From: a virus
Taxonomy: Duplodnaviria > Caudoviricetes
Length of the DNA: 64,000 bases
Reading direction: 5' to 3' (one strand)
IMG/VR virus record: IMGVR_UViG_3300033072_000232
Coordinates: 1-64,000 of that record
Positions 1 to 64,000 of this stretch are shown piece by piece; within the stretch, counting starts at the first letter, position 1; each line of letters starts with the position of its first letter. The translations under genes were made by a program, and so were the position numbers. A model generated the notes under the pieces. It worked only from the letters and a program-made list of their open reading frames with translations. It was not told the DNA's origin and ran no database searches.

Positions 1-1
1 A

Positions 2-220
2 TCAGGTGAATTACTAGCTACATATACGCTTGACGGTCACGACTTGCTAGACTGCCGTATATACGCTGATAAGTACGCCGATGCCATGGGTGTTTGCATT
101 GATGATTCAGACGGCTATATCCCGACATGCTGTGGAGACATCAATGTTACATTGTCGGATAATCCATCGGGGCATGCCGTATGCTGGTGCTCTGAATCAT
201 TTTACTTTGAGGTGGAATAA
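2..220 (+). CDS. 5'-truncated hypothetical protein (runs off window start)
   Basis: Open frame SGELLATYTLDGHDLLDCRIY...ESFYFEVE ending TAA at 218-220; start lies outside the window. Confidence 0.55.
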   Translation, partial: SGELLATYTLDGHDLLDCRIYADKYADAMGVCIDDSDGYIPTCCGDINVTLSDNPSGHAVCWCSESFYFEVE

Positions 221-318
221 TATGAAAGCATATATTAACGGTGCAACATACTATCGGCAAGCTTGATACTGTAGGGGAACGTTTGATTGTTAGGATTGAC
301 CATGAGTGAAGGCATAAA

Positions 319-723
319 ATGAAATTCCACACAAACAATGCTAGCTTCGAATTACCCGATGATAAGGTTCTATTGAACAATGTATTATTCCCTAAGCATA
401 TCGACATTGATACAGCATACAATCCGTACAATGTAAAGGCTTGGATTATTGGCAATGAATACGGTACATTGTGCTTAGTATGGGCAAGCCATGATCAGGA
501 AGCATTCGATGAAGCTTGCGATGCTGGGTTAATTGATTCTATGATGGCTGAAAACCAAGATTACGATAATGCTTCATTGATTGCACTTGGCAATGCATCG
601 GAGTTATTTGATTTGTCTTACGCTTGGATACGTGAGGTTCAATGGAAAGCTGATCGGGACATACACTGCATCGTGCGGATTATTCGTGCAGTAGATAATC
701 AACAAACTACATTGGAGCGGTGA
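319..723 (+). CDS. Hypothetical phage protein
   Basis: 134 aa ORF, GAAGG SD-like sequence upstream, no recognised motif. Confidence 0.7.
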   Translation: MKFHTNNASFELPDDKVLLNNVLFPKHIDIDTAYNPYNVKAWIIGNEYGTLCLVWASHDQEAFDEACDAGLIDSMMAENQDYDNASLIALGNASELFDLSYAWIREVQWKADRDIHCIVRIIRAVDNQQTTLER

Positions 724-727
724 TTGT

Positions 728-922
728 ATGATGGCAATACCAAGGCACTCTATGGCCCTATGGCTGCGTTGCAAGCACCAGCACCTTATCAGGGCATCAA
801 CCACAGCATATAAACGCTTCATGGTGGTTCTTGTCCTAGGTGCTTACCTTACATACTGTGCGTTGTGGTGCACGGTGATTGCTAGTCCTATGCTTTGGCT
901 AGCTTGGATGATGTGGAGGTGA
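728..922 (+). CDS. Small putative membrane protein
   Basis: 64 aa, hydrophobic C-terminal half (FMVVLVLGAYLTYCALWCTVIASPMLWLAW). Confidence 0.5.
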   Translation: MMAIPRHSMALWLRCKHQHLIRASTTAYKRFMVVLVLGAYLTYCALWCTVIASPMLWLAWMMWR

Positions 923-965
923 CCTGATAGACTGCACCATTATGGTGCTTACATCATGAAAAATA

Positions 966-999
966 ACCCTAGGCTTACCCTAGGCTTACCCTAGGGCTT
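966..999. repeat. Tandem 11-bp repeat ACCCTAGGCTT x3 (third copy has an extra G)
   Basis: Read directly: accctaggctt accctaggctt accctagggctt. Confidence 0.9.
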
Positions 1000-1145
1000 A
1001 CTTTATGTAATAACATGAAGGGACTACTATTACATTATGTAAGGTTCTGAGGTCATTTCAGGTGTACTTTAGTTCAAATACGATAGCAACATGACATACC
1101 GACGATAAAATCACCGTCAAAACACCTCGATTTACCCTCAGATAT

Positions 1146-1170
1146 AACCCCGACTAACCCTCGGGGTTTT
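1146..1170 (+). terminator. Rho-independent terminator
   Basis: AACCCCGA-ctaaccc-TCGGGGTT followed by a T run. Confidence 0.7.
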
Positions 1171-1933
1171 CTCGTTATAACATCAGGATGTGACCAGCAG
1201 TCAACCCAAAGTTATAGCATTGAAACCACCACTAGCAACGCTTAGAATGCCCTAGAATCACCTAGATTTAACCCTTGGATATTTCAGAATTGTAGCGGAG
1301 AATGAATGGACGGGATGTGGGGTCTATCAAGCACCAATTCCATCCAGCAAGAGAATATCCATAAAACACCGTAGATTATCACCAACAATAAGTGCTCAAT
1401 AATTAAGCAATGTCATACCAAAGCTGTAGCTTGAGATATTTCCCATGCTAATATACCTCTGGAATGCACCAGAACAGCCTGCAAGGAATAATTTTAAGGA
1501 AGTAATACCAACGTATCAAACAAAGGAATAAGCTGTTGTAGCTTGTTTAAAGCCTTCTGGTAATCTTAGTACTCCTCAAGGTAAAACGAAGGTAACACAA
1601 AGAAAGGTGCTGTAGATATTTCTAAGATGACACCATAACTAACACAACAATATGACATACTAGAGTTAGTTTATTTGTTATGATGTAGTAAGGAAGTAAA
1701 TATAGAACTACACAAACAAGATATTTCTATACATATAGAATTACTCTAAAATTATTCATAGATAGTAGATGTTTCTTGAATATTAAACTTCTATAAATAA
1801 GGAAAACCTCAGGTACTCCTGGAATTTATCCAGAAGTATTCTGAGGTTAGGTAGTGTTGTTTATGTAGACTAAGTTTATATAGTCTTTTATAGACTTTAG
1901 TATAGATATGTAAAAAAGTCTATAAAAACTTCC

Positions 1934-2617
1934 TTAGTAAGCACAATCATCAAAATCTTCAATGAAATCAACAATATATGGTTTGGATGCAAACATTTGT
2001 GTTTCTTGCTGTTGGTTACGTTTAGTCAGTATAGATGAAGTCCTACCAAGAGACTCCAACCAGTTGTTTAGCTTACTCGTGCTAGCACCATACTGACTTA
2101 CACTAGCTGATGTAAGGCCAACCATAGCAGACTTTATCTGTCCAATAGAAGGCATTAACTTCAACATGTCCTCATCACAGTGTTGTGTAAGCAAGTAGTG
2201 TAGTTCGGTTGATTCTTCAGTTGTCCTATCTTCAAGCATTAAGGAATTTTCTACTATTCTTTGTGTCATGAAGTTAGCAAAATTAGGATGCATCCAATTG
2301 GGTCTTACAATATTTTCTTTATTGTTTGCTCTTACCCTACGGACAGCAGTTTGCATCTTGTTAGAAAATTCATGTGCTGGTAGTGAGTATAGATCAAATT
2401 CATTTGCAATCTCTGCTTTACTAAGTCCTTGTTTACTCTTGCTCTTAGAATACATCTTTTCATATTTCTCAGTAGTGCCTAAACTTTCAGCAGTAAGGTG
2501 TTTCTTACACCAACCTATACTTACACCAAGTAACGTGTGGATTTCTTGATTACTCTTTCCTTCTAGTTTTAATTTCTTAGCTTCTTCTATTGTTTGTGTA
2601 TCAATCTTCTTTGGCAT
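1934..2617 (-). CDS. N-terminal helix-turn-helix protein
   Basis: AKKLKLEGKSNQEIHTLLGVSIGWCKKHL is HTH-like. Confidence 0.6.
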   Translation of the reverse strand: MPKKIDTQTIEEAKKLKLEGKSNQEIHTLLGVSIGWCKKHLTAESLGTTEKYEKMYSKSKSKQGLSKAEIANEFDLYSLPAHEFSNKMQTAVRRVRANNKENIVRPNWMHPNFANFMTQRIVENSLMLEDRTTEESTELHYLLTQHCDEDMLKLMPSIGQIKSAMVGLTSASVSQYGASTSKLNNWLESLGRTSSILTKRNQQQETQMFASKPYIVDFIEDFDDCAY

Positions 2618-3194
2618 TTAATCTTTCTATTACAGTGTCTGTTAATCTCAGTATACCCTCCTCGTATTTAAAGATATAATTAAAATACCTCAGCCTATCG
2701 GAAGTTTTATCTTTACCTCTGAGTGGTTCAACTATTCTATGCTTTACTCTTACACCTTTTATCAGACCTTGAACCTTGTATGTATCAATAAAATCTAGTA
2801 CCTGATTATGAAATCTTAATAGAATTTGACTTCTTGTGCCCAATCCTATAATTATTTTCAGTAGCTTTTCTTTTAGAAGTTTACCTTCATACATACTAGC
2901 TTTTCTTACATCAGAAGATGTGAATTGTCTATTGAGTCTAGGTTTATGAAGTAGAATCAATGCTTGTTCGATTTCAATAGATTCTTCTTTCGTTAGATTT
3001 ATGTGAAGTAGTTTTATATTTACTTTATCACCGTTGAAATGCATTCTGTTTAACTCATACACATGACTACAACCAGATTCACAATGCTTATGCCTATTGT
3101 TCCTACCTGAACCTATGTATATGATTTTAGAGTTCTCATCCATTACACAGTAAACTTCATGAGAATCAACTTGTTTGCTTTCATACTTCCTCAT
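2601..3194 (-). CDS. GIY-YIG-like endonuclease
   Basis: EVYCV...IIYIGSG..NR...LTKEESIEIEQALI..HKPRLN matches the GIY-YIG Y/Y-G, R, E, N pattern. Confidence 0.7.
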   Translation of the reverse strand: MRKYESKQVDSHEVYCVMDENSKIIYIGSGRNNRHKHCESGCSHVYELNRMHFNGDKVNIKLLHINLTKEESIEIEQALILLHKPRLNRQFTSSDVRKASMYEGKLLKEKLLKIIIGLGTRSQILLRFHNQVLDFIDTYKVQGLIKGVRVKHRIVEPLRGKDKTSDRLRYFNYIFKYEEGILRLTDTVIERLNAKED

Positions 3195-3372
3195 TATGTC
3201 TCTCTACTACATACTGCATTAAAGCCTTACGCTTTTGCTCATCAGGTTTAATCTTTACTACATTATATAACCAGCTAACCGAACAACCTAGAAATTCAGA
3301 TATTTCTGTTGCACTGAACCCATGTTCACGTAGTGCGATAGCATAATCTTTGTTGTATTTAATTTCAAACAT
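3181..3372 (-). CDS. Small HTH protein (likely start ATG 3372, MFEIKY)
   Basis: AIALREHGFSATEISEFLGCSVSWLY; GGAGG SD precedes ATG 3372. Confidence 0.65.
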   Translation of the reverse strand: MFEIKYNKDYAIALREHGFSATEISEFLGCSVSWLYNVVKIKPDEQKRKALMQYVVERHNEEV

Positions 3373-3403
3373 ACTTCCTCCTATTGTTAATGTATGAATA
3401 TCT

Positions 3404-3436
3404 ATTATAACATTACTTACAATAGATAACAAGTAA
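3404..3436 (-). promoter_or_regulatory. Sigma70-type promoter with extended -10
   Basis: TTAC-TTGTTA-17 nt (ending TGT)-TATAAT on the minus strand. Confidence 0.65.
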
Positions 3437-3437
3437 A

Positions 3438-3671
3438 TTATTCTATGATCTCCTCCAAATCATATTCACAACCACAAGCAGTACATAGTAAATCATCTAA
3501 GAATTCTTCATTACATTCTTCTGCTGTCAAATCGTTTGTGTTAATCCTTAGTTTAGCTTCTGTTTCACAATCCATACATACCCTTGGTAAGAAATGAATA
3601 AGTACTTCTTGCTTTGTGTTAAACTCAAGCTCATACCCAGGGTCAGATAGTTTAGTAAATAAATATTTCAT
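3438..3671 (-). CDS. Hypothetical protein with two CxxC/CxxCxC motifs
   Basis: CMDC and CTACGC; GGAG SD. Confidence 0.65.
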   Translation of the reverse strand: MKYLFTKLSDPGYELEFNTKQEVLIHFLPRVCMDCETEAKLRINTNDLTAEECNEEFLDDLLCTACGCEYDLEEIIE

Positions 3672-3680
3672 TGTTACTCC

Positions 3681-4016
3681 TTAATTAATAATCCAAATAA
3701 ATAAACTAATCCATAAATACATAAAGAATATAATCACACCGTAAATAGATACCTCAAGCATCTTATTTACAGGATATTGCTTATAGAATAATTTCCTTTG
3801 TTCCTTGATTAGTGCTTCTACATTACTTTTCAACCAAGATTCATCGGGTGCTTTTACTTCATGTACTACTCCATTGATAGTAATATTTTGTTCCCATAGG
3901 TAATAAGTAATAACACCACGTCTGCTACGTCCTGTTATTTTATTCTTAATATCACCGTAAGATACTGAAAATACTGGTTTAATATCTGTGGTAGTCATGT
4001 TGTTTATAATACCCAA
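3681..4016 (-). CDS. Hypothetical protein with C-terminal TM helix
   Basis: Ends VSIYGVIIFFMYLWISLFIWIIN. Confidence 0.6.
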   Translation of the reverse strand: MGIINNMTTTDIKPVFSVSYGDIKNKITGRSRRGVITYYLWEQNITINGVVHEVKAPDESWLKSNVEALIKEQRKLFYKQYPVNKMLEVSIYGVIIFFMYLWISLFIWIIN

Positions 4017-4465
4017 AGTTCTTTAGTAAATTTATCCATAGGATCACACGATTGAATGATACTAAGGATAACCTCTAGATTACCTCCACCTAATCCAGCA
4101 CCAATAGCAGGGAATCGTACTGGAAGGTTCTGCATACTTGCTGATTCTAATCCTTGGAATAGCTTAGTAAAGCCTTCATGAATAGCGTCATAGCTAACGT
4201 ACTTCTTACTATCCTTACCATAGTATTGTTGTGTAATCATGTTTACGATGACTAGGTCTTGGTATACGTAAGGTCTTACTGAAGAATAAGTACCTAGCTT
4301 TAAACCAGAAGAGAATACATGTTCTTTGTAGACAGCATAAGCACTAGGATACATTTCTTTGATTTGTTTAGCAATCCCTGAACCCATCACTCCTTGTGCA
4401 TTACACCCATGTACAATAATACCTGAAGTATTACTTAGGATATTTCCTTGTTTCTTGTGAATCAT
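4004..4465 (-). CDS. Macro domain protein (Poa1p/TARG1-like ADP-ribose processing fold)
   Basis: GNIL...IIVHGCNAQGVMGSGIAKQIK..YP and FPAIGAGLGGG are macro-domain signatures. Confidence 0.85.
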   Translation of the reverse strand: MIHKKQGNILSNTSGIIVHGCNAQGVMGSGIAKQIKEMYPSAYAVYKEHVFSSGLKLGTYSSVRPYVYQDLVIVNMITQQYYGKDSKKYVSYDAIHEGFTKLFQGLESASMQNLPVRFPAIGAGLGGGNLEVILSIIQSCDPMDKFTKELWVL

Positions 4466-5230
4466 TTACTGTTTACCTTTCAAAGTTTCTTCAATACGTT
4501 TCTTAGCTATTTCAAAATAATTATCATCTTGCTCAATACCTATAAAGTTACGATTAGTATTTACGCAAGCTACTCCTGTAGTACCTGAACCCATTGTGAA
4601 GTCCAATACGGTTTCACCTTCATTTGTGTAGGTTTTGATTAAGTATTCCATCAAAGAAACTGGCTTTTGTGTAGGGTGAGTAGTTTGTAAATCTTGATTA
4701 AATTTGATAGTTCGTTTAGGATACCCTGTTGTTTTTTGATTATACAATCTTCCATTATTTAAAGAAGTACCATGCTCTTTACCAATCTTTCCTCCTGTAT
4801 TGACGTTCTTAGCTGTTCTGTTGATTTCAATCAACCCTTGAGGGTAATATTTCATTGGGTTCTTTGTTCCGTTGTTTACACCCCCTGTAGAGAACACTAG
4901 AATATCTTCGATATTATTAAGAGGTACGAATTTTGCTGCAAAAAAGTTACTAGGACGTTCTTTTTCCCACAACCAACTGCATTTATACATTTCTAGATTG
5001 CTACTGACCAGCACGGATGTAAATGGTTGACTTCCGAATAGCACAATAGCACTATTATGTTTTGTAATTCTTTTTAATTGGTCCCACATAGGCTCCAGAG
5101 GAATAACACTATCCCATTTACATGCGGTAGTCCCATATGGTGGATCACAGATAATAGCATCTACACTACCATCGGGAATATCTTTCATTTTTTCTAAGCA
5201 GTCACCTTTAATCAAATTTACTTTACTCAT
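4466..5230 (-). CDS. DNA N6-adenine/N4-cytosine methyltransferase, beta class
   Basis: Motif IV DPPY precedes HPTQKP and motif I VLDFTMGSGTTG. Confidence 0.92.
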   Translation of the reverse strand: MSKVNLIKGDCLEKMKDIPDGSVDAIICDPPYGTTACKWDSVIPLEPMWDQLKRITKHNSAIVLFGSQPFTSVLVSSNLEMYKCSWLWEKERPSNFFAAKFVPLNNIEDILVFSTGGVNNGTKNPMKYYPQGLIEINRTAKNVNTGGKIGKEHGTSLNNGRLYNQKTTGYPKRTIKFNQDLQTTHPTQKPVSLMEYLIKTYTNEGETVLDFTMGSGTTGVACVNTNRNFIGIEQDDNYFEIAKKRIEETLKGKQ

Positions 5231-5463
5231 ACATTTCCTTTCTTAAATAACCTAGAATTAAACCACCTACGAATAGCGTAACCTCTTACTATGGATATTG
5301 CTGTAAATACAATACCCATCAGAAACGCTTGTGAAGTATTAATATCAAAACCAAACCAAGGTAGTACTACAAGATTAGCACAGAAGTTAATACAAAAGCC
5401 TATGGTTGTATTTAGTATTGATTCGTATAAAGAACTTAGTCTGGTTTGCATGTTTACTTCCAA
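5227..5463 (-). CDS. Small two-TM phage membrane protein
   Basis: ESILNTTIGFCINF...ISIVRGYAIRRWFN, a familiar phage family often next to methylases. Confidence 0.7.
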   Translation of the reverse strand: MEVNMQTRLSSLYESILNTTIGFCINFCANLVVLPWFGFDINTSQAFLMGIVFTAISIVRGYAIRRWFNSRLFKKGNV

Positions 5464-5663
5464 ATAACATCACCAGCAAGTTCTTGCAGATTAGCAAGCA
5501 TTCCCGCACCTATTTCGTTACAATGAGGGTTCAATTGTAACACCTTAATCGCTAGTTCTTCTTGTTGTTTTATGATTTGCACTAAATCTTCGATTACAGA
5601 TTGAATGTGTCTTGGTGAACACTCAGAGGATATGTACTTGGCATCTAGTTTCTTAGGGTTCAT
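5454..5663 (-). CDS. Hypothetical protein (likely start ATG 5663, MNPKKL)
   Basis: AAGGAA SD before ATG 5663; the longer ORF-track start runs through the divergent promoter region. Confidence 0.55.
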   Translation of the reverse strand: MNPKKLDAKYISSECSPRHIQSVIEDLVQIIKQQEELAIKVLQLNPHCNEIGAGMLANLQELAGDVIWK

Positions 5664-5785
5664 GTTAAATTCCTTTCTACTTGCTCTATTGCTATCTAAA
5701 ATAATCATGCTATAATTAAGACATGATCTGACATACCAAGTATACCACGGTATCAGAAGTTTTACTAACACAAGAAAGGATTTAT

Positions 5786-6127
5786 ATGAATACAGCAAGT
5801 AACCCTACAGAACAAACAATCACTAGCTATCAATGTTATAGCTATCAATGTTATAGCTATGCAGAGGTGTTTGAGAAGATTCAGCCTCTACTGAAGGATG
5901 GTTTGAAGTTTGATCTAGAGACGAACGTAGGTTTCCCGCAGCAGATCGGGACTGTGTTTACGTTTACTGTGATTGAAGCTGAACCTCAGAGTATGGCACC
6001 TAGTGACACCTATTTAGATGCTTTTGACGATGTTACCGAAGATGAAGCAGAGCAACTCCTTCAGGCAATTGAACAGATTCCTGGAGTTAAAATCTCTAAG
6101 ACACGTCGAGCTAAATTAGAAGGTTAA
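5786..6127 (+). CDS. Hypothetical protein with internal 15-bp duplication
   Basis: 113 aa, AAGGA SD; SYQCY SYQCY SY repeat. Confidence 0.7.
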   Translation: MNTASNPTEQTITSYQCYSYQCYSYAEVFEKIQPLLKDGLKFDLETNVGFPQQIGTVFTFTVIEAEPQSMAPSDTYLDAFDDVTEDEAEQLLQAIEQIPGVKISKTRRAKLEG

Positions 6128-6128
6128 T

Positions 6129-6440
6129 ATGAAATACAAAAAGAAACCTGTTGTTATTGATGCCTTACAACTTACTAAAGAAAGCATCAAAGAAGTATAC
6201 GAATTTATCCATGATGGTAAACCTGTTGAACTAACTTCACAAATTGCTCATGATAAATGGGAAGTCTACGAATCATATGTTATTACTGACGGAATGACAA
6301 TTGGTACTTTAGAAGATGGAATTGACGGTAGAGCAAAGCATGTTGCATCAATTGGTGATTTTATCATCAAAGGAATCGCTGGTGAATTCTATCCATGTAA
6401 ACCTGATATTTTCTATATGACTTATGAGATTGCTGAATAA
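6129..6440 (+). CDS. Conserved phage hypothetical protein
   Basis: MKYKKKPVVIDA...GDFIIKG..GEFYPCKPDIF..TYE, a widespread phage family. Confidence 0.8.
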   Translation: MKYKKKPVVIDALQLTKESIKEVYEFIHDGKPVELTSQIAHDKWEVYESYVITDGMTIGTLEDGIDGRAKHVASIGDFIIKGIAGEFYPCKPDIFYMTYEIAE

Positions 6441-6481
6441 TCTTGGCTAGAAAACTTAATATCCCAAATCTAAGGAGTAAT

Positions 6482-7237
6482 ATGCAAACTAAACGTATGA
6501 CACGCCGTGATAAGTTACAAGAAACGCTACCTGTAGTTGGTCGTAAGACTAAAGATAAGTTCAGGGAACAGAATCAACCTGCACCTATTGTTGCAATGAC
6601 TGAGAAACAGAAACAATATCTTGCAATGCTAAACGATCCAAATATTCAGATGATTGTGTGTACTGGTATTTTTGGTTGCGGTAAGTCATATTTGAGTGCT
6701 AGCGTAGCTGCTGATAAATACCGCAAGAATGAGATTTCTAAAATTATTGTAGCAAGACCGTATGTACAGACGGGTAAGTCAGCAGGTGCTAAACCCGGTA
6801 CTGCTTTACAGAAGCTATATCCATATGTCCGTAATGTACTTGATCCTATCAAACAACGTTTAGGTAAAGCACAGTTTGAGATTGCACTAGATGATGGTGA
6901 ACGAGGAAGTATTGAAGTACAAGAACTTGAGTCCATACGTGGTCGCAGCTTTGACGAACCATCATTCCTCCTAATCGAGGAAAGTCAACAGAGTACACCT
7001 GAAGAAATGTTAGCAATCATTACCCGCATTAGTGATAACTGCAAACTTGTGGTATCCGGTGATTTAAACCAACGTGATATTAAGGGTGAGTCTGGATTGA
7101 AATGGTTACTTGAGTTTGTTAAACGTCATAATATTCGCAACGTAGGTGTTATCAGTTTTGACTCTCCTGCCGATGTTGTTCGTGGTGGACTAGTCAGAGA
7201 AATAGCTTTTGGTCTTGTACGGGACAATATTTACTGA
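6482..7237 (+). CDS. phoH: PhoH-like ATPase
   Basis: Walker A GIFGCGKS, ARP, RGRSF, EESQ, GDLNQ; AAGGAG SD before ATG 6482. Confidence 0.92.
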   Translation: MQTKRMTRRDKLQETLPVVGRKTKDKFREQNQPAPIVAMTEKQKQYLAMLNDPNIQMIVCTGIFGCGKSYLSASVAADKYRKNEISKIIVARPYVQTGKSAGAKPGTALQKLYPYVRNVLDPIKQRLGKAQFEIALDDGERGSIEVQELESIRGRSFDEPSFLLIEESQQSTPEEMLAIITRISDNCKLVVSGDLNQRDIKGESGLKWLLEFVKRHNIRNVGVISFDSPADVVRGGLVREIAFGLVRDNIY

Positions 7238-7246
7238 GGAGATAAC

Positions 7247-7420
7247 ATGCAAGACCAACAATTAGATTTAAACTACTGCAAATTAGCAAGGGAGTTTGAG
7301 AAGATGAAAGAAGCAATGGGATTTCTACAAGCTCAAGTACAATCACTTACACATAGAATGAATGGATTATCAGATAAAGTAAGTGATCAAGCTGTTGTAA
7401 TCGGTAAGTTAATTGATTAA
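7247..7420 (+). CDS. Small coiled-coil protein (57 aa, not in ORF track)
   Basis: GAGGAG SD, ATG 7247 to TAA 7420; MQDQQLDLNYCKLAREFEKMKEAMGFLQAQV. Confidence 0.65.
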   Translation: MQDQQLDLNYCKLAREFEKMKEAMGFLQAQVQSLTHRMNGLSDKVSDQAVVIGKLID

Positions 7421-7429
7421 GGAATAAAC

Positions 7430-8149
7430 ATGAATTTAACAAAAACACACTCACTCAGTAACAACAAATTATTCTACAGTAAACCTAGAGTAGACTTAGA
7501 AGAAGATTCTTTAGAATTACCTTCAGAACAATACTGCGGGTATTACTACGAACAACGAGCATTAACAAAACTAACAGTACCTATTGATGGTGAAGTCAAG
7601 GATGCTGCTTACTACAGACATGTGGTAAACAAGATTTCAGAGCTAGGTGAGGGTGATGTAGTAGTATTCAAAATTAATACACCCGGTGGTGATCTAAGGG
7701 GCTTGGTGGAGCTTCTACATGCTATTCATAACACAGAAGCAGAGACTGTAGCTGAAGTAGTAGGCGATGCATATAGTGCTGGTAGTCTGCTTGCACTTGC
7801 CTGTGATTCTATTACTATTGGTAAGTACGCTAACTTCTTGTGTCATTCCTGTTCGTTTGGTAGCAGAGGCAAATCTACAGATGTACAACGGCATGTAAGT
7901 CACTTGTCTAAATACGCTGAAGATATTTTCCGTGAATGCTATGAGTACTTTCTTTCTGATGAAGAAATTGAAGATGTTCTAGAAGGGAAAGAACTGTATC
8001 TTGACTATGAGGAAATCAATGAGCGTCTAGAACACAAGTATAAGATTCTACAGGAACTACAAGAAGCTGAAGAACAAGGCTGTTGTGGTAATCCAGAGGG
8101 TTGTGACGATATATGCAATTGTCCATGTGCTAAGGATTGTGATGATTAA
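7430..8149 (+). CDS. ClpP-like serine protease
   Basis: INTPGG, AYSAGSLLALACD (Ser nucleophile), FLCHSCS (His). Confidence 0.85.
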   Translation: MNLTKTHSLSNNKLFYSKPRVDLEEDSLELPSEQYCGYYYEQRALTKLTVPIDGEVKDAAYYRHVVNKISELGEGDVVVFKINTPGGDLRGLVELLHAIHNTEAETVAEVVGDAYSAGSLLALACDSITIGKYANFLCHSCSFGSRGKSTDVQRHVSHLSKYAEDIFRECYEYFLSDEEIEDVLEGKELYLDYEEINERLEHKYKILQELQEAEEQGCCGNPEGCDDICNCPCAKDCDD

Positions 8150-8178
8150 ACGATAAGAAAGGAATAACGGGTGAACAT

Positions 8179-8679
8179 ATGAATAATAATCAAATACTAT
8201 CTGAGAACATCCGTTACGATCATCTTACTGGATATTTGTACTACAAGAAAAACAACAAAAGGTTAGTACCTAATGAAGATGGTTACATATTTTACTCACA
8301 AGCTAAACCTACAAAACTTCTGATTAAAGCAAAGGCAAGTAAAGTATGTTGCATGCTTGCTTTCGGCAAACCTATTAGGCAAGATCAGAAAGTACTTCAT
8401 AGAAATCTAAATGAAGAAGATTGCAGGTTGTGTAATCTATCTGTAGTTTCCCGCAAGGTGTACCTTTTGGTAAATGAAGCTAGGCTTAATCTTGAGTCTA
8501 GGTTAAAGTTAGTACCTCATGAAGAAGATCAACATACTTACTGGTTGATACATCGCAATGAAGGTGCTGATAAGAAAGAAATGATCCATGATATTGTAGT
8601 AGCTCAACGTAGATTGCTGAAGATGCAATTGAAGTACGCTAAAATTTTAAGCAAGTATTGTGTGTTCGATGAAGAATGA
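8179..8679 (+). CDS. Degenerate HNH-fold protein
   Basis: RYDHLTGYLYY...EDGYI...KVLHRNLNEEDCRLCNL follows HNH_3 spacing but departs from the usual HR and DHxDG..NN residues. Confidence 0.5.
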   Translation: MNNNQILSENIRYDHLTGYLYYKKNNKRLVPNEDGYIFYSQAKPTKLLIKAKASKVCCMLAFGKPIRQDQKVLHRNLNEEDCRLCNLSVVSRKVYLLVNEARLNLESRLKLVPHEEDQHTYWLIHRNEGADKKEMIHDIVVAQRRLLKMQLKYAKILSKYCVFDEE

Positions 8680-8747
8680 ATTAGAACACTGAACATATTT
8701 GAAGAGGAATAAACAAATTGTATGCTTGTTTGATGAAGATGAAATAC

Positions 8748-8780
8748 TTACTTGAATTTAATATTTATGTATGTTAAAAT
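8748..8780 (+). promoter_or_regulatory. Promoter of the TTACTTGA-17-TGnTAAAAT family
   Basis: TTAC TTGAAT 17 nt TAAAAT with TG at the extended -10. Confidence 0.7.
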
Positions 8781-8985
8781 AAACCTACCTGAATATTACT
8801 GAGTAAAAAGTAAACGTCTTTCTTTGCTCCTTTCTGAAGTACTAAACTTGTGTATTACTTCGTAGTCACTCCAGGTAATAAATCTGTTAGATATTTGGTT
8901 TGGAAGATAACCTGATTTGCTAACGCTGGAATAGTAACCAGCACTTATTCCAATAACATAACCATAATAACAATAAAGGAAAATC

Positions 8986-9177
8986 ATGATCTGTGTAGCA
9001 TGTGGAGATTATTTTAAACAAGACGCTTATAACAAAACAAATATGTGTTGCAATTGTTTGGATACAATAGTTGAAGACGATCCAGATGCTGAATTAGAGA
9101 TTAGAACCTTACTTAATCCTAACGGTAGAGTAAGGGCTAGTATCTTTGATGATGAAGATGAAGGCTATGGTTTGTAA
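8986..9177 (+). CDS. Small zinc-finger-like protein
   Basis: CVAC...CCNC; AAGGA SD. Confidence 0.65.
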   Translation: MICVACGDYFKQDAYNKTNMCCNCLDTIVEDDPDAELEIRTLLNPNGRVRASIFDDEDEGYGL

Positions 9178-9210
9178 AGTGCATGTTGAAATAAACGTGC
9201 AAGTTTAAAT

Positions 9211-9295
9211 GGAAGTTTGGCAGAGCGGTTGAATGCACCTGACTGTAAATCAGGCTCCTAAAGACACGGTGGTTCGAATCCATCAGCTTCCACCA
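9211..9295 (+). tRNA. tRNA-Tyr (GUA)
   Basis: Acceptor GGAAGTT/AGCTTCC, anticodon arm CCTGA-CTGTAAA-TCAGG, long variable arm, GGTTCGAATCC, encoded CCA. Confidence 0.95.
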
Positions 9296-9299
9296 AGAA

Positions 9300-9423
9300 C
9301 ACGCTACCCGTGGAACCGTTGTCACCTCGGTTGAGTTTGAGTAATCATTCTCAGGTGTCTAATGCGAGTAATTACACTGTCTGTCGCATGAAAAGCAAAA
9401 GTAGACCCAGATAAAGTAACTGG
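9300..9423 (+). ncRNA. Candidate structured RNA downstream of tRNA-Tyr
   Basis: Consecutive hairpins CACG/CGTG, AACCG/CGGTT, TGAG/CTCA, TGCGA/TCGCA, CCAG/CTGG; possible pseudoknot CACCT/AGGTG. Confidence 0.4.
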
Positions 9424-9432
9424 AATTATCTC

Positions 9433-9482
9433 AAACGTATCCTATTGTTTACATTGTTTACTTTAGGATACGTTTTTATTTT
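9433..9482 (+). terminator. Long-stem terminator or processing hairpin
   Basis: 12-bp inverted repeat AAACGTATCCTA/TAGGATACGTTT followed by a T-rich tract. Confidence 0.65.
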
Positions 9483-9555
9483 GTCTAATATAGTACGTAT
9501 TATTACCGTTAATACTTAGTATATTGAATATTATAATAATCATAAAGAAATTGTG

Positions 9556-9630
9556 AGTTAGGCTAGGTTTGAGGTAATTGGCAAACCGAAAGACGAATCC
9601 TCTACGTTTGCCTTAACTTTCTATTAGAGG
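9556..9630 (+). promoter_or_regulatory. Structured RNA leader, copy 1 (three-way junction plus pseudoknot)
   Basis: Outer stem AGTTAGGC/GCCT(T)AACT, GGTTTG/CAAACC, GAAAG, GACG/CGTT with loop AATCCTCTA pairing to TAGAGG. Confidence 0.6.
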
Positions 9631-9646
9631 TTTAGATGGAAGAATA

Positions 9647-10507
9647 ATGAATACAGAAGATAAAAGATATTGTGTATATGTGCATGAGACAATTGATGGT
9701 GATATTTTCTATGTTGGGAGCGGTACTCTAGTTAGAGCAAACACAAAAGAAAGTAGAAACTCAAAGATAAATCTAACTAATAGAGGTGTTAAGTATTCAC
9801 ATAAAGTGAAAGATATTGACTACAACTATAACGTCAGAATATTAAAAGAGAATTTATACAAGAATGAAGCTATTGAGTTTGAATATGAAACTTACCACAC
9901 ATTTAAAGAAATTTGTAATCTGACAAATTCAAAACAACCCTCTAAAGAACGATTTCTAGATGTGAACAGGCTCAGACAAATTCTCGAATATGATGAATCA
10001 AGTCCAAGCTGTTTAAGATGGAAAACGGATATTTACTGTGGAAATGTAATTCAGGTAAAATCAGGCGATGTTGCTGGATGGTTTGATAGGTCTGGATACT
10101 ATAAGGTTTCGGTAGATGGTTTTAATTTGCAAGGTCATAGAGTTGTTGCCACATTATGTGGAATTGATGTAACCGGTAAGTTAGTAGATCATATAGATGG
10201 TAATAAGCAAAACAATAAAATAACAAACCTACGTGCCGCTTCATTCAAGGAAAACAGCAGGAATCGTAAAGTACCAAAAACATCAACAACTGGTATTTCT
10301 GGCATATGTTTAAGAACAACTGGTAATCATGTCAGGTATGTTGTCCAGTGGTTTACAAATGATGGTAAACGTAAATCTAAGTCTTTCAATATAAACAACT
10401 ATTCGGACATAGATCAGGCATTTACAGCAGCTAAAGATTATAGACTATCAATTGTAAAGTCTTTGGGTAATTATTCAGAAAATCATGGAGTAAACAATGG
10501 CATTTAA
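9647..10507 (+). CDS. Free-standing homing endonuclease: GIY-YIG-like plus HNH domains
   Basis: YCVYVH..FYVGSG..RA..EAIEFE; YDESSPSCLRW..HRVV..DHIDGNKQNNKITNL..EN. Confidence 0.85.
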   Translation: MNTEDKRYCVYVHETIDGDIFYVGSGTLVRANTKESRNSKINLTNRGVKYSHKVKDIDYNYNVRILKENLYKNEAIEFEYETYHTFKEICNLTNSKQPSKERFLDVNRLRQILEYDESSPSCLRWKTDIYCGNVIQVKSGDVAGWFDRSGYYKVSVDGFNLQGHRVVATLCGIDVTGKLVDHIDGNKQNNKITNLRAASFKENSRNRKVPKTSTTGISGICLRTTGNHVRYVVQWFTNDGKRKSKSFNINNYSDIDQAFTAAKDYRLSIVKSLGNYSENHGVNNGI

Positions 10508-10862
10508 AAGTAAAGCTGAACTTGGTGGGGAAATTGACAAAAACATCTACATGGGTGGCCCCGTCAATCCTAATAAAAAGGGTAAGACCCGCAGGGAGTT
10601 AGTCCAAGGTGAATTGATGAGTCTATTACGTAGATTCCGGCCGCATTTAACTGATGCTATTCGGCAATCAACTAGGATTCTCAATGATACCCAAGCAGCG
10701 GATTCAAATGTACTCAGAGCTTCTGCTTTGATTCTACAGACTCATCAGAGCTTACTGAAGGATTTGAACGCACTGAGTGAAGATGACCCACAGGAAACAG
10801 TAGAGAGTTTACGGGAAGCTCCTAAGTTTTCGCTTACAATGATTAAGGGTAAGGATGAGTAA
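10497..10862 (+). CDS. Probable terminase small subunit
   Basis: Immediately upstream of terL; helical, 121 aa. Confidence 0.6.
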   Translation: MAFKSKAELGGEIDKNIYMGGPVNPNKKGKTRRELVQGELMSLLRRFRPHLTDAIRQSTRILNDTQAADSNVLRASALILQTHQSLLKDLNALSEDDPQETVESLREAPKFSLTMIKGKDE

Positions 10863-11205
10863 CATCTTTGCACCAGCGTCTAAAAAACAAGAAATGTTTT
10901 TGAATTCAGATGCTACGATTACTATCGCAGGTGGGGCAGCTGGTTCTGGAAAGACCTATACGTCTCTCCTTATTGCACTAAAGTTTATGCAACATCCTAG
11001 AGCTACGGGTGTAATCTTCCGTAGAGTATCTAAGATGCTTACAGCACCGGGTTCTATTTGGCATGAAGCTGTCGCAATGTATTCTGAGATATATCCTAAA
11101 GGTTTAACCATTAGGAACAGAGACTTAGAGATTGTGTTTCCAAACGGGGCACTTTTAAAATTTAGTCATATGCAACATGAGTCAAATATGTTTGACCATA
11201 AGGGT
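10855..11205 (+). CDS. terL: Terminase large subunit, exon 1
   Basis: Adenine-binding Q (KKQ) and Walker A GGAAGSGKT; ends DHKG at the intron. Confidence 0.9.
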
Positions 11206-11452
11206 TAACTGTCAGCCCCTTTAAGTAGGAATACTTATCGAAAATCTCTTTAATTCGGTGAAACTCTCAGTTGAGACAATACCGAGCGAAGCCTAGTAAA
11301 TAGGAACGTGTAACGATCAGTCTTAGGACGTAGGGGTAAGTACCTCGAAACAGGAGAACCGAAGAACTCGGGATGATATGATCTTATCTGCATAGTGATA
11401 TGCAGCAGCTTAATTGCGGTAATGAATTAACGCCTCATTACGAAAAACAATG
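11206..11452 (+). mobile_element. Group I intron without ORF (247 nt)
   Basis: 5' exon ends in U (AGGGT) and can pair with GCCC; core AATTCGGTGAAAC...AATACCGAGCGAAG, GTGTAACGATC, GATATGATCT; ends in G; removal joins DHKG-GQYSLVIFDE in frame. Confidence 0.85.
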
Positions 11453-12601
11453 GGACAATACAGTCTAGTTATCTTTGACGAAGGAACTGACTTCACAGAA
11501 CCAATGGTTGAATATCTGTTATCACGTATGCGTAATGCTTACGTTGACTATACTCCACAGATGTTCATCATGACTAACCCTGATTATAACTCTTTCTTAA
11601 GATTATGGATACAGGATTACTACTTAGATTCTGAAGGTATTCCGATAGAAGAACGCGCAGGTCATAAACGCTTCTTCTATAAACAAGGTGACAAGAAGCA
11701 CTGGGCTAACTCAGAAAAAGAAATCAGAGACTTATACGGTAACGTGCCTATTATGTCTTTGGCCTTCATTGGAGCAAGATGTGTAGATAACCCTCCACTA
11801 ATGAAGGCTGATCCAACATACAAGGACAGGTTAATGTCGTTACCTGATGTAGAGGTTAAACGTCTATATTGGGGTAGCTGGTTCGCCCGTGCTGTAGCTT
11901 CTGGTAGCTGGAAAAGAGAATGGTGCTCAGTAGTACATCAACCTAATATTAAAGCTAAAAAACGTGTCAGGGCGTATGACGTAGCTGGGAGTTTACCCGC
12001 ACCCGCCTACCCTGATCCGGACTGGACTAGGGGCGTACTGATTTCAAAGGAAGATTCTGGGTTAATGACTGTTGAAGATATGGTTTCTATAAGAGACAGA
12101 TTCCATAAAGTAGAGCAACTTATATTTGAAACAGCAATTAAAGACGGTCAAGGTGTTACTGTAGTATTGCCATGTGATCCTAATGCTCAAGCTGGTGCAT
12201 GGGCAAGAGGAATGCAGCGCAAGTTAGCTGAAATGGGATTTAATTGTAGATTAGTAAGACCATTAAAATCAAAAGCAATGCGTTTTGCCCCATTCAGTAC
12301 TATCTCACAGTCAGGATTTGTTGAAATTGTTGAAGGTGATTGGTATCAAGACTTTTGTACTGAACTAGAAAACTTTGACATGAATGCTACTAGACAAAGA
12401 GACGACGTTGTTGATTCGGTATCGGACTGTGTGTATGTACTCAGCCAAGGAAACATTCTACCTGATTTTGACGTAGGAGCATTCAGTGGTTCCTCCACAT
12501 CAATCAACAACTCAACCTTCGGTTTCAACGGAGTAAACCTAAACGATTTAAACATCAACGGAGCATCCGGGATTCCTACTTCTGGTTTGCTACTAAGCTA
12601 A
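11453..12601 (+). CDS. terL: Terminase large subunit, exon 2 (spliced product 499 aa)
   Basis: Walker B VIFDE, motif III MTNP, nuclease RAYDVA...RDDVVDS. Confidence 0.9.
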   Translation, partial: GQYSLVIFDEGTDFTEPMVEYLLSRMRNAYVDYTPQMFIMTNPDYNSFLRLWIQDYYLDSEGIPIEERAGHKRFFYKQGDKKHWANSEKEIRDLYGNVPIMSLAFIGARCVDNPPLMKADPTYKDRLMSLPDVEVKRLYWGSWFARAVASGSWKREWCSVVHQPNIKAKKRVRAYDVAGSLPAPAYPDPDWTRGVLISKEDSGLMTVEDMVSIRDRFHKVEQLIFETAIKDGQGVTVVLPCDPNAQAGAWARGMQRKLAEMGFNCRLVRPLKSKAMRFAPFSTISQSGFVEIVEGDWYQDFCTELENFDMNATRQRDDVVDSVSDCVYVLSQGNILPDFDVGAFSGSSTSINNSTFGFNGVNLNDLNINGASGIPTSGLLLS

Positions 12602-12613
12602 AATAGGAATAAT

Positions 12614-14113
12614 ATGCCAAGAGCAAAGAAACAAGAAACTGAAACAAAAGAAATTAAGACAGAAACCGTAGAGAAAGCCTACGAATCAATCCCTAGATTC
12701 CAACTAGGTGAAATGGCTCATCTAGGTGTTAATGTATTTAATGGTGTTACTACTGATGAAATGAAGCGTGAGCTTAACTTCCCAGCTAGTGTAAAGACAT
12801 ACAAACAAATGCAATACCACGGGGCAATTAATGCTTCTCTTACATTGTTCGATAATATCATCAGTAAAGTAGAATGGAAGTTTAACCCACCATCAGATGC
12901 TACAGAACAAGAAAAAGAACAATGCAAGATTATTCAAAGCATGATGCATGATATGGATCAGTCTTGGACTGAATTCGTAAGTGATGTACTAAGCTGTAAT
13001 ATCTTTGGTTTTTCTGTTCATGAGAAAGTATATCGCAGGAGATATAAATCTAACGGTAGTAAATACAACGATGGTGTAATTGCTTGGAAGAAACTTCCTA
13101 TTCGTTCACAAGAAAGCATTGAGAAGTTTCTTTATGATGATTCAGGTAATGAAATCACTGGTGTAAAGCAGAATCTTTCCTTGGTTAATAACCCAAGTAA
13201 TAAGCTACGACTAAAGAATGAAATCATCATTCCTGCTAGTAAGATGCTTTTATTCCGTACAGGTAAACATCGTGGTGATCCTTTTGGTAAATCACCGTTG
13301 CGTAATGCTTATTTGTCATGGAGATTCATTACTGTATTGGAAGAACTTGAAGCAGTATCTGTAAGTAAAGATATTAGTGGTATTCCTTTGCTGTATTTAC
13401 CTCCTCAGTATCTATCAGCAGATGCTAGCCCTGAACAGAAGGCTATCCGTGCTCAGTTTGAGAATCAGATGCGTAATATGCACATGAATAATCAGACAAG
13501 TATTATTCTACCTGCTGTATATGACGAAGTAACGAAACAAAAGCTATTTAGCTTAGAGTTACTGAGTATGGACGGTAAGAAATCATTTGATCTGAACGCT
13601 ATCAAGGCTTACTATCAGAATGCTATCTATACTAGCTTATCTGCTGATATTCTTTTGTTAGGTACTGGTAGTACAGGTTCATTTGCTCTTGCACAGTTCA
13701 AGAATAGTATTGCAGCAGCTAATGCTGAAGCTCTTGCTAAGATGATCTGTGAAGTAATTCAGAAAGACTTGATTACTCAGACATACGAACTTAACGGTTG
13801 GAATACTGATCGTATGGGTTCTATGGATTATGATGGTCTAGAAGCTGCTGACCTTGAGACATTCTCTAAGTTTATTCAACGTGCGGCTGCTGTCGGTCTA
13901 GTTCCTAAGACTTTGGATGTAATCAACACTATTCTAGAAATGGGGGGTATGGATAAGCTACCTGAAGAAACTACTCAAGAAGAACTAGATGTGATGCTTA
14001 CACCAGAGACTTCAAAGTCAGGTACTGGTATGGAACAAGGTTTACCTTCAGGTACAGGTAATGCTGTATCTGAGAATAATACTTCTGACTTAAATACATC
14101 GAATGCTGCTTAA
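12614..14113 (+). CDS. Portal protein
   Basis: 499 aa directly after terL; GFSVHEKVY, DPFGKSPLR motifs typical of portals. Confidence 0.88.
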   Translation: MPRAKKQETETKEIKTETVEKAYESIPRFQLGEMAHLGVNVFNGVTTDEMKRELNFPASVKTYKQMQYHGAINASLTLFDNIISKVEWKFNPPSDATEQEKEQCKIIQSMMHDMDQSWTEFVSDVLSCNIFGFSVHEKVYRRRYKSNGSKYNDGVIAWKKLPIRSQESIEKFLYDDSGNEITGVKQNLSLVNNPSNKLRLKNEIIIPASKMLLFRTGKHRGDPFGKSPLRNAYLSWRFITVLEELEAVSVSKDISGIPLLYLPPQYLSADASPEQKAIRAQFENQMRNMHMNNQTSIILPAVYDEVTKQKLFSLELLSMDGKKSFDLNAIKAYYQNAIYTSLSADILLLGTGSTGSFALAQFKNSIAAANAEALAKMICEVIQKDLITQTYELNGWNTDRMGSMDYDGLEAADLETFSKFIQRAAAVGLVPKTLDVINTILEMGGMDKLPEETTQEELDVMLTPETSKSGTGMEQGLPSGTGNAVSENNTSDLNTSNAA

Positions 14114-14122
14114 AGGTGCAAT

Positions 14123-14470
14123 ATGAAACCAGCTATTATTGATTTAACAGTATATCAGGGAAGTACTTTTAATAAGAACTTCCAATGGTTATCAGGAACA
14201 GACCCGACGAATCTAACTAATTGTTCTATTCGCATGCAGGTACGTCAGAGTTTGTTTGGTGATGTTATTACAGAGTTTAGTACATCAACATCTGGACTTA
14301 CTATCACAGATGCTGTACTTGGTAAATTTAAACTTACTATTGCAGCTAGTGTTAGTTCACTGTTCACCTCAAACAAATACATTTACGATATTGAAATAAC
14401 ATTTCCAGACTCAAGTGTATACAGAGTAATTAAGGGGAGTATTTTAATAGATCAAGAGGTTACTAGATGA
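14123..14470 (+). CDS. Virion structural protein (Ig/BppU-like beta fold)
   Basis: IDLTVYQGSTF...RMQVR...YIYDIEI...G.I.ID.EVTR. Confidence 0.65.
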   Translation: MKPAIIDLTVYQGSTFNKNFQWLSGTDPTNLTNCSIRMQVRQSLFGDVITEFSTSTSGLTITDAVLGKFKLTIAASVSSLFTSNKYIYDIEITFPDSSVYRVIKGSILIDQEVTR

Positions 14471-14718
14471 CAGATATAGTAGTAACAACAGAAGAAGATA
14501 CTATTGTTGTATCTGACGATGATACTCAAGATACTATTATCACAGAGACAGACGTAACCTATACTATTATTAGTCCTGCTGAACAAGGCCCAACAGGTAC
14601 TGTTACTCTAGCTTATATCACAAATGAGTTAATCAGTGCCGATACAAATAATAGTTTGACAGTTGGGACTGATGGTAAACTATTATCATCCCCTGTATTG
14701 GCATCTTCTCAGTGGTAA
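14467..14718 (+). CDS. Small acidic virion protein
   Basis: ISADTNNSLTVGTDGKL motif typical of phage fibre-associated proteins. Confidence 0.55.
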   Translation: MTDIVVTTEEDTIVVSDDDTQDTIITETDVTYTIISPAEQGPTGTVTLAYITNELISADTNNSLTVGTDGKLLSSPVLASSQW

Positions 14719-14735
14719 GATATTAAGGAATAAAC

Positions 14736-15296
14736 ATGGCAACTTATAGTATTTATAAAGAAACAACGTTACCCGGCACTTTACAAGCTCACAGCATTTA
14801 CTTAATTGCACCAGTAGCTAGGCCAGATTTTGTTGAAATGTATGTTACAGGTGCTTCAGCTAGTACTGTAAAACGAGTAATTGACAGTGCACAAGTACAA
14901 TCAATGATTGATAGTGCTGTTGCTGGAATGAACACACTAGAAGTAGTAGCAAACATTGCCGCACGTAATGCGCTCACCCCTACGAAGAATATTCAAGTCT
15001 TGGTTTTAGATGCTACTGGTGATGCTACTGTTTCATCCGGTGCTGCAACATATGTGTATCGTTTTAGCACAAGCAGTTGGATTAAGATTTCAGAAGCAGA
15101 ATCTCAAGATGTGGTTCTACAGTGGTCTAGTATTCAAAATAAACCAACTAGCTCTGTCGCTGATATTGACGATGCTGTTACTAAAAAACACAGTCATGCA
15201 AATAAAACAGAGCTAGATAAGGTTGGTGAATCTGGTGGTTACTTCACATACAACGGAAGTAAGCCTGTGATTGACTGGACTTCCAGTGCGTGGTAA
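14736..15296 (+). CDS. Putative head/tail fibre-associated protein
   Basis: VVANIAARNAL...VLVLDATGD; WSSIQNKP fibre-like repeat. Confidence 0.6.
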   Translation: MATYSIYKETTLPGTLQAHSIYLIAPVARPDFVEMYVTGASASTVKRVIDSAQVQSMIDSAVAGMNTLEVVANIAARNALTPTKNIQVLVLDATGDATVSSGAATYVYRFSTSSWIKISEAESQDVVLQWSSIQNKPTSSVADIDDAVTKKHSHANKTELDKVGESGGYFTYNGSKPVIDWTSSAW

Positions 15297-15299
15297 CAT

Positions 15300-15563
15300 A
15301 TGGCAGTATTCAAAATAGAAAAGAACATTGCTGTACTTCCTGAGACTTTAACCGCTGATACTGTCTACGCTGTTCGTACAGGTGCTGGGTTTGATTTATA
15401 CATCACAGACAGCACTGGAAGTATAGCTCATACAGTAAACTCAGGAGGTGGTTCTGGATCAAGTAATATATTTATTCAAGAAACTGACCCTTTATCAGTT
15501 AGTCCTTATATTTGGTATAAGACCGATGCATCTGGGAATGTTATTGACATATTGAAAGGATAA
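15300..15563 (+). CDS. Small virion protein, distantly similar to the N-terminus of 14736-15296
   Basis: LPETLTADTVYAV vs LPGTLQAHSIYLI. Confidence 0.6.
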   Translation: MAVFKIEKNIAVLPETLTADTVYAVRTGAGFDLYITDSTGSIAHTVNSGGGSGSSNIFIQETDPLSVSPYIWYKTDASGNVIDILKG

Positions 15564-15564
15564 T

Positions 15565-15876
15565 ATGGCAACTTCAATTTTAGCTGGTATATCCCAAGAA
15601 GAAACTCAGCTTGAGTTGTTGGGTAATATAACTGTATTGTTAGCAGCAATGCTTGAGAGAATGCCACGCGTGACAGGTAACGATCAAGTGGCTACGTCTA
15701 TTGAAACTATACCAGCAATACTAATTGCTGGTAACCAAGACTTACGTAACATTACAGGTTCTATAGGCTCATTAACAACTCTTAACCAATTGGGTGGTAA
15801 GCCAGCAATTACAGCCGCAGATGCTATAATTATGCAAGGTACATCACATATCTATAACAACATTATTGTGAGTTAA
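15565..15876 (+). CDS. Hypothetical virion protein
   Basis: 103 aa, AAGGA SD, tight operon packing. Confidence 0.6.
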   Translation: MATSILAGISQEETQLELLGNITVLLAAMLERMPRVTGNDQVATSIETIPAILIAGNQDLRNITGSIGSLTTLNQLGGKPAITAADAIIMQGTSHIYNNIIVS

Positions 15877-15877
15877 T

Positions 15878-17335
15878 ATGGCAACAACTATAAATCTTAA
15901 AAAACTTCTACATCGGAAAGCATGGGAAAACTGCACAAATGCACCAGTTGTAACAGGTGCTGGTGCATTCATTGTTTCTGATAAATTCGACTTGACTAAT
16001 GGTTCAAGAGCCTTCCTAGTTACTAACGCATCTTCTATTTATATGTACGAAGGTAATGAAGATGCTTGGGCGCAGTTACCTAACTCCGGTGCTACTGGTA
16101 CATTTGCTGCTGGTGCTTGTGGAGAATATCGCGGACTAGGTGCAATGGGTGGTGTGTTTACTCAAACAGCCACTGCTGGTACAACTTCTACAATTACAAC
16201 AAACAGGACAATTCTACGAAGCCTTACAGGTAGTAGAATTCGTGTAATTGCTGGAACTGGAATGGGTTATGATGGTACTGTATCTTCAAACACTCTTAGT
16301 ACTAACTCTGTTATTACTGTAACTCCTGTAAATGCTGTAGCTTTTGACGCTACAACACAATATCAAGTGTTCAGCGGGAGTCTTTGGTTCTTTAATTCAG
16401 GCACTGCTGCGGTAGGTTTCTCCGTTTATGACATCGCCACAAATGCTTGGACTGCTCGCAGTGTAACAGGTATTCCTGCTGCTTGGGGTACAGATGCTAA
16501 GTTAGTCTCTACAATAGGTGCTGTAAGTGCTGTGGCTACAGGTACGGCAACTGCTGGTACATCTACAACATTGACTAATTCAATTAAAGCGTGGGGCACT
16601 AATATGTGGGCGAATTATCAAGTTCGTATCACAGCAGGTACTGGTATCGGGCAGATTAGACCTATTACTTCAAATACAGGTACGGTATTGACCGTATCCA
16701 CTGCATGGACAATTACCCCAGACGCAACCAGTGTATACAGTATTGAAGGAAATTACGATAATTTCTATTTACTTGGTAATAACGCTGTTACACTCTATAA
16801 ATATGCAGTATCAACAAACACATGGTCAACGTTGTCTCCAACAGCAGCTAGGACTGGAGCAGCAGCAACTGGTTGTACTTCAAATTGGATTGAATCTGCC
16901 CCTAATTGGGATAATGAAACATTAGTTCCACACTACGGGAGTACTTTATTCAAACAGAATGGTCGCTATATTTATTCATTCCGTGGTGGTGCAACAAATA
17001 CCCTTGATGTATATGACATTGCTGCAAATACTTGGATTAGCAACGTTTTGTATGGTGGACAACAAGAAACATTTACAACCGGATCATCTGCCGCTGATGT
17101 TGAAGGTTCTATTTATATTGCGAAAGAATCAACTGGTCGTGTATTTAAATTTGAAGTAGACCGTAATAGACTATTACCTCTGACAACTAATACAACTCAG
17201 GTAGCTCTCGGAGGTACTGCTGTAGTTGGTGATAAGCTATTCTTCTTACCATATGAAGATGGCCCAACAAGTATTCATTATATGTATATGTTGCGACACA
17301 GTGGTGCTGAACTTGTTAGAATGCTTTTAATCTGA
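15878..17335 (+). CDS. Kelch-like beta-propeller adhesin with two inserted Thr-rich modules
   Basis: YDIATNAWT, YKYAVSTNTWS, YDIAANTWI blades; two TATAGT...RI.AGTG.G..DAT..Y modules. Confidence 0.6.
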   Translation: MATTINLKKLLHRKAWENCTNAPVVTGAGAFIVSDKFDLTNGSRAFLVTNASSIYMYEGNEDAWAQLPNSGATGTFAAGACGEYRGLGAMGGVFTQTATAGTTSTITTNRTILRSLTGSRIRVIAGTGMGYDGTVSSNTLSTNSVITVTPVNAVAFDATTQYQVFSGSLWFFNSGTAAVGFSVYDIATNAWTARSVTGIPAAWGTDAKLVSTIGAVSAVATGTATAGTSTTLTNSIKAWGTNMWANYQVRITAGTGIGQIRPITSNTGTVLTVSTAWTITPDATSVYSIEGNYDNFYLLGNNAVTLYKYAVSTNTWSTLSPTAARTGAAATGCTSNWIESAPNWDNETLVPHYGSTLFKQNGRYIYSFRGGATNTLDVYDIAANTWISNVLYGGQQETFTTGSSAADVEGSIYIAKESTGRVFKFEVDRNRLLPLTTNTTQVALGGTAVVGDKLFFLPYEDGPTSIHYMYMLRHSGAELVRMLLI

Positions 17336-17343
17336 GGATTTAT

Positions 17344-17738
17344 ATGCAAGCAAAAGTATTTGAAATTTCTCCCGGTCAGTGGGATATAGAGTTGGTTGTG
17401 TATTTCAAGAACATTACCCCGGGGTTGAGGGTTTTGTACCAATGACAAAGGAACAAGCTGAATATTTTTCTAATTCTACAACGGAAGTTTCTGATATCGT
17501 TATTTCTGTAACTAGAGCGCAAGCTAAACTTGCATTATTGCATTTTAATAGACTACATCAAATAGAGCAGTTTATTGAAAATATGGAAAATGGTGCAATG
17601 AAGGAGATGATCAAAATAGAATGGAATGATCGTTTAACCTTTGAAAGTAATAATCAAATACTGCTTCAATTAGCAAGTCAGTTGTTAATCTCTAATAAAG
17701 AGTTGACTGATATTTTTCTACTGGCAAGTACATTGTAA
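17344..17738 (+). pseudogene. Tail-assembly-like protein with apparent 1-nt frameshift at GGG 17381-17383
   Basis: SD GAGG + ATG 17344 gives MQAKVFEISPGQW; one extra G continues GYRVGCVFQEHYPG into ORF 17379-17738. Confidence 0.5.
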
Positions 17739-17748
17739 TCTACAATAA

Positions 17749-17786
17749 ATAAACCCTAGTACCTTAATTGTTACTAGGGTTATTTT
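17749..17786. terminator. Bidirectional terminator
   Basis: AACCCTAGTA/TACTAGGGTT stem between convergent genes. Confidence 0.75.
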
Positions 17787-17802
17787 CTTAATCTACTTCG
17801 TT

Positions 17803-18201
17803 TTAATCTACGATTGCAATATTCATATCTCGGAAGAAAGCACTAAGCCTTGTTCGTTCTTTTTGATTATAAGCCATTTCATGAAGAACCTTTGCTTTAC
17901 CTTTGCTTGTACTCTGTCCTGTTAATACCTTCAGGTTTTCTTTTAGTAGTTCATCATTACTGACTAAGATTGTGATCTGTTTACAGAATGTTAGTTGCAC
18001 AGTACCTAATAGGTTAAGCATTAAATCAGATGAACTAATAGTAGCTAGGCTTTCACTTCCTTTGTTCTTAGGTTTCCAATCGTCATCATCTGACCATTGA
18101 AGGTTCATGTTGTAGTACTTCAGTTCAAGATAACTATCTACATAATCAATATCAATAAACAAGGTCAGGTGTTCATTGTTAGGGATATGTTTACTTTGCA
18201 T
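17803..18201 (-). CDS. Hypothetical protein antisense to the structural operon
   Basis: 132 aa, AAGGAG SD, own promoter. Confidence 0.75.
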   Translation of the reverse strand: MQSKHIPNNEHLTLFIDIDYVDSYLELKYYNMNLQWSDDDDWKPKNKGSESLATISSSDLMLNLLGTVQLTFCKQITILVSNDELLKENLKVLTGQSTSKGKAKVLHEMAYNQKERTRLSAFFRDMNIAIVD

Positions 18202-18351
18202 AAGACTCCTTTGTTTAGATACTAAGACACTACTATAACACAGTATTACTACTTCAGTTATATCTTAGTATAACTTAATATACTGAAGTTAGATTCTGAA
18301 GTTGAGTTCCTTGTTGCTTAACCCTTGTTCCCTACCCTGTTCCTGCCACAA

Positions 18352-18379
18352 ATTATACAGTACTACTGGATTCTGTCAA
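18352..18379 (-). promoter_or_regulatory. Consensus sigma70 promoter
   Basis: TTGACA-16 nt-TATAAT. Confidence 0.75.
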
Positions 18380-18607
18380 GTACCGTTCGTCAAGAAAGTT
18401 ATAAACTTTATACAAGACTGATTTAAACGGCCTACAAGGTGTTTTAAGCAAGCTAGGCTACGTTTGTATTCCCTAGAGCAAACAAACGCTTCTACGATGG
18501 TTTAAACGCTTCCTAGACGTACTGTGTAAGCACTGGTTTGAAGTATACACCAGAAATCATAGGAAACATCAGGAATTTCTACCTTAGTTTTATACTATCG
18601 TTAGAAT

Positions 18608-18640
18608 TTACTTGATTATAAATTTATATCATGATAAAAT
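18608..18640 (+). promoter_or_regulatory. Promoter of the TTACTTGA-17-TGnTAAAAT family (head operon)
   Basis: TTAC TTGATT 17 nt TAAAAT. Confidence 0.75.
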
Positions 18641-18685
18641 TATATTTAATTGTGGCTTGTCCACAACACAAACAAAGGAGTATCA

Positions 18686-19432
18686 ATGACAGCTATTACT
18701 GTAACTGAAGCTATTAAAAATAATCAGATGCGCGGCATTGCCCTTGGTACTAAGTTCGGTTACGAAGTAAAAGTAATTAAGGATTTTGATTCAGAGTTAT
18801 CTATTGATGATATTAGGATTCTTTATCAGAAACTATCTTCATTAGAAAAAAGCTATAAGCCTTTACAACGGTTAGATGAGAATAACAAACTAACAAAATC
18901 TACCGTTGAATTTTTAGCTAATGGTGGCTCTGCTGCTTTAGCTTTTTCTAGGCTTGAATTGCGTAAAGCAGGTATTCTAAAAAGTTACTCTAAAGATATT
19001 CCTGATTCTGAACTTAATAAAGAAGAAGAATTACCAAAGATTGAAATGCAAGTAGCTAAAGCATTAAATGAAGAATTGATGCAAGTAACCTATGTTGCAA
19101 TGAAAGCAGACAGTACAGATTTACACGGTGACTATACAACTGCTGATGAAGTACGCAAGGCTAAAGAATCATTTAATAAAGCACTGATTCAGAAGCAAAC
19201 AATGTCTAATCTGTTTCATATGTTTGAGACAACATCCTTCGATGTTATAGAGAGCTATCTAGCACCTGCTGATATGTCTTTAAATGGTAATCTTGTACAG
19301 AAATCAGACTGGCTTATGACATTGCAAATAAATGACGAGTCTCTTTGGAATATGGTTAAAAAAGGTGAAGTAGTAGGATTATCAATCGGTGCTGTTGCTT
19401 CTGTTGAAACAATTGAAGAAAGTAAAGAATGA
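18686..19432 (+). CDS. Prohead maturation protease (XkdF-like)
   Basis: DLHGD..FNK..NLFH..VIESYLAP..WL..W..VKKGE..GLSIGA; SD AAGGAG before ATG 18686. Confidence 0.8.
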   Translation: MTAITVTEAIKNNQMRGIALGTKFGYEVKVIKDFDSELSIDDIRILYQKLSSLEKSYKPLQRLDENNKLTKSTVEFLANGGSAALAFSRLELRKAGILKSYSKDIPDSELNKEEELPKIEMQVAKALNEELMQVTYVAMKADSTDLHGDYTTADEVRKAKESFNKALIQKQTMSNLFHMFETTSFDVIESYLAPADMSLNGNLVQKSDWLMTLQINDESLWNMVKKGEVVGLSIGAVASVETIEESKE

Positions 19433-20499
19433 AACCTAAACGCAAACTAAGTAATATTGATTTCAGCAAAGATGGTGCACATATTGCACTATGCCATAAA
19501 GATCAAGGTGTGGCAAACGGTGCTGATTATGCGCTTGTACTGAAAGCCCAAACATTCTCTGATGAATTTATTGAGAAGATTCAGCAAGTAAAAGTAACGA
19601 TGGAACTTCCAGATTTCCTATCAAAATTCTTCGGCATTTATGAGTCTGATGCTGAAATCTTAGCTTATATGATGGGTTATGTAGAGCCTGTAGAAACCCA
19701 AGCTGATGAGAAGATGGAAGCTGAAGAAGATTTTCAAGATTGGGTTAAGTCTAGGATGGAATCTTTTGAGATTATTAAGTCATTAGCAGAGACAGATAAC
19801 TTTACTTCTGTTCTATCTGGACTTACTGAAGATGAGTATCTGTCTATTGTGAACGATCAAGCAATGCTAGAAAAAGCATTTACTAAAGCTGAAAAACAAA
19901 AACAAGAACTTGAAGCTAAGACTAAACTAGAAAAACAAAAACCTAAAGTCAAAGCTGTTAAGTCAATCAAAGAATCTCCTGCGGTTACTACTGTAACACA
20001 GGCTGATGTTAATGCCTCTACCGTGCAGCACGAGGTTAAAGAAGGTAAGGGCAACAGCCCTGTTGTTAAATCAAAATCTAAGGAAAAACTAATGCCTGAT
20101 GTAAAAGTAGTCGAGCAAGTAGTGGAAACTGAAATGATTGAGAAAAGTCAATTTGATGCTATTCAAAAGCAAGCAAATGAAACTCAAGAGCTTCTGAAGT
20201 CTGCTATGCAAGAACTAGAACTATTTAAAGCAGAAAAACAAGCACTTATTGTGAAAGCTCGTAAACAAGCTGTAGCAGATGTACTTAAAGATGCAGCTAA
20301 GTCTGATGCTTTATTTAATGCAATCCAAACTCTAAATGACGAGCAATTTGATTCAGTAGTTTCTGTAATCAAGTCTCTATCCGAACAAGTAGAGAAATCT
20401 GAAATGTTCACTGAAAAAGGTGTTACTGTAGAAGAAACAGTAGAAGCACCACAAGAATCTGCTGTAGCCCGAATCTTGAAATCACAATTCTCTAAGTAA
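19429..20499 (+). CDS. Scaffolding/head assembly protein
   Basis: Between protease and decoration/capsid genes; long charged coiled coil. Confidence 0.65.
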   Translation: MKPKRKLSNIDFSKDGAHIALCHKDQGVANGADYALVLKAQTFSDEFIEKIQQVKVTMELPDFLSKFFGIYESDAEILAYMMGYVEPVETQADEKMEAEEDFQDWVKSRMESFEIIKSLAETDNFTSVLSGLTEDEYLSIVNDQAMLEKAFTKAEKQKQELEAKTKLEKQKPKVKAVKSIKESPAVTTVTQADVNASTVQHEVKEGKGNSPVVKSKSKEKLMPDVKVVEQVVETEMIEKSQFDAIQKQANETQELLKSAMQELELFKAEKQALIVKARKQAVADVLKDAAKSDALFNAIQTLNDEQFDSVVSVIKSLSEQVEKSEMFTEKGVTVEETVEAPQESAVARILKSQFSK

Positions 20500-20514
20500 T
20501 AAGGAAATTATAAA

Positions 20515-20913
20515 ATGACAATTCTTGCAACTGACACAAAACGCCTAAGCAATCTGCTGAAGGCTGAACTCTGGGCAGAGCTAGGCTATTGCCGCGAAGT
20601 CGTTACCGTAAACGAAGCTGCTGCTAAAACATACGCTGTTGGTACAGTACTAGGTAAAGTAACCGCTGATGGTAAATATAAGATTGCAGTACAAACTGCT
20701 GTGGACGGTAGTGATGCTGCTGCAGCTATCGTACTGGAAGATAAAGCAATTGCAGCTACTACTGATACTAAGCTAGTAGTTCTTGTAAAAGGCCCTGCTG
20801 CTATTTCCAAAGGTGCTCTAGTTCTAGACGCATCATACAACCTAGATGCAGAAAAGAATGTTGTATACGCTGCTCTAGAAGCCAAGAACATTCAAGTTCT
20901 TGAAACTGTTTAA
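20515..20913 (+). CDS. Head decoration protein (lambda gpD-like)
   Basis: GTVLGKVTADGKY...DGSDAAAAIVL directly before the capsid gene. Confidence 0.8.
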   Translation: MTILATDTKRLSNLLKAELWAELGYCREVVTVNEAAAKTYAVGTVLGKVTADGKYKIAVQTAVDGSDAAAAIVLEDKAIAATTDTKLVVLVKGPAAISKGALVLDASYNLDAEKNVVYAALEAKNIQVLETV

Positions 20914-20929
20914 TATAAGGAGCATATAA

Positions 20930-21958
20930 ATGCCTATTACACGTTCATATACTAATGCTTTCGACGTTGTTGATTATACAGCCGAATTAGCCCTCGTGCC
21001 CACTAAGTGGTCGCTACTAAACGATGCCGGTGTTTTCAGTGAAGAATCCGTAGCTACCAATACTGTCACCTTTGAGGAAATTTCTCAGACAGCCACTCTG
21101 ATTGGCGACCAATTCCGTGGTGCAAAACCTCAAGCAAATAGTGACGACTCTCGTAAGATTCATGCTTACAATATCGCTCACTTCCCTGTTGTTGATTATA
21201 TCACCCCTGCCGACATTCAAGGCAAACGGGCATATGGCTCTACAGATGCTGCTGAGACGGAGGCGGCGGTGCTTGCCCGGAAGATGGCTCGTATTTCACG
21301 CGCAATGGATGATACTCTAGAACTTGCACGTTTCCGCACACTAGCTACTCTTACAGCCTATACCCCTAACGGTACTATTACTGCTTCTAACTTTGCTACC
21401 GATTTTGGTGTAACCCAAAAGACTGTTGACTTTGTACTAAGTACAGCAGGTACTGACATTATCGGCAAGACGGAAGAGGTCGTGGCCCACATTCAAGATA
21501 ACGCACAAGGTACTAACGTAACTGGTGTTATTGGTTATGCTTCTCCTGAATATTTTGCAAAGCTAATTGCTCATGCTAAAGTAACTCAGGCGTATCAGTA
21601 CTACCAAGCAGTCGCTGGTCAGGAGATTCTACGAAATCGTGCTGGTAACGACATGAGCATGTATCGTACTTTCACTTACGGTGGTGTGAAGTTCATTGAA
21701 GTTCGTGGTTCCATTGGTGGTGTTCGTCTAGTCCCAGCTAACGATTGTATCTTTGTCCCTCAAGGTGCAGACGATATGTTCGTAACGTACTTCGGCAATG
21801 GTAACAAGATGGATTTGGTTAACACATTAGGTGAGAAACGCTACCTGTGGGTTTATCGCAGTCCTAAAGGTGAATCAATTGACATTGAAGCTGAGTCTAA
21901 CTTCATCAACATTGTTCGCCGTCCAGCACTGGTTGTGCGCGGTCTGACTTCTAACTAA
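20930..21958 (+). CDS. Major capsid protein (lambda gpE-like)
   Basis: 342 aa after the decoration gene, followed by a strong terminator. Confidence 0.88.
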   Translation: MPITRSYTNAFDVVDYTAELALVPTKWSLLNDAGVFSEESVATNTVTFEEISQTATLIGDQFRGAKPQANSDDSRKIHAYNIAHFPVVDYITPADIQGKRAYGSTDAAETEAAVLARKMARISRAMDDTLELARFRTLATLTAYTPNGTITASNFATDFGVTQKTVDFVLSTAGTDIIGKTEEVVAHIQDNAQGTNVTGVIGYASPEYFAKLIAHAKVTQAYQYYQAVAGQEILRNRAGNDMSMYRTFTYGGVKFIEVRGSIGGVRLVPANDCIFVPQGADDMFVTYFGNGNKMDLVNTLGEKRYLWVYRSPKGESIDIEAESNFINIVRRPALVVRGLTSN

Positions 21959-21975
21959 TACTTAGATTGTAGCTC

Positions 21976-22000
21976 AAAGGGATTCTTCGGAGTCCCTTTT
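21976..22000 (+). terminator. Rho-independent terminator (UUCG loop)
   Basis: AAAGGGATTC-TTCG-GAGTCCCTTT-T; extended -10 TGGTATAAT follows at 22002-22010. Confidence 0.85.
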
Positions 22001-22019
22001 ATGGTATAATTTGGTTTTA

Positions 22020-22086
22020 ACTCATGGCTAGGCTGATCCCCGAAAAGAGAACTATCCACTCTCCTGCCACTGAGTAATTGGTGGAT
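22020..22086 (+). promoter_or_regulatory. Structured RNA leader, copy 2
   Basis: ACTCATGGC/GCCA(C)TGAGT, GG/CC, GAAAAG, GAGA/TCTC with loop ACTATCCAC pairing to GTGGAT. Confidence 0.6.
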
Positions 22087-22101
22087 GTTTCGGGAGAAGC
22101 T

Positions 22102-23151
22102 ATGGAAGAAAAGTTACACTATGTGTATGTTCATTTACTAGATGGTAACATTAGATATGTCGGCATTGGCAGGAAATATCAAAATGATACTAAATATACT
22201 CGTGCAAATATCTTCAGTCCAAGTGTAAGAACTAAAGAGTGGCGAGCTATATTTAAAGATACAAAACCAGAGGTTAAGATTCTTGAAGAAAATTTAGAGT
22301 ACATGGATGCAATATCCCTTGAGAATTACATATATCATTCATGTAAAGAAAATAATTTAGCGAATATTACAGAACCAAAACCTGTTGCTGAATTGGATTA
22401 CAAGTATTTTAAACACTGGTTTTATGTTGATGAAACAAGTCCATCAGGATTACGCGTTAACACATCACATAAGAACAACCAAATGTCCAATCGACATGAT
22501 GTGGCGGGAAGTATCGCCACAACTGTACAAGGTAAATCGTATTGGCGGGTCAAAGCAAATGGTATAGGTTATCTCGCTCACAGAGTTGTATACCTACTTT
22601 CATATGGTAAGATTAGTTCTACAAAAGTTATCAACCATATTGATGGTAATGGTCTTAATAACTCACTATCTAATCTTGAAGAAATCTCACAAGAACTAAA
22701 CTGCTACAAGAAGAAAAATACAGTTTTGAATAATGTAGGTATCAAAGGAGCCTCATTTGTTAAATACAAAGGTAAAACTGTTAGTATTTCAGCTAAGTTT
22801 TGTAGAGTTACTAAATCCTTTTGCATTGATTTATTTGGAGATATTGACTCAACAATAAGTGCGGTGTTACGTTGGCAGATGTATCAACAATATAAAGCAG
22901 GTATGCTTCAGTATAAAGATATTGAACCAATCCTCCATCTTTTGCTAGAAGATAAGAGAAAAACTGATGGCGTACAAGGTAAGTATCAACCATTGGAATT
23001 GAAATCTGGGCTATGGAGTGTCAGAGTACCAAATGGCCCATCTGTAAAGTATTCAACACTTACTGGTTTCAGTTCAAAGATTGAAGCTGAGGTAGCTAGA
23101 GATTTATATATCAAAGAACTTAATGAGAAGTTAATTACTTCTTTAGACTAA
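22102..23151 (+). CDS. Free-standing homing endonuclease: GIY-YIG-like plus HNH domains
   Basis: HYVYVH..RYVGIG..RA; VDETSPSGLR..AHRVVY..INHIDGNGLNNSLSNL; likely start ATG 22102. Confidence 0.85.
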   Translation: MEEKLHYVYVHLLDGNIRYVGIGRKYQNDTKYTRANIFSPSVRTKEWRAIFKDTKPEVKILEENLEYMDAISLENYIYHSCKENNLANITEPKPVAELDYKYFKHWFYVDETSPSGLRVNTSHKNNQMSNRHDVAGSIATTVQGKSYWRVKANGIGYLAHRVVYLLSYGKISSTKVINHIDGNGLNNSLSNLEEISQELNCYKKKNTVLNNVGIKGASFVKYKGKTVSISAKFCRVTKSFCIDLFGDIDSTISAVLRWQMYQQYKAGMLQYKDIEPILHLLLEDKRKTDGVQGKYQPLELKSGLWSVRVPNGPSVKYSTLTGFSSKIEAEVARDLYIKELNEKLITSLD

Positions 23152-23160
23152 AGGAAAACA

Positions 23161-23601
23161 ATGGCTACATCTACTGAAATTCTATACGTTCGTTATGAAC
23201 TAGCAGATACTGACCCTGCTTTACCTTTAATGTCAGATGATGAGATAGATTATTTTCTGACCAAACACTCAGGTTCTATCCCAAGAGCAAGTATTGATGT
23301 AGCTCGTGCTGCTTTGTTTAAACTAAGCATGAATTCCAATGATGAGCAAGTTGATATATTCTCCATCAAAGGCTCAAAAAGTTCAAATGCGTATAAAGAA
23401 GCACTGATGTTATACATCAAGAACAATGCTCTGAATCCAATTAACCAAACATTAAGTGGCTATGTAGGTGGTGTATATAAAGATGATATGCTAGCTAATG
23501 ACTTGGATACTAACAACAATTTAGTACCTAATCCTTCTAGCGATACATTAGTTATTAAAGTATCTTCACCGTTATCTGAATCTGATTACTTTTCTGCGTG
23601 A
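23161..23601 (+). CDS. Head-tail connector (adaptor)
   Basis: VRYELADTD...MSDDEIDYFL; position after capsid. Confidence 0.7.
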   Translation: MATSTEILYVRYELADTDPALPLMSDDEIDYFLTKHSGSIPRASIDVARAALFKLSMNSNDEQVDIFSIKGSKSSNAYKEALMLYIKNNALNPINQTLSGYVGGVYKDDMLANDLDTNNNLVPNPSSDTLVIKVSSPLSESDYFSA

Positions 23602-23608
23602 GGATTAG

Positions 23609-23968
23609 ATGAATAAATTCTTACTAGCAGCTAAGAACGCAATAAACAAGCACGGTACTACTTGTAGCTACATTAAAGTAACTCAAGGTACTTATGATGT
23701 AAGCCTAGGTAGTGTTACAAATACTGAGACTTCCGTAAGTATTAAAGCATATAAGAAACATCTGAAAGCTACTCAGTTTAGCTATCCTAACTTGATCGGA
23801 AAAGACATTGCTTTATTTTATATTACCGCTGATTCCCTTGTGGTTTATTCTCCCGATACCAATGACAAAATCACTTTCGGTTCAAACACCTATACAGTCG
23901 ATCAAGTCCAAGAACATTCCGCACTCGGAGAAGTAGTCCTTTATCGTATTCTTGCTGTTAAGGGTTGA
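23609..23968 (+). CDS. Head closure/stopper protein
   Basis: TYD..LGSVT...DKITFG..YTV; synteny. Confidence 0.6.
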   Translation: MNKFLLAAKNAINKHGTTCSYIKVTQGTYDVSLGSVTNTETSVSIKAYKKHLKATQFSYPNLIGKDIALFYITADSLVVYSPDTNDKITFGSNTYTVDQVQEHSALGEVVLYRILAVKG

Positions 23969-24459
23969 TTATGATTAAAGCTAGTACAACTAAAATAGAA
24001 CAACAACTAGCTGAATATAAAGCAACAGTAGAACGCAAACTAAAACACATGGTTACTAAGTTTGCGTATGAGATAGCACAGACCGCAATAGGATTTACTC
24101 CTTTAGGTGATGCAAGTGAAGGTTCAAGGTATGAGTGGTTATATAAGCTACGTACTGACCTACCACAAGAAGAAGGTATTGCCAGAGGTAATTGGAGATT
24201 TAGCTTTGATAAGAATGTGGATGTTCAAGAAATATCAGGGAAAGACTCTGGAAGTGAAGCATTAAGATTATTCCAATCTCAAGCAAGTGCTTATAAGCTA
24301 GGTCAGACTTTCTATATCTTAAACTCTGCACCTTATATCTCTGCTCTGGAGGTTGATTCTTCACTACAAACTAATGGACAAGGTATTGAGAAACCTACTA
24401 ATGATTTAGTAATGGCTACTTACAAAGCTAACCTACAAGAATACTATAAACAAGGATAA
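23965..24459 (+). CDS. Tail completion/neck protein (HK97 gp10-like)
   Basis: FTP...G.ARGNW...YILNSAPYISALE. Confidence 0.7.
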   Translation: MIMIKASTTKIEQQLAEYKATVERKLKHMVTKFAYEIAQTAIGFTPLGDASEGSRYEWLYKLRTDLPQEEGIARGNWRFSFDKNVDVQEISGKDSGSEALRLFQSQASAYKLGQTFYILNSAPYISALEVDSSLQTNGQGIEKPTNDLVMATYKANLQEYYKQG

Positions 24460-24460
24460 C

Positions 24461-24868
24461 ATGACTTCACCTATTCTATCTACAAAGAAAGCAGCGGAAG
24501 CAAGGTTAGCTACGTTGAGTATCCCTACTGCGTATGAAAACGCTGAATTTAAACCTACATCAGGTCAGAAGTATTTGCATGTTCAATTTGATATTCGTAC
24601 TCCTGATGACCCTGTAATTGGGGATGTTTACTACAGAGAAAGAATATCATTTCAGGTATTTGTTTGTGATGTATTAAACAAAGGTACTGCTAGTGCTATT
24701 ACTACAGCAGAACAAATCAGAGACTTATTCAAGAAGGGTACTTCTCTGACTCAGGATGGTTACAGTATTTATGTATTGGAAACTCCTAGGATTTCAGGGT
24801 CTATTAAGACTAATGATCGACTTGTATTACCGGTGCTAATAGACTTAGTAGTGGACGTGTTCTTATGA
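24461..24868 (+). CDS. Tail terminator protein
   Basis: AYENAEFKP...FQVFV...GT..A...AEQIRDLFKKG; precedes tail tube. Confidence 0.7.
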   Translation: MTSPILSTKKAAEARLATLSIPTAYENAEFKPTSGQKYLHVQFDIRTPDDPVIGDVYYRERISFQVFVCDVLNKGTASAITTAEQIRDLFKKGTSLTQDGYSIYVLETPRISGSIKTNDRLVLPVLIDLVVDVFL

Positions 24869-25758
24869 AATATGTGGTTTACGTTCACAAGGATAACTGT
24901 GGAACTATATTCTATGTTGGGCATGGGACTATGAAAAGAGCCTACAGTCTTGAGCTATCCGAAACCTCTGGTAAAGGAACTGGTCGCGGTAAGAAATACT
25001 CAGAGTTTGTAAAGTCTATTTCTTTTGATTATACTTGTGAAGTAATTAAATCCAATATGACTAAGAAAGAGGCGGAAGAGTATGAGTGCAATTTATATGA
25101 TGTTCTAATAGAAAAATACGCACTTGTAAACAGTAATAGACCTAGTATTCAGTTTGATTTTTCTAAAGCTGAATTAGATGAACGATTTGTTTACGATGAA
25201 ACCTCACCATCTTGTCTAAGATGGAGATTCGACAGATTTAATAAGTGTAAAGTTAAGGTGGCATCATCTGGTGACTGCGCTGGGCATTTAGCAGCAAATG
25301 GGTATTATGTTGTAAAATTTAATAACAGAACAATAAAAATACACAGGATAATTGCAACAATTTTTAACTTAGATATTGAAAATAAATTTATTGATCATAT
25401 AAACGGTTGTAGATCGGACAATAGACTATTAAATTTACGAGCTGTTACCCCTCTTGAGAACTCACATAATAAGAGAATTTCAAAGAACTCAAGTTCTGGT
25501 ATACCGGGAGTAACTTACTCTGCTAGGTATGATAGGTGGCGTGCATCTATAAGTTATGACGATAAAGAACATTGTACGTACTTCTCTTGTAAGAAGCATG
25601 GGTTCGATGCTGCAAGAGATTTAGCAATCTCATACAGATTAGCACAACTTAATCTACTCAAAGAAAATGGTGTCAAGTACACCGATAGACACCTAGGTGT
25701 AGAACAGGAACCTGAACCTGATAATCAGGTCATTTTGCAAAATGAAAATTTAAATTAA
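24865..25758 (+). CDS. Free-standing homing endonuclease: GIY-YIG-like plus HNH plus AP2-like
   Basis: YVVYVH..FYVGHG..RA..EAEEYE; YDETSPSCLRW..IHRII..IDHINGCRSDNRLLNL..SGIPGV..WRASI. Confidence 0.85.
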   Translation: MKYVVYVHKDNCGTIFYVGHGTMKRAYSLELSETSGKGTGRGKKYSEFVKSISFDYTCEVIKSNMTKKEAEEYECNLYDVLIEKYALVNSNRPSIQFDFSKAELDERFVYDETSPSCLRWRFDRFNKCKVKVASSGDCAGHLAANGYYVVKFNNRTIKIHRIIATIFNLDIENKFIDHINGCRSDNRLLNLRAVTPLENSHNKRISKNSSSGIPGVTYSARYDRWRASISYDDKEHCTYFSCKKHGFDAARDLAISYRLAQLNLLKENGVKYTDRHLGVEQEPEPDNQVILQNENLN

Positions 25759-25769
25759 GGAAATAAAAT

Positions 25770-26984
25770 ATGGCAACATTAGCTCGTGGCGTTTCAAAAC
25801 GCTTAGCATATAAAAAAGAAGGTAATGGTTGGGGTGTACTAGCTGGTGATACTGGTGGTAAAGTACTTCGTCGAGTAACATCTGACTTCAATCTTACGAA
25901 AGAAAATTACACGTCAAATGAGGTGCGTCCTGATATGCAAGTAGCCACCTTTGAGCACGGTGTACGCAGTGCAACTGGTAGTCTAAGTGGTGAACTATCC
26001 CCAGGTACTTATGTTGATTTCATGGGCAGTTTGGTGGCTAAGGATTTCGTTGCAGTTACAGCAATTACTGGGGTGAGCATTACTATTGCTACATCAGGTT
26101 CTTTGTTTACTCTAACCCGTGCAGCTGGTTCATTCGTATCTGGTGGTATTATGGTAGGTGATATTGTGCGCCTAACCGCTGGTACATTCAATGCCGCTAA
26201 CTCAAATAACAACTTACTGGTAGTTGCTGTTACAGCACTAGCACTTACCGTACGTGTACTGTCTAGTACTACTCTAGTAGCCGAAGGTCCGATTGCCTCT
26301 GCAACTCTTTCAGTAATCGGTAAGAAAACTGAAGTACCTCTAACAGGTCATACTGATCAGTCTTATTCTATCGAAGAATTCTATCAGGATATTGCTCAAT
26401 CTGAAGTATACACTGGTAATAAAGTAGGTAGTATGGCTGTGTCTATGCCTGCTACTGGTTTTGCTACGGTAGACTTCTCATTCATGGGTAAAGACCTTGG
26501 TCTGACAGGTACTACTGGTTACTTCACTACTCCTACTGCTGCATCTACTACTGGTGTTGTTGCTGGCGTAAACGGTGCTGTAGTAGTTAACGGTACTCCT
26601 GTTGCTGTTATTACTGATGCTAACTTTACGGTTGACCGTCAGATGGAAGGTGCTACTGTACTAGGTAGTAACTCACAAGCAGAAATCTTTACTGGTACTA
26701 TCGGTGCTACTGGCTCTATGTCAGTATACTTCCAAGACGCTACGTTCCGCAGTTTCTTTGAAGCAGCTACTGAAGTATCTGTTGTGTTTGCACTTACCAC
26801 TGGCTCCGGTAAAGTAGCTGATGCTGTTAGCTTTACTTTCCCCCGTGTGAAGGTGAATTCTTTCACTAAGTCAGATACGGCAATGGGTTTGACCGCTTCT
26901 TGTGATTTTACAGCATTGCTAAACAGCACATCAGGCACAGGTCTACCTCTGACTACTATCCAGATTCAGGATACTTTAGCTTAA
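25770..26984 (+). CDS. Major tail tube protein
   Basis: 404 aa Gly/Thr-rich, followed by a terminator and the chaperone genes. Confidence 0.8.
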   Translation: MATLARGVSKRLAYKKEGNGWGVLAGDTGGKVLRRVTSDFNLTKENYTSNEVRPDMQVATFEHGVRSATGSLSGELSPGTYVDFMGSLVAKDFVAVTAITGVSITIATSGSLFTLTRAAGSFVSGGIMVGDIVRLTAGTFNAANSNNNLLVVAVTALALTVRVLSSTTLVAEGPIASATLSVIGKKTEVPLTGHTDQSYSIEEFYQDIAQSEVYTGNKVGSMAVSMPATGFATVDFSFMGKDLGLTGTTGYFTTPTAASTTGVVAGVNGAVVVNGTPVAVITDANFTVDRQMEGATVLGSNSQAEIFTGTIGATGSMSVYFQDATFRSFFEAATEVSVVFALTTGSGKVADAVSFTFPRVKVNSFTKSDTAMGLTASCDFTALLNSTSGTGLPLTTIQIQDTLA

Positions 26985-27001
26985 TTAAAAGCTAACTAAC
27001 G

Positions 27002-27034
27002 AACCTCCTTGGTGAAAGCCTTGGGGGTTTTCTT
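27002..27034 (+). terminator. Rho-independent terminator
   Basis: AACCTCC...GGGGGTT plus T tract. Confidence 0.65.
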
Positions 27035-27064
27035 ATTTGTACTTAGCATACATAACGTCGTTAC

Positions 27065-27097
27065 TTACTTGATTATTCCTTGACTGCATGATAAAAT
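27065..27097 (+). promoter_or_regulatory. Promoter of the TTACTTGA-17-TGnTAAAAT family (tail operon)
   Basis: TTAC TTGATT 17 nt TAAAAT. Confidence 0.75.
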
Positions 27098-27188
27098 AGT
27101 TTCTTAGGTTAGCTAATTATAGAAGTGATTAGCTATTTTATTAACTGAAAAGAGAGCAAATCTTTTGATTTGTGAAAAGGAGAATTAT

Positions 27189-27614
27189 ATGGCAACAGCA
27201 AAAATGTTTGATTTAACAAAGAACGATCTATCTAAGGTAGCAGAAGCAGGTTATGAATTTGAGCTACTACTTCCCGGTAGTCTAGAACCTACTGGTGCTT
27301 TCATTACTGTACGTGGAGAACAGTCAGCTACTGTAAAAGCATACGGTCGTAAGAAATTCATGGAATACCAACAGAAGCAAAAGATTGCCAAGCGAAAGGG
27401 CAAGGATGATGACTTCGATCTAGACGAAGCAGAAGATGTTTCTATTGAGTCTGCATTTATTCGCATGATTGGTTGGAAAGGTATTGCTGAAGATGGTAAA
27501 GCAGTTGAATTCAACGAGGCCAACGTCAAGCGTATTCTGAAGCAGCACCCGTGGATTAAAGAACAGATTACTGAAGCTAGTTCTGAGTTGCTAAATTTTC
27601 AACCGAAGACCTAA
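27189..27614 (+). CDS. Tail assembly chaperone (gpG-like)
   Basis: Between tube and tape measure; AAGGAG SD before ATG 27189. Confidence 0.8.
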   Translation: MATAKMFDLTKNDLSKVAEAGYEFELLLPGSLEPTGAFITVRGEQSATVKAYGRKKFMEYQQKQKIAKRKGKDDDFDLDEAEDVSIESAFIRMIGWKGIAEDGKAVEFNEANVKRILKQHPWIKEQITEASSELLNFQPKT

Positions 27615-28003
27615 ATGAATTAGCTGAGTTTGCTGAACAAGAGTTTAGGTTAGGTTCAGCAAACGACCCAGAATCACTTAGGTCTAAGCTATTAAGCGTA
27701 GAAAGACAGACAGGAAATACACCAGCAGAATTAGAAGATTTATTAGAATTACCTGAAATCAGTTATATGATTTGGAGTTATTTTATTGATCTAAATAATG
27801 CTAGACAATCTGGCATGAGTGTAAATCCTATTAGTTATTCAGAGATAGATGCTTACTTTAGATTAAATGATATTGTACCGTTTGATTTTGAAGTAAAAGC
27901 TATCAAGACTTTGGATAACATAATGCTGAAAGTCTACTCTGAAAGGCAAAAAGAAGAGCAAGCGGATGCTGCAAATAAGCAGAAAGCTAAAGGTAAGAAG
28001 TAA
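27593..28003 (+). CDS. Tail assembly chaperone gpT part, reached by -1 frameshift at A AAT TTT (27593-27599)
   Basis: X XXY YYZ heptamer in frame; the -1 frame is open (STEDLNELAEFAEQEF...) into ORF 27767-28003. Confidence 0.8.
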   Translation, partial: KFSTEDLNELAEFAEQEFRLGSANDPESLRSKLLSVERQTGNTPAELEDLLELPEISYMIWSYFIDLNNARQSGMSVNPISYSEIDAYFRLNDIVPFDFEVKAIKTLDNIMLKVYSERQKEEQADAANKQKAKGKK

Positions 28004-28011
28004 ATAACATT

Positions 28012-28046
28012 AACCTTCGTTTGTCTTAGATGAACGAGGGTTTTTC
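28012..28046 (+). terminator. Rho-independent terminator
   Basis: AACCTTCGTTT/GAACGAGGGTT plus T tract. Confidence 0.7.
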
Positions 28047-28185
28047 TACGAATAGCTTTATAAAAGGCTACTGGTAGAAGATTACAAACCAAGATTATAC
28101 AAGGAGTAATTAACCTTGTTAAAACAGTATTCCCTTGTACTGCATCTTGGTTTACCTATTTATCAAGGAGACATTAGGGAGTTAT

Positions 28186-29031
28186 ATGAAACAAGATTAT
28201 TACGTTTATTTACATCGTAGGAATGATACTAACGAAGTGTTTTATGTAGGTAGTGGTAGAGACAACAGAGCTTATTCTAAACATAGTAGAAATAAGCAAT
28301 GGAAAGCAATCACAGATTCTGTTGAATATACTGTAAGTATTGTGATGAGTAACCTATCTAAAGAAGATGCAAGAGAAGCTGAAACTTTATTAATTGAAAT
28401 GTACGGTGATCAGGTTGTAAATGTGCATAAAGATAATACCGCACATGATCTAAATTCTTACTTTGATTTCTTGAATGATTTGTTTTATGTAAATCCTGAA
28501 AGTCAAACTGGTCTTAGTTATAAGATAAATAGATATAAGAATAAAGGCGCTTTATCTAAGAAAGCAGGCGATGTTGCTGGTAAAGTTGCCGTACTTCCAA
28601 ATGGCACATATAGAGGATATGATCTGAAGGTTACCTTTCCAGATGGTATTAAAAGAAACTTACAGGTACATAGAATAGTTTGGTTGTTATCTACAGGTTC
28701 AGTTTCTGGTGAATTGGTTATTGATCACATTGATGGAAATCCTTTAAATAACGCAATTGCTAACTTGAGAGAAGTTTCGCATCAACAGAACTCCAGAAAT
28801 AGAAAACCAAAGACAGACGGTATTCCGGGTGTGTATATTAAGCAAGGACTTCAATGGGTTGCTAGTTTACCTCATGAAGGTAAAACAAGAATCAGAGGAT
28901 TTTCTATCAGCAAGTATGGTAATGATGCTGCAAGAGAAATGGCAATTGAAGCTAGAAAAGAATTCCTCAATGAAATGAATAAAACAAGTGAGCCATTTTC
29001 GGATAGGCACACGTTATTAAAATTGGAATAA
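28186..29031 (+). CDS. Free-standing homing endonuclease: GIY-YIG-like plus HNH plus AP2-like
   Basis: YYVYLH..FYVGSGRDNRA..DAREAE; VHRIVW..IDHIDGNPLNNAIANL..QN; GGGAG SD before ATG 28186. Confidence 0.85.
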   Translation: MKQDYYVYLHRRNDTNEVFYVGSGRDNRAYSKHSRNKQWKAITDSVEYTVSIVMSNLSKEDAREAETLLIEMYGDQVVNVHKDNTAHDLNSYFDFLNDLFYVNPESQTGLSYKINRYKNKGALSKKAGDVAGKVAVLPNGTYRGYDLKVTFPDGIKRNLQVHRIVWLLSTGSVSGELVIDHIDGNPLNNAIANLREVSHQQNSRNRKPKTDGIPGVYIKQGLQWVASLPHEGKTRIRGFSISKYGNDAAREMAIEARKEFLNEMNKTSEPFSDRHTLLKLE

Positions 29032-29034
29032 ATT

Positions 29035-32000
29035 ATGGCATTAGAGTTAGATAAGCTGATCTTCAGCGTTTCAACAGAAGCACTTGATGATGCAATCTCC
29101 AAAATTGAAAAGTTAGGTACTGCTGTATCTGAACTTAATAAACCACTTGGAAATCTTGAGAAAGAAACTAAGAAAGTAACTAAAGCTCAAGCTGATCAGA
29201 ATAAGGTTCAAGAAGAATCTAATCAAGCGACTAAAGTAAGTACTACTGTACTTGAACGTCAGCAGAAGATTCTTGAATTCATGACTCAAGGTTTCTCCAA
29301 AGGTCAGTCAAGTGTGTTAGCTTATGCAACCGCCGCTGGTGCTGCTACGAGTGAAATTAAAGAATTAGGAAGTGTTCTACAGACACAGCGTAAGTTGATT
29401 GGGGGCGACCCCTTCGATAAATCTACCTCTGGTTTGATTGCTTTAACAACAAAGTTAGGTGAAGCAAAAGAAGCAAACAGGTTATATACCGCTGGTCTTG
29501 ATTTAACTAAAGCTCAGACTAGAGAACTAGCTAGAGATAAAGAACGCCTTATTGAGAAAATGAAAGTAGAGGGAGCATCCCTTACTGATATTAAGAATAA
29601 ACTGCGTGAACATAATGCAGAGTATATTGCAATTGCAAATGCGATCAATCGTCTTGATCAAGCAGAAGAAAAGAAGATTCAAACAGAGCGAACAGCTACT
29701 AAAGCAACTGATTTTCTTACTAGAGAAATGCAACGTGCAGAAAATGCTTTAGCAGGCTTGAACGAAGGTATGAACATTAGTTCGAGTAATCGTTTACTTC
29801 GCTTCAAAGAAGGATTGGTAGCTGCTGGTGTTGCATCTGATGAAGCTGCTAGACGTTATGAAGCGTATGCAAGAGTAATTGCACAATCTGATTCTTCTAA
29901 TAAAGCTAGGCAAAAGAACACACGCGAAGAAGAACTAAAGTATCTAGCAAGAGCTACTTCCGTTCAAATGGGTGACATTGGTGTTTCTCTTGCTGGTGGT
30001 CAGAATCCACTTACTGTATTCATCCAACAGGGCGACCAATTGAGGGCAGTATTAAACCAAGTAGGTGGTGATGCTAAAGAAATGGAAAAGGCTATGTCTC
30101 AAGCATTCCAACAAATCGTCGTTGGTTTTGTTGATGTAGCCAAAGCAATGGGTACTTTCGTTGTTGGTGCTTTCAAGTCTGCTGGTGCAAGCATTGTGGA
30201 TTTTGCAATGAATGTTACCGGTATGAATGCTGTAATGGAGTATTCAAAAAGATTGATTGCGTCTCAAGGTGAAGAATACTTTAAATATATTAACATACTA
30301 AATAAAACTGGTGCTGCATTTGCTGGGGTTATTGCTACAGGATTAGCTGCGAGTATTGCAGCATTTATTGCGCTTGGTATTGCACTAAAAGAAGTAATTC
30401 AAGAAGAATCCGCACTGACTAAATCTTTAGTAACTACAGGTGCTTCTCTTGGGTTATCTAAAGATGCAGCAGTGGCTTATGCTGAATCCTTAAACTCAAT
30501 GGGTGTAAGTACAACTAAGGGTATTGCTGTTATTACTGAAATGGCAAAGCAAGGTGGTTTCACTAAAGATGCTATTGTAGATATTACTAAGGCTGCTATT
30601 GATCTTGAGAAATATGCTGGTGTTTCTATTGAGAAAACAGTTGACTCATTTGCTAAATTTCAAGATAAACCCACTGAAGCCCTAAGTAAGGTAGCTATTC
30701 AGACTGGCCTAGTGTCTGAGAAATCCTTAGAACTTGTTCGCAGTTTAGAAGAACAAGGTAAGAAAGCTGAAGCTACAGCCGAAGCAGTTAGATTGTACGG
30801 TCAAGTAGTACAAGCTCAAGCTGATTTAGCTAAAATGAGTTTAGCTCCAATTGAGACTTTATGGCTTGATATTAAATCAGCTATTTCAGGTGCATTTGAA
30901 GCTCTAAAAAATGTTGCAAGATCAGAGGGTATGGTTACTGCATTTAGAACAGCATTTGAAGCTGTGGCTGTTACAGTATCTGAAGTATGGTTTACTCTAA
31001 AATCCGTAGGTAGAGAAATTGGTGGAATTGGTGCTCAATTAGCTGCTGTAATTCGTGGTGATTTTGATGCTGTATCTGCTATTCGTGCTGAAATGATTTC
31101 TGATGGTCAAAAGGCTAGACAAGAACAAGAAGCATATGTTAAGGCACTGTTAAATGGTGGTCAAGCTGCTAAATCTAATGCTGAAGGTCTAAAGCTAACC
31201 GCACAGCAGATGGAAAAAAATATCATTCAAGCTAAAGCATCTGCTGAATGGGAAAAAGTAGCTGGTGACTTACTTGACAAGAAAACAAAGCGTGAAGAAG
31301 GTGCTTTAAAGATTCGCAATGCTGGTATTGCTGCTGGTAAATCTGAACTTGAAATCCAGAAAGCTATTGCTGTTTGGAATGATAAGAATAAAGACCCTAA
31401 AGGTAAACAGCCGAAAGTAGATAAATCAGAAGCTAAGGCTATTGAGACATTATGGGAGAGTATTACCGACAGTGTAAATAAAGCTAACATTGCATATGAT
31501 GAAGTAGTAAATGGCGCGGATAAATATTCAGCTTCTCAAAAGAAGATGATGGATATTGTCAACAACAAAGCATTCCTTGCTATGCCAGAAGAACTTCAGA
31601 AAGAAGCTCTTGCTAGACTAGCCGCCGCACATGCTACTGAAGTCCAGACTGAAGCTGTTAAGAAGCAACGAGAAGAAGTAAGGAAAGCATGGGAAGCTTC
31701 TGTAAAAGCTCAAGGTGATATTGACAAAGCTAACTTTGATTTACTCCAAGTTCTTGATGATAAGAATCAATTACTTGATGAAGAAATCTATTCATTGATG
31801 GCTCAGAAAGCTATCTATGGTGATCTTACAAGTGATCAGAAGAAGATGATTGAGTATAAGAAGATTGAACTTGCTTATGCAAAAGAACTTCAGAAGATTG
31901 ATAATTCAAAAGCAGATTCAGCTACTAAAGATGAAGCTAGAGCTTTAGCTGAAGCAAATAAACTGAAAGCAAAACGACAAGTAGACCTTGCTGATGAATT

Positions 32001-34734
32001 GGAAAACTTCAAGTACTGGTCACAAAGCCTGTCTGATATTATCAGTACTTCATTATTTGAAGGTGGTAAAGCAGGTTCTAAGAAACTACGTGATCTAATC
32101 GTCAATGAACTAAAGAAACCTATTACCATGGTAATCAATGCTACGGTTAGTGGGTTTCTAAATAACATTGGAATTGGGGGTGGGGCAGGTGCTGGTGCTG
32201 GTGGCAACGCATTCAGCCAAATGGGTACGGGTAACTACCTGCCTGTATACAACCAGATCGCCACCAGCAGTGTGGGTCAGTCACTTGGCCTTAGCACCCC
32301 CGGCACCATTGACGTAATGGGTGACGGCGTGTATGGGTCGTCAGCCACCGTTACTGGCTTTGGCAAAAGTGTGGGCCAGTTTGCGCAGGCGGCTGGGGAG
32401 TTTTTGGGCTACGCCAACGCCCTCAACACCGCATTCAGCCGTAACGCCCAAGGCGGCAAGGACTATGGCAAAGCCATGGGGCAAGCTGTTGGTTTTTACT
32501 TTGGTGGCCCCATTGGTAGCATGGTGCTGGGTGAAATCGGCTCTGCCTTGGGGCTGGTCGATTACGGTGGCACCTACCACACAGGCGGCATTGGCAGCTA
32601 CAGCAAGGCGGGCGGCACAAAAACAGGTGCTGCTGCACTGGCCGGTGGCATGTCGTTCGGGTTGGAGGCCAAAGACTACAACGCCAACGGCGAAAAAGCC
32701 GCAGCAGGGTTTGCCAAAGGCATCGTCAGCGTGTTGGACAGCACCGCAACCACCTTTGGCAAAAAAGCGGGTTATGCGGTAAGCACTGCGTTCGCTGACG
32801 ACATAAGTCCCGATGGGAGTTGGGGGGCATTGTTCATCAAGTTGGGCGAAAGCACGCTTGTGGATTGGAAAGACGGCCAAGACAAATGGCCGGGTCGCGA
32901 GTTTGCAGATGGTGACGAAGGTCTGAAAGAGTATCAAGCCGCTGTTGCAAAAGACGTTCGTGACTACTTAATTACTCAGACTCCCGATTGGGCTGATGCT
33001 GCATTAAACGCATTAGGTGATGCCCCAACACTTGAACAACTTGCTGGCACAGTATCTGAAATCAATGCTGCAGCGACTGCTTTCGATACATTTGGAATGG
33101 TTGCTAAGAACTTTGCTTCAATTAGTGAAGAAGCAATGACAGCTTTAGTTAAAGCAATGGGTGGTGCTAAAGAAGCAGCAGCAGGTTTAGGTAGTTATTA
33201 CAGCTTATATTACACAGAAGATGAACGTAAAGATATTACTAGGCAGCAGACTACTGCAAAGATTTCTGCGTTAGGTGTTAAAGATGTTCCAACTACTCGT
33301 GCTGAATATCGTAATTTTATTGACAATATAGATTTGACTACAGATAGTGGTCGTCAACTGTACGCATCAATGATTTCTTTAGCACCTGCTTTTGCTTCAT
33401 ATACAGATGAAGTAATGAGTGCTTCTGACATGTACAAAGCAGCAATGGAGGGAATAAAGAAAGCAAAGGAAGAAGCTGAAAAGCAACAGAATGACGCTCT
33501 CAAAAACCTCGAAGGTGTGATTGCTAGAGAAAAACAACTATACCAAGCTCAATTAGATGCAGCCAGTAAATCAGCATCTGCTATGCAAAGCTTATTTGAT
33601 TTACTTAGTAATAATATTAATGAGCTACGTGGTAATGTAGAAAGTTCTGCTACTATGTCGGCTAAAGCAGCTAATGCTTTTATTGATAAGGCAGTTTCTG
33701 ATTATATTGCTACTGGTATTCTTCCCGATAGTACTAAACTGTCAGATGCAATTGATGCTTCTAGGAGTAATATTGATTCTGGTAATTATTCAACATCATT
33801 AGAATATGAACGTGCTCAACTTATTTTAGCTAATAAGTTAGATGTTTTAGCTATCGGTGCTGAAGATCAAATGACAGTAGCGCAACGTACTCTTGAAGCA
33901 GCTAAGTATCAAATAGAACAACTTGATGCTACCTTGGAATATTGGAAGCAGCAAGTATCCTTAGCTCAAGGTGGTATTGATGCTACGATGACAGTAACTG
34001 ATGCTGTAAATGCACTAACAGCCTTATTTGATAAAAGTAAGAATCCTACATCTGGTAAAACTACAGGTGGCGGCGCTGGAGGTGTAGGGTTTACTACAGG
34101 TGCTGGCGGTATTCCAGCTAATGCTAAACCTTTCAGCAAGGAAGATGTTTACGCAAGTATCATAGCTGAATTGAATACTAAAGGTGTCTACGCTGCTAAT
34201 TGGCACTGGGTTAATGGTATCGGTGGTGGTATGGCTGGTTATGACCGCATTACTGACCCCGGACTTATTGCTCAGTATGATGCTATCCGTGATTACGGCC
34301 AGCAATTATATGAAGGTGCTGGTGGTGGTGAATTGGGTGCATGGGCCGTGTATAACGCAGCAGTAATGAATGGTGTATCTAGCGATCAAGTAGCAACTTC
34401 ATTCGGAATGACACCTGAACAATTAGGTGGCTATTTGGATATGTATGGTATTCCTAGCTTCGATGTAGGTACAAATAGAATACCGCGAGATATGTTAGCA
34501 ATGGTTCACAAAGATGAGGCTATTGTCCCAGCAGCTTATAACCCTGCATTGGCTGGTAATCAAGACAATGTGCAATTGCGTGCTGAAAATGCAGCACTAC
34601 GTAGTACTATGGAAATTACCAATAGATTATTGGAACGAGTAGCTAAATCTAGTGAGAAAACGGAGAGAGCAATGACTAATGTAACAGAAGGAGGTACTGG
34701 TATGGTGTTATCAACCCCGGTACTAGCACTATGA
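29035..34734 (+). CDS. Tape measure protein
   Basis: 1899 aa Ala-rich helical; GQNPLTVFIQQGDQ near N-terminus, FDVGT...MVHKDEAIVPAAYN C-terminus. Confidence 0.92.
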   Translation: MALELDKLIFSVSTEALDDAISKIEKLGTAVSELNKPLGNLEKETKKVTKAQADQNKVQEESNQATKVSTTVLERQQKILEFMTQGFSKGQSSVLAYATAAGAATSEIKELGSVLQTQRKLIGGDPFDKSTSGLIALTTKLGEAKEANRLYTAGLDLTKAQTRELARDKERLIEKMKVEGASLTDIKNKLREHNAEYIAIANAINRLDQAEEKKIQTERTATKATDFLTREMQRAENALAGLNEGMNISSSNRLLRFKEGLVAAGVASDEAARRYEAYARVIAQSDSSNKARQKNTREEELKYLARATSVQMGDIGVSLAGGQNPLTVFIQQGDQLRAVLNQVGGDAKEMEKAMSQAFQQIVVGFVDVAKAMGTFVVGAFKSAGASIVDFAMNVTGMNAVMEYSKRLIASQGEEYFKYINILNKTGAAFAGVIATGLAASIAAFIALGIALKEVIQEESALTKSLVTTGASLGLSKDAAVAYAESLNSMGVSTTKGIAVITEMAKQGGFTKDAIVDITKAAIDLEKYAGVSIEKTVDSFAKFQDKPTEALSKVAIQTGLVSEKSLELVRSLEEQGKKAEATAEAVRLYGQVVQAQADLAKMSLAPIETLWLDIKSAISGAFEALKNVARSEGMVTAFRTAFEAVAVTVSEVWFTLKSVGREIGGIGAQLAAVIRGDFDAVSAIRAEMISDGQKARQEQEAYVKALLNGGQAAKSNAEGLKLTAQQMEKNIIQAKASAEWEKVAGDLLDKKTKREEGALKIRNAGIAAGKSELEIQKAIAVWNDKNKDPKGKQPKVDKSEAKAIETLWESITDSVNKANIAYDEVVNGADKYSASQKKMMDIVNNKAFLAMPEELQKEALARLAAAHATEVQTEAVKKQREEVRKAWEASVKAQGDIDKANFDLLQVLDDKNQLLDEEIYSLMAQKAIYGDLTSDQKKMIEYKKIELAYAKELQKIDNSKADSATKDEARALAEANKLKAKRQVDLADELENFKYWSQSLSDIISTSLFEGGKAGSKKLRDLIVNELKKPITMVINATVSGFLNNIGIGGGAGAGAGGNAFSQMGTGNYLPVYNQIATSSVGQSLGLSTPGTIDVMGDGVYGSSATVTGFGKSVGQFAQAAGEFLGYANALNTAFSRNAQGGKDYGKAMGQAVGFYFGGPIGSMVLGEIGSALGLVDYGGTYHTGGIGSYSKAGGTKTGAAALAGGMSFGLEAKDYNANGEKAAAGFAKGIVSVLDSTATTFGKKAGYAVSTAFADDISPDGSWGALFIKLGESTLVDWKDGQDKWPGREFADGDEGLKEYQAAVAKDVRDYLITQTPDWADAALNALGDAPTLEQLAGTVSEINAAATAFDTFGMVAKNFASISEEAMTALVKAMGGAKEAAAGLGSYYSLYYTEDERKDITRQQTTAKISALGVKDVPTTRAEYRNFIDNIDLTTDSGRQLYASMISLAPAFASYTDEVMSASDMYKAAMEGIKKAKEEAEKQQNDALKNLEGVIAREKQLYQAQLDAASKSASAMQSLFDLLSNNINELRGNVESSATMSAKAANAFIDKAVSDYIATGILPDSTKLSDAIDASRSNIDSGNYSTSLEYERAQLILANKLDVLAIGAEDQMTVAQRTLEAAKYQIEQLDATLEYWKQQVSLAQGGIDATMTVTDAVNALTALFDKSKNPTSGKTTGGGAGGVGFTTGAGGIPANAKPFSKEDVYASIIAELNTKGVYAANWHWVNGIGGGMAGYDRITDPGLIAQYDAIRDYGQQLYEGAGGGELGAWAVYNAAVMNGVSSDQVATSFGMTPEQLGGYLDMYGIPSFDVGTNRIPRDMLAMVHKDEAIVPAAYNPALAGNQDNVQLRAENAALRSTMEITNRLLERVAKSSEKTERAMTNVTEGGTGMVLSTPVLAL

Positions 34735-35945
34735 GTGCTATGACCATAGATCAACTTCCTACATATGGGGGTGTTCTTGATGCTGACGTGTATACGTTAG
34801 TACGTGCTGGTGGCGCTACCTATAAAGTACCATCTGATAGCTTTGGAGGTTCCAGCCCGTCAGGGGCTGGAGTTCCTACTGGTGGAACCACTGGACAAGT
34901 GTTAGTAAAAACTAGTGATGTAGATTATGAAACTGATTGGACAAGTCTTGATAAGAATAGTGTCGGATTAGGTAATGTAGATAATACTAGCAATGCAACA
35001 GAACGTGCTGCAACAGCTACACTAACCAATAAGACACTGACAAGCCCTGCTATCAATGGGGCTGGAGTAAGTTTCACTGGAACTGCCCAGCGCATCACTG
35101 GTGACTTTAGCAACGCGACGATTGCCAATCGGCTGATGTTTCAGAGCAGTACGACGAATGGGGTGACAGGTGTGTATGCCATACCTAACGGCACAGCTCA
35201 GATTTCAGGGTTCTTGGTTTCAAGCAGTAGTGATGCTGGAAACGCCTCAATTGGGTCAATTACGCAGTTTCCAACGGACCTGAGAATCAGCAACACCAAT
35301 ACTGGGTCTGGTCCCGTTTTGCCGATGACGTTCTACACGGGCGGCTCTGAGCGCATGCGTATCGACACCAACGGCAATGTGGGCATTGGGGTTGCGTCAC
35401 CAAGCACATACGATGGTCGTTTGGCTGTTTTGGGCAACATGTCAATGGTCAACCCCGGCAGCAAGCTGCACCTGTACTACGTCAGTTCTACAAACCGTGC
35501 GTGGATTGGGTCGGAAGCTGGCGGAGAGATTACGCTGGGCACTGGAACAGGTGCCCCAACTGAGCGCGTGCGTATCGACTCGGGCGGCACAACCACATTC
35601 GTCTCAGCCGCATTCGGCTACGGCGCAGGGGCGGGTGGGACGGTGACGCAGGTCACAAGCAAAAGCACAAGCGTGACGCTGAACAAACCATCGGGGCAGA
35701 TCACGATGCACAACGCATCGCTGGCTGCTGGTGCGAGTGTCACGTTTGGCCTGACCAATTCGTTCATTGCCCAAAACGACATATTGTCGCTTCAGCTACG
35801 TGCCGACTTTTCAATTACGAACTACGAACTGAAAGCCAGTGTGGGCACTGGAGCGGCCAACATTGCTTTGAAAAACATCTCGGGCGGTAGTTTGTCGGAG
35901 GCCGTTGTATTCAGTTTCTCCGTCATCAAAGGGGCCACAGCATGA
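34731..35945 (+). CDS. Tail fibre/adhesin
   Basis: GGTTGQVLVK, GLGNVDNT, ERMRID.NGNVGIG fibre repeats. Confidence 0.75.
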   Translation: MSAMTIDQLPTYGGVLDADVYTLVRAGGATYKVPSDSFGGSSPSGAGVPTGGTTGQVLVKTSDVDYETDWTSLDKNSVGLGNVDNTSNATERAATATLTNKTLTSPAINGAGVSFTGTAQRITGDFSNATIANRLMFQSSTTNGVTGVYAIPNGTAQISGFLVSSSSDAGNASIGSITQFPTDLRISNTNTGSGPVLPMTFYTGGSERMRIDTNGNVGIGVASPSTYDGRLAVLGNMSMVNPGSKLHLYYVSSTNRAWIGSEAGGEITLGTGTGAPTERVRIDSGGTTTFVSAAFGYGAGAGGTVTQVTSKSTSVTLNKPSGQITMHNASLAAGASVTFGLTNSFIAQNDILSLQLRADFSITNYELKASVGTGAANIALKNISGGSLSEAVVFSFSVIKGATA

Positions 35946-36505
35946 ACACTTACACTCTGACATTTGATCCAACAGGATGGCTGGAAATCAATTATATTCA
36001 GATTACTCAGTTACCAGACATAATTGTACCTGAAGTTCAAGCAACAATGGATTCTGAAGGTAATGAACTAACAGGATATGTTCCTGAACACACAATTGCT
36101 GGTGAATTACAACAAGTAGTATTACAATGCACAAGCTACCATCCAACTCAACTCAATCTAATCCAAGATGATTGTGAAAAGCATGGAGTTTTGATTGAAG
36201 GTTTAGATGCTGAAGTAATTGCAAACTGGATAGCTGATTATGTACCAGAACCAGAACCAGAACCTATTGTAATACCTCAAGAAGTTACAGCACTTCAAGG
36301 ATTGCTAGCAATAGACTCTGCTGGGCTTTCTGATGTGTATGAGGAATGGGCTATTAGCCCAAATAGAACATTTGCTCAAAAAGCATTTATAAACAAAGCA
36401 CAGGTGTGGAGACGTTCTGATAGTACATTATTAGAAGCAGCTAATGCAATAGGATTGTCAAGTAATGATCTTGATAGAATGTTTATTATTGCTTCTGAGT
36501 TATGA
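35942..36505 (+). CDS. Tail fibre assembly-like protein
   Basis: C-terminal PQEVTALQG...W...A.AIGLSSNDLDRMFI.A. Confidence 0.6.
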   Translation: MNTYTLTFDPTGWLEINYIQITQLPDIIVPEVQATMDSEGNELTGYVPEHTIAGELQQVVLQCTSYHPTQLNLIQDDCEKHGVLIEGLDAEVIANWIADYVPEPEPEPIVIPQEVTALQGLLAIDSAGLSDVYEEWAISPNRTFAQKAFINKAQVWRRSDSTLLEAANAIGLSSNDLDRMFIIASEL

Positions 36506-36601
36506 ACATCATGATTTATTATAAGGTTATTATATGAATTTAAATAACATACAAGTTAATTATATGTTGTCATGTACTTCAACAAGAAGTCAGGTGATGA
36601 C

Positions 36602-37828
36602 ATGAAAGTAATCCCACCTATTGAAATCACACAGACTAACATTATCACTAGCACATTACTAGAACCTAGTTGGGCAACAACCGACTACGCAGGTTCGGGC
36701 GAATTTGGCCTTGATTACCCGCCCGTTGTGACTGTTGGCAACACCTCAACAGCCACGCTGTGGGACAAGACAGCGGCATACACAATCAACACGGTCGTTT
36801 ATGTTGACAGCCTGTGGCGCATGTATCAGTGCATGGTTGCTGTCTCCGCTGGCACTGACAACACAAGGCCTGACCGCGACACAACCGCATGGGCCGACGC
36901 TGGGCCGTATGAAGTCGTTTGGCAAAGCGCAACCGCCGTGCCTGTGCTCACGCGACGCATTCGCCGTGAAACGCACCGCACCTACATTTCGCTGCGGGCA
37001 ATCACAACCGGCGACACCACCCCGCCGGAGGATGCGCCAACAGTGTGGCAAGATATTGGGCCAACCAATGCATGGGCCATTTTTGACACATACCGCAACA
37101 CGCAGTGTGTGGTGCCGCGAGGTGACCAGCCTGTCAGCGGGCTTTATGCGCCTACGGAGACGCACGCGCCAGGCTGGACTCCGAACGCAATCATTGATTT
37201 GAAGATTCAACCCGGCAAGCGGGTCGATTCGTTGGCGCTTACTGGACTTGAAGCAAGTCAAATTACAGTAAGTATATTGGATAGTACACAAACATCTCTA
37301 TTAACACCAGTAATTGTCACAAGGTTACATAGCAGACCAACAGCAACATGGAGTGATTATTTCTTTGGTGTGTTTAGATCACAAAAATCTTATATTTTTA
37401 CAGACATTCCAATGTATTCCGATGCTGTAATTTCAATAAATCTTATCAATGAAGCTGGTCCAGTGCGATGCGGCTCATTGGTTCTTGGACGTGGTATTTA
37501 CATGGGCGATGTTCAGTATGGAGCTAGGTCTGGAGCTACTAACTTTTCTAAAGTAGAAAGAGATGAATATGGTAATTCTGCTTTAATTCAACGTAGATCA
37601 GTACCTAAATTCTCAGGTAGGATGATTGCTGCAAGCGCAAGCGCAGATGTAATCTTAGACTTGAGAGATGAACTTAACGCTGTACCAGCAGTATATGTTG
37701 GTCTTGAAAAATATCCAGAGCATTCTTATTATGAGTCTGCTGTCATCCTTGGGATTTATAAGCAACTTGAAGTTGATATGCAATACCCTGAACACATTTA
37801 CATAGATTTTGAAGTAGAGGAAATCTGA
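36602..37828 (+). CDS. Distal tail/baseplate hub-like protein with inserted CBM5/12-like repeats
   Basis: WDKTAAYTINTVV...YQC; GPTNAWAIFD; likely start ATG 36602. Confidence 0.55.
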   Translation: MKVIPPIEITQTNIITSTLLEPSWATTDYAGSGEFGLDYPPVVTVGNTSTATLWDKTAAYTINTVVYVDSLWRMYQCMVAVSAGTDNTRPDRDTTAWADAGPYEVVWQSATAVPVLTRRIRRETHRTYISLRAITTGDTTPPEDAPTVWQDIGPTNAWAIFDTYRNTQCVVPRGDQPVSGLYAPTETHAPGWTPNAIIDLKIQPGKRVDSLALTGLEASQITVSILDSTQTSLLTPVIVTRLHSRPTATWSDYFFGVFRSQKSYIFTDIPMYSDAVISINLINEAGPVRCGSLVLGRGIYMGDVQYGARSGATNFSKVERDEYGNSALIQRRSVPKFSGRMIAASASADVILDLRDELNAVPAVYVGLEKYPEHSYYESAVILGIYKQLEVDMQYPEHIYIDFEVEEI

Positions 37829-37830
37829 TT

Positions 37831-38544
37831 ATGCCAATTACTACAGTCCCGGCAGCACCATCGCTGCCAACCCCTCCAAGTACAACAAGCCCTGCTGATT
37901 TTGATATTAGGGCAGATACGTTTTTAAGTGCTTTAGCTGGTTCATATACAACCGATATGACTGCTATTGCTAATGCTACGTATAACAACGCAGTTTCTGC
38001 TTATGATAGTGCAAGTAACGCAGGTGCTGCTGAAGCTGCTGCTGCTGGTCATTCATCAGATGCTGCAGCATATGCAGCATTAGCGCAGTCTTTTTCTGGT
38101 GCTACACAATGGAACGCAGCAACTAACTATGCTACTGGTGATGTTGTGTGGAGTCCTACAGACGGTCAATTATATCGTAGACAAGCACCCGGTGGTGTTG
38201 ATGCAACTGATCCTGTTTCAGCACCTTCAAAATGGTATGCATTAAGCGCAAGATATACACCTCCGCTTACTTTAGTTAATACTAACACTACAATTGCAAC
38301 TGGTATTAGAATAGCTAAATATGTATTAACTGCTGATGGTATTACACTTACATTACCAGCTACACCGGGAACAAGTGATGTAATTTATGTTGTTGATCAA
38401 GGACCGGGAGTTACTAAAACTAGTGTTGTTGGTAGGAACGGTTCTAACATTGAAGGTTTAGCTGAGAATCTAACTATTGATGCAGCTAATGCTTCATTTT
38501 CACTTACTTACTCAGACGCTACTCGCGGTTGGGTTATTGGTTAA
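37831..38544 (+). CDS. Tail tip/fibre protein
   Basis: WNAATNYATGDVV CBM-like repeat; C-terminal TLTLPATP...RGWVI module. Confidence 0.6.
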   Translation: MPITTVPAAPSLPTPPSTTSPADFDIRADTFLSALAGSYTTDMTAIANATYNNAVSAYDSASNAGAAEAAAAGHSSDAAAYAALAQSFSGATQWNAATNYATGDVVWSPTDGQLYRRQAPGGVDATDPVSAPSKWYALSARYTPPLTLVNTNTTIATGIRIAKYVLTADGITLTLPATPGTSDVIYVVDQGPGVTKTSVVGRNGSNIEGLAENLTIDAANASFSLTYSDATRGWVIG

Positions 38545-38562
38545 TATTTAAAGGAGAAATTT

Positions 38563-39381
38563 ATGAGCGTTTTAAGCCAGTTTTTACAAGGCGGCGGCGG
38601 CAAGCTGCGTTACCAAGAGTTCACGGCAAGCGGCACATTCACGCCCAGCGCGGCACTGCTCGCCAACGGTGGCCAGGTGCTGGTCACGCTGGTTGGCGGT
38701 GGTGGCGGTGGTGGCGGTGCGTTGAGTACGACCAACGCCCATGCTGCGGCCGGCGGTGGCGGGGGTGGGCAATACATCGAAAAATTCGTGACCGTTTCCG
38801 GTGCCGTGACCGTGACCATCGCAGCCAGCGCGGCTGGTGGTGTGGGTAACGCAACCGGCACACAGGGCAACAACAGCACGTTCGGTGCGTTGCTGACCGC
38901 AATCGGCGGCGGCGGTGGTGGGCGCACTGACACATCTTCCGCAAACAACGCCGGCGCAAACGGTGCGTGCGGTGGCGGTGGTGGCACAACCCCTGCTGCA
39001 TCGGGGATGGTAGGCGGTGGCGGCGGAGGCATGGACGCATCTTTCACCAGCTATGGCTCAAACGCCGTGAACGGTAGTGGTATCGGCAGCGTGGGCCGGT
39101 ACGGCACAGCTAGCGGTTCAACCAATCAACTCGCACCAGGCGGTCCCGGCATCGGTGGCTTTTGTGGTGGCGGCGCTGGCGGCTCCTCAGCTGCGGCTAC
39201 ATCAACTGTGCAAATCGCGGTAGATGGTGGCGGTAAAGGTGGTGGGGGCACCAACAACGGCAGTGATGCAACAGCCAACACAGGCGGCGGTGGTGGCGGT
39301 GCAGCGGTTGCTGTTGCCAGCACATCGCGCAACGGTGGTGCAGGCGCATCCGGCTACTGCCGTGTTGTCTGGTTTGAATAA
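38563..39381 (+). CDS. Glycine-rich receptor-binding/adhesin protein
   Basis: QEFTASGTFT...LVGGGGGGG...GASGYCRVVWFE glycine-rich domain. Confidence 0.75.
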   Translation: MSVLSQFLQGGGGKLRYQEFTASGTFTPSAALLANGGQVLVTLVGGGGGGGGALSTTNAHAAAGGGGGGQYIEKFVTVSGAVTVTIAASAAGGVGNATGTQGNNSTFGALLTAIGGGGGGRTDTSSANNAGANGACGGGGGTTPAASGMVGGGGGGMDASFTSYGSNAVNGSGIGSVGRYGTASGSTNQLAPGGPGIGGFCGGGAGGSSAAATSTVQIAVDGGGKGGGGTNNGSDATANTGGGGGGAAVAVASTSRNGGAGASGYCRVVWFE

Positions 39382-39392
39382 GGAGCATAGCA

Positions 39393-39836
39393 ATGGATTA
39401 CGTATTAATTAAAAACGGAAAAGTAGAAAATGTAATCGTCGCAGACGAAGATTTTATTGCAAAGATTTCTGGTGACTACGATCATATTGAACCTATGGAT
39501 ACTGTACTAGAAAAAAGTCTAGGAGTAGGTGTTGGTTGGACATATGCAGATGGTGTTTTTACAGCACCACCTCCAGTACAACAAGTAGTACAACAAGAAC
39601 CTAAACATATTTCAGTAGGTGCTTTCTTTGATAGATTTGGACAACACAAGTGGTCCATCTTAGCAGATAATAGTCCTGCTGTTCAAGCATTAATTAAGGA
39701 TTGTAGCGTTCGTAAATGGATTGATTTAGACGACCCTCAATTAGATGCTGGATTGCAAATGTTAGTAACCGCTGGGCATGATATTGTTCCTTCTGAAATC
39801 TTATCAGCAGAAGTACAAGAACAAGAAAAACCTTAA
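39393..39836 (+). CDS. Tail-associated protein
   Basis: YVLIKNGKVENVIVAD...VGVGWTYADGVFTAP. Confidence 0.65.
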   Translation: MDYVLIKNGKVENVIVADEDFIAKISGDYDHIEPMDTVLEKSLGVGVGWTYADGVFTAPPPVQQVVQQEPKHISVGAFFDRFGQHKWSILADNSPAVQALIKDCSVRKWIDLDDPQLDAGLQMLVTAGHDIVPSEILSAEVQEQEKP

Positions 39837-39899
39837 AGTAACAACATAAGAAGTCGGTATTAAGTTATCGACTTCAACTATCTATTAAGGTACAATACA

Positions 39900-40559
39900 A
39901 TGTTAGAATTGTTTTATTTATCAGTAATGATTTCTTGTTTTATAGGATTTATTGCAATAGCACATGCTCCTATTATACCTATAATCAGGGTATTACAGCA
40001 TGATTTACCAGAAAAGAAAAGCATTATTAAATGCTTTATTGTTGCTTATTTAAAAGTACTTGTTACTATTCCTTTTGATTTACTTGCTCCTATTGCGGTA
40101 TTTATTGCGTTGTTGTTTACAAAAACATCAGATAATAATCTTCCAAGGTTTTTCTGGATGTGGGATAATGACGCTAGTATTAACGGTGATATACGCAAAG
40201 AAAACTCATGGGAATTACTTAGCATATCTAACGACTTAAACAACATAGAAGAACAAAATAAATGCTATTGGGCTAAAGGTAAGCATCCAAGAAGTTTTTA
40301 TGCTAGGTGGATTTGGTTAGGTTTGCGTAACAGAGCATCTAAATTAAGTCAAGAACTAGGTACTTCTGAAACTGGAGATATTACTAGTATTAGCGGAAGC
40401 GGGTGGTATTTAAATAAACTAGGTGATACTTATAGGTATTTTGAATTACTTCCTGTTGGTAAGTTTTTTATCAGAATGCACTGCGGATATAAAATTCCAA
40501 TTATTCCCGGTGAACATAAAGCTGCTGTTGTTTCTATCGGATTTAGTCTAAGGAAATAG
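39900..40559 (+). CDS. Putative membrane protein
   Basis: Two hydrophobic segments; WDND...WLGLRNRAS phage family. Confidence 0.6.
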   Translation: MLELFYLSVMISCFIGFIAIAHAPIIPIIRVLQHDLPEKKSIIKCFIVAYLKVLVTIPFDLLAPIAVFIALLFTKTSDNNLPRFFWMWDNDASINGDIRKENSWELLSISNDLNNIEEQNKCYWAKGKHPRSFYARWIWLGLRNRASKLSQELGTSETGDITSISGSGWYLNKLGDTYRYFELLPVGKFFIRMHCGYKIPIIPGEHKAAVVSIGFSLRK

Positions 40560-40560
40560 C

Positions 40561-40815
40561 ATGCTTTCTGGTTTATTTATTTATTTAGAAAACAACTTAA
40601 TTGCTGTTGATCAGTTACTCAATACTTTACTACTAGGTAGCCCAGATGAGACTCTTAGTAGTAGATCATATAGAACAGAGCAATCAGGTAAAATATTAGG
40701 AACACTATTAAGACCTACTATTGATCTCTTATTCTTCTTTCAGGATCAACATTGCAAGAAAGCATTCACATCAGAACAAAACAAAACACAATTACCTAAA
40801 CAATTCAGGGAATAG
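40561..40815 (+). CDS. Conserved phage hypothetical protein
   Basis: IAVDQLLNTLLLGSPDETLSSRSYR...IDLLF...HC. Confidence 0.7.
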   Translation: MLSGLFIYLENNLIAVDQLLNTLLLGSPDETLSSRSYRTEQSGKILGTLLRPTIDLLFFFQDQHCKKAFTSEQNKTQLPKQFRE

Positions 40816-40819
40816 AAGT

Positions 40820-41221
40820 ATGCAGGAATTTAATTCAGAATCTCAAAAAGAACGACAACCATTCAAACGTAGACAAGATGATATTACACTACAACTGATA
40901 GCAGATAATATGAATGCTGTTAATGAAAACGTAACTGAATTGCGAGGAAGTGTACAGGAATCATTAAAAGATATTTCTGCTGCTTTACAGTCACTTGTAT
41001 TACTTGAACAAAAACAAACACACCAAAGCCTTACTCAACAAAGATTTGAGAAAGAATTAGATGAAATAAAGAAAGATGTAAAGGAATTAGACAATAGAAC
41101 TACAGCAGTAGAGATTGCTATGCCTGAACTAAAACGTACTTCTAGTTGGATATTCAGTGCTGTACTTACTGTACTGGGTGCTGCTAGTATGTTTGCTGGT
41201 AAGATGTTAGGGGTCTACTAA
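40820..41221 (+). CDS. Putative holin (coiled coil plus C-terminal TM)
   Basis: Directly upstream of the endolysin; WIFSAVLTVLGAASMFAG; likely start ATG 40820. Confidence 0.5.
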   Translation: MQEFNSESQKERQPFKRRQDDITLQLIADNMNAVNENVTELRGSVQESLKDISAALQSLVLLEQKQTHQSLTQQRFEKELDEIKKDVKELDNRTTAVEIAMPELKRTSSWIFSAVLTVLGAASMFAGKMLGVY

Positions 41222-41222
41222 G

Positions 41223-41720
41223 ATGTTGAATAATCCTTTGATTGAAAAGCTAAGAAAGCCAATAGCAGCTATCGTAATCTCTGTTAGTGCATTAGGCGCA
41301 ATCAAGGGTTATGAAGGATATAAATCTGAAGCGTATGTACCTGTACCGGGTGATGTTCTGACTATCGGTTACGGTACTACGAAGAAACCTGATGGTGAAG
41401 CTGTACAGAAGTCTGATATTGTAGATAAACAATTAGCTGAAGTATATCTGAAGAATGACATAAGCATCTTTGCTAAGGAAATATCTAAGTGCATCAAAGT
41501 ACCTATCTCACAAGGAGAATACGATGCATTTATTAGTCTTACATACAATATAGGTTCTGGTGCTTTCTGTAAGAGTACTCTGGTAAAAAAGCTGAATACT
41601 TATGACTACGCTGGTGCCTGCAATGAAATTCTTAAATGGGATAAGTTCAAAGGTGTTCCTTTAAAAGGATTAACCATCCGAAGAACTAAAGAATATAACC
41701 AATGCATTGGAAAGGAATAA
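41223..41720 (+). CDS. Endolysin, T4-lysozyme family, SAR-like N-terminus
   Basis: Catalytic triad E-8-D-5-T (EGYKSEAYVPVPGDVLTIGYG); hydrophobic IAAIVISVSALGAI. Confidence 0.92.
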   Translation: MLNNPLIEKLRKPIAAIVISVSALGAIKGYEGYKSEAYVPVPGDVLTIGYGTTKKPDGEAVQKSDIVDKQLAEVYLKNDISIFAKEISKCIKVPISQGEYDAFISLTYNIGSGAFCKSTLVKKLNTYDYAGACNEILKWDKFKGVPLKGLTIRRTKEYNQCIGKE

Positions 41721-42274
41721 TATTGAATATAACTCTTATCAAAATGATTATCGGAGTAGCTTTAGTTTCTATTGTACTTACGTTTGCTTATACATGGCAT
41801 ACTAATAAAGTAAATACAGCAGTAAAACAAGCTACTGATTCTATCAAACTAGAACTTACACAGAAATCTCTTAAAGCATTAGAGCATAGAGATTCAGTAG
41901 TTCTAGAACTAAATCAAAAGGTGAAATTACTTGACTTACAAACAGAAAAGCAGATGCGTGCAGCTACTGCTAAATATAACAGCTTGCTTGCTGATTATGA
42001 CAGTTTTAGTAGGTTGTCAAAGCGTCCCGAAGGAAAGCCTGATAGTTCAAGTACATACGGTAGAACTACCGAAACTACAGAAGCTACCACAGGAAGTAAC
42101 TTCGGTAGATTATATAGAGAAGATGCAATCTTTCTTGCAGATTACGCTAGGACAACCGAAACCTTAAAGGTAGGACTGGTAGCCTGCTACCAACAGTACG
42201 ATCTGGCTAATGAACAACTACAGAGATTAGCTACAGAGGCTTTAAACAAGCCTACAATCGATTTAAATCACTGA
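41702..42274 (+). CDS. i-spanin (Rz-like)
   Basis: N-terminal TM then coiled coil, after the endolysin. Confidence 0.75.
   Translation: MHWKGIILNITLIKMIIGVALVSIVLTFAYTWHTNKVNTAVKQATDSIKLELTQKSLKALEHRDSVVLELNQKVKLLDLQTEKQMRAATAKYNSLLADYDSFSRLSKRPEGKPDSSSTYGRTTETTEATTGSNFGRLYREDAIFLADYARTTETLKVGLVACYQQYDLANEQLQRLATEALNKPTIDLNH
41931..42167 (+). CDS. o-spanin (Rz1-like lipoprotein) embedded in the i-spanin gene; true start probably internal (GTG, VQLLL)
   Basis: Different frame; signal peptide with lipobox LVGC. Confidence 0.7.
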   Translation: MTYKQKSRCVQLLLNITACLLIMTVLVGCQSVPKESLIVQVHTVELPKLQKLPQEVTSVDYIEKMQSFLQITLGQPKP

Positions 42275-42303
42275 GGTGATACCTACATAGCCTACAAACA
42301 AAT

Positions 42304-42347
42304 AAACCCCTAGGAAGCCGTTAAAAGCCTCTTAGGGGTTTTCTTTT
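42304..42347. terminator. Bidirectional terminator between the convergent genome arms
   Basis: AAACCCCTA/TAGGGGTTT with flanking A and T tracts. Confidence 0.8.
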
Positions 42348-42349
42348 AT

Positions 42350-42454
42350 CTACTTACTAATGCAGGCATTATTGTTTGTAGCTAAAGCAGGTTGTGGTGA
42401 GCAAGAAACAAATGCTAGTGCAAATAAAGCAGGAAGTAGTTTCAGGTATTTCAT
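42350..42454 (-). CDS. 34-aa signal-peptide/lipoprotein-like ORF, possibly truncated
   Basis: MKYLKLLPALFALAFVSCSPQPALATNNNACISK. Confidence 0.45.
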   Translation of the reverse strand: MKYLKLLPALFALAFVSCSPQPALATNNNACISK

Positions 42455-42464
42455 AATGTGTTTC

Positions 42465-42740
42465 TCACGGAGCTGTAATCAAGTATTGATCATTAAACCT
42501 TACCGGAAGTTTTGTGCTTTCGTAAGTAACAGACAATGATTTAACACAATAGTTAGTAGTTAGTTCAATATTAACCTCCTTTAGATAAGCATCTTTACGT
42601 CCAAACAGGTTATTGAATGTCTTATGTTCTAATGTAAGTTCTGGTACATAGTCTTTCTTCTTACGAAGGTCTTGATTACCATCTTGACTAATCCATAGTT
42701 CATCACCGTTATCTGAACGATATACTGTAAATTTTTCCAT
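42465..42740 (-). CDS. Hypothetical protein
   Basis: 91 aa, AAGGA SD. Confidence 0.65.
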   Translation of the reverse strand: MEKFTVYRSDNGDELWISQDGNQDLRKKKDYVPELTLEHKTFNNLFGRKDAYLKEVNIELTTNYCVKSLSVTYESTKLPVRFNDQYLITAP

Positions 42741-42752
42741 ATAATTCCTTTC

Positions 42753-43082
42753 TTAACTGACTACTTTATAAGCTACTACACAATCCCAATGAAGTTCTTT
42801 TACCAAAAGGGTATTGTAGTTAGTCATCGTTTTTAAATCTCGTTCTTGTTGAACCATCCATACAACTTCATCATCTGGAAATAGCTCATCAGGTGGCTCT
42901 CCATTACCATCATATTCCCTCCACTCACCAGAGTCATCAGGATACCAAGGAGTATTGCCTAATGATTGCACAGCATGTGGATAATCAGTAATCTTTACTT
43001 CAAGATCATCTGGTGTATTCAAGAACTGATCACGGATGATGCTAACAAGTTCTTGATATGTAAGTTCTACGATGTGTTTCAT
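42753..43082 (-). CDS. Hypothetical protein
   Basis: 109 aa, AAGGAG SD. Confidence 0.7.
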   Translation of the reverse strand: MKHIVELTYQELVSIIRDQFLNTPDDLEVKITDYPHAVQSLGNTPWYPDDSGEWREYDGNGEPPDELFPDDEVVWMVQQERDLKTMTNYNTLLVKELHWDCVVAYKVVS

Positions 43083-43130
43083 GTTACTCCTTTAAGTTTT
43101 GACGATGTACGTACTATAACACATAAAACA

Positions 43131-43177
43131 AAACCCTCTGAGTACCTTAGTAAATTCTAGGGTTATTCAGAGGGTTT
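43131..43177 (-). terminator. Terminator hairpin downstream of thioredoxin
   Basis: AAACCCTCTGAGTA/TATTCAGAGGGTTT. Confidence 0.65.
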
Positions 43178-43183
43178 CTTTAT

Positions 43184-43429
43184 TTATACAGCTTCTGCTG
43201 CTTTCTTAATCTCTAGGAAATTACTACCAGAGATTCGACGTACTTCATTACCTGAGTCATCAAACAAGATGGTCATTGGTACTGTACGAATATTCAGTTC
43301 TTTGGCTAGGCTAGGGTTATCGTCTAGTAAGATGAACTCTAGGTTAGTTACTAGGTTAGCTTCTTCTAGTTGTTTCTTTAGTGCTTTGCATGGGTTGCAA
43401 TTTGATTGTGAATATACTTTGATTTTCAT
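43184..43429 (-). CDS. Thioredoxin/glutaredoxin-like redoxin
   Basis: CNPC active site, IRTVP cis-Pro; downstream of the reductase. Confidence 0.88.
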   Translation of the reverse strand: MKIKVYSQSNCNPCKALKKQLEEANLVTNLEFILLDDNPSLAKELNIRTVPMTILFDDSGNEVRRISGSNFLEIKKAAEAV

Positions 43430-43446
43430 ATTACTCCTTTACTTAT

Positions 43447-43620
43447 TTACCATACTTTCTCCCAGAACTTATCAACCATTACCCAATTCAACCAATCTTG
43501 TTGTTCTTGGTCTGTAGTCAATATAGGAGAGTCTTGATTGTACCATTCACCGGGGAGTACTTCTCGGATAATTCTTTGAAATACTCCCCTACCTTCATAC
43601 TTGTAGTCTCCGATTATCAT
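43447..43620 (-). CDS. 57-aa hypothetical protein (not in ORF track)
   Basis: MIIGDYKYEGRGVFQRIIREVLPGEWY...FWEKVW; fills the gap between reductase and redoxin. Confidence 0.55.
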   Translation of the reverse strand: MIIGDYKYEGRGVFQRIIREVLPGEWYNQDSPILTTDQEQQDWLNWVMVDKFWEKVW

Positions 43621-43621
43621 A

Positions 43622-44856
43622 TCAGAATACTACTTCACAAGCACCACCAGCACAACCAGCAGAACCAATGGTATCTACTTCAGTGTACTTTTGTTGAGAC
43701 AGTTCTTTACTGAAATCAATCAAAGTAATACTTGATTGAATGTTCTTCCATTTGTGTAGATTATAGCAATCCTTCAAACAGAAAGTCATCAGTTTCATAT
43801 CACCTGAGAAATAGCTATCAGTAAACTTCTTTGCTCTACGAACCCAATCACGTTTAAGCAAGTCAGAGCTATCTTCTGTAAGTACAAGACCCTTACCTTG
43901 TGCTGTATCACAAGCAAGCCATAGGTTCTCGTTAAATGCATGTAAAGCATCTACAATAAGTCCACTGGCAAACAAGCTACCATCACCGTACTTCTTCATA
44001 ATCTGCTCTGCTGTGAATACTTCAGTAAAAGGTGCTTGAGCATAATCCTTATCACCCGAAGAACTCAACAAAGAAACACCAGCAAACCATTGACGATTGT
44101 TGTATAGGTATTCCTCTACTTCATCCCAATTATCAACAGAAATAGTATTGCTGATATTGTGACGTAGTTTAGGGTGTACACATAGTTCTTCATTAGTTCC
44201 TGCTTCTACCCATACCTGTTGTGCTTTCTTAACGTACTCAAGAAGTTTAACCCCTAGTAGTTGATCTTTATAGATACTACCTTCTTTAGACACAACTGGA
44301 AAGCTAACTACATAATCAGTGCCATTAGGTGACCATACTGAATCTTCAATCATTTCAGGATTTACTTCTTGAATCAGCTTAGTTACTTCATCTTCTTTAT
44401 TCATCTGAACATTACGGAAGTACATAGGAGCATGTTCACCATGAATACCACTTGCTGTGCCTAGCAACACAGAAGCGTTACCAGATGGTTTAGCACAAGT
44501 AGTTCTGGCTGCTGGATTGATACCAATTAGTTTAGCTACTTCACGGTTTACTTGCTTTACTACTTCAGCACCTTCACGAAGAATATCTTCATCAAACAGA
44601 ATCTCAGGATTATTCATCCATCCTGTGATACTGACGCCGATTAGGGCTTCATGATCGGTAATTTCCTTAGTAGCTTTTGATACATATTTAAAATCAGTAT
44701 AACCTGCTTGAAGTGTACCTAGGATAGCTGCTGCTTTGCATGATCGTAAGAATACTTCTTTGCTTGTGATCTTTCCTCCATTTTGTTCGGTTAAGTTGCA
44801 AAATTGAAATCCTGAGATTCCCTGTTGTGTTTTTGGTAACATACCAATTTCTACAC
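43622..44856 (-). CDS. nrdJ: Ribonucleotide reductase catalytic subunit, exon 2
   Basis: (C)VEIGM..GFQFCNL, TTCAKPSGN, C-terminal CAGGAC; RTPR/class II-like; no beta gene adjacent, so the class is tentative. Confidence 0.75.
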
Positions 44857-45693
44857 CTTCATTGTTACTCCGGTAATACCGGGGTCAAGCTATTTCTACT
44901 TGACTCTGCATATCCCTATGCAGAACAGACTATATCACCACCCGATTTAACGGGGTTAATCATTCGGATTTTATACTTAAAACTATCTTTCACATATGGT
45001 TCAACACCTTTACAAAACTTTTCTACATCTTTGCAACGAAGCCTTAGATAGTAGTATTGATTTTGTCGGTTAATATTGAACTCTACATCTAGGACTTCTT
45101 TTATTGTTTTCTTCAGCATAAGTTGATCACCATAAGATAGTCGCTTCAAATTAAGCGTAAGGTTCCAAGAACTATTAACAAGTCCTTTCTTTGGGTTTGG
45201 TTTATCTTCAACCAAAGAACCATCACACATAAAAAGAATTGCAATTGCTTCCCAGTCTAGTAATTTTAGACTGTGAGGGTCAATACCTTTATAGTTATCA
45301 ATATAGATTCGTTCACGTAGTGTTGTCAGAAAAGGATGTGTCTTACTTTCAAGACGAATCTGTTCTTTCCTGTTACAACCGTCAGTGTTGTAATCTTCTC
45401 TTTCGTATTGTTTAGTTCCAACGAAAGAGTTTAATACTGAGTCTACCCAATCAATGTAGTCCTTGTGTTCTTTCTTCATGTTCATAATGAATTTTGCATT
45501 ACTTGTATCTGATGTTTTATACACACCACCATCACCAAGTACAAAATAAGACACAAGTTTAGTTAGTTGTTTTTTATCCATAGTCGTTACACCTTCCATA
45601 TCGGATTGGCACGGTATTGGCTGTTCTAGCTATCCACCGTTTTTAGATTAATTATTCAGAAACAATTACTTGTTTAGGCCGCTAGTAAATTTA
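44857..45693 (-). mobile_element. Group I intron (837 nt) with homing endonuclease ORF
   Basis: Exon CCGT pairs with GCGG; AAACGGTGGA...AATACCGTGCCAA, GTGTAACGACT, GGTGATATAGTCT; ends in G; removal restores NP-C-VEIGM. Confidence 0.9.
44916..45599 (-). CDS. Intron-encoded two-motif LAGLIDADG-type endonuclease
   Basis: LVSYFVLGDGG and AIAILFMCDGS; HPFLTTLR..Y. Confidence 0.75.
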   Translation of the reverse strand: MEGVTTMDKKQLTKLVSYFVLGDGGVYKTSDTSNAKFIMNMKKEHKDYIDWVDSVLNSFVGTKQYEREDYNTDGCNRKEQIRLESKTHPFLTTLRERIYIDNYKGIDPHSLKLLDWEAIAILFMCDGSLVEDKPNPKKGLVNSSWNLTLNLKRLSYGDQLMLKKTIKEVLDVEFNINRQNQYYYLRLRCKDVEKFCKGVEPYVKDSFKYKIRMINPVKSGGDIVCSA

Positions 45694-46678
45694 ACGGATT
45701 GTATGCAAACTCAAGGTCATCTGTGAAAATAAATGCAGGCTCTCCGAATTCTTTTACAGACTTCATAATATTCTTCCATTCTTCTAACGTAAGTTCATCA
45801 CGTTTAAGCATTGCAGAATTATTACTACGTCCACGTTGTGGATTATCAATAAACCAATCGCCAGTTTTAGCTTTCAGCATTTCATTATCATGCTTATCAA
45901 ATAAGCAGATAGTAGCTGATCGACGTACACCACCTGATAATACTGCGTCACTAATGTGCATCGTAATATCGTAAGCAACAATAGGTCTAATCTTAGTTTC
46001 TTGCTTATCTAATAGCTGCTTATCTAGCAAGGATTCAATCTTTACTAAAGCACTACGTAGACCATCAGGGCCGGGAGCTTTGAAGCCACCAGAAATCATT
46101 GCACCTTTAGGTCGAATCTGGCTAAAATCAAAGTGAACCTGACAGCCCTTATACTCAGGGAATACAGCACCTTCAGTCAGATAGCTACTAAGAAGTACAG
46201 CTACTGAATCAGCCCAGCCTTCAATGTTGTCTGGTACTTGGAAGATTTTAACTTTCTTCTTACTACGTTGATGAATACTAGGGATTTGGTTTACGTGATG
46301 CTGCTGTACTGAAAAGCCTACGCCGCAACCACATAGCAACAGATAGAATGCTTCATTAAAGAACTCAGGACGATCACAATGAGACACTGAACAATTATAC
46401 ATCCTAGCTTCATGCTTGAATAGCTGGTCACCACCAAATTGTAATGCTCGTTGTGCCCCTAGTACTAACTGTTCTTTGTATGCTTGTCCGGCATATTGAA
46501 TATATTCTTCTAGTTGTGGTGTTAGCTTATGCTTGTACTTCTGACGATGCATCTGCATTACACGCTCAACTGACTCATCCCAAGATTCATATGCTTGTTT
46601 ATCTTCTAGCCAACGAGAGTAACCCATGTAGAATTTACTCTCGGATAACATCTGTTTACCGATATTTTCTGAATTCAT
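45694..46678 (-). CDS. nrdJ: Ribonucleotide reductase catalytic subunit, exon 1 (spliced 739 aa from ATG 46678)
   Basis: YSRW, MYNCS, GCGVGFS, GGVRRSA, RGRSNNS, YNP. Confidence 0.78.
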
Positions 46679-46707
46679 ATTTTCCTTTATTCCTTGTTCA
46701 TTCACTC

Positions 46708-47052
46708 TTACTCTTTAACATACCCACGGATACGATACATATCCTCCAAGATTCTATTGTTCAGCCCACGATCTAGTGCTTCTTCACTGGCATAACCAGA
46801 CTTAATCCAATCTTGATCTGACCTCTCTTCTCCACACCAACGTAGCGTCTGTACTACCTCATCAAACCTATTTCGATGAATACAATCTTGTAGGTCTACT
46901 TTATAACTAGTATCCATTCCTAGATTAAATAGAATTTCATTTACTTCTTCTGGATAACGCAAAGCATGTTCTTTAGTAAACCAAGGAATTACTTTCTGAA
47001 TCTCTGATAGTGATACTACCTTCATTGCTGGAATTCGAAAACGTACACTCAT
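46708..47052 (-). CDS. Hypothetical protein
   Basis: 114 aa, AAGGAG SD. Confidence 0.7.
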   Translation of the reverse strand: MSVRFRIPAMKVVSLSEIQKVIPWFTKEHALRYPEEVNEILFNLGMDTSYKVDLQDCIHRNRFDEVVQTLRWCGEERSDQDWIKSGYASEEALDRGLNNRILEDMYRIRGYVKE

Positions 47053-47079
47053 ATTACTCCTTATTCTTTTGTTAATTAG

Positions 47080-47117
47080 AATCAGCGTATTCCGGAGTTT
47101 GGGAATGAACGCTGATT
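47080..47117 (-). terminator. Terminator hairpin downstream of thyX
   Basis: AATCAGCGT/ACGCTGATT stem. Confidence 0.6.
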
Positions 47118-47163
47118 GCTAGATTGTATCACATATTACTTATAAACTAAAGTAAATGTTAGG

Positions 47164-47925
47164 TTAGTTTGTATAAGGATTCTCACCATAATTCAGGGAT
47201 TGCATGCTATAAGGAAAATGTTCATAAAGAATCGCTCCTAGTTTCTTAGCAAAGTCTTGAGCAATCAATTGAGCATGACTATCTTTACGTTGTTGATACA
47301 CACGATTAAATGCTACCAAACTACCCGTCCACACCCAATTGGTCATGCTGTTTAACGGTAAAACCATTCTGGCTTCTTCTGGGGCTACTCCTGCATCCAG
47401 CAAGTCGTAGTACGTGTAAACAGAGTCTATAGAGGCTGTCTTGACACGTTCGATAGCTAACGATGCAACGCCTGTATCTCCAACCCAAATGTACCCATTG
47501 TGAATCTCCTTACTAGCACCTTGCTTTGCATTCTCAGGTGATTTATGGAATTTATCTGGAATATACAACTCAATATCACTTTTGATATATCGCCTGGATT
47601 CTTCATTCCATACAAGACCTACTTGATGTTTAACAAGTTGTCGTGCAAGGAAGATAGGTGCTTTTACCAGAATAGTAAGTTGGCAATGAGCTAGAGTGGT
47701 CCAATGTGTATGAGCCTTAGCTAGTTTCTCCCAATCCTCACGATTTTCTTTAGCTACACCCGTAGCAAGGTAATCCAGCAATCCTTGTTCCTTGAAAGTA
47801 TCTTCAGGCATCCATCGACCAAATGAAGCATAAGCACAGTTGCGTACACGCGCATCACTGCCCATCTTATCAATGAATTTTACCTCAACATCTGAGTATT
47901 TAATTGTTCGTTCAGTTTTGTTCAT
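47164..47925 (-). CDS. thyX: Flavin-dependent thymidylate synthase
   Basis: ARQLVKHQVGLVWNEESRRY, PEEARMVLP, HAQ. Confidence 0.92.
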   Translation of the reverse strand: MNKTERTIKYSDVEVKFIDKMGSDARVRNCAYASFGRWMPEDTFKEQGLLDYLATGVAKENREDWEKLAKAHTHWTTLAHCQLTILVKAPIFLARQLVKHQVGLVWNEESRRYIKSDIELYIPDKFHKSPENAKQGASKEIHNGYIWVGDTGVASLAIERVKTASIDSVYTYYDLLDAGVAPEEARMVLPLNSMTNWVWTGSLVAFNRVYQQRKDSHAQLIAQDFAKKLGAILYEHFPYSMQSLNYGENPYTN

Positions 47926-47935
47926 TTAATTCCTT

Positions 47936-48241
47936 TCAATAAATATACGGAGTAATATAAAACTTAGCTTTCTTCTCAGTAACTAACTCGAATAATTCCT
48001 TGTTCTTTGCAATCACTAGATTCTCACTGATTTCTTTGTAAGAATATGTACCAGAAGATACTAAAGTAAATCCAATCAGACAATCATCTAGTGCAGCATC
48101 GTAGTGCGGAGAAATAATCTCTAATTCTGTTGATTGCAAATACTCAGGATTACCATTAAGAGCTTCGTACTCATCAATGTTCTTGCAGACTTCTTTAAAC
48201 GGTAGTCCTACTACCAATTTTGCAGATGTATTTATTGACAT
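47936..48241 (-). CDS. Hypothetical protein
   Basis: 101 aa ORF in operon. Confidence 0.65.
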   Translation of the reverse strand: MSINTSAKLVVGLPFKEVCKNIDEYEALNGNPEYLQSTELEIISPHYDAALDDCLIGFTLVSSGTYSYKEISENLVIAKNKELFELVTEKKAKFYITPYIY

Positions 48242-48243
48242 AC

Positions 48244-48453
48244 TTACTCCTTCTTAAATTGACTCCATGCTACACATACTTTTCGCTCTACGTTTACAGT
48301 CCTATGCAACGAATGAATATACTCAGGTCGTACTTTAGTTTCATACAACATACAATATCTAGCTGGTATAACACTATACATTATCCATGTCAGTAAGAAT
48401 ATCCAAGTAATTGGAATGATGAATACTAAAGCAGCAGCATGAATGTCTTTCAT
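48244..48453 (-). CDS. Small membrane protein
   Basis: N-terminal TM AAALVFIIPITWIFLLTWIMYSVI. Confidence 0.6.
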   Translation of the reverse strand: MKDIHAAALVFIIPITWIFLLTWIMYSVIPARYCMLYETKVRPEYIHSLHRTVNVERKVCVAWSQFKKE

Positions 48454-48794
48454 TCTCTGTTACTCCAATCAGCTACTACAAACTTCAGATCAAGCACAAT
48501 ATAGCCATCATCACAACGATAACCTTGTACGTGAAATCCTCCCGTAGCTGTGTAGTAGTCTTTATGCTCAGAACATAGCAGTTTATTCTTTGCATCTTCA
48601 AGCAAGTACTGTGCTTTCAGTACTAACTCGCCAAATGAAGGAACCTTGGTTTCTGTAGTAGAGCTATACCAAGTCCATTCTAGGAATTGCATTACCTTAG
48701 CTACTTTCTCAAAATCAAAGCAAGAAATGATTGTGTTAATCTGTGCATTCAAATCTTGGTTTGTGATGCAATAATGAATTTGTTCTTTGTTCAT
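48450..48794 (-). CDS. Conserved phage hypothetical protein
   Basis: FDFEKVAKVMQFLEWTW...ATGGF. Confidence 0.7.
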   Translation of the reverse strand: MNKEQIHYCITNQDLNAQINTIISCFDFEKVAKVMQFLEWTWYSSTTETKVPSFGELVLKAQYLLEDAKNKLLCSEHKDYYTATGGFHVQGYRCDDGYIVLDLKFVVADWSNRE

Positions 48795-48799
48795 ATAAG

Positions 48800-49342
48800 T
48801 TACTCCTTAATTTCAGTTACATCTGGGTTCAGATCGAATTCTAGCATAAACATCAGATTTACAGCTGCTGCTGCTAGATGTGAATACCCATTCTCAGGGT
48901 CTACCTTCTCACCTTTACGATAAGCCTCCACGTGCCTAAAGCAAGCATCTAGATAGCGATCCCTAGCGTTAGGTACTTTCTTCCAATTGAATTCAGAATA
49001 TTTTCTTGCACCGTATGTAAGGTTTTTAGCTACTTCTTCTAGTGCATAAGGAGGAATCAGTCGGTATTGAGGTTTGTCTGAATCATATTTACGTCCTACG
49101 TTTGCATCTACTGGTTCAGTTACTGTTGTTTGCGAATTTCCAACGTAACGAAACATACAGTGTTCTTCATCTTCAAATTCATGGTCATACCAAGGAACAT
49201 CTCCATACTCATCATACCTCATGATAACGCAATCATCTTCCTTGACTTCAACCACAGTGCAAGTTTCATCATCGTGATCTACATATACATTACCAACAAC
49301 CAAAGGATTACCATCAGTATCTACAAATAGTTTGTTTTGCAT
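48800..49342 (-). CDS. dATP/dGTP diphosphohydrolase-domain protein (DUF5664-like)
   Basis: GRKYDSDKP..LIPP.ALEEVAK.LTYGARKY...NW...RH...DPE.G..HLA.AA.N; likely start ATG 49342. Confidence 0.8.
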   Translation of the reverse strand: MQNKLFVDTDGNPLVVGNVYVDHDDETCTVVEVKEDDCVIMRYDEYGDVPWYDHEFEDEEHCMFRYVGNSQTTVTEPVDANVGRKYDSDKPQYRLIPPYALEEVAKNLTYGARKYSEFNWKKVPNARDRYLDACFRHVEAYRKGEKVDPENGYSHLAAAAVNLMFMLEFDLNPDVTEIKE

Positions 49343-49352
49343 TATGTTCTCC

Positions 49353-49841
49353 TTAAATATTGGTTTGTTTGTCTGTACTACCAAATCCATTACTTCCGCG
49401 AAGTGTAGCATGAATTTCATTTACGAACTCAAACTTTACTTGTGGAGCATCAATTAACATGCACTGAGCAATCTTTGTGGTATTAGTTACTTTGTAGTAA
49501 TCGTCTGTCAAGTCAACATCTTTGTTCTTCCTTAGCTTAACCATTAGTTCACCAGTATAATCACTGTCAATAATACCAGTACCGTTACTAAGTACTACTT
49601 CTGAATTAAACCCTTGACCACTGCGTGAATATACCATCAAACATTTACCTTTTGGAATTTCAAAGAAAAGACCTGTTCCAAAAATACAAGAATCACTCTC
49701 ACATATGATACATGAAAAATCACGTTCATTATTATAAGAGTAAGCGTATACATCAAAGCAAGCTGCTCCTTCTGTTGAGTACACTGGTGCTTTAACATCA
49801 TCCGCTTTTAGTTTAACTTTCAATACATTCTGCATCTTCAT
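49353..49841 (-). CDS. dut: Trimeric dUTPase
   Basis: AACFDV, SRSG, GIIDSDYTGE, KIAQ, RGSNGFGST. Confidence 0.92.
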   Translation of the reverse strand: MKMQNVLKVKLKADDVKAPVYSTEGAACFDVYAYSYNNERDFSCIICESDSCIFGTGLFFEIPKGKCLMVYSRSGQGFNSEVVLSNGTGIIDSDYTGELMVKLRKNKDVDLTDDYYKVTNTTKIAQCMLIDAPQVKFEFVNEIHATLRGSNGFGSTDKQTNI

Positions 49842-50019
49842 TCCTTTCGTTAATAATCTCTACATCTTTCTTCTTGATAATATTCAGGCAATTAAACCAG
49901 CTATTACTTTCCCTTGCCCAATAAGCATCTTTTGTTTCTCTTTCGATGCTTATCGTCTGACCAACAAGTGAATTATACCAAAGCATTGAGTCACTACATT
50001 GTATGATTTTAGCTAGCAT
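49813..50019 (-). CDS. Hypothetical protein
   Basis: 68 aa, AGGAG SD. Confidence 0.6.
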   Translation of the reverse strand: MLAKIIQCSDSMLWYNSLVGQTISIERETKDAYWARESNSWFNCLNIIKKKDVEIINERNEDAECIES

Positions 50020-50083
50020 CTTACTCCTATAAACAATAAAATCCTACCGTGACATAAGCCAGCAGTAGGATTGTATCACAGAT

Positions 50084-51115
50084 TTACCTTACCCACTCCT
50101 GCCAGCTTCCGTAACGTCCTATCCACCGCCCGTTGTGGTCAAGTACCATTGGTTCAAGTACAGGCAGTGAATTGATAATCAATCCTGTACCGACTACTGG
50201 ACGTTTTAGGTTGCAGTTATTATAACTGAAAGCAAGTGACTTATTATCAATCAAGCAACCTATTTGTAGTCCCCAATAGAGATTCGTAGGGTTACCCCAA
50301 TACTGACTCTTCATGGTTTCATGATAGTGTCCTTGTACAGCATTCATTCCCATTGTCTGTGATAGCTTAACTACATCTTGGGATTTACCATGGTGTAAAT
50401 AACAATCTTGACCATTGGGTAGCTTGATAGTCAAATCAAAGTGCCACTCCCATTTATCACTAACGCCCAGAACTTCATTATATGTCTTGATGTAATGCTT
50501 AGGAATACCACTGCTCTTTGCCTTGCGCCAGATCAAACTACCATGATTGCTTTCAAGAATATCTAATTCTGGAAATAGTTCTTCTAGTTGCTTGATGTAT
50601 TTCAAGGACTCACTCAGTTCATGTCCTGCTGAATGTAAATCAGGGTCAGAATCATGAAAGCTAAGTGAATGCTTATCCAATTCATCACCTAAACAAATTA
50701 CACGTGTAGGTTTGTATTTATCTTTTAGATACTCAAGGAATTCAAAGGTATCTAGATGATGATACGGAATATGCATATCACTGATAAGCAGGATACACTC
50801 ATTGTTAAATTCTTTAGGTTTAACCAAAGCCTTAGCTAAGTGTTCTTTGCCGAATTCATCTACAGCTTTATCGAAAGATTCATCTAGAATTTTAACAACG
50901 TCCTCCGGTACATATTTAAAAGCTACATCATAAGGGTCATACTCAGTTCCGTATTTCTCTAGATTGAATTTCTTAGTTTGTTGTTCAATTAAATATTCAT
51001 TATACATCTTATTCACATAAGACTTGCTGCGGTTAATCTGCTGCGCAATCCATCGGCTACCATATCCTTGTTCTTTGTATTCAATGATATAAGCAATTTC
51101 TGTTAATTTATTCAT
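50084..51115 (-). CDS. Metallophosphoesterase with N-terminal HTH
   Basis: ISDMHIP, GDELD, SNH, HHG, QGHYH. Confidence 0.85.
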   Translation of the reverse strand: MNKLTEIAYIIEYKEQGYGSRWIAQQINRSKSYVNKMYNEYLIEQQTKKFNLEKYGTEYDPYDVAFKYVPEDVVKILDESFDKAVDEFGKEHLAKALVKPKEFNNECILLISDMHIPYHHLDTFEFLEYLKDKYKPTRVICLGDELDKHSLSFHDSDPDLHSAGHELSESLKYIKQLEELFPELDILESNHGSLIWRKAKSSGIPKHYIKTYNEVLGVSDKWEWHFDLTIKLPNGQDCYLHHGKSQDVVKLSQTMGMNAVQGHYHETMKSQYWGNPTNLYWGLQIGCLIDNKSLAFSYNNCNLKRPVVGTGLIINSLPVLEPMVLDHNGRWIGRYGSWQEWVR

Positions 51116-51166
51116 GCGTAAATCCTTTGTGATTTTCTTTCATATATTCCTTTCGTTAATATCAAA

Positions 51167-51478
51167 TCAATTAGTAATGATACAATTAGCTTCTACCGTT
51201 TCACCATTCCAACCCGATTCTTCTACTTGTTCATAGAACATCTTAATTAGCATATTCTGACTACCTGACAGTGCACCTTCAAAACTAGGTTCAATAATAG
51301 CAATGCGTTTATCAATCATGTATCCTTGAGCAAGTAGGAACTTACGGAAACATTCTAACTGATACATCCAAGTATTATCTTCAGATTGGTTTAAGGTATG
51401 AGTAATAGTACCTTCTTCAGTTTCTGATGTAAATGTGATTTTATTCTTAGCGTAAATCATTTCATGATTTTCTTTCAT
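51167..51478 (-). CDS. Hypothetical protein
   Basis: 103 aa; FRKFLLAQGY. Confidence 0.65.
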   Translation of the reverse strand: MKENHEMIYAKNKITFTSETEEGTITHTLNQSEDNTWMYQLECFRKFLLAQGYMIDKRIAIIEPSFEGALSGSQNMLIKMFYEQVEESGWNGETVEANCIITN

Positions 51479-51487
51479 AACTTCCTT

Positions 51488-51997
51488 TCAATGTTTTTTC
51501 AGCACAGTAGAAATTGCATTATAGCCTAAATCCCTATTGAGCACAGCCTCTGCAAAGATTTCTTTTCGTTGCTTAGGGTTGATACCTTTGGAATAGCCTA
51601 AAGCTTCTAGTACAGCGTTCTGTTGCCCTGCTGTTAGCTTGTTGAACAATACCTTCAGCTTCTTGATCCAACCGGGATGCCTCCACCTAGTATCTACAGG
51701 CTTGTCCAGATAATCAGCAGCTTGACGTAGGAACGTCTGTAAGTCATGTGGATACCAATGTGCAAGGTAACGATTCCATAGACCTTCCACCTTACCTAAC
51801 GTCAAGTTAGCATGTCTGTGTAAAGCACCACGTACAAGTTGTAGGTCATCGTGAGCATGATCACAGTGAGTATCAGATAGGTTAACCTTGAGCTTACTCA
51901 GTGCACACAATCCTTGCTGTTCTTTCAGAAGCAAAGCACGTACCTTAGCCACATCTGCTGCTGTGAATAAGTCCTGTGTATCTTTGCTTACTTGCAT
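51488..51997 (-). CDS. Recombination endonuclease VII-like (Holliday junction resolvase)
   Basis: QQGLCALS...CDHAH...VRGALHRHAN..LG.VE. Confidence 0.8.
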   Translation of the reverse strand: MQVSKDTQDLFTAADVAKVRALLLKEQQGLCALSKLKVNLSDTHCDHAHDDLQLVRGALHRHANLTLGKVEGLWNRYLAHWYPHDLQTFLRQAADYLDKPVDTRWRHPGWIKKLKVLFNKLTAGQQNAVLEALGYSKGINPKQRKEIFAEAVLNRDLGYNAISTVLKKH

Positions 51998-52335
51998 AAC
52001 AAAGAATCCAAATCCCGGTAATCTTCTAGCTTTCTACTTACTTCTGCAAGTTGTTTCCGTAGAGTAGCTACTTCTTCAGCTAGTGAATTATTCTTCTTAG
52101 CTAATTTCTTATAACCTCCTACTGGTGCAAGACGCTCAACTCTTTGAGCTTCGCTTTCTTGCCACACGCCGAAACATTCAGCTTTCCATCGTAGGGTTTC
52201 ATTTTGTTGATGCATCAGTTCATCGGCTGCTTCTGATAGCAAATAACGAATTTCATCTAAGTCAGTAGCAAATACTGAGTTACGTTCTTGAGATTTACTG
52301 ATTAGTCTTTGTACTAAGTTATCTTTTTGAATCAT
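51988..52335 (-). CDS. Hypothetical coiled-coil protein
   Basis: 115 aa ORF in operon. Confidence 0.6.
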   Translation of the reverse strand: MIQKDNLVQRLISKSQERNSVFATDLDEIRYLLSEAADELMHQQNETLRWKAECFGVWQESEAQRVERLAPVGGYKKLAKKNNSLAEEVATLRKQLAEVSRKLEDYRDLDSLLCK

Positions 52336-53306
52336 AGGTCTACTCCATATTTATTACAAAACTTAACGAAATCTAGATCATCAAACTCATCTGTTTTCAT
52401 TCTGCATGCCTTAAAGTACATATCTGCAATCTGAATATAATCAGCAGTATGCTCTACACCGTTCCAAGCAGTATAAGTAACAGGCTTTGGATACCATTGC
52501 TTGTACTGCTGAATTACTTTACTCAGTGCTTCTTGCTCTGACTTGCATTCATGCAGTAATTTATAAGCTGATTTCTCACCATACTTGATGCCAGCTAATT
52601 CAGCAGGATTAAACGAGTCAGTTTTATCACCGAGAATATGCTGTAAAGCATACCACAAGAATCCATTACCGCGTACTTTGTTTTTATCATCAATCCATAA
52701 AGAGCCTAGCTGTGGAATCTCTACTATTCCTTGTTCCGGTTTATCTTGATTATAGATTTGTAGTCCAGAATAAGCTAAGGAATCCTTGTCAATCGTCATG
52801 ATGATAGGTTCATAACCTCTGTTCTTCAGATCATAAGCAGTATAGATAATAGCATCATCTGGCTCTTCTCCATTACAAACTACTGCTTTATATTTGGCCG
52901 CAGCGAACTTCTTTACGTCAGATAATAATAAAGGACGTAATGTAGTAGCTCTACTAGATTTATACTTAGTAGGGAATGGCAGATTATCCCTGAAGTTATC
53001 TTTACCAGAAATAAAGTAAATTACTTCTTCTACTTCTAAAGTTTCAATATATCTAGCTAGCATTGATTTCAAAGTATGACAAGCATTTTCAATAGGTTCT
53101 GGTTCCTGAACATCTTTGAAAGAATATTCTGTTATCTTATCTTCTTTTTGTTTAGCTTTCAGTACTTCTTTGAATTCAGTTCTAGTCTTGAATGATTTCT
53201 GGATGCCTGTGAGTTCGTGTGTAACTAATACAGAACGATCCTCTGATACAGCAGCAGCAGCAAAGCATGGTGTATCTAAATCAATGATTAGTATTTTCTT
53301 TGTCAT
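52332..53306 (-). CDS. 5'-3' exonuclease (FEN/T7 gp6-like)
   Basis: IIDLD, NFR, KYKSSR, EEPDD, IDKD, LGDKTD. Confidence 0.88.
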   Translation of the reverse strand: MTKKILIIDLDTPCFAAAAVSEDRSVLVTHELTGIQKSFKTRTEFKEVLKAKQKEDKITEYSFKDVQEPEPIENACHTLKSMLARYIETLEVEEVIYFISGKDNFRDNLPFPTKYKSSRATTLRPLLLSDVKKFAAAKYKAVVCNGEEPDDAIIYTAYDLKNRGYEPIIMTIDKDSLAYSGLQIYNQDKPEQGIVEIPQLGSLWIDDKNKVRGNGFLWYALQHILGDKTDSFNPAELAGIKYGEKSAYKLLHECKSEQEALSKVIQQYKQWYPKPVTYTAWNGVEHTADYIQIADMYFKACRMKTDEFDDLDFVKFCNKYGVDL

Positions 53307-53327
53307 AGTACCTTTCTTTATCAGTAA

Positions 53328-53813
53328 TTATACAATTACTTTCCTATTCATTTCTTCTACATATTCCAACAACACCTTAGACTGATAGTAATTCAAATCT
53401 ACACCAGCAGCAATAGCACGTTGTTTTAATGCAAGAACTTTATCATTTTGTTTGCATGTTTCATATGATTTTAAGACTTGATAATTGTAATGAGCATCTG
53501 TTTCTTTACTAAGGCGCATCACAGTAGCAGCATATCCGTCACGCTCACCATCATAATCAGTCTCTGCTTCTATTCTAATCCAATCAGTATCCTTACATCC
53601 TTCTAATAGCATTTCTATAGTTACTTTATTAAAGTGCTCTGGTTTATAGTATCTGAACTGCATATAATCCTGATTGTTATCACTCAATAGAGGCTCGGAT
53701 ATAGTTTGTCGTCTAGGTGCTGAATAACCTTGCTTGCGAATTTCACGAAGCATCTTAGATATGTTATTCCGTATATCGCTGTCAGTCATAAGTACTCCTT
53801 TCTCTACATACAA
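53328..53813 (-). CDS. Hypothetical protein (likely start MTDSD)
   Basis: 161 aa ORF. Confidence 0.65.
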   Translation of the reverse strand: MYVEKGVLMTDSDIRNNISKMLREIRKQGYSAPRRQTISEPLLSDNNQDYMQFRYYKPEHFNKVTIEMLLEGCKDTDWIRIEAETDYDGERDGYAATVMRLSKETDAHYNYQVLKSYETCKQNDKVLALKQRAIAAGVDLNYYQSKVLLEYVEEMNRKVIV

Positions 53814-53858
53814 GAAAACCCACCAGAATTAACCAGTGGGTTACTGCTTAGATATTAC

Positions 53859-54074
53859 TTACGTCACTTCTTTAATGAAGTCCAAAAGCTCGGAAGTTTT
53901 ATCTTCCAAATCCTTCAATGCATCTTTAGCTTTCGCCTTAGCAACCTTAGCTAGTAAGCTATGATCCAGTCCAGCATCTTTAGCTTCAGTTAGAATCTGT
54001 TTAGCATCTAGAAGCAGAGTCTCGATCTCTGAATAGATTGGGATTAGTTTTTGTAGAACGTCTTGGTTTTGCAT
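53859..54074 (-). CDS. Small DNA-binding protein, GapR/T4 DsbA-like
   Basis: EIETLLLDAKQILTEAKDAGLD..LLAKVAK resembles the DUF2312 pattern. Confidence 0.5.
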   Translation of the reverse strand: MQNQDVLQKLIPIYSEIETLLLDAKQILTEAKDAGLDHSLLAKVAKAKAKDALKDLEDKTSELLDFIKEVT

Positions 54075-54083
54075 ATTATTCCT

Positions 54084-54209
54084 TTAGTAATTTTGTGAAG
54101 AGGCAACGCGCTGGTACGCAGCAGATAGTGCATCAATTAGTGACACATCATTAACTTGAATAGCAGCAATTAGTGCTGTTGTTAATGTATTTAGCAGTTG
54201 TTCTTTCAT
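54084..54209 (-). CDS. 41-aa hypothetical protein (not in ORF track)
   Basis: MKEQLLNTLTTALIAAIQVNDVSLIDALSAAYQRVASSQNY. Confidence 0.55.
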   Translation of the reverse strand: MKEQLLNTLTTALIAAIQVNDVSLIDALSAAYQRVASSQNY

Positions 54210-54217
54210 AATGCTCT

Positions 54218-54451
54218 TTAGTTTAGTTTCTTTGAAATACCTGCTAGCTTAGCAATGATGCCACCGAAGCTAACCATCTGAATCCAGATCATTGCAAGCC
54301 ATGTCCAGAATGTATAAGCAATCTGTAGATTGAATAGAAGGTTCAATGAAGCGATTGTAATGAGTGGCCCTACACCGATTAGAATAATAAATAGTAGGAG
54401 TAAGCCTAGAATACCTGTAATACCCATAATGTCGCGTGTTGATTTATTCAT
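54218..54451 (-). CDS. Small membrane protein
   Basis: Almost entirely hydrophobic. Confidence 0.7.
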   Translation of the reverse strand: MNKSTRDIMGITGILGLLLLFIILIGVGPLITIASLNLLFNLQIAYTFWTWLAMIWIQMVSFGGIIAKLAGISKKLN

Positions 54452-54459
54452 ATGTTCCT

Positions 54460-54594
54460 TTATGTAAATGTTAATTTTAATTGTTGATATGCTTTTGCTA
54501 AAGCATCTATTTCTTTGTAGTCATGACAAGAAATACAAACTGATATTTTATCAAGAAGTTCAGTTAATAGTTTATCTTGATATTCTTTAATCAT
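54460..54594 (-). CDS. 44-aa hypothetical protein, paralogue of 54084-54209
   Basis: MIKEYQDKLLTELLDKISVCISCHDYKEIDALAKAYQQLKLTFT. Confidence 0.55.
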   Translation of the reverse strand: MIKEYQDKLLTELLDKISVCISCHDYKEIDALAKAYQQLKLTFT

Positions 54595-54728
54595 AGTACT
54601 CACAATAGTTCCTTTACTGATTATTGGCCGATAGAGCGATTATTCTTGTTTTCTATACAAAGGTATTTGCTCTAAGAATAAATCGCTGTATGGCTTGTTT
54701 TAGATGCCTTTGTGAGGCTTATATTACA

Positions 54729-55340
54729 TCAGAATGGATCAGATGAGTCCGAGCCATCTACAGGAGGTTTAACCTTAGCTTTAGCTTTCTCTACTGCTTT
54801 AGCTGGTACTTTCACAGGAGTACTTGAGCCGTCATCTGCGTCAAACTCGGAACCTGATTCGTAGTTACTACCTTTACCGCCTTCGTATTCAATCAAGTCA
54901 GTAACTAGTACATTCTTTAGTCGAGCTACGTTGCCCATCTTACCTTCATAGTGATCAATACTGATTTCACCTTTACTACCATTTGAAGGTAGGATTGTAG
55001 TCGTAATATCTACCAGTACACCTCCTTTACGTTGGAATACTCGTGGGCGGTATTTGTCTGGAAGGTCGGCACCATTGGCTAGCTTTGTATTTTTACGTAA
55101 AGTAATCACCCATACATTCTTACCAGCGCCTTCAGGAACTGGGCATTTGTAAGTTTCTTCAAAGTCTGCTGCTTTTACTTTCTTAGCAGATTGCTTTGGG
55201 TATAGGTCATTGAATTCATCAACAATATCTTCGTCTGTGATAACAATCCCAGATTTATATTCTTGACCTTTTGATTCCTCGTAGCAATTGCGAGGCTTAT
55301 CAAGCATTACATATACAAGAGTACCGATTAGTGATTTCAT
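54729..55340 (-). CDS. Single-stranded DNA-binding protein (T7 gp2.5-like)
   Basis: NGSKG..ARLKNVLVTDLIEYEG, acidic tail ending DPF. Confidence 0.75.
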   Translation of the reverse strand: MKSLIGTLVYVMLDKPRNCYEESKGQEYKSGIVITDEDIVDEFNDLYPKQSAKKVKAADFEETYKCPVPEGAGKNVWVITLRKNTKLANGADLPDKYRPRVFQRKGGVLVDITTTILPSNGSKGEISIDHYEGKMGNVARLKNVLVTDLIEYEGGKGSNYESGSEFDADDGSSTPVKVPAKAVEKAKAKVKPPVDGSDSSDPF

Positions 55341-55547
55341 TTAAATTTCCTTTCATGTAGCGATTTACTATCGCTTGGTTAATAAATGATGATTTTAGAA
55401 GGTTCATCAACCTTAGATTATTAAATACTATCATTGATATGACCTATTCCTTGCAAGGAGAATGCTTATTTATTCGTGATGGCTGCAAACCTATCCGTTT
55501 ATAACTAAGACTAACATCAACAAGTCATATCAATGATGGCCCGCCGA

Positions 55548-55635
55548 TGGACAGTCCCGGAGGTATCGAACCCCTCGTCATCCATCTTCTTGTTTTACGA
55601 CAACGCCTTAGAACGACGTTAGAAGAACGGGACTG
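55548..55635 (-). ncRNA. Atypical tRNA-like RNA (UCU anticodon loop, no canonical D arm)
   Basis: CAGTCCC/GGGACTG + T + CCA; T loop GGTTCGATACC; ACGTC-GTTCTAA-GGCGT arm. Confidence 0.65.
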
Positions 55636-55641
55636 TAATCT

Positions 55642-55716
55642 TGGTGCAAATGAGTGGACTCGAACCACTACTGTCTGAATTATGAGTTCAGGGCTTCTCC
55701 TTTAAGCTACATTTGC
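55642..55716 (-). tRNA. tRNA with CAU anticodon (Met or Ile2)
   Basis: GCAAATG/CATTTGC, GCTT/AAGC D stem, CTGAA-CTCATAA-TTCAG, GGTTCGAGTCC, CCA. Confidence 0.9.
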
Positions 55717-56000
55717 AATATCTGAATTATATCACAGATTACAAACTCCTGAAATATTTCTTTTGCTTTTCATCAGAGTAATCATTCCAGCTACCTTCAG
55801 TCCAAGAACCAAAGGTAGCTTTAGAAATCCTGATTACGTGCTTACATCCTTCACCAGAAGGTGGAAGTCTGTTCTGGTAGAACCTTCATTGTACCAGAAT
55901 AATACTCTTGGTTAAAACAACAAAGACTATTAGCTAGAAAACGCTCATATTCAGCTTCATAGAACCACCAAGGAAGTACGTTATTGATTGACATTTTAAA

Positions 56001-56381
56001 TTATTCGTAAATGGTCACTAGTTTTTCTTTGGGCTCTACAAAGAACCACTTGCTGAATTCACTTCCACTATAACTTTGATACCAACCATCAAATTTAACG
56101 TAGCATTTCTCGTTGGTTTGATTGCCAGTAAATTCGTAGACTGACCAATAATCTTCACCTTCATCTTCAGCATCATGAGAATCTACGTTCTTAAATGAAA
56201 TCTGTTCTTGCATAAAGCAGATTTTAGCTTGGGTAGTTTCTTCGTCATCATATTTACTGAATTCATCTTCCATTTCAGACTGAAAGAATCCACCAGAAAT
56301 TACTTCTGATTCTACTTCACCTAGTAAGCGTTTTACTTTAGCTTGGAAATCTGATTTAGTATTTTGACCTTGCTTTGACAT
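56001..56381 (-). CDS. Hypothetical acidic protein
   Basis: 126 aa; GWYQSYSGS. Confidence 0.7.
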   Translation of the reverse strand: MSKQGQNTKSDFQAKVKRLLGEVESEVISGGFFQSEMEDEFSKYDDEETTQAKICFMQEQISFKNVDSHDAEDEGEDYWSVYEFTGNQTNEKCYVKFDGWYQSYSGSEFSKWFFVEPKEKLVTIYE

Positions 56382-56410
56382 ATTTACTCCTTAATTAACT
56401 ATTCAACTAC

Positions 56411-57223
56411 TTAACATTCTAGAATAGATTTTACTCTAGAAAACTTATCTGGATTATACAAAGAAAGAACTTCAGGGTAATTATCTATAGCAAAACTACG
56501 GAACCATCCTGAGCACAATGTAGTACATACTTTCTTCAGTGCTTTCATATAAGCCAGCTTTGAATTATACTCCCAGTTCTTTGGTACTAAGAACCTTTCA
56601 GTAGCAATCACCATAGTTTCTTCAGCTACGCATTGTAGTTTCTGAGTATAGCTTAGTTCATTCCATAAGTACTCATGGCACCATGCTTTTGTAGGATCAG
56701 TCTGTAGCTTAGTATACAAAGGTTTAACTTCGTAAGCAAATAACTCATGTAAGTAATCGTGATTATATTTCTTAGTCACAGCATCGTCAAAGAAATCTTC
56801 ATTTAATTGATTCAAATTAGGTTTTACTTGAGGATATTGTTCAAGGGTTAGATTGATACGTTCTTCAAGAAACTCCTTTTCTTCTTTCATCAAGAATTCA
56901 GGTTTTGGTAAATACTTATGAAACATTGTAATGTGCTTATCCCAACCTAGTTCACGATGTAGATGCGAACGCTTGATAATATACAGAACAGCAGGTGTAG
57001 CTACATGCAGCAAATATCCGTTGAATTCAATTGGTTTATACCAGAAGTGAACCAATGATTCTACTTTTGCGTTATTGAGTACAGCAGGTGAATGCCACTC
57101 AGTTCCTTCAATGGGTTGTTCACTGATTACATCCCAATCTGTATCATCGTTGATTGGAACGTGAGGATACCAATAGTTTAATGCCCTACTACCGATTAGG
57201 ATGTTCCTCATATTACTCTCCAA
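56411..57223 (-). CDS. Nucleotidyltransferase-like phage protein
   Basis: ILIGSRAL...DTDWDVI resembles the Pol-beta superfamily GS...DxD signature. Confidence 0.5.
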   Translation of the reverse strand: MESNMRNILIGSRALNYWYPHVPINDDTDWDVISEQPIEGTEWHSPAVLNNAKVESLVHFWYKPIEFNGYLLHVATPAVLYIIKRSHLHRELGWDKHITMFHKYLPKPEFLMKEEKEFLEERINLTLEQYPQVKPNLNQLNEDFFDDAVTKKYNHDYLHELFAYEVKPLYTKLQTDPTKAWCHEYLWNELSYTQKLQCVAEETMVIATERFLVPKNWEYNSKLAYMKALKKVCTTLCSGWFRSFAIDNYPEVLSLYNPDKFSRVKSILEC

Positions 57224-57593
57224 ACTGTTCTTTCAACTTAAGGTACAACTGATAATCAGGGTTGTTTTGCTTTGCTAGACGTTTCTTAATGCTTTCTACT
57301 TCGTATTCTGCAATGTAGAACCCAAAATCTTCACAGGCACTCAGTACATCCTCTACAGTATACTTCGGTTCTTCGTTAGTTTCTTCGTTAGTTTCTTGCA
57401 TCATAACTCCTTCGGTTTCTGTAGGTTCTGTAGGTTCTTTCTTGATCCAGATTACACGATCGATTGTGCGACAACCTTTATCAGAATTTACGATTGAGCT
57501 GCACAATTGTGAATCATACCTCGCAACACATCCAACACAAGCGTCGATTTCTTGTTTAGATTCATAAGTAATACCGTTGATATTAACTTCCAT
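57213..57593 (-). CDS. Hypothetical protein
   Basis: CVGC motif; short TEP and EETN repeats. Confidence 0.65.
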   Translation of the reverse strand: MEVNINGITYESKQEIDACVGCVARYDSQLCSSIVNSDKGCRTIDRVIWIKKEPTEPTETEGVMMQETNEETNEEPKYTVEDVLSACEDFGFYIAEYEVESIKKRLAKQNNPDYQLYLKLKEQFGE

Positions 57594-57702
57594 GATTTAC
57601 TCCTTGTAACTAGACACTTCAACGAAGTTGTCGTTTGATTTGTTGATGTACGGATTGTACCACAGGTGTGAAGCTGTGGTAGTAGTTTAGTGAAACGTAG
57701 GG

Positions 57703-58188
57703 TTATTGTACTGCGTCAATCAACTTCTTAGCTTCATTAATGTAATAGCTGTAGTCCAGCTTACTCCAACTGAAATCAGAAATGTCATTACAGGTACTGA
57801 CTTCATAGTCAGTGTCTATACCTAACCGTCGTACTTCTCCGCCTGCTTCTAATGCTGGCATCAACTTCACAAGTTTACCTCCTTGCTTACTCGGATAGTA
57901 TCTGCAAATATTCTGTTGTGGAATATCTTCACCATCTACCACAAGAACAAGACTAGATGACCTTGGTACTTTAGTACGTAGCATAAAGTCATATTTATCA
58001 CGATGCAAGCGAATGAATTCTTCATGGTCTACTCCTAAGACTAATTCCATTGAAACTGCCATTGAAATCACCATTGCACTGTGATTTTTATGAAAACCGA
58101 GTTTATCAAAAGGTAGTACTTCATATGCACCTTTAGTTTTTACTTTACCAGATTTGATTAAGTCACGCAGTACTTGTAAATCAATCAT
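57703..58188 (-). CDS. Family B DNA polymerase, C-terminal fragment
   Basis: GKVKTKGAYE...YYINEAKKLI (KKRY/palm-thumb region continuation); GGGAG SD. Confidence 0.8.
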   Translation of the reverse strand: MIDLQVLRDLIKSGKVKTKGAYEVLPFDKLGFHKNHSAMVISMAVSMELVLGVDHEEFIRLHRDKYDFMLRTKVPRSSSLVLVVDGEDIPQQNICRYYPSKQGGKLVKLMPALEAGGEVRRLGIDTDYEVSTCNDISDFSWSKLDYSYYINEAKKLIDAVQ

Positions 58189-58694
58189 CGCACACTCCCG
58201 TGATTTACATGAAATTCATAAGTTATACTCATTTCTTTACGAGCTTCAATAGCTTCTTCTATTGTATCAAAATACCCAGCAAATAATCTTTCCCCATTTC
58301 GTTGAGCATGCGCGTAGTACTTACCGCATTTCATTGCTACTCCAATATAGCCAGTTGGGTTATCAACTCTCAGTTTAAGATTACGCATGTTACCCAATCT
58401 ATCAGTAGCCCTTAGATTTTCAAATTTATTATTTTGACAATTACCGTCGATGTGGTCAATTACATTAGGCCATTCTCCTGTTTCAATAAAGTAAACTAAC
58501 TTATGAAGTACATACCTTTTCCCAGAAATACTTACGCGAATATAACCATACTTCCCTGTCCTTGTGATTCCTTCTATTAAATAGTTACAAGGAACTAAAT
58601 TTCCGTAACGGTCTCTGTATCCTATTCTATAACATTCACCTGTTGATGGGTTATAACTTAAATGTTTATTTAGTTCTTCAATATCAATCATCAT
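58185..58694 (-). CDS. HNH homing endonuclease (HNH plus AP2-like) inserted in the polymerase
   Basis: YNPSTG..LHKLV..IDHIDGNCQNNKFENLR..GYIGV..GYFDTIEEA..AR. Confidence 0.9.
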   Translation of the reverse strand: MMIDIEELNKHLSYNPSTGECYRIGYRDRYGNLVPCNYLIEGITRTGKYGYIRVSISGKRYVLHKLVYFIETGEWPNVIDHIDGNCQNNKFENLRATDRLGNMRNLKLRVDNPTGYIGVAMKCGKYYAHAQRNGERLFAGYFDTIEEAIEARKEMSITYEFHVNHGSVR

Positions 58695-60433
58695 AATCCT
58701 TTAATTGCAATATAGTTATTGACGTTAGCTATGAACATTACTTCATATTCATCACCTTCCATAGTCAGTTTAGTAAGTTCTTCCCATTCTTTAACGCACT
58801 GCTTGACAATCTCAAGTTTATCACGATCAACCATAAATTCAAAACCATCAGTATTAGCCATTAGAATTTCTGCATTACACTTCTGGATAACAGACTCAAT
58901 CAACATCGAAAGTAACATCTGACCGCTACATGTGATGGACATTGTATACTGAGGATCATATAAAGGACTGTATTCATTACCACTGTCACCATATGAACTG
59001 TTGAGTGCCAGCTTTAAAGCAGCATTCATTGCGGTTCCCTTAGGTGCCGCCTTGCGCTTGTCGTACAGATCAGAGTATACCTTACAGAATGTTTGACCTA
59101 GATGTGCTGGTGCAATATTATTCTTGATGGATAAGTTTGGATAAAAACTCGCAACATCATAAGTTGCTATTACTTTTGTATCATTACTCTTATGAGTACC
59201 AGCTACAGCAGCATGTAAGCCACCTACACCATAATCAAACTGTACTCCATTGACTACTATATTAAGACCTTCAGCTTCATTCCAGCAACCCCAATAAGAA
59301 ACCTTCTGCTTACGTTGCTTCTTAGGTTTACCTTTAGGTTCTCCGAATTCATCCAATGGTTGATACATGATATGCTCACCGTTTTCATCAAATACCCATT
59401 CAGTTGCTTTAAGTTCTTCTTCTTTAATCCATCCTTTTGGATGTTCTGACATAAATTCTGATAGTTCTTGTTCAGTAGGTTTCTGTTTGAATCGCTTCTG
59501 CTTAGTAATCATGTTGCAATATTTAGCAAGATCACCTAATTCAGCTTCGTCAATATCAGAAAACACACCTTTAGTTTCAGTAATTACTCTATTCTGAAAC
59601 CACTGGTGTAATGCCTGAAACTCAGGACGTTCAAACTTTACGTAAGGAACTAAGCAATCTTTAATCTTAATACTACTACGTTTAGTTTGATTGATCTTAC
59701 GTCCTCGTTCTGTTTGTGTGTAACATGCACCCGGACGTTCTTTCTCCAATGATGTAATGAATAGCTGCTTACCAATCTTACCATCATTGAAGTTAGTACA
59801 ATCAAAACCAAACTCAACAGATAGGTCATCACGTAGTTGCAATGCTTCTTGACAGTAATTATAGAACTTCAGAGTCTCTGTAACATCATGCATATTATAT
59901 TTCAGAACAACATCCATTTGTTCATAAGTAAGTACTGTTCCAACTGCTACAGGTAGTTCCTGAATATTATCAGAACGCATGTTGAATTCAAGCATTTTCA
60001 GACTTGTACTTCTAGCTCTATTATCAAAGTGATTGATGAGGTATAGGTCTACTTGAGGAATTACTATATCTTCTGTTTTAATTCTAGAACCAAATCTATC
60101 ATCTGGTTTCTTCTCAAACATCTTTAGCATTTCATTGTAGATTTGCTTTGCAGTTACCTTAGCTTGCTTTTCTACTTTAGCTGCCGAACGTGCTTTCTCA
60201 ATAATGAAATGCAATAAAGGATAGTCAAATCCTAGATTATTAAATCCTACTAACCTACATTCTGTACGAATGCAGTTACGTAGAAACTCAAGAAGTTCAG
60301 GGAGTTGATCTTTACGGTCTGAAATTTCAAACTGAACTTTCTTTGATCCTGTTTTATATATTGCACTCATGCTAAAGAAGTTTGGATACACTTCAAGATC
60401 ATAGATGAAATCTTTGTGTTTAAGTTTAGTCAA
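58691..60433 (-). CDS. Family B DNA polymerase, N-terminal fragment (3'-5' exonuclease plus palm)
   Basis: DLE exo, GFN..FD, YDVASFYP, KLALNSSYG, NTDG; TTG start. Confidence 0.9.
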   Translation of the reverse strand: MTKLKHKDFIYDLEVYPNFFSMSAIYKTGSKKVQFEISDRKDQLPELLEFLRNCIRTECRLVGFNNLGFDYPLLHFIIEKARSAAKVEKQAKVTAKQIYNEMLKMFEKKPDDRFGSRIKTEDIVIPQVDLYLINHFDNRARSTSLKMLEFNMRSDNIQELPVAVGTVLTYEQMDVVLKYNMHDVTETLKFYNYCQEALQLRDDLSVEFGFDCTNFNDGKIGKQLFITSLEKERPGACYTQTERGRKINQTKRSSIKIKDCLVPYVKFERPEFQALHQWFQNRVITETKGVFSDIDEAELGDLAKYCNMITKQKRFKQKPTEQELSEFMSEHPKGWIKEEELKATEWVFDENGEHIMYQPLDEFGEPKGKPKKQRKQKVSYWGCWNEAEGLNIVVNGVQFDYGVGGLHAAVAGTHKSNDTKVIATYDVASFYPNLSIKNNIAPAHLGQTFCKVYSDLYDKRKAAPKGTAMNAALKLALNSSYGDSGNEYSPLYDPQYTMSITCSGQMLLSMLIESVIQKCNAEILMANTDGFEFMVDRDKLEIVKQCVKEWEELTKLTMEGDEYEVMFIANVNNYIAIKGL

Positions 60434-60466
60434 AATTACTCCTTTAAGTTTTTCTTGATTCTACCA

Positions 60467-60493
60467 TAAAGAAAACCCGCACGAAGCGGGTTT
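60467..60493 (-). terminator. Rho-independent terminator after primase-helicase
   Basis: AAACCCGC-TTCGT-GCGGGTTT-TCTTT. Confidence 0.75.
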
Positions 60494-60496
60494 AGC

Positions 60497-62248
60497 TTAA
60501 AAATCAATCACAACATCACGCTGTACTTTTGATTGTTCTACTTCTGCAACACTACCAACAGTCTGTTCCAAGTAAGGATTAGCCATAGGTAGAAGCATCG
60601 TAGTACTGTGGTCATACCTCAACCAACCAGCTTCGCCAGTGTTACCAGTTCGTCTGCATTTTACAAGCTGTAGCTTTGTTGCTGACTTTTTGATTGGACA
60701 TTCATTCATTTTATCTCTACTGATTAAGATTGTATTAAATGCAACTTGATTTATACTAGATGATCCCATCAATTGATATTCCGATACCGAATGAGGGTTT
60801 TCTTCGGAAGGTTTCTTCATATGACTTACAGCAACAACACACGTATTAGTTTCCTTAGCAAATTTTAGCAACGTATCCATAAAAGAAATGATAGCTGCGT
60901 TATCACTTGAGTTTACACCACATTGAATAGGGTCTATGATAATCACATCACAACCTTCAGCTTTGGCTAAGTAATTAAACTTATCAAAGATTTCATCTGT
61001 GCTGATACTACCATTATGATCTACGAATACAAACTTATCTTTCTTTGCAATTCCATCAATAAACCTTCGCTTCAAGTCATTCATATCTAGTAGTGATCTA
61101 TCAGCAGTACGTAGATTCATTCCCATATCCAATGAAAGTAAATCACGAACTACTTCACGCTTAGTTCCTTCAAGATACATTGCACCTACTTTAAACGGTG
61201 TGTTTTCAATTAAGTGATAGACTAAGTTGGAAACAATTGTACTCTTGCCTATACTTGTCAATGCACCAATCACTGAGATTTCACCACGCTCCATTCCTCC
61301 ATTCATCATATCATTTAGATGATTCCAAGCAGGTGGAAATGGAATCTTTACATTTGAATCTTCTTGTTCAAAATCATCCCACATTTGTTCAAGGTGAAGT
61401 ACATCTACTCTACTGAATGCTTCTGCTTTCCAGAAGATTTGCTTCAATTCTGAACCTCTACCTTGCTTCAATAGGTCACAGGCATCTTTAATATCTCTTG
61501 GGAATTTAGCAATATACGCTTTACCATGAGTAAGTAATCGTGCTGCTTCTTCAAGGTATCGTTGTCCGGGTTCATCATTATCAAATGCAAGAATTACTTT
61601 CTCAAATGAATTGATATATTCGTAGTTTGCTTTGAATTGCTTGATAATACTACCGTCACCAGCAGTAACAGAAACACAAGGTGTCCAGTACTCAGTACTG
61701 TCTTTACCACTGCGAAGTACTTCAGCAAAAGCCATAGCATCTTCTTCTCCTGTAGTAACTACAAGATACTTCTGACCTGATTGAAATACAGCTTGACCAA
61801 ACAACTCGTTAGTAGCTTTTGTATTACCAATACCAATGAAGGTTTTAGGACAAGTACGTTTCTTGTAACCTACTACTTTACCATCTGAAGTAATCGGATA
61901 GTGTCGTGAAACTACATCATATTTATCTTGTACTTCGGTGTGTACTCCGTATTTAGCCGAAGTAATACTTGTGATTCCACGTTCTTTCCAACCACGACAA
62001 GGAATCTCTTGAATATCTGAGAAATCTACTTCTTCTTTTTGCTTTGAACTTACTTCTGGAATTTCCATATTTACCCCATGTTCTTCTAATTGAGATTGAT
62101 TGAAATATTTATGACAACTAAAACAGAATGCGTCTAGTTTAGTTTCGTCATCGTCTTGTTTTACATATACCGCCATTGCATCACTACTGCTACAGCTAAT
62201 ACAAGCTGTATGATATAACAGTTCACCTTCTGTTTGATTCTTATTCAA
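60497..62248 (-). CDS. Primase-helicase (T7 gp4-like)
   Basis: Zn ribbon CISC..CFSCH, TOPRIM GEEDAM/FDND, Walker A GALTSIGKS, IIIDP; TTG start. Confidence 0.92.
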   Translation of the reverse strand: MNKNQTEGELLYHTACISCSSSDAMAVYVKQDDDETKLDAFCFSCHKYFNQSQLEEHGVNMEIPEVSSKQKEEVDFSDIQEIPCRGWKERGITSITSAKYGVHTEVQDKYDVVSRHYPITSDGKVVGYKKRTCPKTFIGIGNTKATNELFGQAVFQSGQKYLVVTTGEEDAMAFAEVLRSGKDSTEYWTPCVSVTAGDGSIIKQFKANYEYINSFEKVILAFDNDEPGQRYLEEAARLLTHGKAYIAKFPRDIKDACDLLKQGRGSELKQIFWKAEAFSRVDVLHLEQMWDDFEQEDSNVKIPFPPAWNHLNDMMNGGMERGEISVIGALTSIGKSTIVSNLVYHLIENTPFKVGAMYLEGTKREVVRDLLSLDMGMNLRTADRSLLDMNDLKRRFIDGIAKKDKFVFVDHNGSISTDEIFDKFNYLAKAEGCDVIIIDPIQCGVNSSDNAAIISFMDTLLKFAKETNTCVVAVSHMKKPSEENPHSVSEYQLMGSSSINQVAFNTILISRDKMNECPIKKSATKLQLVKCRRTGNTGEAGWLRYDHSTTMLLPMANPYLEQTVGSVAEVEQSKVQRDVVIDF

Positions 62249-62360
62249 TATCTCTCTTTATTTAAATATCACAATAGCCTTAAATGTATCCAATAATACA
62301 CCTTATCTTACTTAACGATTGTTATTAGATACATTAGTTTCTTATTGAAAATACCATTAA

Positions 62361-62645
62361 CTAAACATCCTTGTTTGCAAGCCAAGATTTATAACAAGAT
62401 TCCTTAAAACTATTTATCATAGCTAATCTAGACTTAACTACAGTATCATAATCTAATTCATGAATAGTAATACCATTAAAGCCACTTCGACTGAAGTCGG
62501 TGCTATCGGGGTAGAATAAACTACCATAAGGTACTACAATAAAATCGTCAGACATATGTTGCATTTCATGTAGTTCATATCTGTAACATTGAGTATTGTC
62601 AGGCCATAGGATAATATCCTCTAGGCACTTGTATACTTTATTCAT
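62361..62645 (-). CDS. Hypothetical protein
   Basis: 94 aa; IILWPDNTQCY. Confidence 0.65.
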   Translation of the reverse strand: MNKVYKCLEDIILWPDNTQCYRYELHEMQHMSDDFIVVPYGSLFYPDSTDFSRSGFNGITIHELDYDTVVKSRLAMINSFKESCYKSWLANKDV

Positions 62646-62985
62646 TGTGTTCTTTCAGTAAATTTCTCACCTCATCTTTAAGTCTAGATTGCTTTCTGTG
62701 ACTTTCAATGTATTCTCTAAAATAATCAATACAATTACTCACAACTCGGTGCTCTCGTTTTTGTATCAAGCTTTGAAATAGTCCAGATAGATTGTTTTCT
62801 TCAAGATAATTCTCGAAGTACTTAGTACTTTCTTCAAAATCCTTACGCGCTGCTTCCAGAATTCTTTGTTGGTGTAGTTCAGAATCTTCCCGTGCTTTTA
62901 CAGCTTTTGGATCATCTGAGTTAAACCAATTATACCATTTCCGCATGTCTTCTGCATCAAAATCAGTCTTAAATTGTGATTCCAT
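62638..62985 (-). CDS. Hypothetical protein
   Basis: 115 aa, AAGGA SD. Confidence 0.65.
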   Translation of the reverse strand: MESQFKTDFDAEDMRKWYNWFNSDDPKAVKAREDSELHQQRILEAARKDFEESTKYFENYLEENNLSGLFQSLIQKREHRVVSNCIDYFREYIESHRKQSRLKDEVRNLLKEHNE

Positions 62986-62987
62986 GA

Positions 62988-63218
62988 TTATTCCTTATGT
63001 GAAATCAGAGCATCATCTAAACGAGAAGTAATACACCATTTGATAAAATCATTCTTAGTTTTTCCTGCTGAATCTAAAGCAATCCAACCATAACCATTGC
63101 ATTCAGAATATTTACTATATAGTTTTGCAATTACGCTAAAATCAACTCCAAGAAATATAGAGTTACCTTTGACAATCTGCTTGATTGTGTGTAGTTGGAA
63201 ACTTTCTAGATTGTTCAT
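62988..63218 (-). CDS. Hypothetical protein
   Basis: 76 aa. Confidence 0.6.
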   Translation of the reverse strand: MNNLESFQLHTIKQIVKGNSIFLGVDFSVIAKLYSKYSECNGYGWIALDSAGKTKNDFIKWCITSRLDDALISHKE

Positions 63219-63237
63219 ATTGTTCTTTCAATAGATT

Positions 63238-63594
63238 TTACTTCATCTTAAAGTATAGATTCTTATAATCTACAACTTCACCATTCACCTTTAGGACATA
63301 AGGAGGAAGCCTCAGCCTTGATACGCAATGCCTTATTACTTCGTCAGGAAGTTCTGTGTAGATTTCAATAGTACCCCATTGATGAGGTAGATAAGACATC
63401 CTAAATGTATTTTGATCTCGATATGTACAAAATACAATTCTATTATCAGCGATAATTAAAGACCTATCCCTATAAGACACTTTGACTAACTCTGAACCAG
63501 ATTTATTTATCAGCATCTTAAACGGAATGTCACGATCTCTTTCCGTCTGATAAACCTTTAATGTAGTCGTGATTCCATCAGTATTGTAGTTCAT
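63238..63594 (-). CDS. Hypothetical protein
   Basis: 118 aa. Confidence 0.6.
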   Translation of the reverse strand: MNYNTDGITTTLKVYQTERDRDIPFKMLINKSGSELVKVSYRDRSLIIADNRIVFCTYRDQNTFRMSYLPHQWGTIEIYTELPDEVIRHCVSRLRLPPYVLKVNGEVVDYKNLYFKMK

Positions 63595-63598
63595 GGTA

Positions 63599-63811
63599 TT
63601 ACTTAATCAAAGGACAACTATCATTAGGCTTCAGGAATTGAAACCCTTCGGTGTACTGAAGAATCTCATACTGATCCCATCCACAGATAGCTACAGTACC
63701 CCATTTAGCTGTTTTAAGCAGCTTGCAAGTACCTTCATTTGATCTACAGGTAGGTTTACCTTCAGGGTCACGGAAGGTTTGTATTGTGATTGTTTTGTAT
63801 GTTTGTGTCAT
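63599..63811 (-). CDS. Small Cys-rich hypothetical protein
   Basis: PTC...CKLL...C...CP. Confidence 0.65.
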   Translation of the reverse strand: MTQTYKTITIQTFRDPEGKPTCRSNEGTCKLLKTAKWGTVAICGWDQYEILQYTEGFQFLKPNDSCPLIK

Positions 63812-64000
63812 TGAAAATCCTTTTCAAATCTATCATTGATTATACGCTTAATACTTCCGAAGTATTTGAGACTATCTTCAGTTTCAAGATATTCTTGAAT
63901 AATATCCAGAACTAAATCCTTGGTATTACTGATAAGTAAATCAAGCTGATCGTGAGTAACTAAGTTGTGAGGAAGTTTTAGCTTCGGATCATTGTAAGTA

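Follow-up and report, generated by a model that had tools for sequence, protein, structure and literature searches.

Divergent int-alpA leaders ahead of predicted nuclease genes in a phage genome, with a proposed two-box translational switch

At positions 9556-9630 of a phage genome, a compact RNA leader with a three-way junction and a pseudoknot precedes a predicted nuclease gene, and a second leader of the same design and different sequence is found at 22020-22086. What kind of RNA is this, does it belong to the nucleases, and how could it act? The window (the whole stretch of DNA that was analyzed) comprised the opening 64 kb of a virus record of 81,776 bases that is 99% complete. Its capsid protein was 47-50% identical to the counterparts from Limnohabitans phage DC31 and Curvibacter phage P26059A.

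Two leaders of one architecture

Copy 1 was located after a tRNA and copy 2 after the major capsid gene, both before nuclease genes, and the order terminator-like hairpin, -10 box, leader, and nuclease gene was common to the two. The features of the copy 1 locus were as follows:

9211-9292: tRNA
9433-9483, plus strand: terminator-like hairpin after the tRNA, read from the sequence, with a 12-bp stem (9433-9444/9464-9475) and then a T-run
9509-9537, plus strand: sigma-70-like promoter, TTAATA, 17 nt, and TATAAT (9532-9537), a consensus match only (10/12)
9556-9618, plus strand: three-way junction of copy 1, from the sequence and covariance models
9596-9604, plus strand: loop 3, AATCCTCTA, able to pair with box 1 or box 2
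9625-9630, plus strand: proximal box (box 1) TAGAGG, pseudoknot partner of CCTCTA through six Watson-Crick pairs, 6 nt past P1
9633-9639, plus strand: distal box (box 2) TAGATGG, which differs from box 1 by an extra T; pairs with loop 3 at -5.5 kcal/mol
9636-9647, plus strand: mini-ORF ATG GAA GAA TAA, overlapping the start of nuclease gene 1 as TAATG
9647-10507, plus strand: nuclease gene 1, 286 aa, with a GIY-YIG-like N-terminal domain, HNH_3, and an AP2-type DNA-binding domain

The hairpin at 9433-9483 was absent from the pattern-scan list because its loop exceeds 8 nt. In the copy 1 junction, the outer stem P1 was formed by 9556-9563/9610-9618 with T9614 bulged after 4 bp, P2 by GGTTTG/CAAACC (9566-9571/9582-9587), and P3 by 9592-9595/9605-9608 with a loop of 9 nt; the joining segments were TA for J1/2 (9564-9565), GAAA for J2/3, and T9609 for J3/1. 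Candidate base pairing between J2/3 and the U-rich linker that follows P1 (GAAAG/CTTTC) fitted copy 1, was inconsistent in copy 2 and in the relatives, and was rejected. The duplex of loop 3 with the proximal box amounted to -7.5 kcal/mol. The distal box, whose "box plus one extra base" form recurs in relatives, overlaps the mini-ORF ATG and the GGAAG Shine-Dalgarno (SD)-like run preceding ATG 9647.

The mini-ORF pointed out in the earlier note is present and overlaps ATG 9647, but as a conserved feature it did not hold, upstream ATGs being found in 14 of 88 phage tails (among the matches listed) and in 12 of 68 bacterial tails. Since upstream ATGs are infrequent in the family and the ATG in question lies inside the distal loop-3 box, the mini-ORF is read as incidental. 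The ATGGAAGAA that it has in common with the gene 2 start may be a relic of a shared cassette ancestor.

The copy 2 locus contained the following features:

20930-21958: major capsid gene (Pfam Phage_cap_E, E 3e-58)
21976-22001, plus strand: terminator-like hairpin directly 3' of the major capsid gene, read from the sequence
22002-22010, plus strand: extended -10 box TGGTATAAT, read from the sequence, which would place the transcript start 1-3 nt before P1
22020-22075, plus strand: three-way junction of copy 2, from the sequence and a full-length Rfam int-alpA alignment
22051-22059, plus strand: loop 3, ACTATCCAC
22081-22086, plus strand: proximal box GTGGAT, pseudoknot partner of ATCCAC through six Watson-Crick pairs, 5 nt past P1
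22092-22107, plus strand: translation start region with SD GGGAG (22092-22096) and ATG 22102
22102-23151, plus strand: nuclease gene 2, 349 aa, with a GIY-YIG-like N-terminal domain and HNH_3

Here, P1 comprised 22020-22028/22066-22075 with C22070 bulged after 4 bp, P2 was reduced to GG/CC (22031-22032/22040-22041), and P3 (22047-22050/22060-22063) again carried a loop of 9 nt, with TA, GAAAA, and CT as J1/2, J2/3, and J3/1. The loop 3/proximal box duplex was calculated at -8.3 kcal/mol. Among the public sequencing runs listed for 20900-23200, no RNA run carrying the region turned up. The distal box TGGA lies within GCTATGGAA (22099-22107) at the start-codon sequence ATGGAA and forms just 4 contiguous pairs with loop 3 (-4.1 kcal/mol). 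The architecture described in the earlier note was recovered in both copies: an outer stem GGC/GCC with a 3' bulge, TA, two hairpins, GAAA(A)G, and a pseudoknot. The pseudoknot pairing was kept despite the change of sequence between the copies (CCTCTA/TAGAGG and ATCCAC/GTGGAT), and covariation was also observed family-wide.

Regarding the encoded proteins, the HNH_3 half of the "dual-nuclease" designation was clear in both genes, and the GIY-YIG half stayed below threshold: the N-terminal domain matched Pfam PF01541 GIY-YIG with 13.3 bits (E 0.0065; cut-off, 22.6 bits), and Foldseek E-values for the structural matches were above 0.1. In five sequences of this domain, Y-x-Y, YVG, and E were invariant and R was largely kept. 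Its AlphaFold model could be placed on the I-TevI catalytic domain (1ln0_B) with a TM score of 0.70 over the target and a probability of 0.96, and UvrC (1yd6) was also matched. A dual nuclease appears plausible from these motifs and from the model, and the gene behind each leader is predicted to encode a free-standing GIY-YIG-like/HNH nuclease.

Membership in the int-alpA family

Folding energies revealed no excess stability over shuffled sequences (z = +0.26 for copy 1 and -0.09 for copy 2). A loose hand-made descriptor (P1-TA-P2-GAAA(A)G-P3-P1') detected both copies and one false match; with a background of 1.3 junctions per simulated genome, or 0.23 when a 5-bp loop/tail match was included, it was too unspecific to serve as proof. 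Comparison with covariance models was informative. No named family had been recognized in the earlier note, but both copies aligned end to end (model positions 1-71 of 71) with Rfam RF02996, int-alpA. In 300-nt scans, copy 1 reached 32.1 bits (E 4.5e-5) and copy 2 reached 24.2 bits (E 0.0041); over the whole window, the E-values were 0.0095 and 1, respectively. Both scores lie below the gathering score of the family (35.8 bits), and neither copy was listed at that threshold.

The leaders resembled int-alpA in helix order, in the junction bases CUAG, CGAAA(A)G, and (C)CUG, in the 9-nt P3 loop that pairs with the tail, and in the phage/mobile-element setting. All three helices and the 9-nt loop were present in both copies, each of which measures roughly 65-75 nt. 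Copy 2 contained all three junction sequences (CUAG, CGAAAAG, and CCUG), and copy 1 had CUAG, CGAAAG with one A fewer, and UUG, so that it differs from int-alpA in its J2/3 (GAAA) and its J3/1 (U). The loop-tail pairing of the family (consensus CCuU with AgGG) extended over 6 bp in each copy. Further differences of the window copies from int-alpA were their AT-rich helices, the one-base P1 bulge, a P2 of 22 nt in copy 1 and of only 2 bp in copy 2, the absence of an SD hairpin, and their site before nuclease genes in the structural module instead of between int and alpA.

Reciprocal searches gave the same assignment. MAFFT alignments of the two copies came out misaligned, and a covariance model, R1, was built from copy 2 alone. 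It retrieved canonical bacterial int-alpA RNAs at the positions of the pattern matches (L247, L226, L222, L219, and others) as well as copies in metagenomic phage contigs. A family model of 58 sequences (R2), from which copy 1 was left out, detected copy 1 with 32.0 bits (E 1.8e-7), the next-best match in the window reaching 13.7 bits; copy 2, itself part of the training set, scored 68.4 bits. Model and descriptor scans of the window and the rest of the 81.8-kb genome revealed no further copies. Among phage relatives, one (L120) scored 50.9 bits against Rfam int-alpA, above the cut-off, and the second copy on another contig (L129:4511-4580) fell exactly on the 35.8-bit cut-off. As phage relatives reach the Rfam cut-off, the window copies are divergent members of one continuous family and no look-alikes. 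The leaders are a real structured RNA, and the model comparisons establish both of them as divergent new members of a class that was already known, int-alpA (RF02996). The name-giving context, proximity to the integrase and alpA of integrated elements, was not found here; gene context is no structural criterion of membership. The Rfam int-alpA search missed the copy in Curvibacter phage P26059A described below, a megablast of positions 9000-11000 against phage records gave no match, and a search for related loci with the protein of gene 22102 retrieved no relatives.

We give next to no probability to a self-cleaving ribozyme or another known class (hammerhead, twister, HEARO/omega RNA). A small three-way junction from a phage, with GAAA among its conserved junction bases, might be taken for one, yet Rfam at E-values up to 10 listed only int-alpA and one chance lncRNA match, and the hammerhead core CUGANGA is absent, J1/2 being only UA. 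A HEARO/IscB omega RNA was rejected on the missing Rfam match at E up to 10 and on the protein, which is GIY-YIG-like with HNH_3 and AP2 and not IscB; omega RNAs are far larger than a leader of ~70 nt. A known riboswitch class was likewise rejected, as no Rfam match to any riboswitch was obtained.

Relatives were collected from two sources. A pattern search of IMG/VR for one subfamily gave at least 120 stretches, at least 111 of them unique, and a canonical-form pattern found 95 places in bacterial genomes, mostly of Burkholderiales and Rhodocyclales, the group from which the closest relatives of this phage also draw their hosts, with some in Aeromonadaceae. Most sequences came from these two patterns, in which the junctions and part of P3 are preset, and a bias toward certain downstream genes is possible. 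In the 58-sequence alignment, 92.6% of the cells were paired, compared to 70.7% in shuffles and 37-55% with the partners slid, and compensatory changes occurred in 14 of 15 pairs. The junction bases (C)UA(G), (C)GAAA(A)G, and (C)CUG were near-invariant across the family, and the helices varied freely. The pseudoknot had been left unconstrained by the search pattern. In 94 unique phage sequences among the matches listed, the loop/tail helix nevertheless averaged 5.62 bp, against 3.99 bp for permuted loops (200 trials, maximum 4.24 bp), and nearly all of the 31 loop types among the phage matches listed had a matching box.

R1 also detected a third copy in Curvibacter phage P26059A, which fills the capsid slot there as well, flanked by the capsid gene and an HNH gene. 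In this copy P2 is flipped to CCTC/GAGG, the pseudoknot is changed to ATTCAC/GTGAAT, and both boxes are changed together (GTGAAT and ATGAAT). An SD hairpin was present in 64 of 68 bacterial tails and in 19 of the 88 phage tails among the matches listed; in the GC-rich bacterial members, the distal box is placed in the loop of this local hairpin (64/68). Neither window copy had a stable SD hairpin.

Genes behind the leader and movement of the cassette

The earlier note had tied the leader to HNH/GIY-YIG genes, a link that did not survive the survey of downstream genes. The 113 ORFs starting 20-50 nt after phage-subfamily motifs (among the matches listed) were mostly DUF1376 "primosomal" proteins, O-like/DnaD-like initiators, and primase-helicases; a methylase was also found, and HNH genes occurred just twice. 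In bacteria, where the leader is set among the cargo genes of genomic islands, the downstream ORFs were hypervariable, with 34 unrelated clusters among 59 ORFs, mostly without a Pfam family. Conversely, the leader stood directly upstream in only 2 of 54 viral loci with homologues of nuclease 1 (L004 and L032), and it preceded homologues of the fourth paralogue in none of the 14 loci scanned (of 24). Within this genome, a model-detectable leader was absent at five of the seven HNH_3 genes; it is missing from the paralogue at 24865-25758 and from another three HNH genes. The varied downstream genes, together with the many HNH homologues that lack it, indicate that the leader belongs to promoter-proximal cassettes in general.

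These distributions bear on two roles proposed in the earlier note, in which the GIY-YIG/HNH protein would bind the leader to regulate its own synthesis, or the leader would accompany the protein as an RNA cofactor. Two, perhaps three, of the four paralogous nuclease genes in this genome carry a junction leader, the orthologous cassette of the Curvibacter phage has one as well, and the insertion carries promoter, leader, and gene together. With the same leader heading unrelated genes and missing from most nuclease loci, a nuclease-specific role is nevertheless very improbable, and both the cofactor and the operator were rejected on distribution as largely refuted.

The movement of the cassette could be followed at the capsid gene. 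In Limnohabitans phage DC31, the capsid gene is followed directly by an orthologue (50% identity, E 3e-43) of the window gene 23161-23601. As the block of about 21960-23160, with promoter, leader, and nuclease, is absent between those genes in DC31, this comparison of gene order shows the capsid-slot cassette to be an insertion relative to that phage. The insertion position is common to the window phage and Curvibacter phage P26059A.

One loop, two boxes, and a proposed translational switch

The motif was always found on the coding strand, with no terminator before the ORF. The element begins shortly downstream of a -10 box, by a few bases, and ends 17-25 nt ahead of the start codon; among genuine members, the distance to the start codon was 19-47 nt. 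In 53 of the 107 relatives listed, a -10-like hexamer, often with TGn, occupied a constant position (-19 relative to GCTA), which puts the predicted start of transcription on the first bases of P1, the arrangement also seen in copy 2.

Examination of the tails revealed two boxes with complementarity to loop 3: the proximal box, which forms the pseudoknot, and a distal box at the SD or the start codon. When one representative was taken for each of the 77 distinct loop sequences among the matches listed, the second, non-overlapping site paired with its own loop at a mean of -6.82 kcal/mol, compared to -4.20 kcal/mol with foreign loops (p 9e-14). In most sequences, the distal box ended 1-6 nt ahead of the ATG; in about nine, box and ATG overlapped. 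Often the distal box uses 5' loop bases that are spared by the proximal box (CAGACCC/GGGTCTG versus TTTAGACC/GGTCTAAA), and often its sequence is that of the proximal box plus an additional base (AAGGG and AAGCGG; AACGGG and AACTGG); its own loop register and these extra-base forms suggest that it is selected in its own right. Across the family, the two boxes are about equally strong. Many boxes and loops are rich in purines or pyrimidines and resemble an SD, which inflates the complementarity; the non-SD loops TCGTCA, AGTTAC, and CCCGTT likewise show both boxes. Sequence comparison establishes the two-box complementarity and the fixed promoter distance.

We consider that these divergent int-alpA leaders probably form the 5' end of dedicated transcripts, in which two partners would compete for loop 3 as an anti-ribosome-site strand. 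A cis-acting translational switch is the best-supported mechanism, which we propose with moderate confidence; it is the part of the earlier reading that stood, in agreement with strand, promoter, and the two boxes. Switching as such and its direction are what we infer from this arrangement. With loop 3 on the proximal "parking" box, the SD and the AUG would be free and translation would be on; with loop 3 on the distal box over the SD or start codon, binding of the 30S subunit would be blocked and translation would be off. The outcome of this competition for loop 3 would be determined or sensed by the conserved junction, and a ligand, a protein, temperature, or folding kinetics are candidate triggers. 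The weak distal boxes of the window copies (-5.5 and -4.1 kcal/mol) imply that the off state may rarely form there.

The same box strengths bear on a constitutive 5' module without switching, which would protect the mRNA 5' end and keep the ribosome-binding region open as a stabilizer or enhancer in cassettes. The proximal box was stronger in 23 of 30 sequences of the phage set and by 2-4 kcal/mol in both window copies, so that the pseudoknot may always form; moreover, the element begins at the predicted transcript 5' end, and a gene association of the ligand type was not seen. We regard such a module as a possibility of modest weight, since it leaves unexplained the second loop-complementary box at the SD/AUG across 77 loop types, often in another register, and the equal box strength in the bacterial set. 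A trans-acting sRNA appears quite unlikely. In that case, loop 3 of a leader fragment would pair with its own or paralogous ribosome sites and provide dose feedback like the antisense RNAs of plasmid copy-number control. Rfam types RF02996 as "Gene; sRNA", loop 3 is complementary to the translation start region, and many downstream genes are replication initiators, for which dose control is common; on the other hand, strand is constant, the start codon is near, no terminator separates motif and ORF, and the loop 3 of each window copy matches the boxes of its own gene and not those of the other copy, which fits cis action.

Within the cis-acting switch, the constant junction bases amid varying helices suggest a specific tertiary fold and a possible sensing part. 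That the int-alpA junction senses a small molecule or a host or phage factor, tipping loop 3 between the parking box and the ribosome site, is rather unlikely on the sequences at hand. If true, it would make int-alpA a widespread riboswitch-like class gating the translation of phage, satellite, and genomic-island genes by cell state, the gated genes being replication and selfish or accessory genes, including homing nucleases.

To our knowledge, no function is known for int-alpA, and a literature search found no functional study of it. The motif was reportedly listed as a candidate RNA by Weinberg et al. in their 2017 survey. The window adds two AT-rich copies that head self-contained promoter-leader-gene cassettes, and the motif gains a testable design, in which two boxes, the distal one on the ribosome-binding site, compete for a single loop and a promoter stands at a fixed distance. 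If this design holds, it would explain the dosing of many phage add-on and replication genes, and the family label would be corrected from "sRNA" to "cis-regulatory leader". Curvibacter phage P26059A and its host offer a related cultured system for tests.

Three known systems invite comparison. SAM-II and preQ1-II are SD-sequestering pseudoknot riboswitches. Like them, the leaders combine a compact conserved core in the 5' leader with an H-type pseudoknot at the ribosome-binding region; unlike in those riboswitches, the SD lies outside the core fold, the loop would toggle between decoy and SD, and the gene context suggests no ligand. In homing endonuclease genes of T4-type phages (I-TevI, I-TevII, I-TevIII, segB, and Aeh1 mobE), the ribosome-binding site is sequestered by hairpins that form only on read-through transcripts, so that control is exerted by promoter choice (PMC2988022). 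There, too, RNA structure at the ribosome-binding site limits translation of a selfish nuclease and the promoter immediately upstream sets the 5' fold, but the T4-type hairpins have no three-way junction, pseudoknot, decoy box, or sequence relationship to the leaders.

In repZ, translation of a leader peptide is required. A hairpin loop in IncI-alpha/IncB repZ/repA pairs beside the ribosome-binding site of the replication initiator (Asano and Mizobuchi 1998, via PMC8383071), the pseudoknot activates translation, and the competitor is a trans antisense RNA (PMC8383071). There, a competitor for the hairpin loop likewise decides translation, and many int-alpA-type leaders also precede replication initiators. 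In the leaders, the competitor would instead be a second box in cis; no antisense RNA was evident and no Rfam PK-repZ match was obtained. By analogy with the activating pseudoknot beside the ribosome-binding site of repZ, the direction of control in the leaders could be reversed. The junction scaffold and the decoy box in cis set the leaders apart from both the T4-type hairpins and repZ.

A further structure was noted before the paralogous gene 28186-29031. Rfam, R1, and R2 did not detect it, and a search for relatives of it found none, so that it is at most a possible member of the family:

28087-28181, plus strand: candidate divergent third leader, from the minimum-energy fold

At minimum energy, this candidate folds into precisely a three-way junction (z -4.12; none of 200 shuffles matched its stability), with P1 at 28087-28095/28144-28152, P2 at 28099-28104/28114-28119, J2/3 TAAAA, and P3 at 28125-28130/28137-28142 closing the loop TCCCTT. 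Its two candidate boxes are AAGGAG (28165-28170) and, at the SD, TAGGGAG (28175-28181).

Nuclease paralogues and neighbouring genes

Four paralogous, putatively dual-nuclease proteins with an N-terminal GIY-YIG-like domain and an HNH_3 domain are encoded at:
9647-10507, first nuclease gene
22102-23151, second nuclease gene
24865-25758, third nuclease gene
28186-29031, fourth nuclease gene

Identity to the first paralogue was 21-37%. In the aligned sequences, the GIY-YIG-like domain has invariant Y-x-Y, YVG, and E positions, with the R largely retained, and its predicted fold matched that of I-TevI with a TM-score of 0.70 by target (Foldseek E >0.1). The 82-kb genome carries seven HNH-type genes, a count that includes a small ORF at 8179-8679; seven free-standing nucleases in a genome of this size is an unusually heavy load. 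This ORF, located 1 kb 5' of leader copy 1 (9556-9630), gave a sub-threshold HNH_3 match of 17.5-18.5 bits. The following tRNA genes were also identified, the first just 5' of copy 1:
9211-9292, plus strand, tRNA gene whose variable arm is long and whose anticodon loop carries GUA (Tyr-type), 58.8 bits
55645-55716, minus strand, tRNA gene with a CAU anticodon, 63.1 bits

Predicted folds before the second and fourth nuclease genes

Upstream of the fourth nuclease gene, folding predicted a further structure:
28087-28181, candidate third junction leader

Its minimum-energy fold was a clean three-way junction (z -4.12) in which J2/3, the linker between helices P2 and P3, reads TAAAA, and both AAGGAG (28165) and the SD TAGGGAG (28175) were complementary to the loop TCCCTT. 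Upstream of it lies TGGTAGAAG, similar to TGGTATAAT of copy 2 (22020-22087). This region is possibly a third junction leader, with int-alpA kinship only a candidate assignment: homology is unproven because neither Rfam, the covariance model from copy 2 alone, nor the family model from 58 sequences excluding copy 1 matched it, and a search for relatives returned none.

In copy 2, CCCGAAA (22039-22045), comprising the P2 3' strand and J2/3, is complementary to TTTCGGG (22088-22094), which continues into the SD GGGAG. This pairing replaces the junction in the minimum-energy fold of the 98-nt leader, which has -27.2 kcal/mol and a z of -1.58, and it may represent a third conformer; pairing of this type was not consistent in relatives.

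Leaders in phage and bacterial relatives

As in this genome, among the matches listed one phage contig often carried two leader copies with differing loops and boxes, for example:
L063, 8623-8699 (plus strand) and 6798-6860 (minus strand)
L129, 4511-4580 and 10518-10584

In the second L063 copy, both P3 (GCAA/TTGC) and the innermost base pair of P1 carried covarying changes. Among the listed phage relatives (L057-L176), about half had an extended -10 box (e.g., TGATACAAT or TGATATAGT) at a fixed distance 5' of the leader, in the region 14-22 nt upstream of GCTA; the leader would therefore form the first bases of the transcript. No obvious -35 element was present 5' of these leaders.

Canonical int-alpA RNAs of Burkholderiales, Rhodocyclales, and Aeromonadaceae (L177-L271) were followed by hypervariable ORFs of unknown function, which fell into 34 clusters among 59 ORFs, one being DUF6387. 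These bacterial loci look like a place where integrated elements exchange their cargo genes. In 64 of 68 bacterial cases, a local hairpin held the SD and the distal box, the second predicted partner of the P3 loop, in its own loop.
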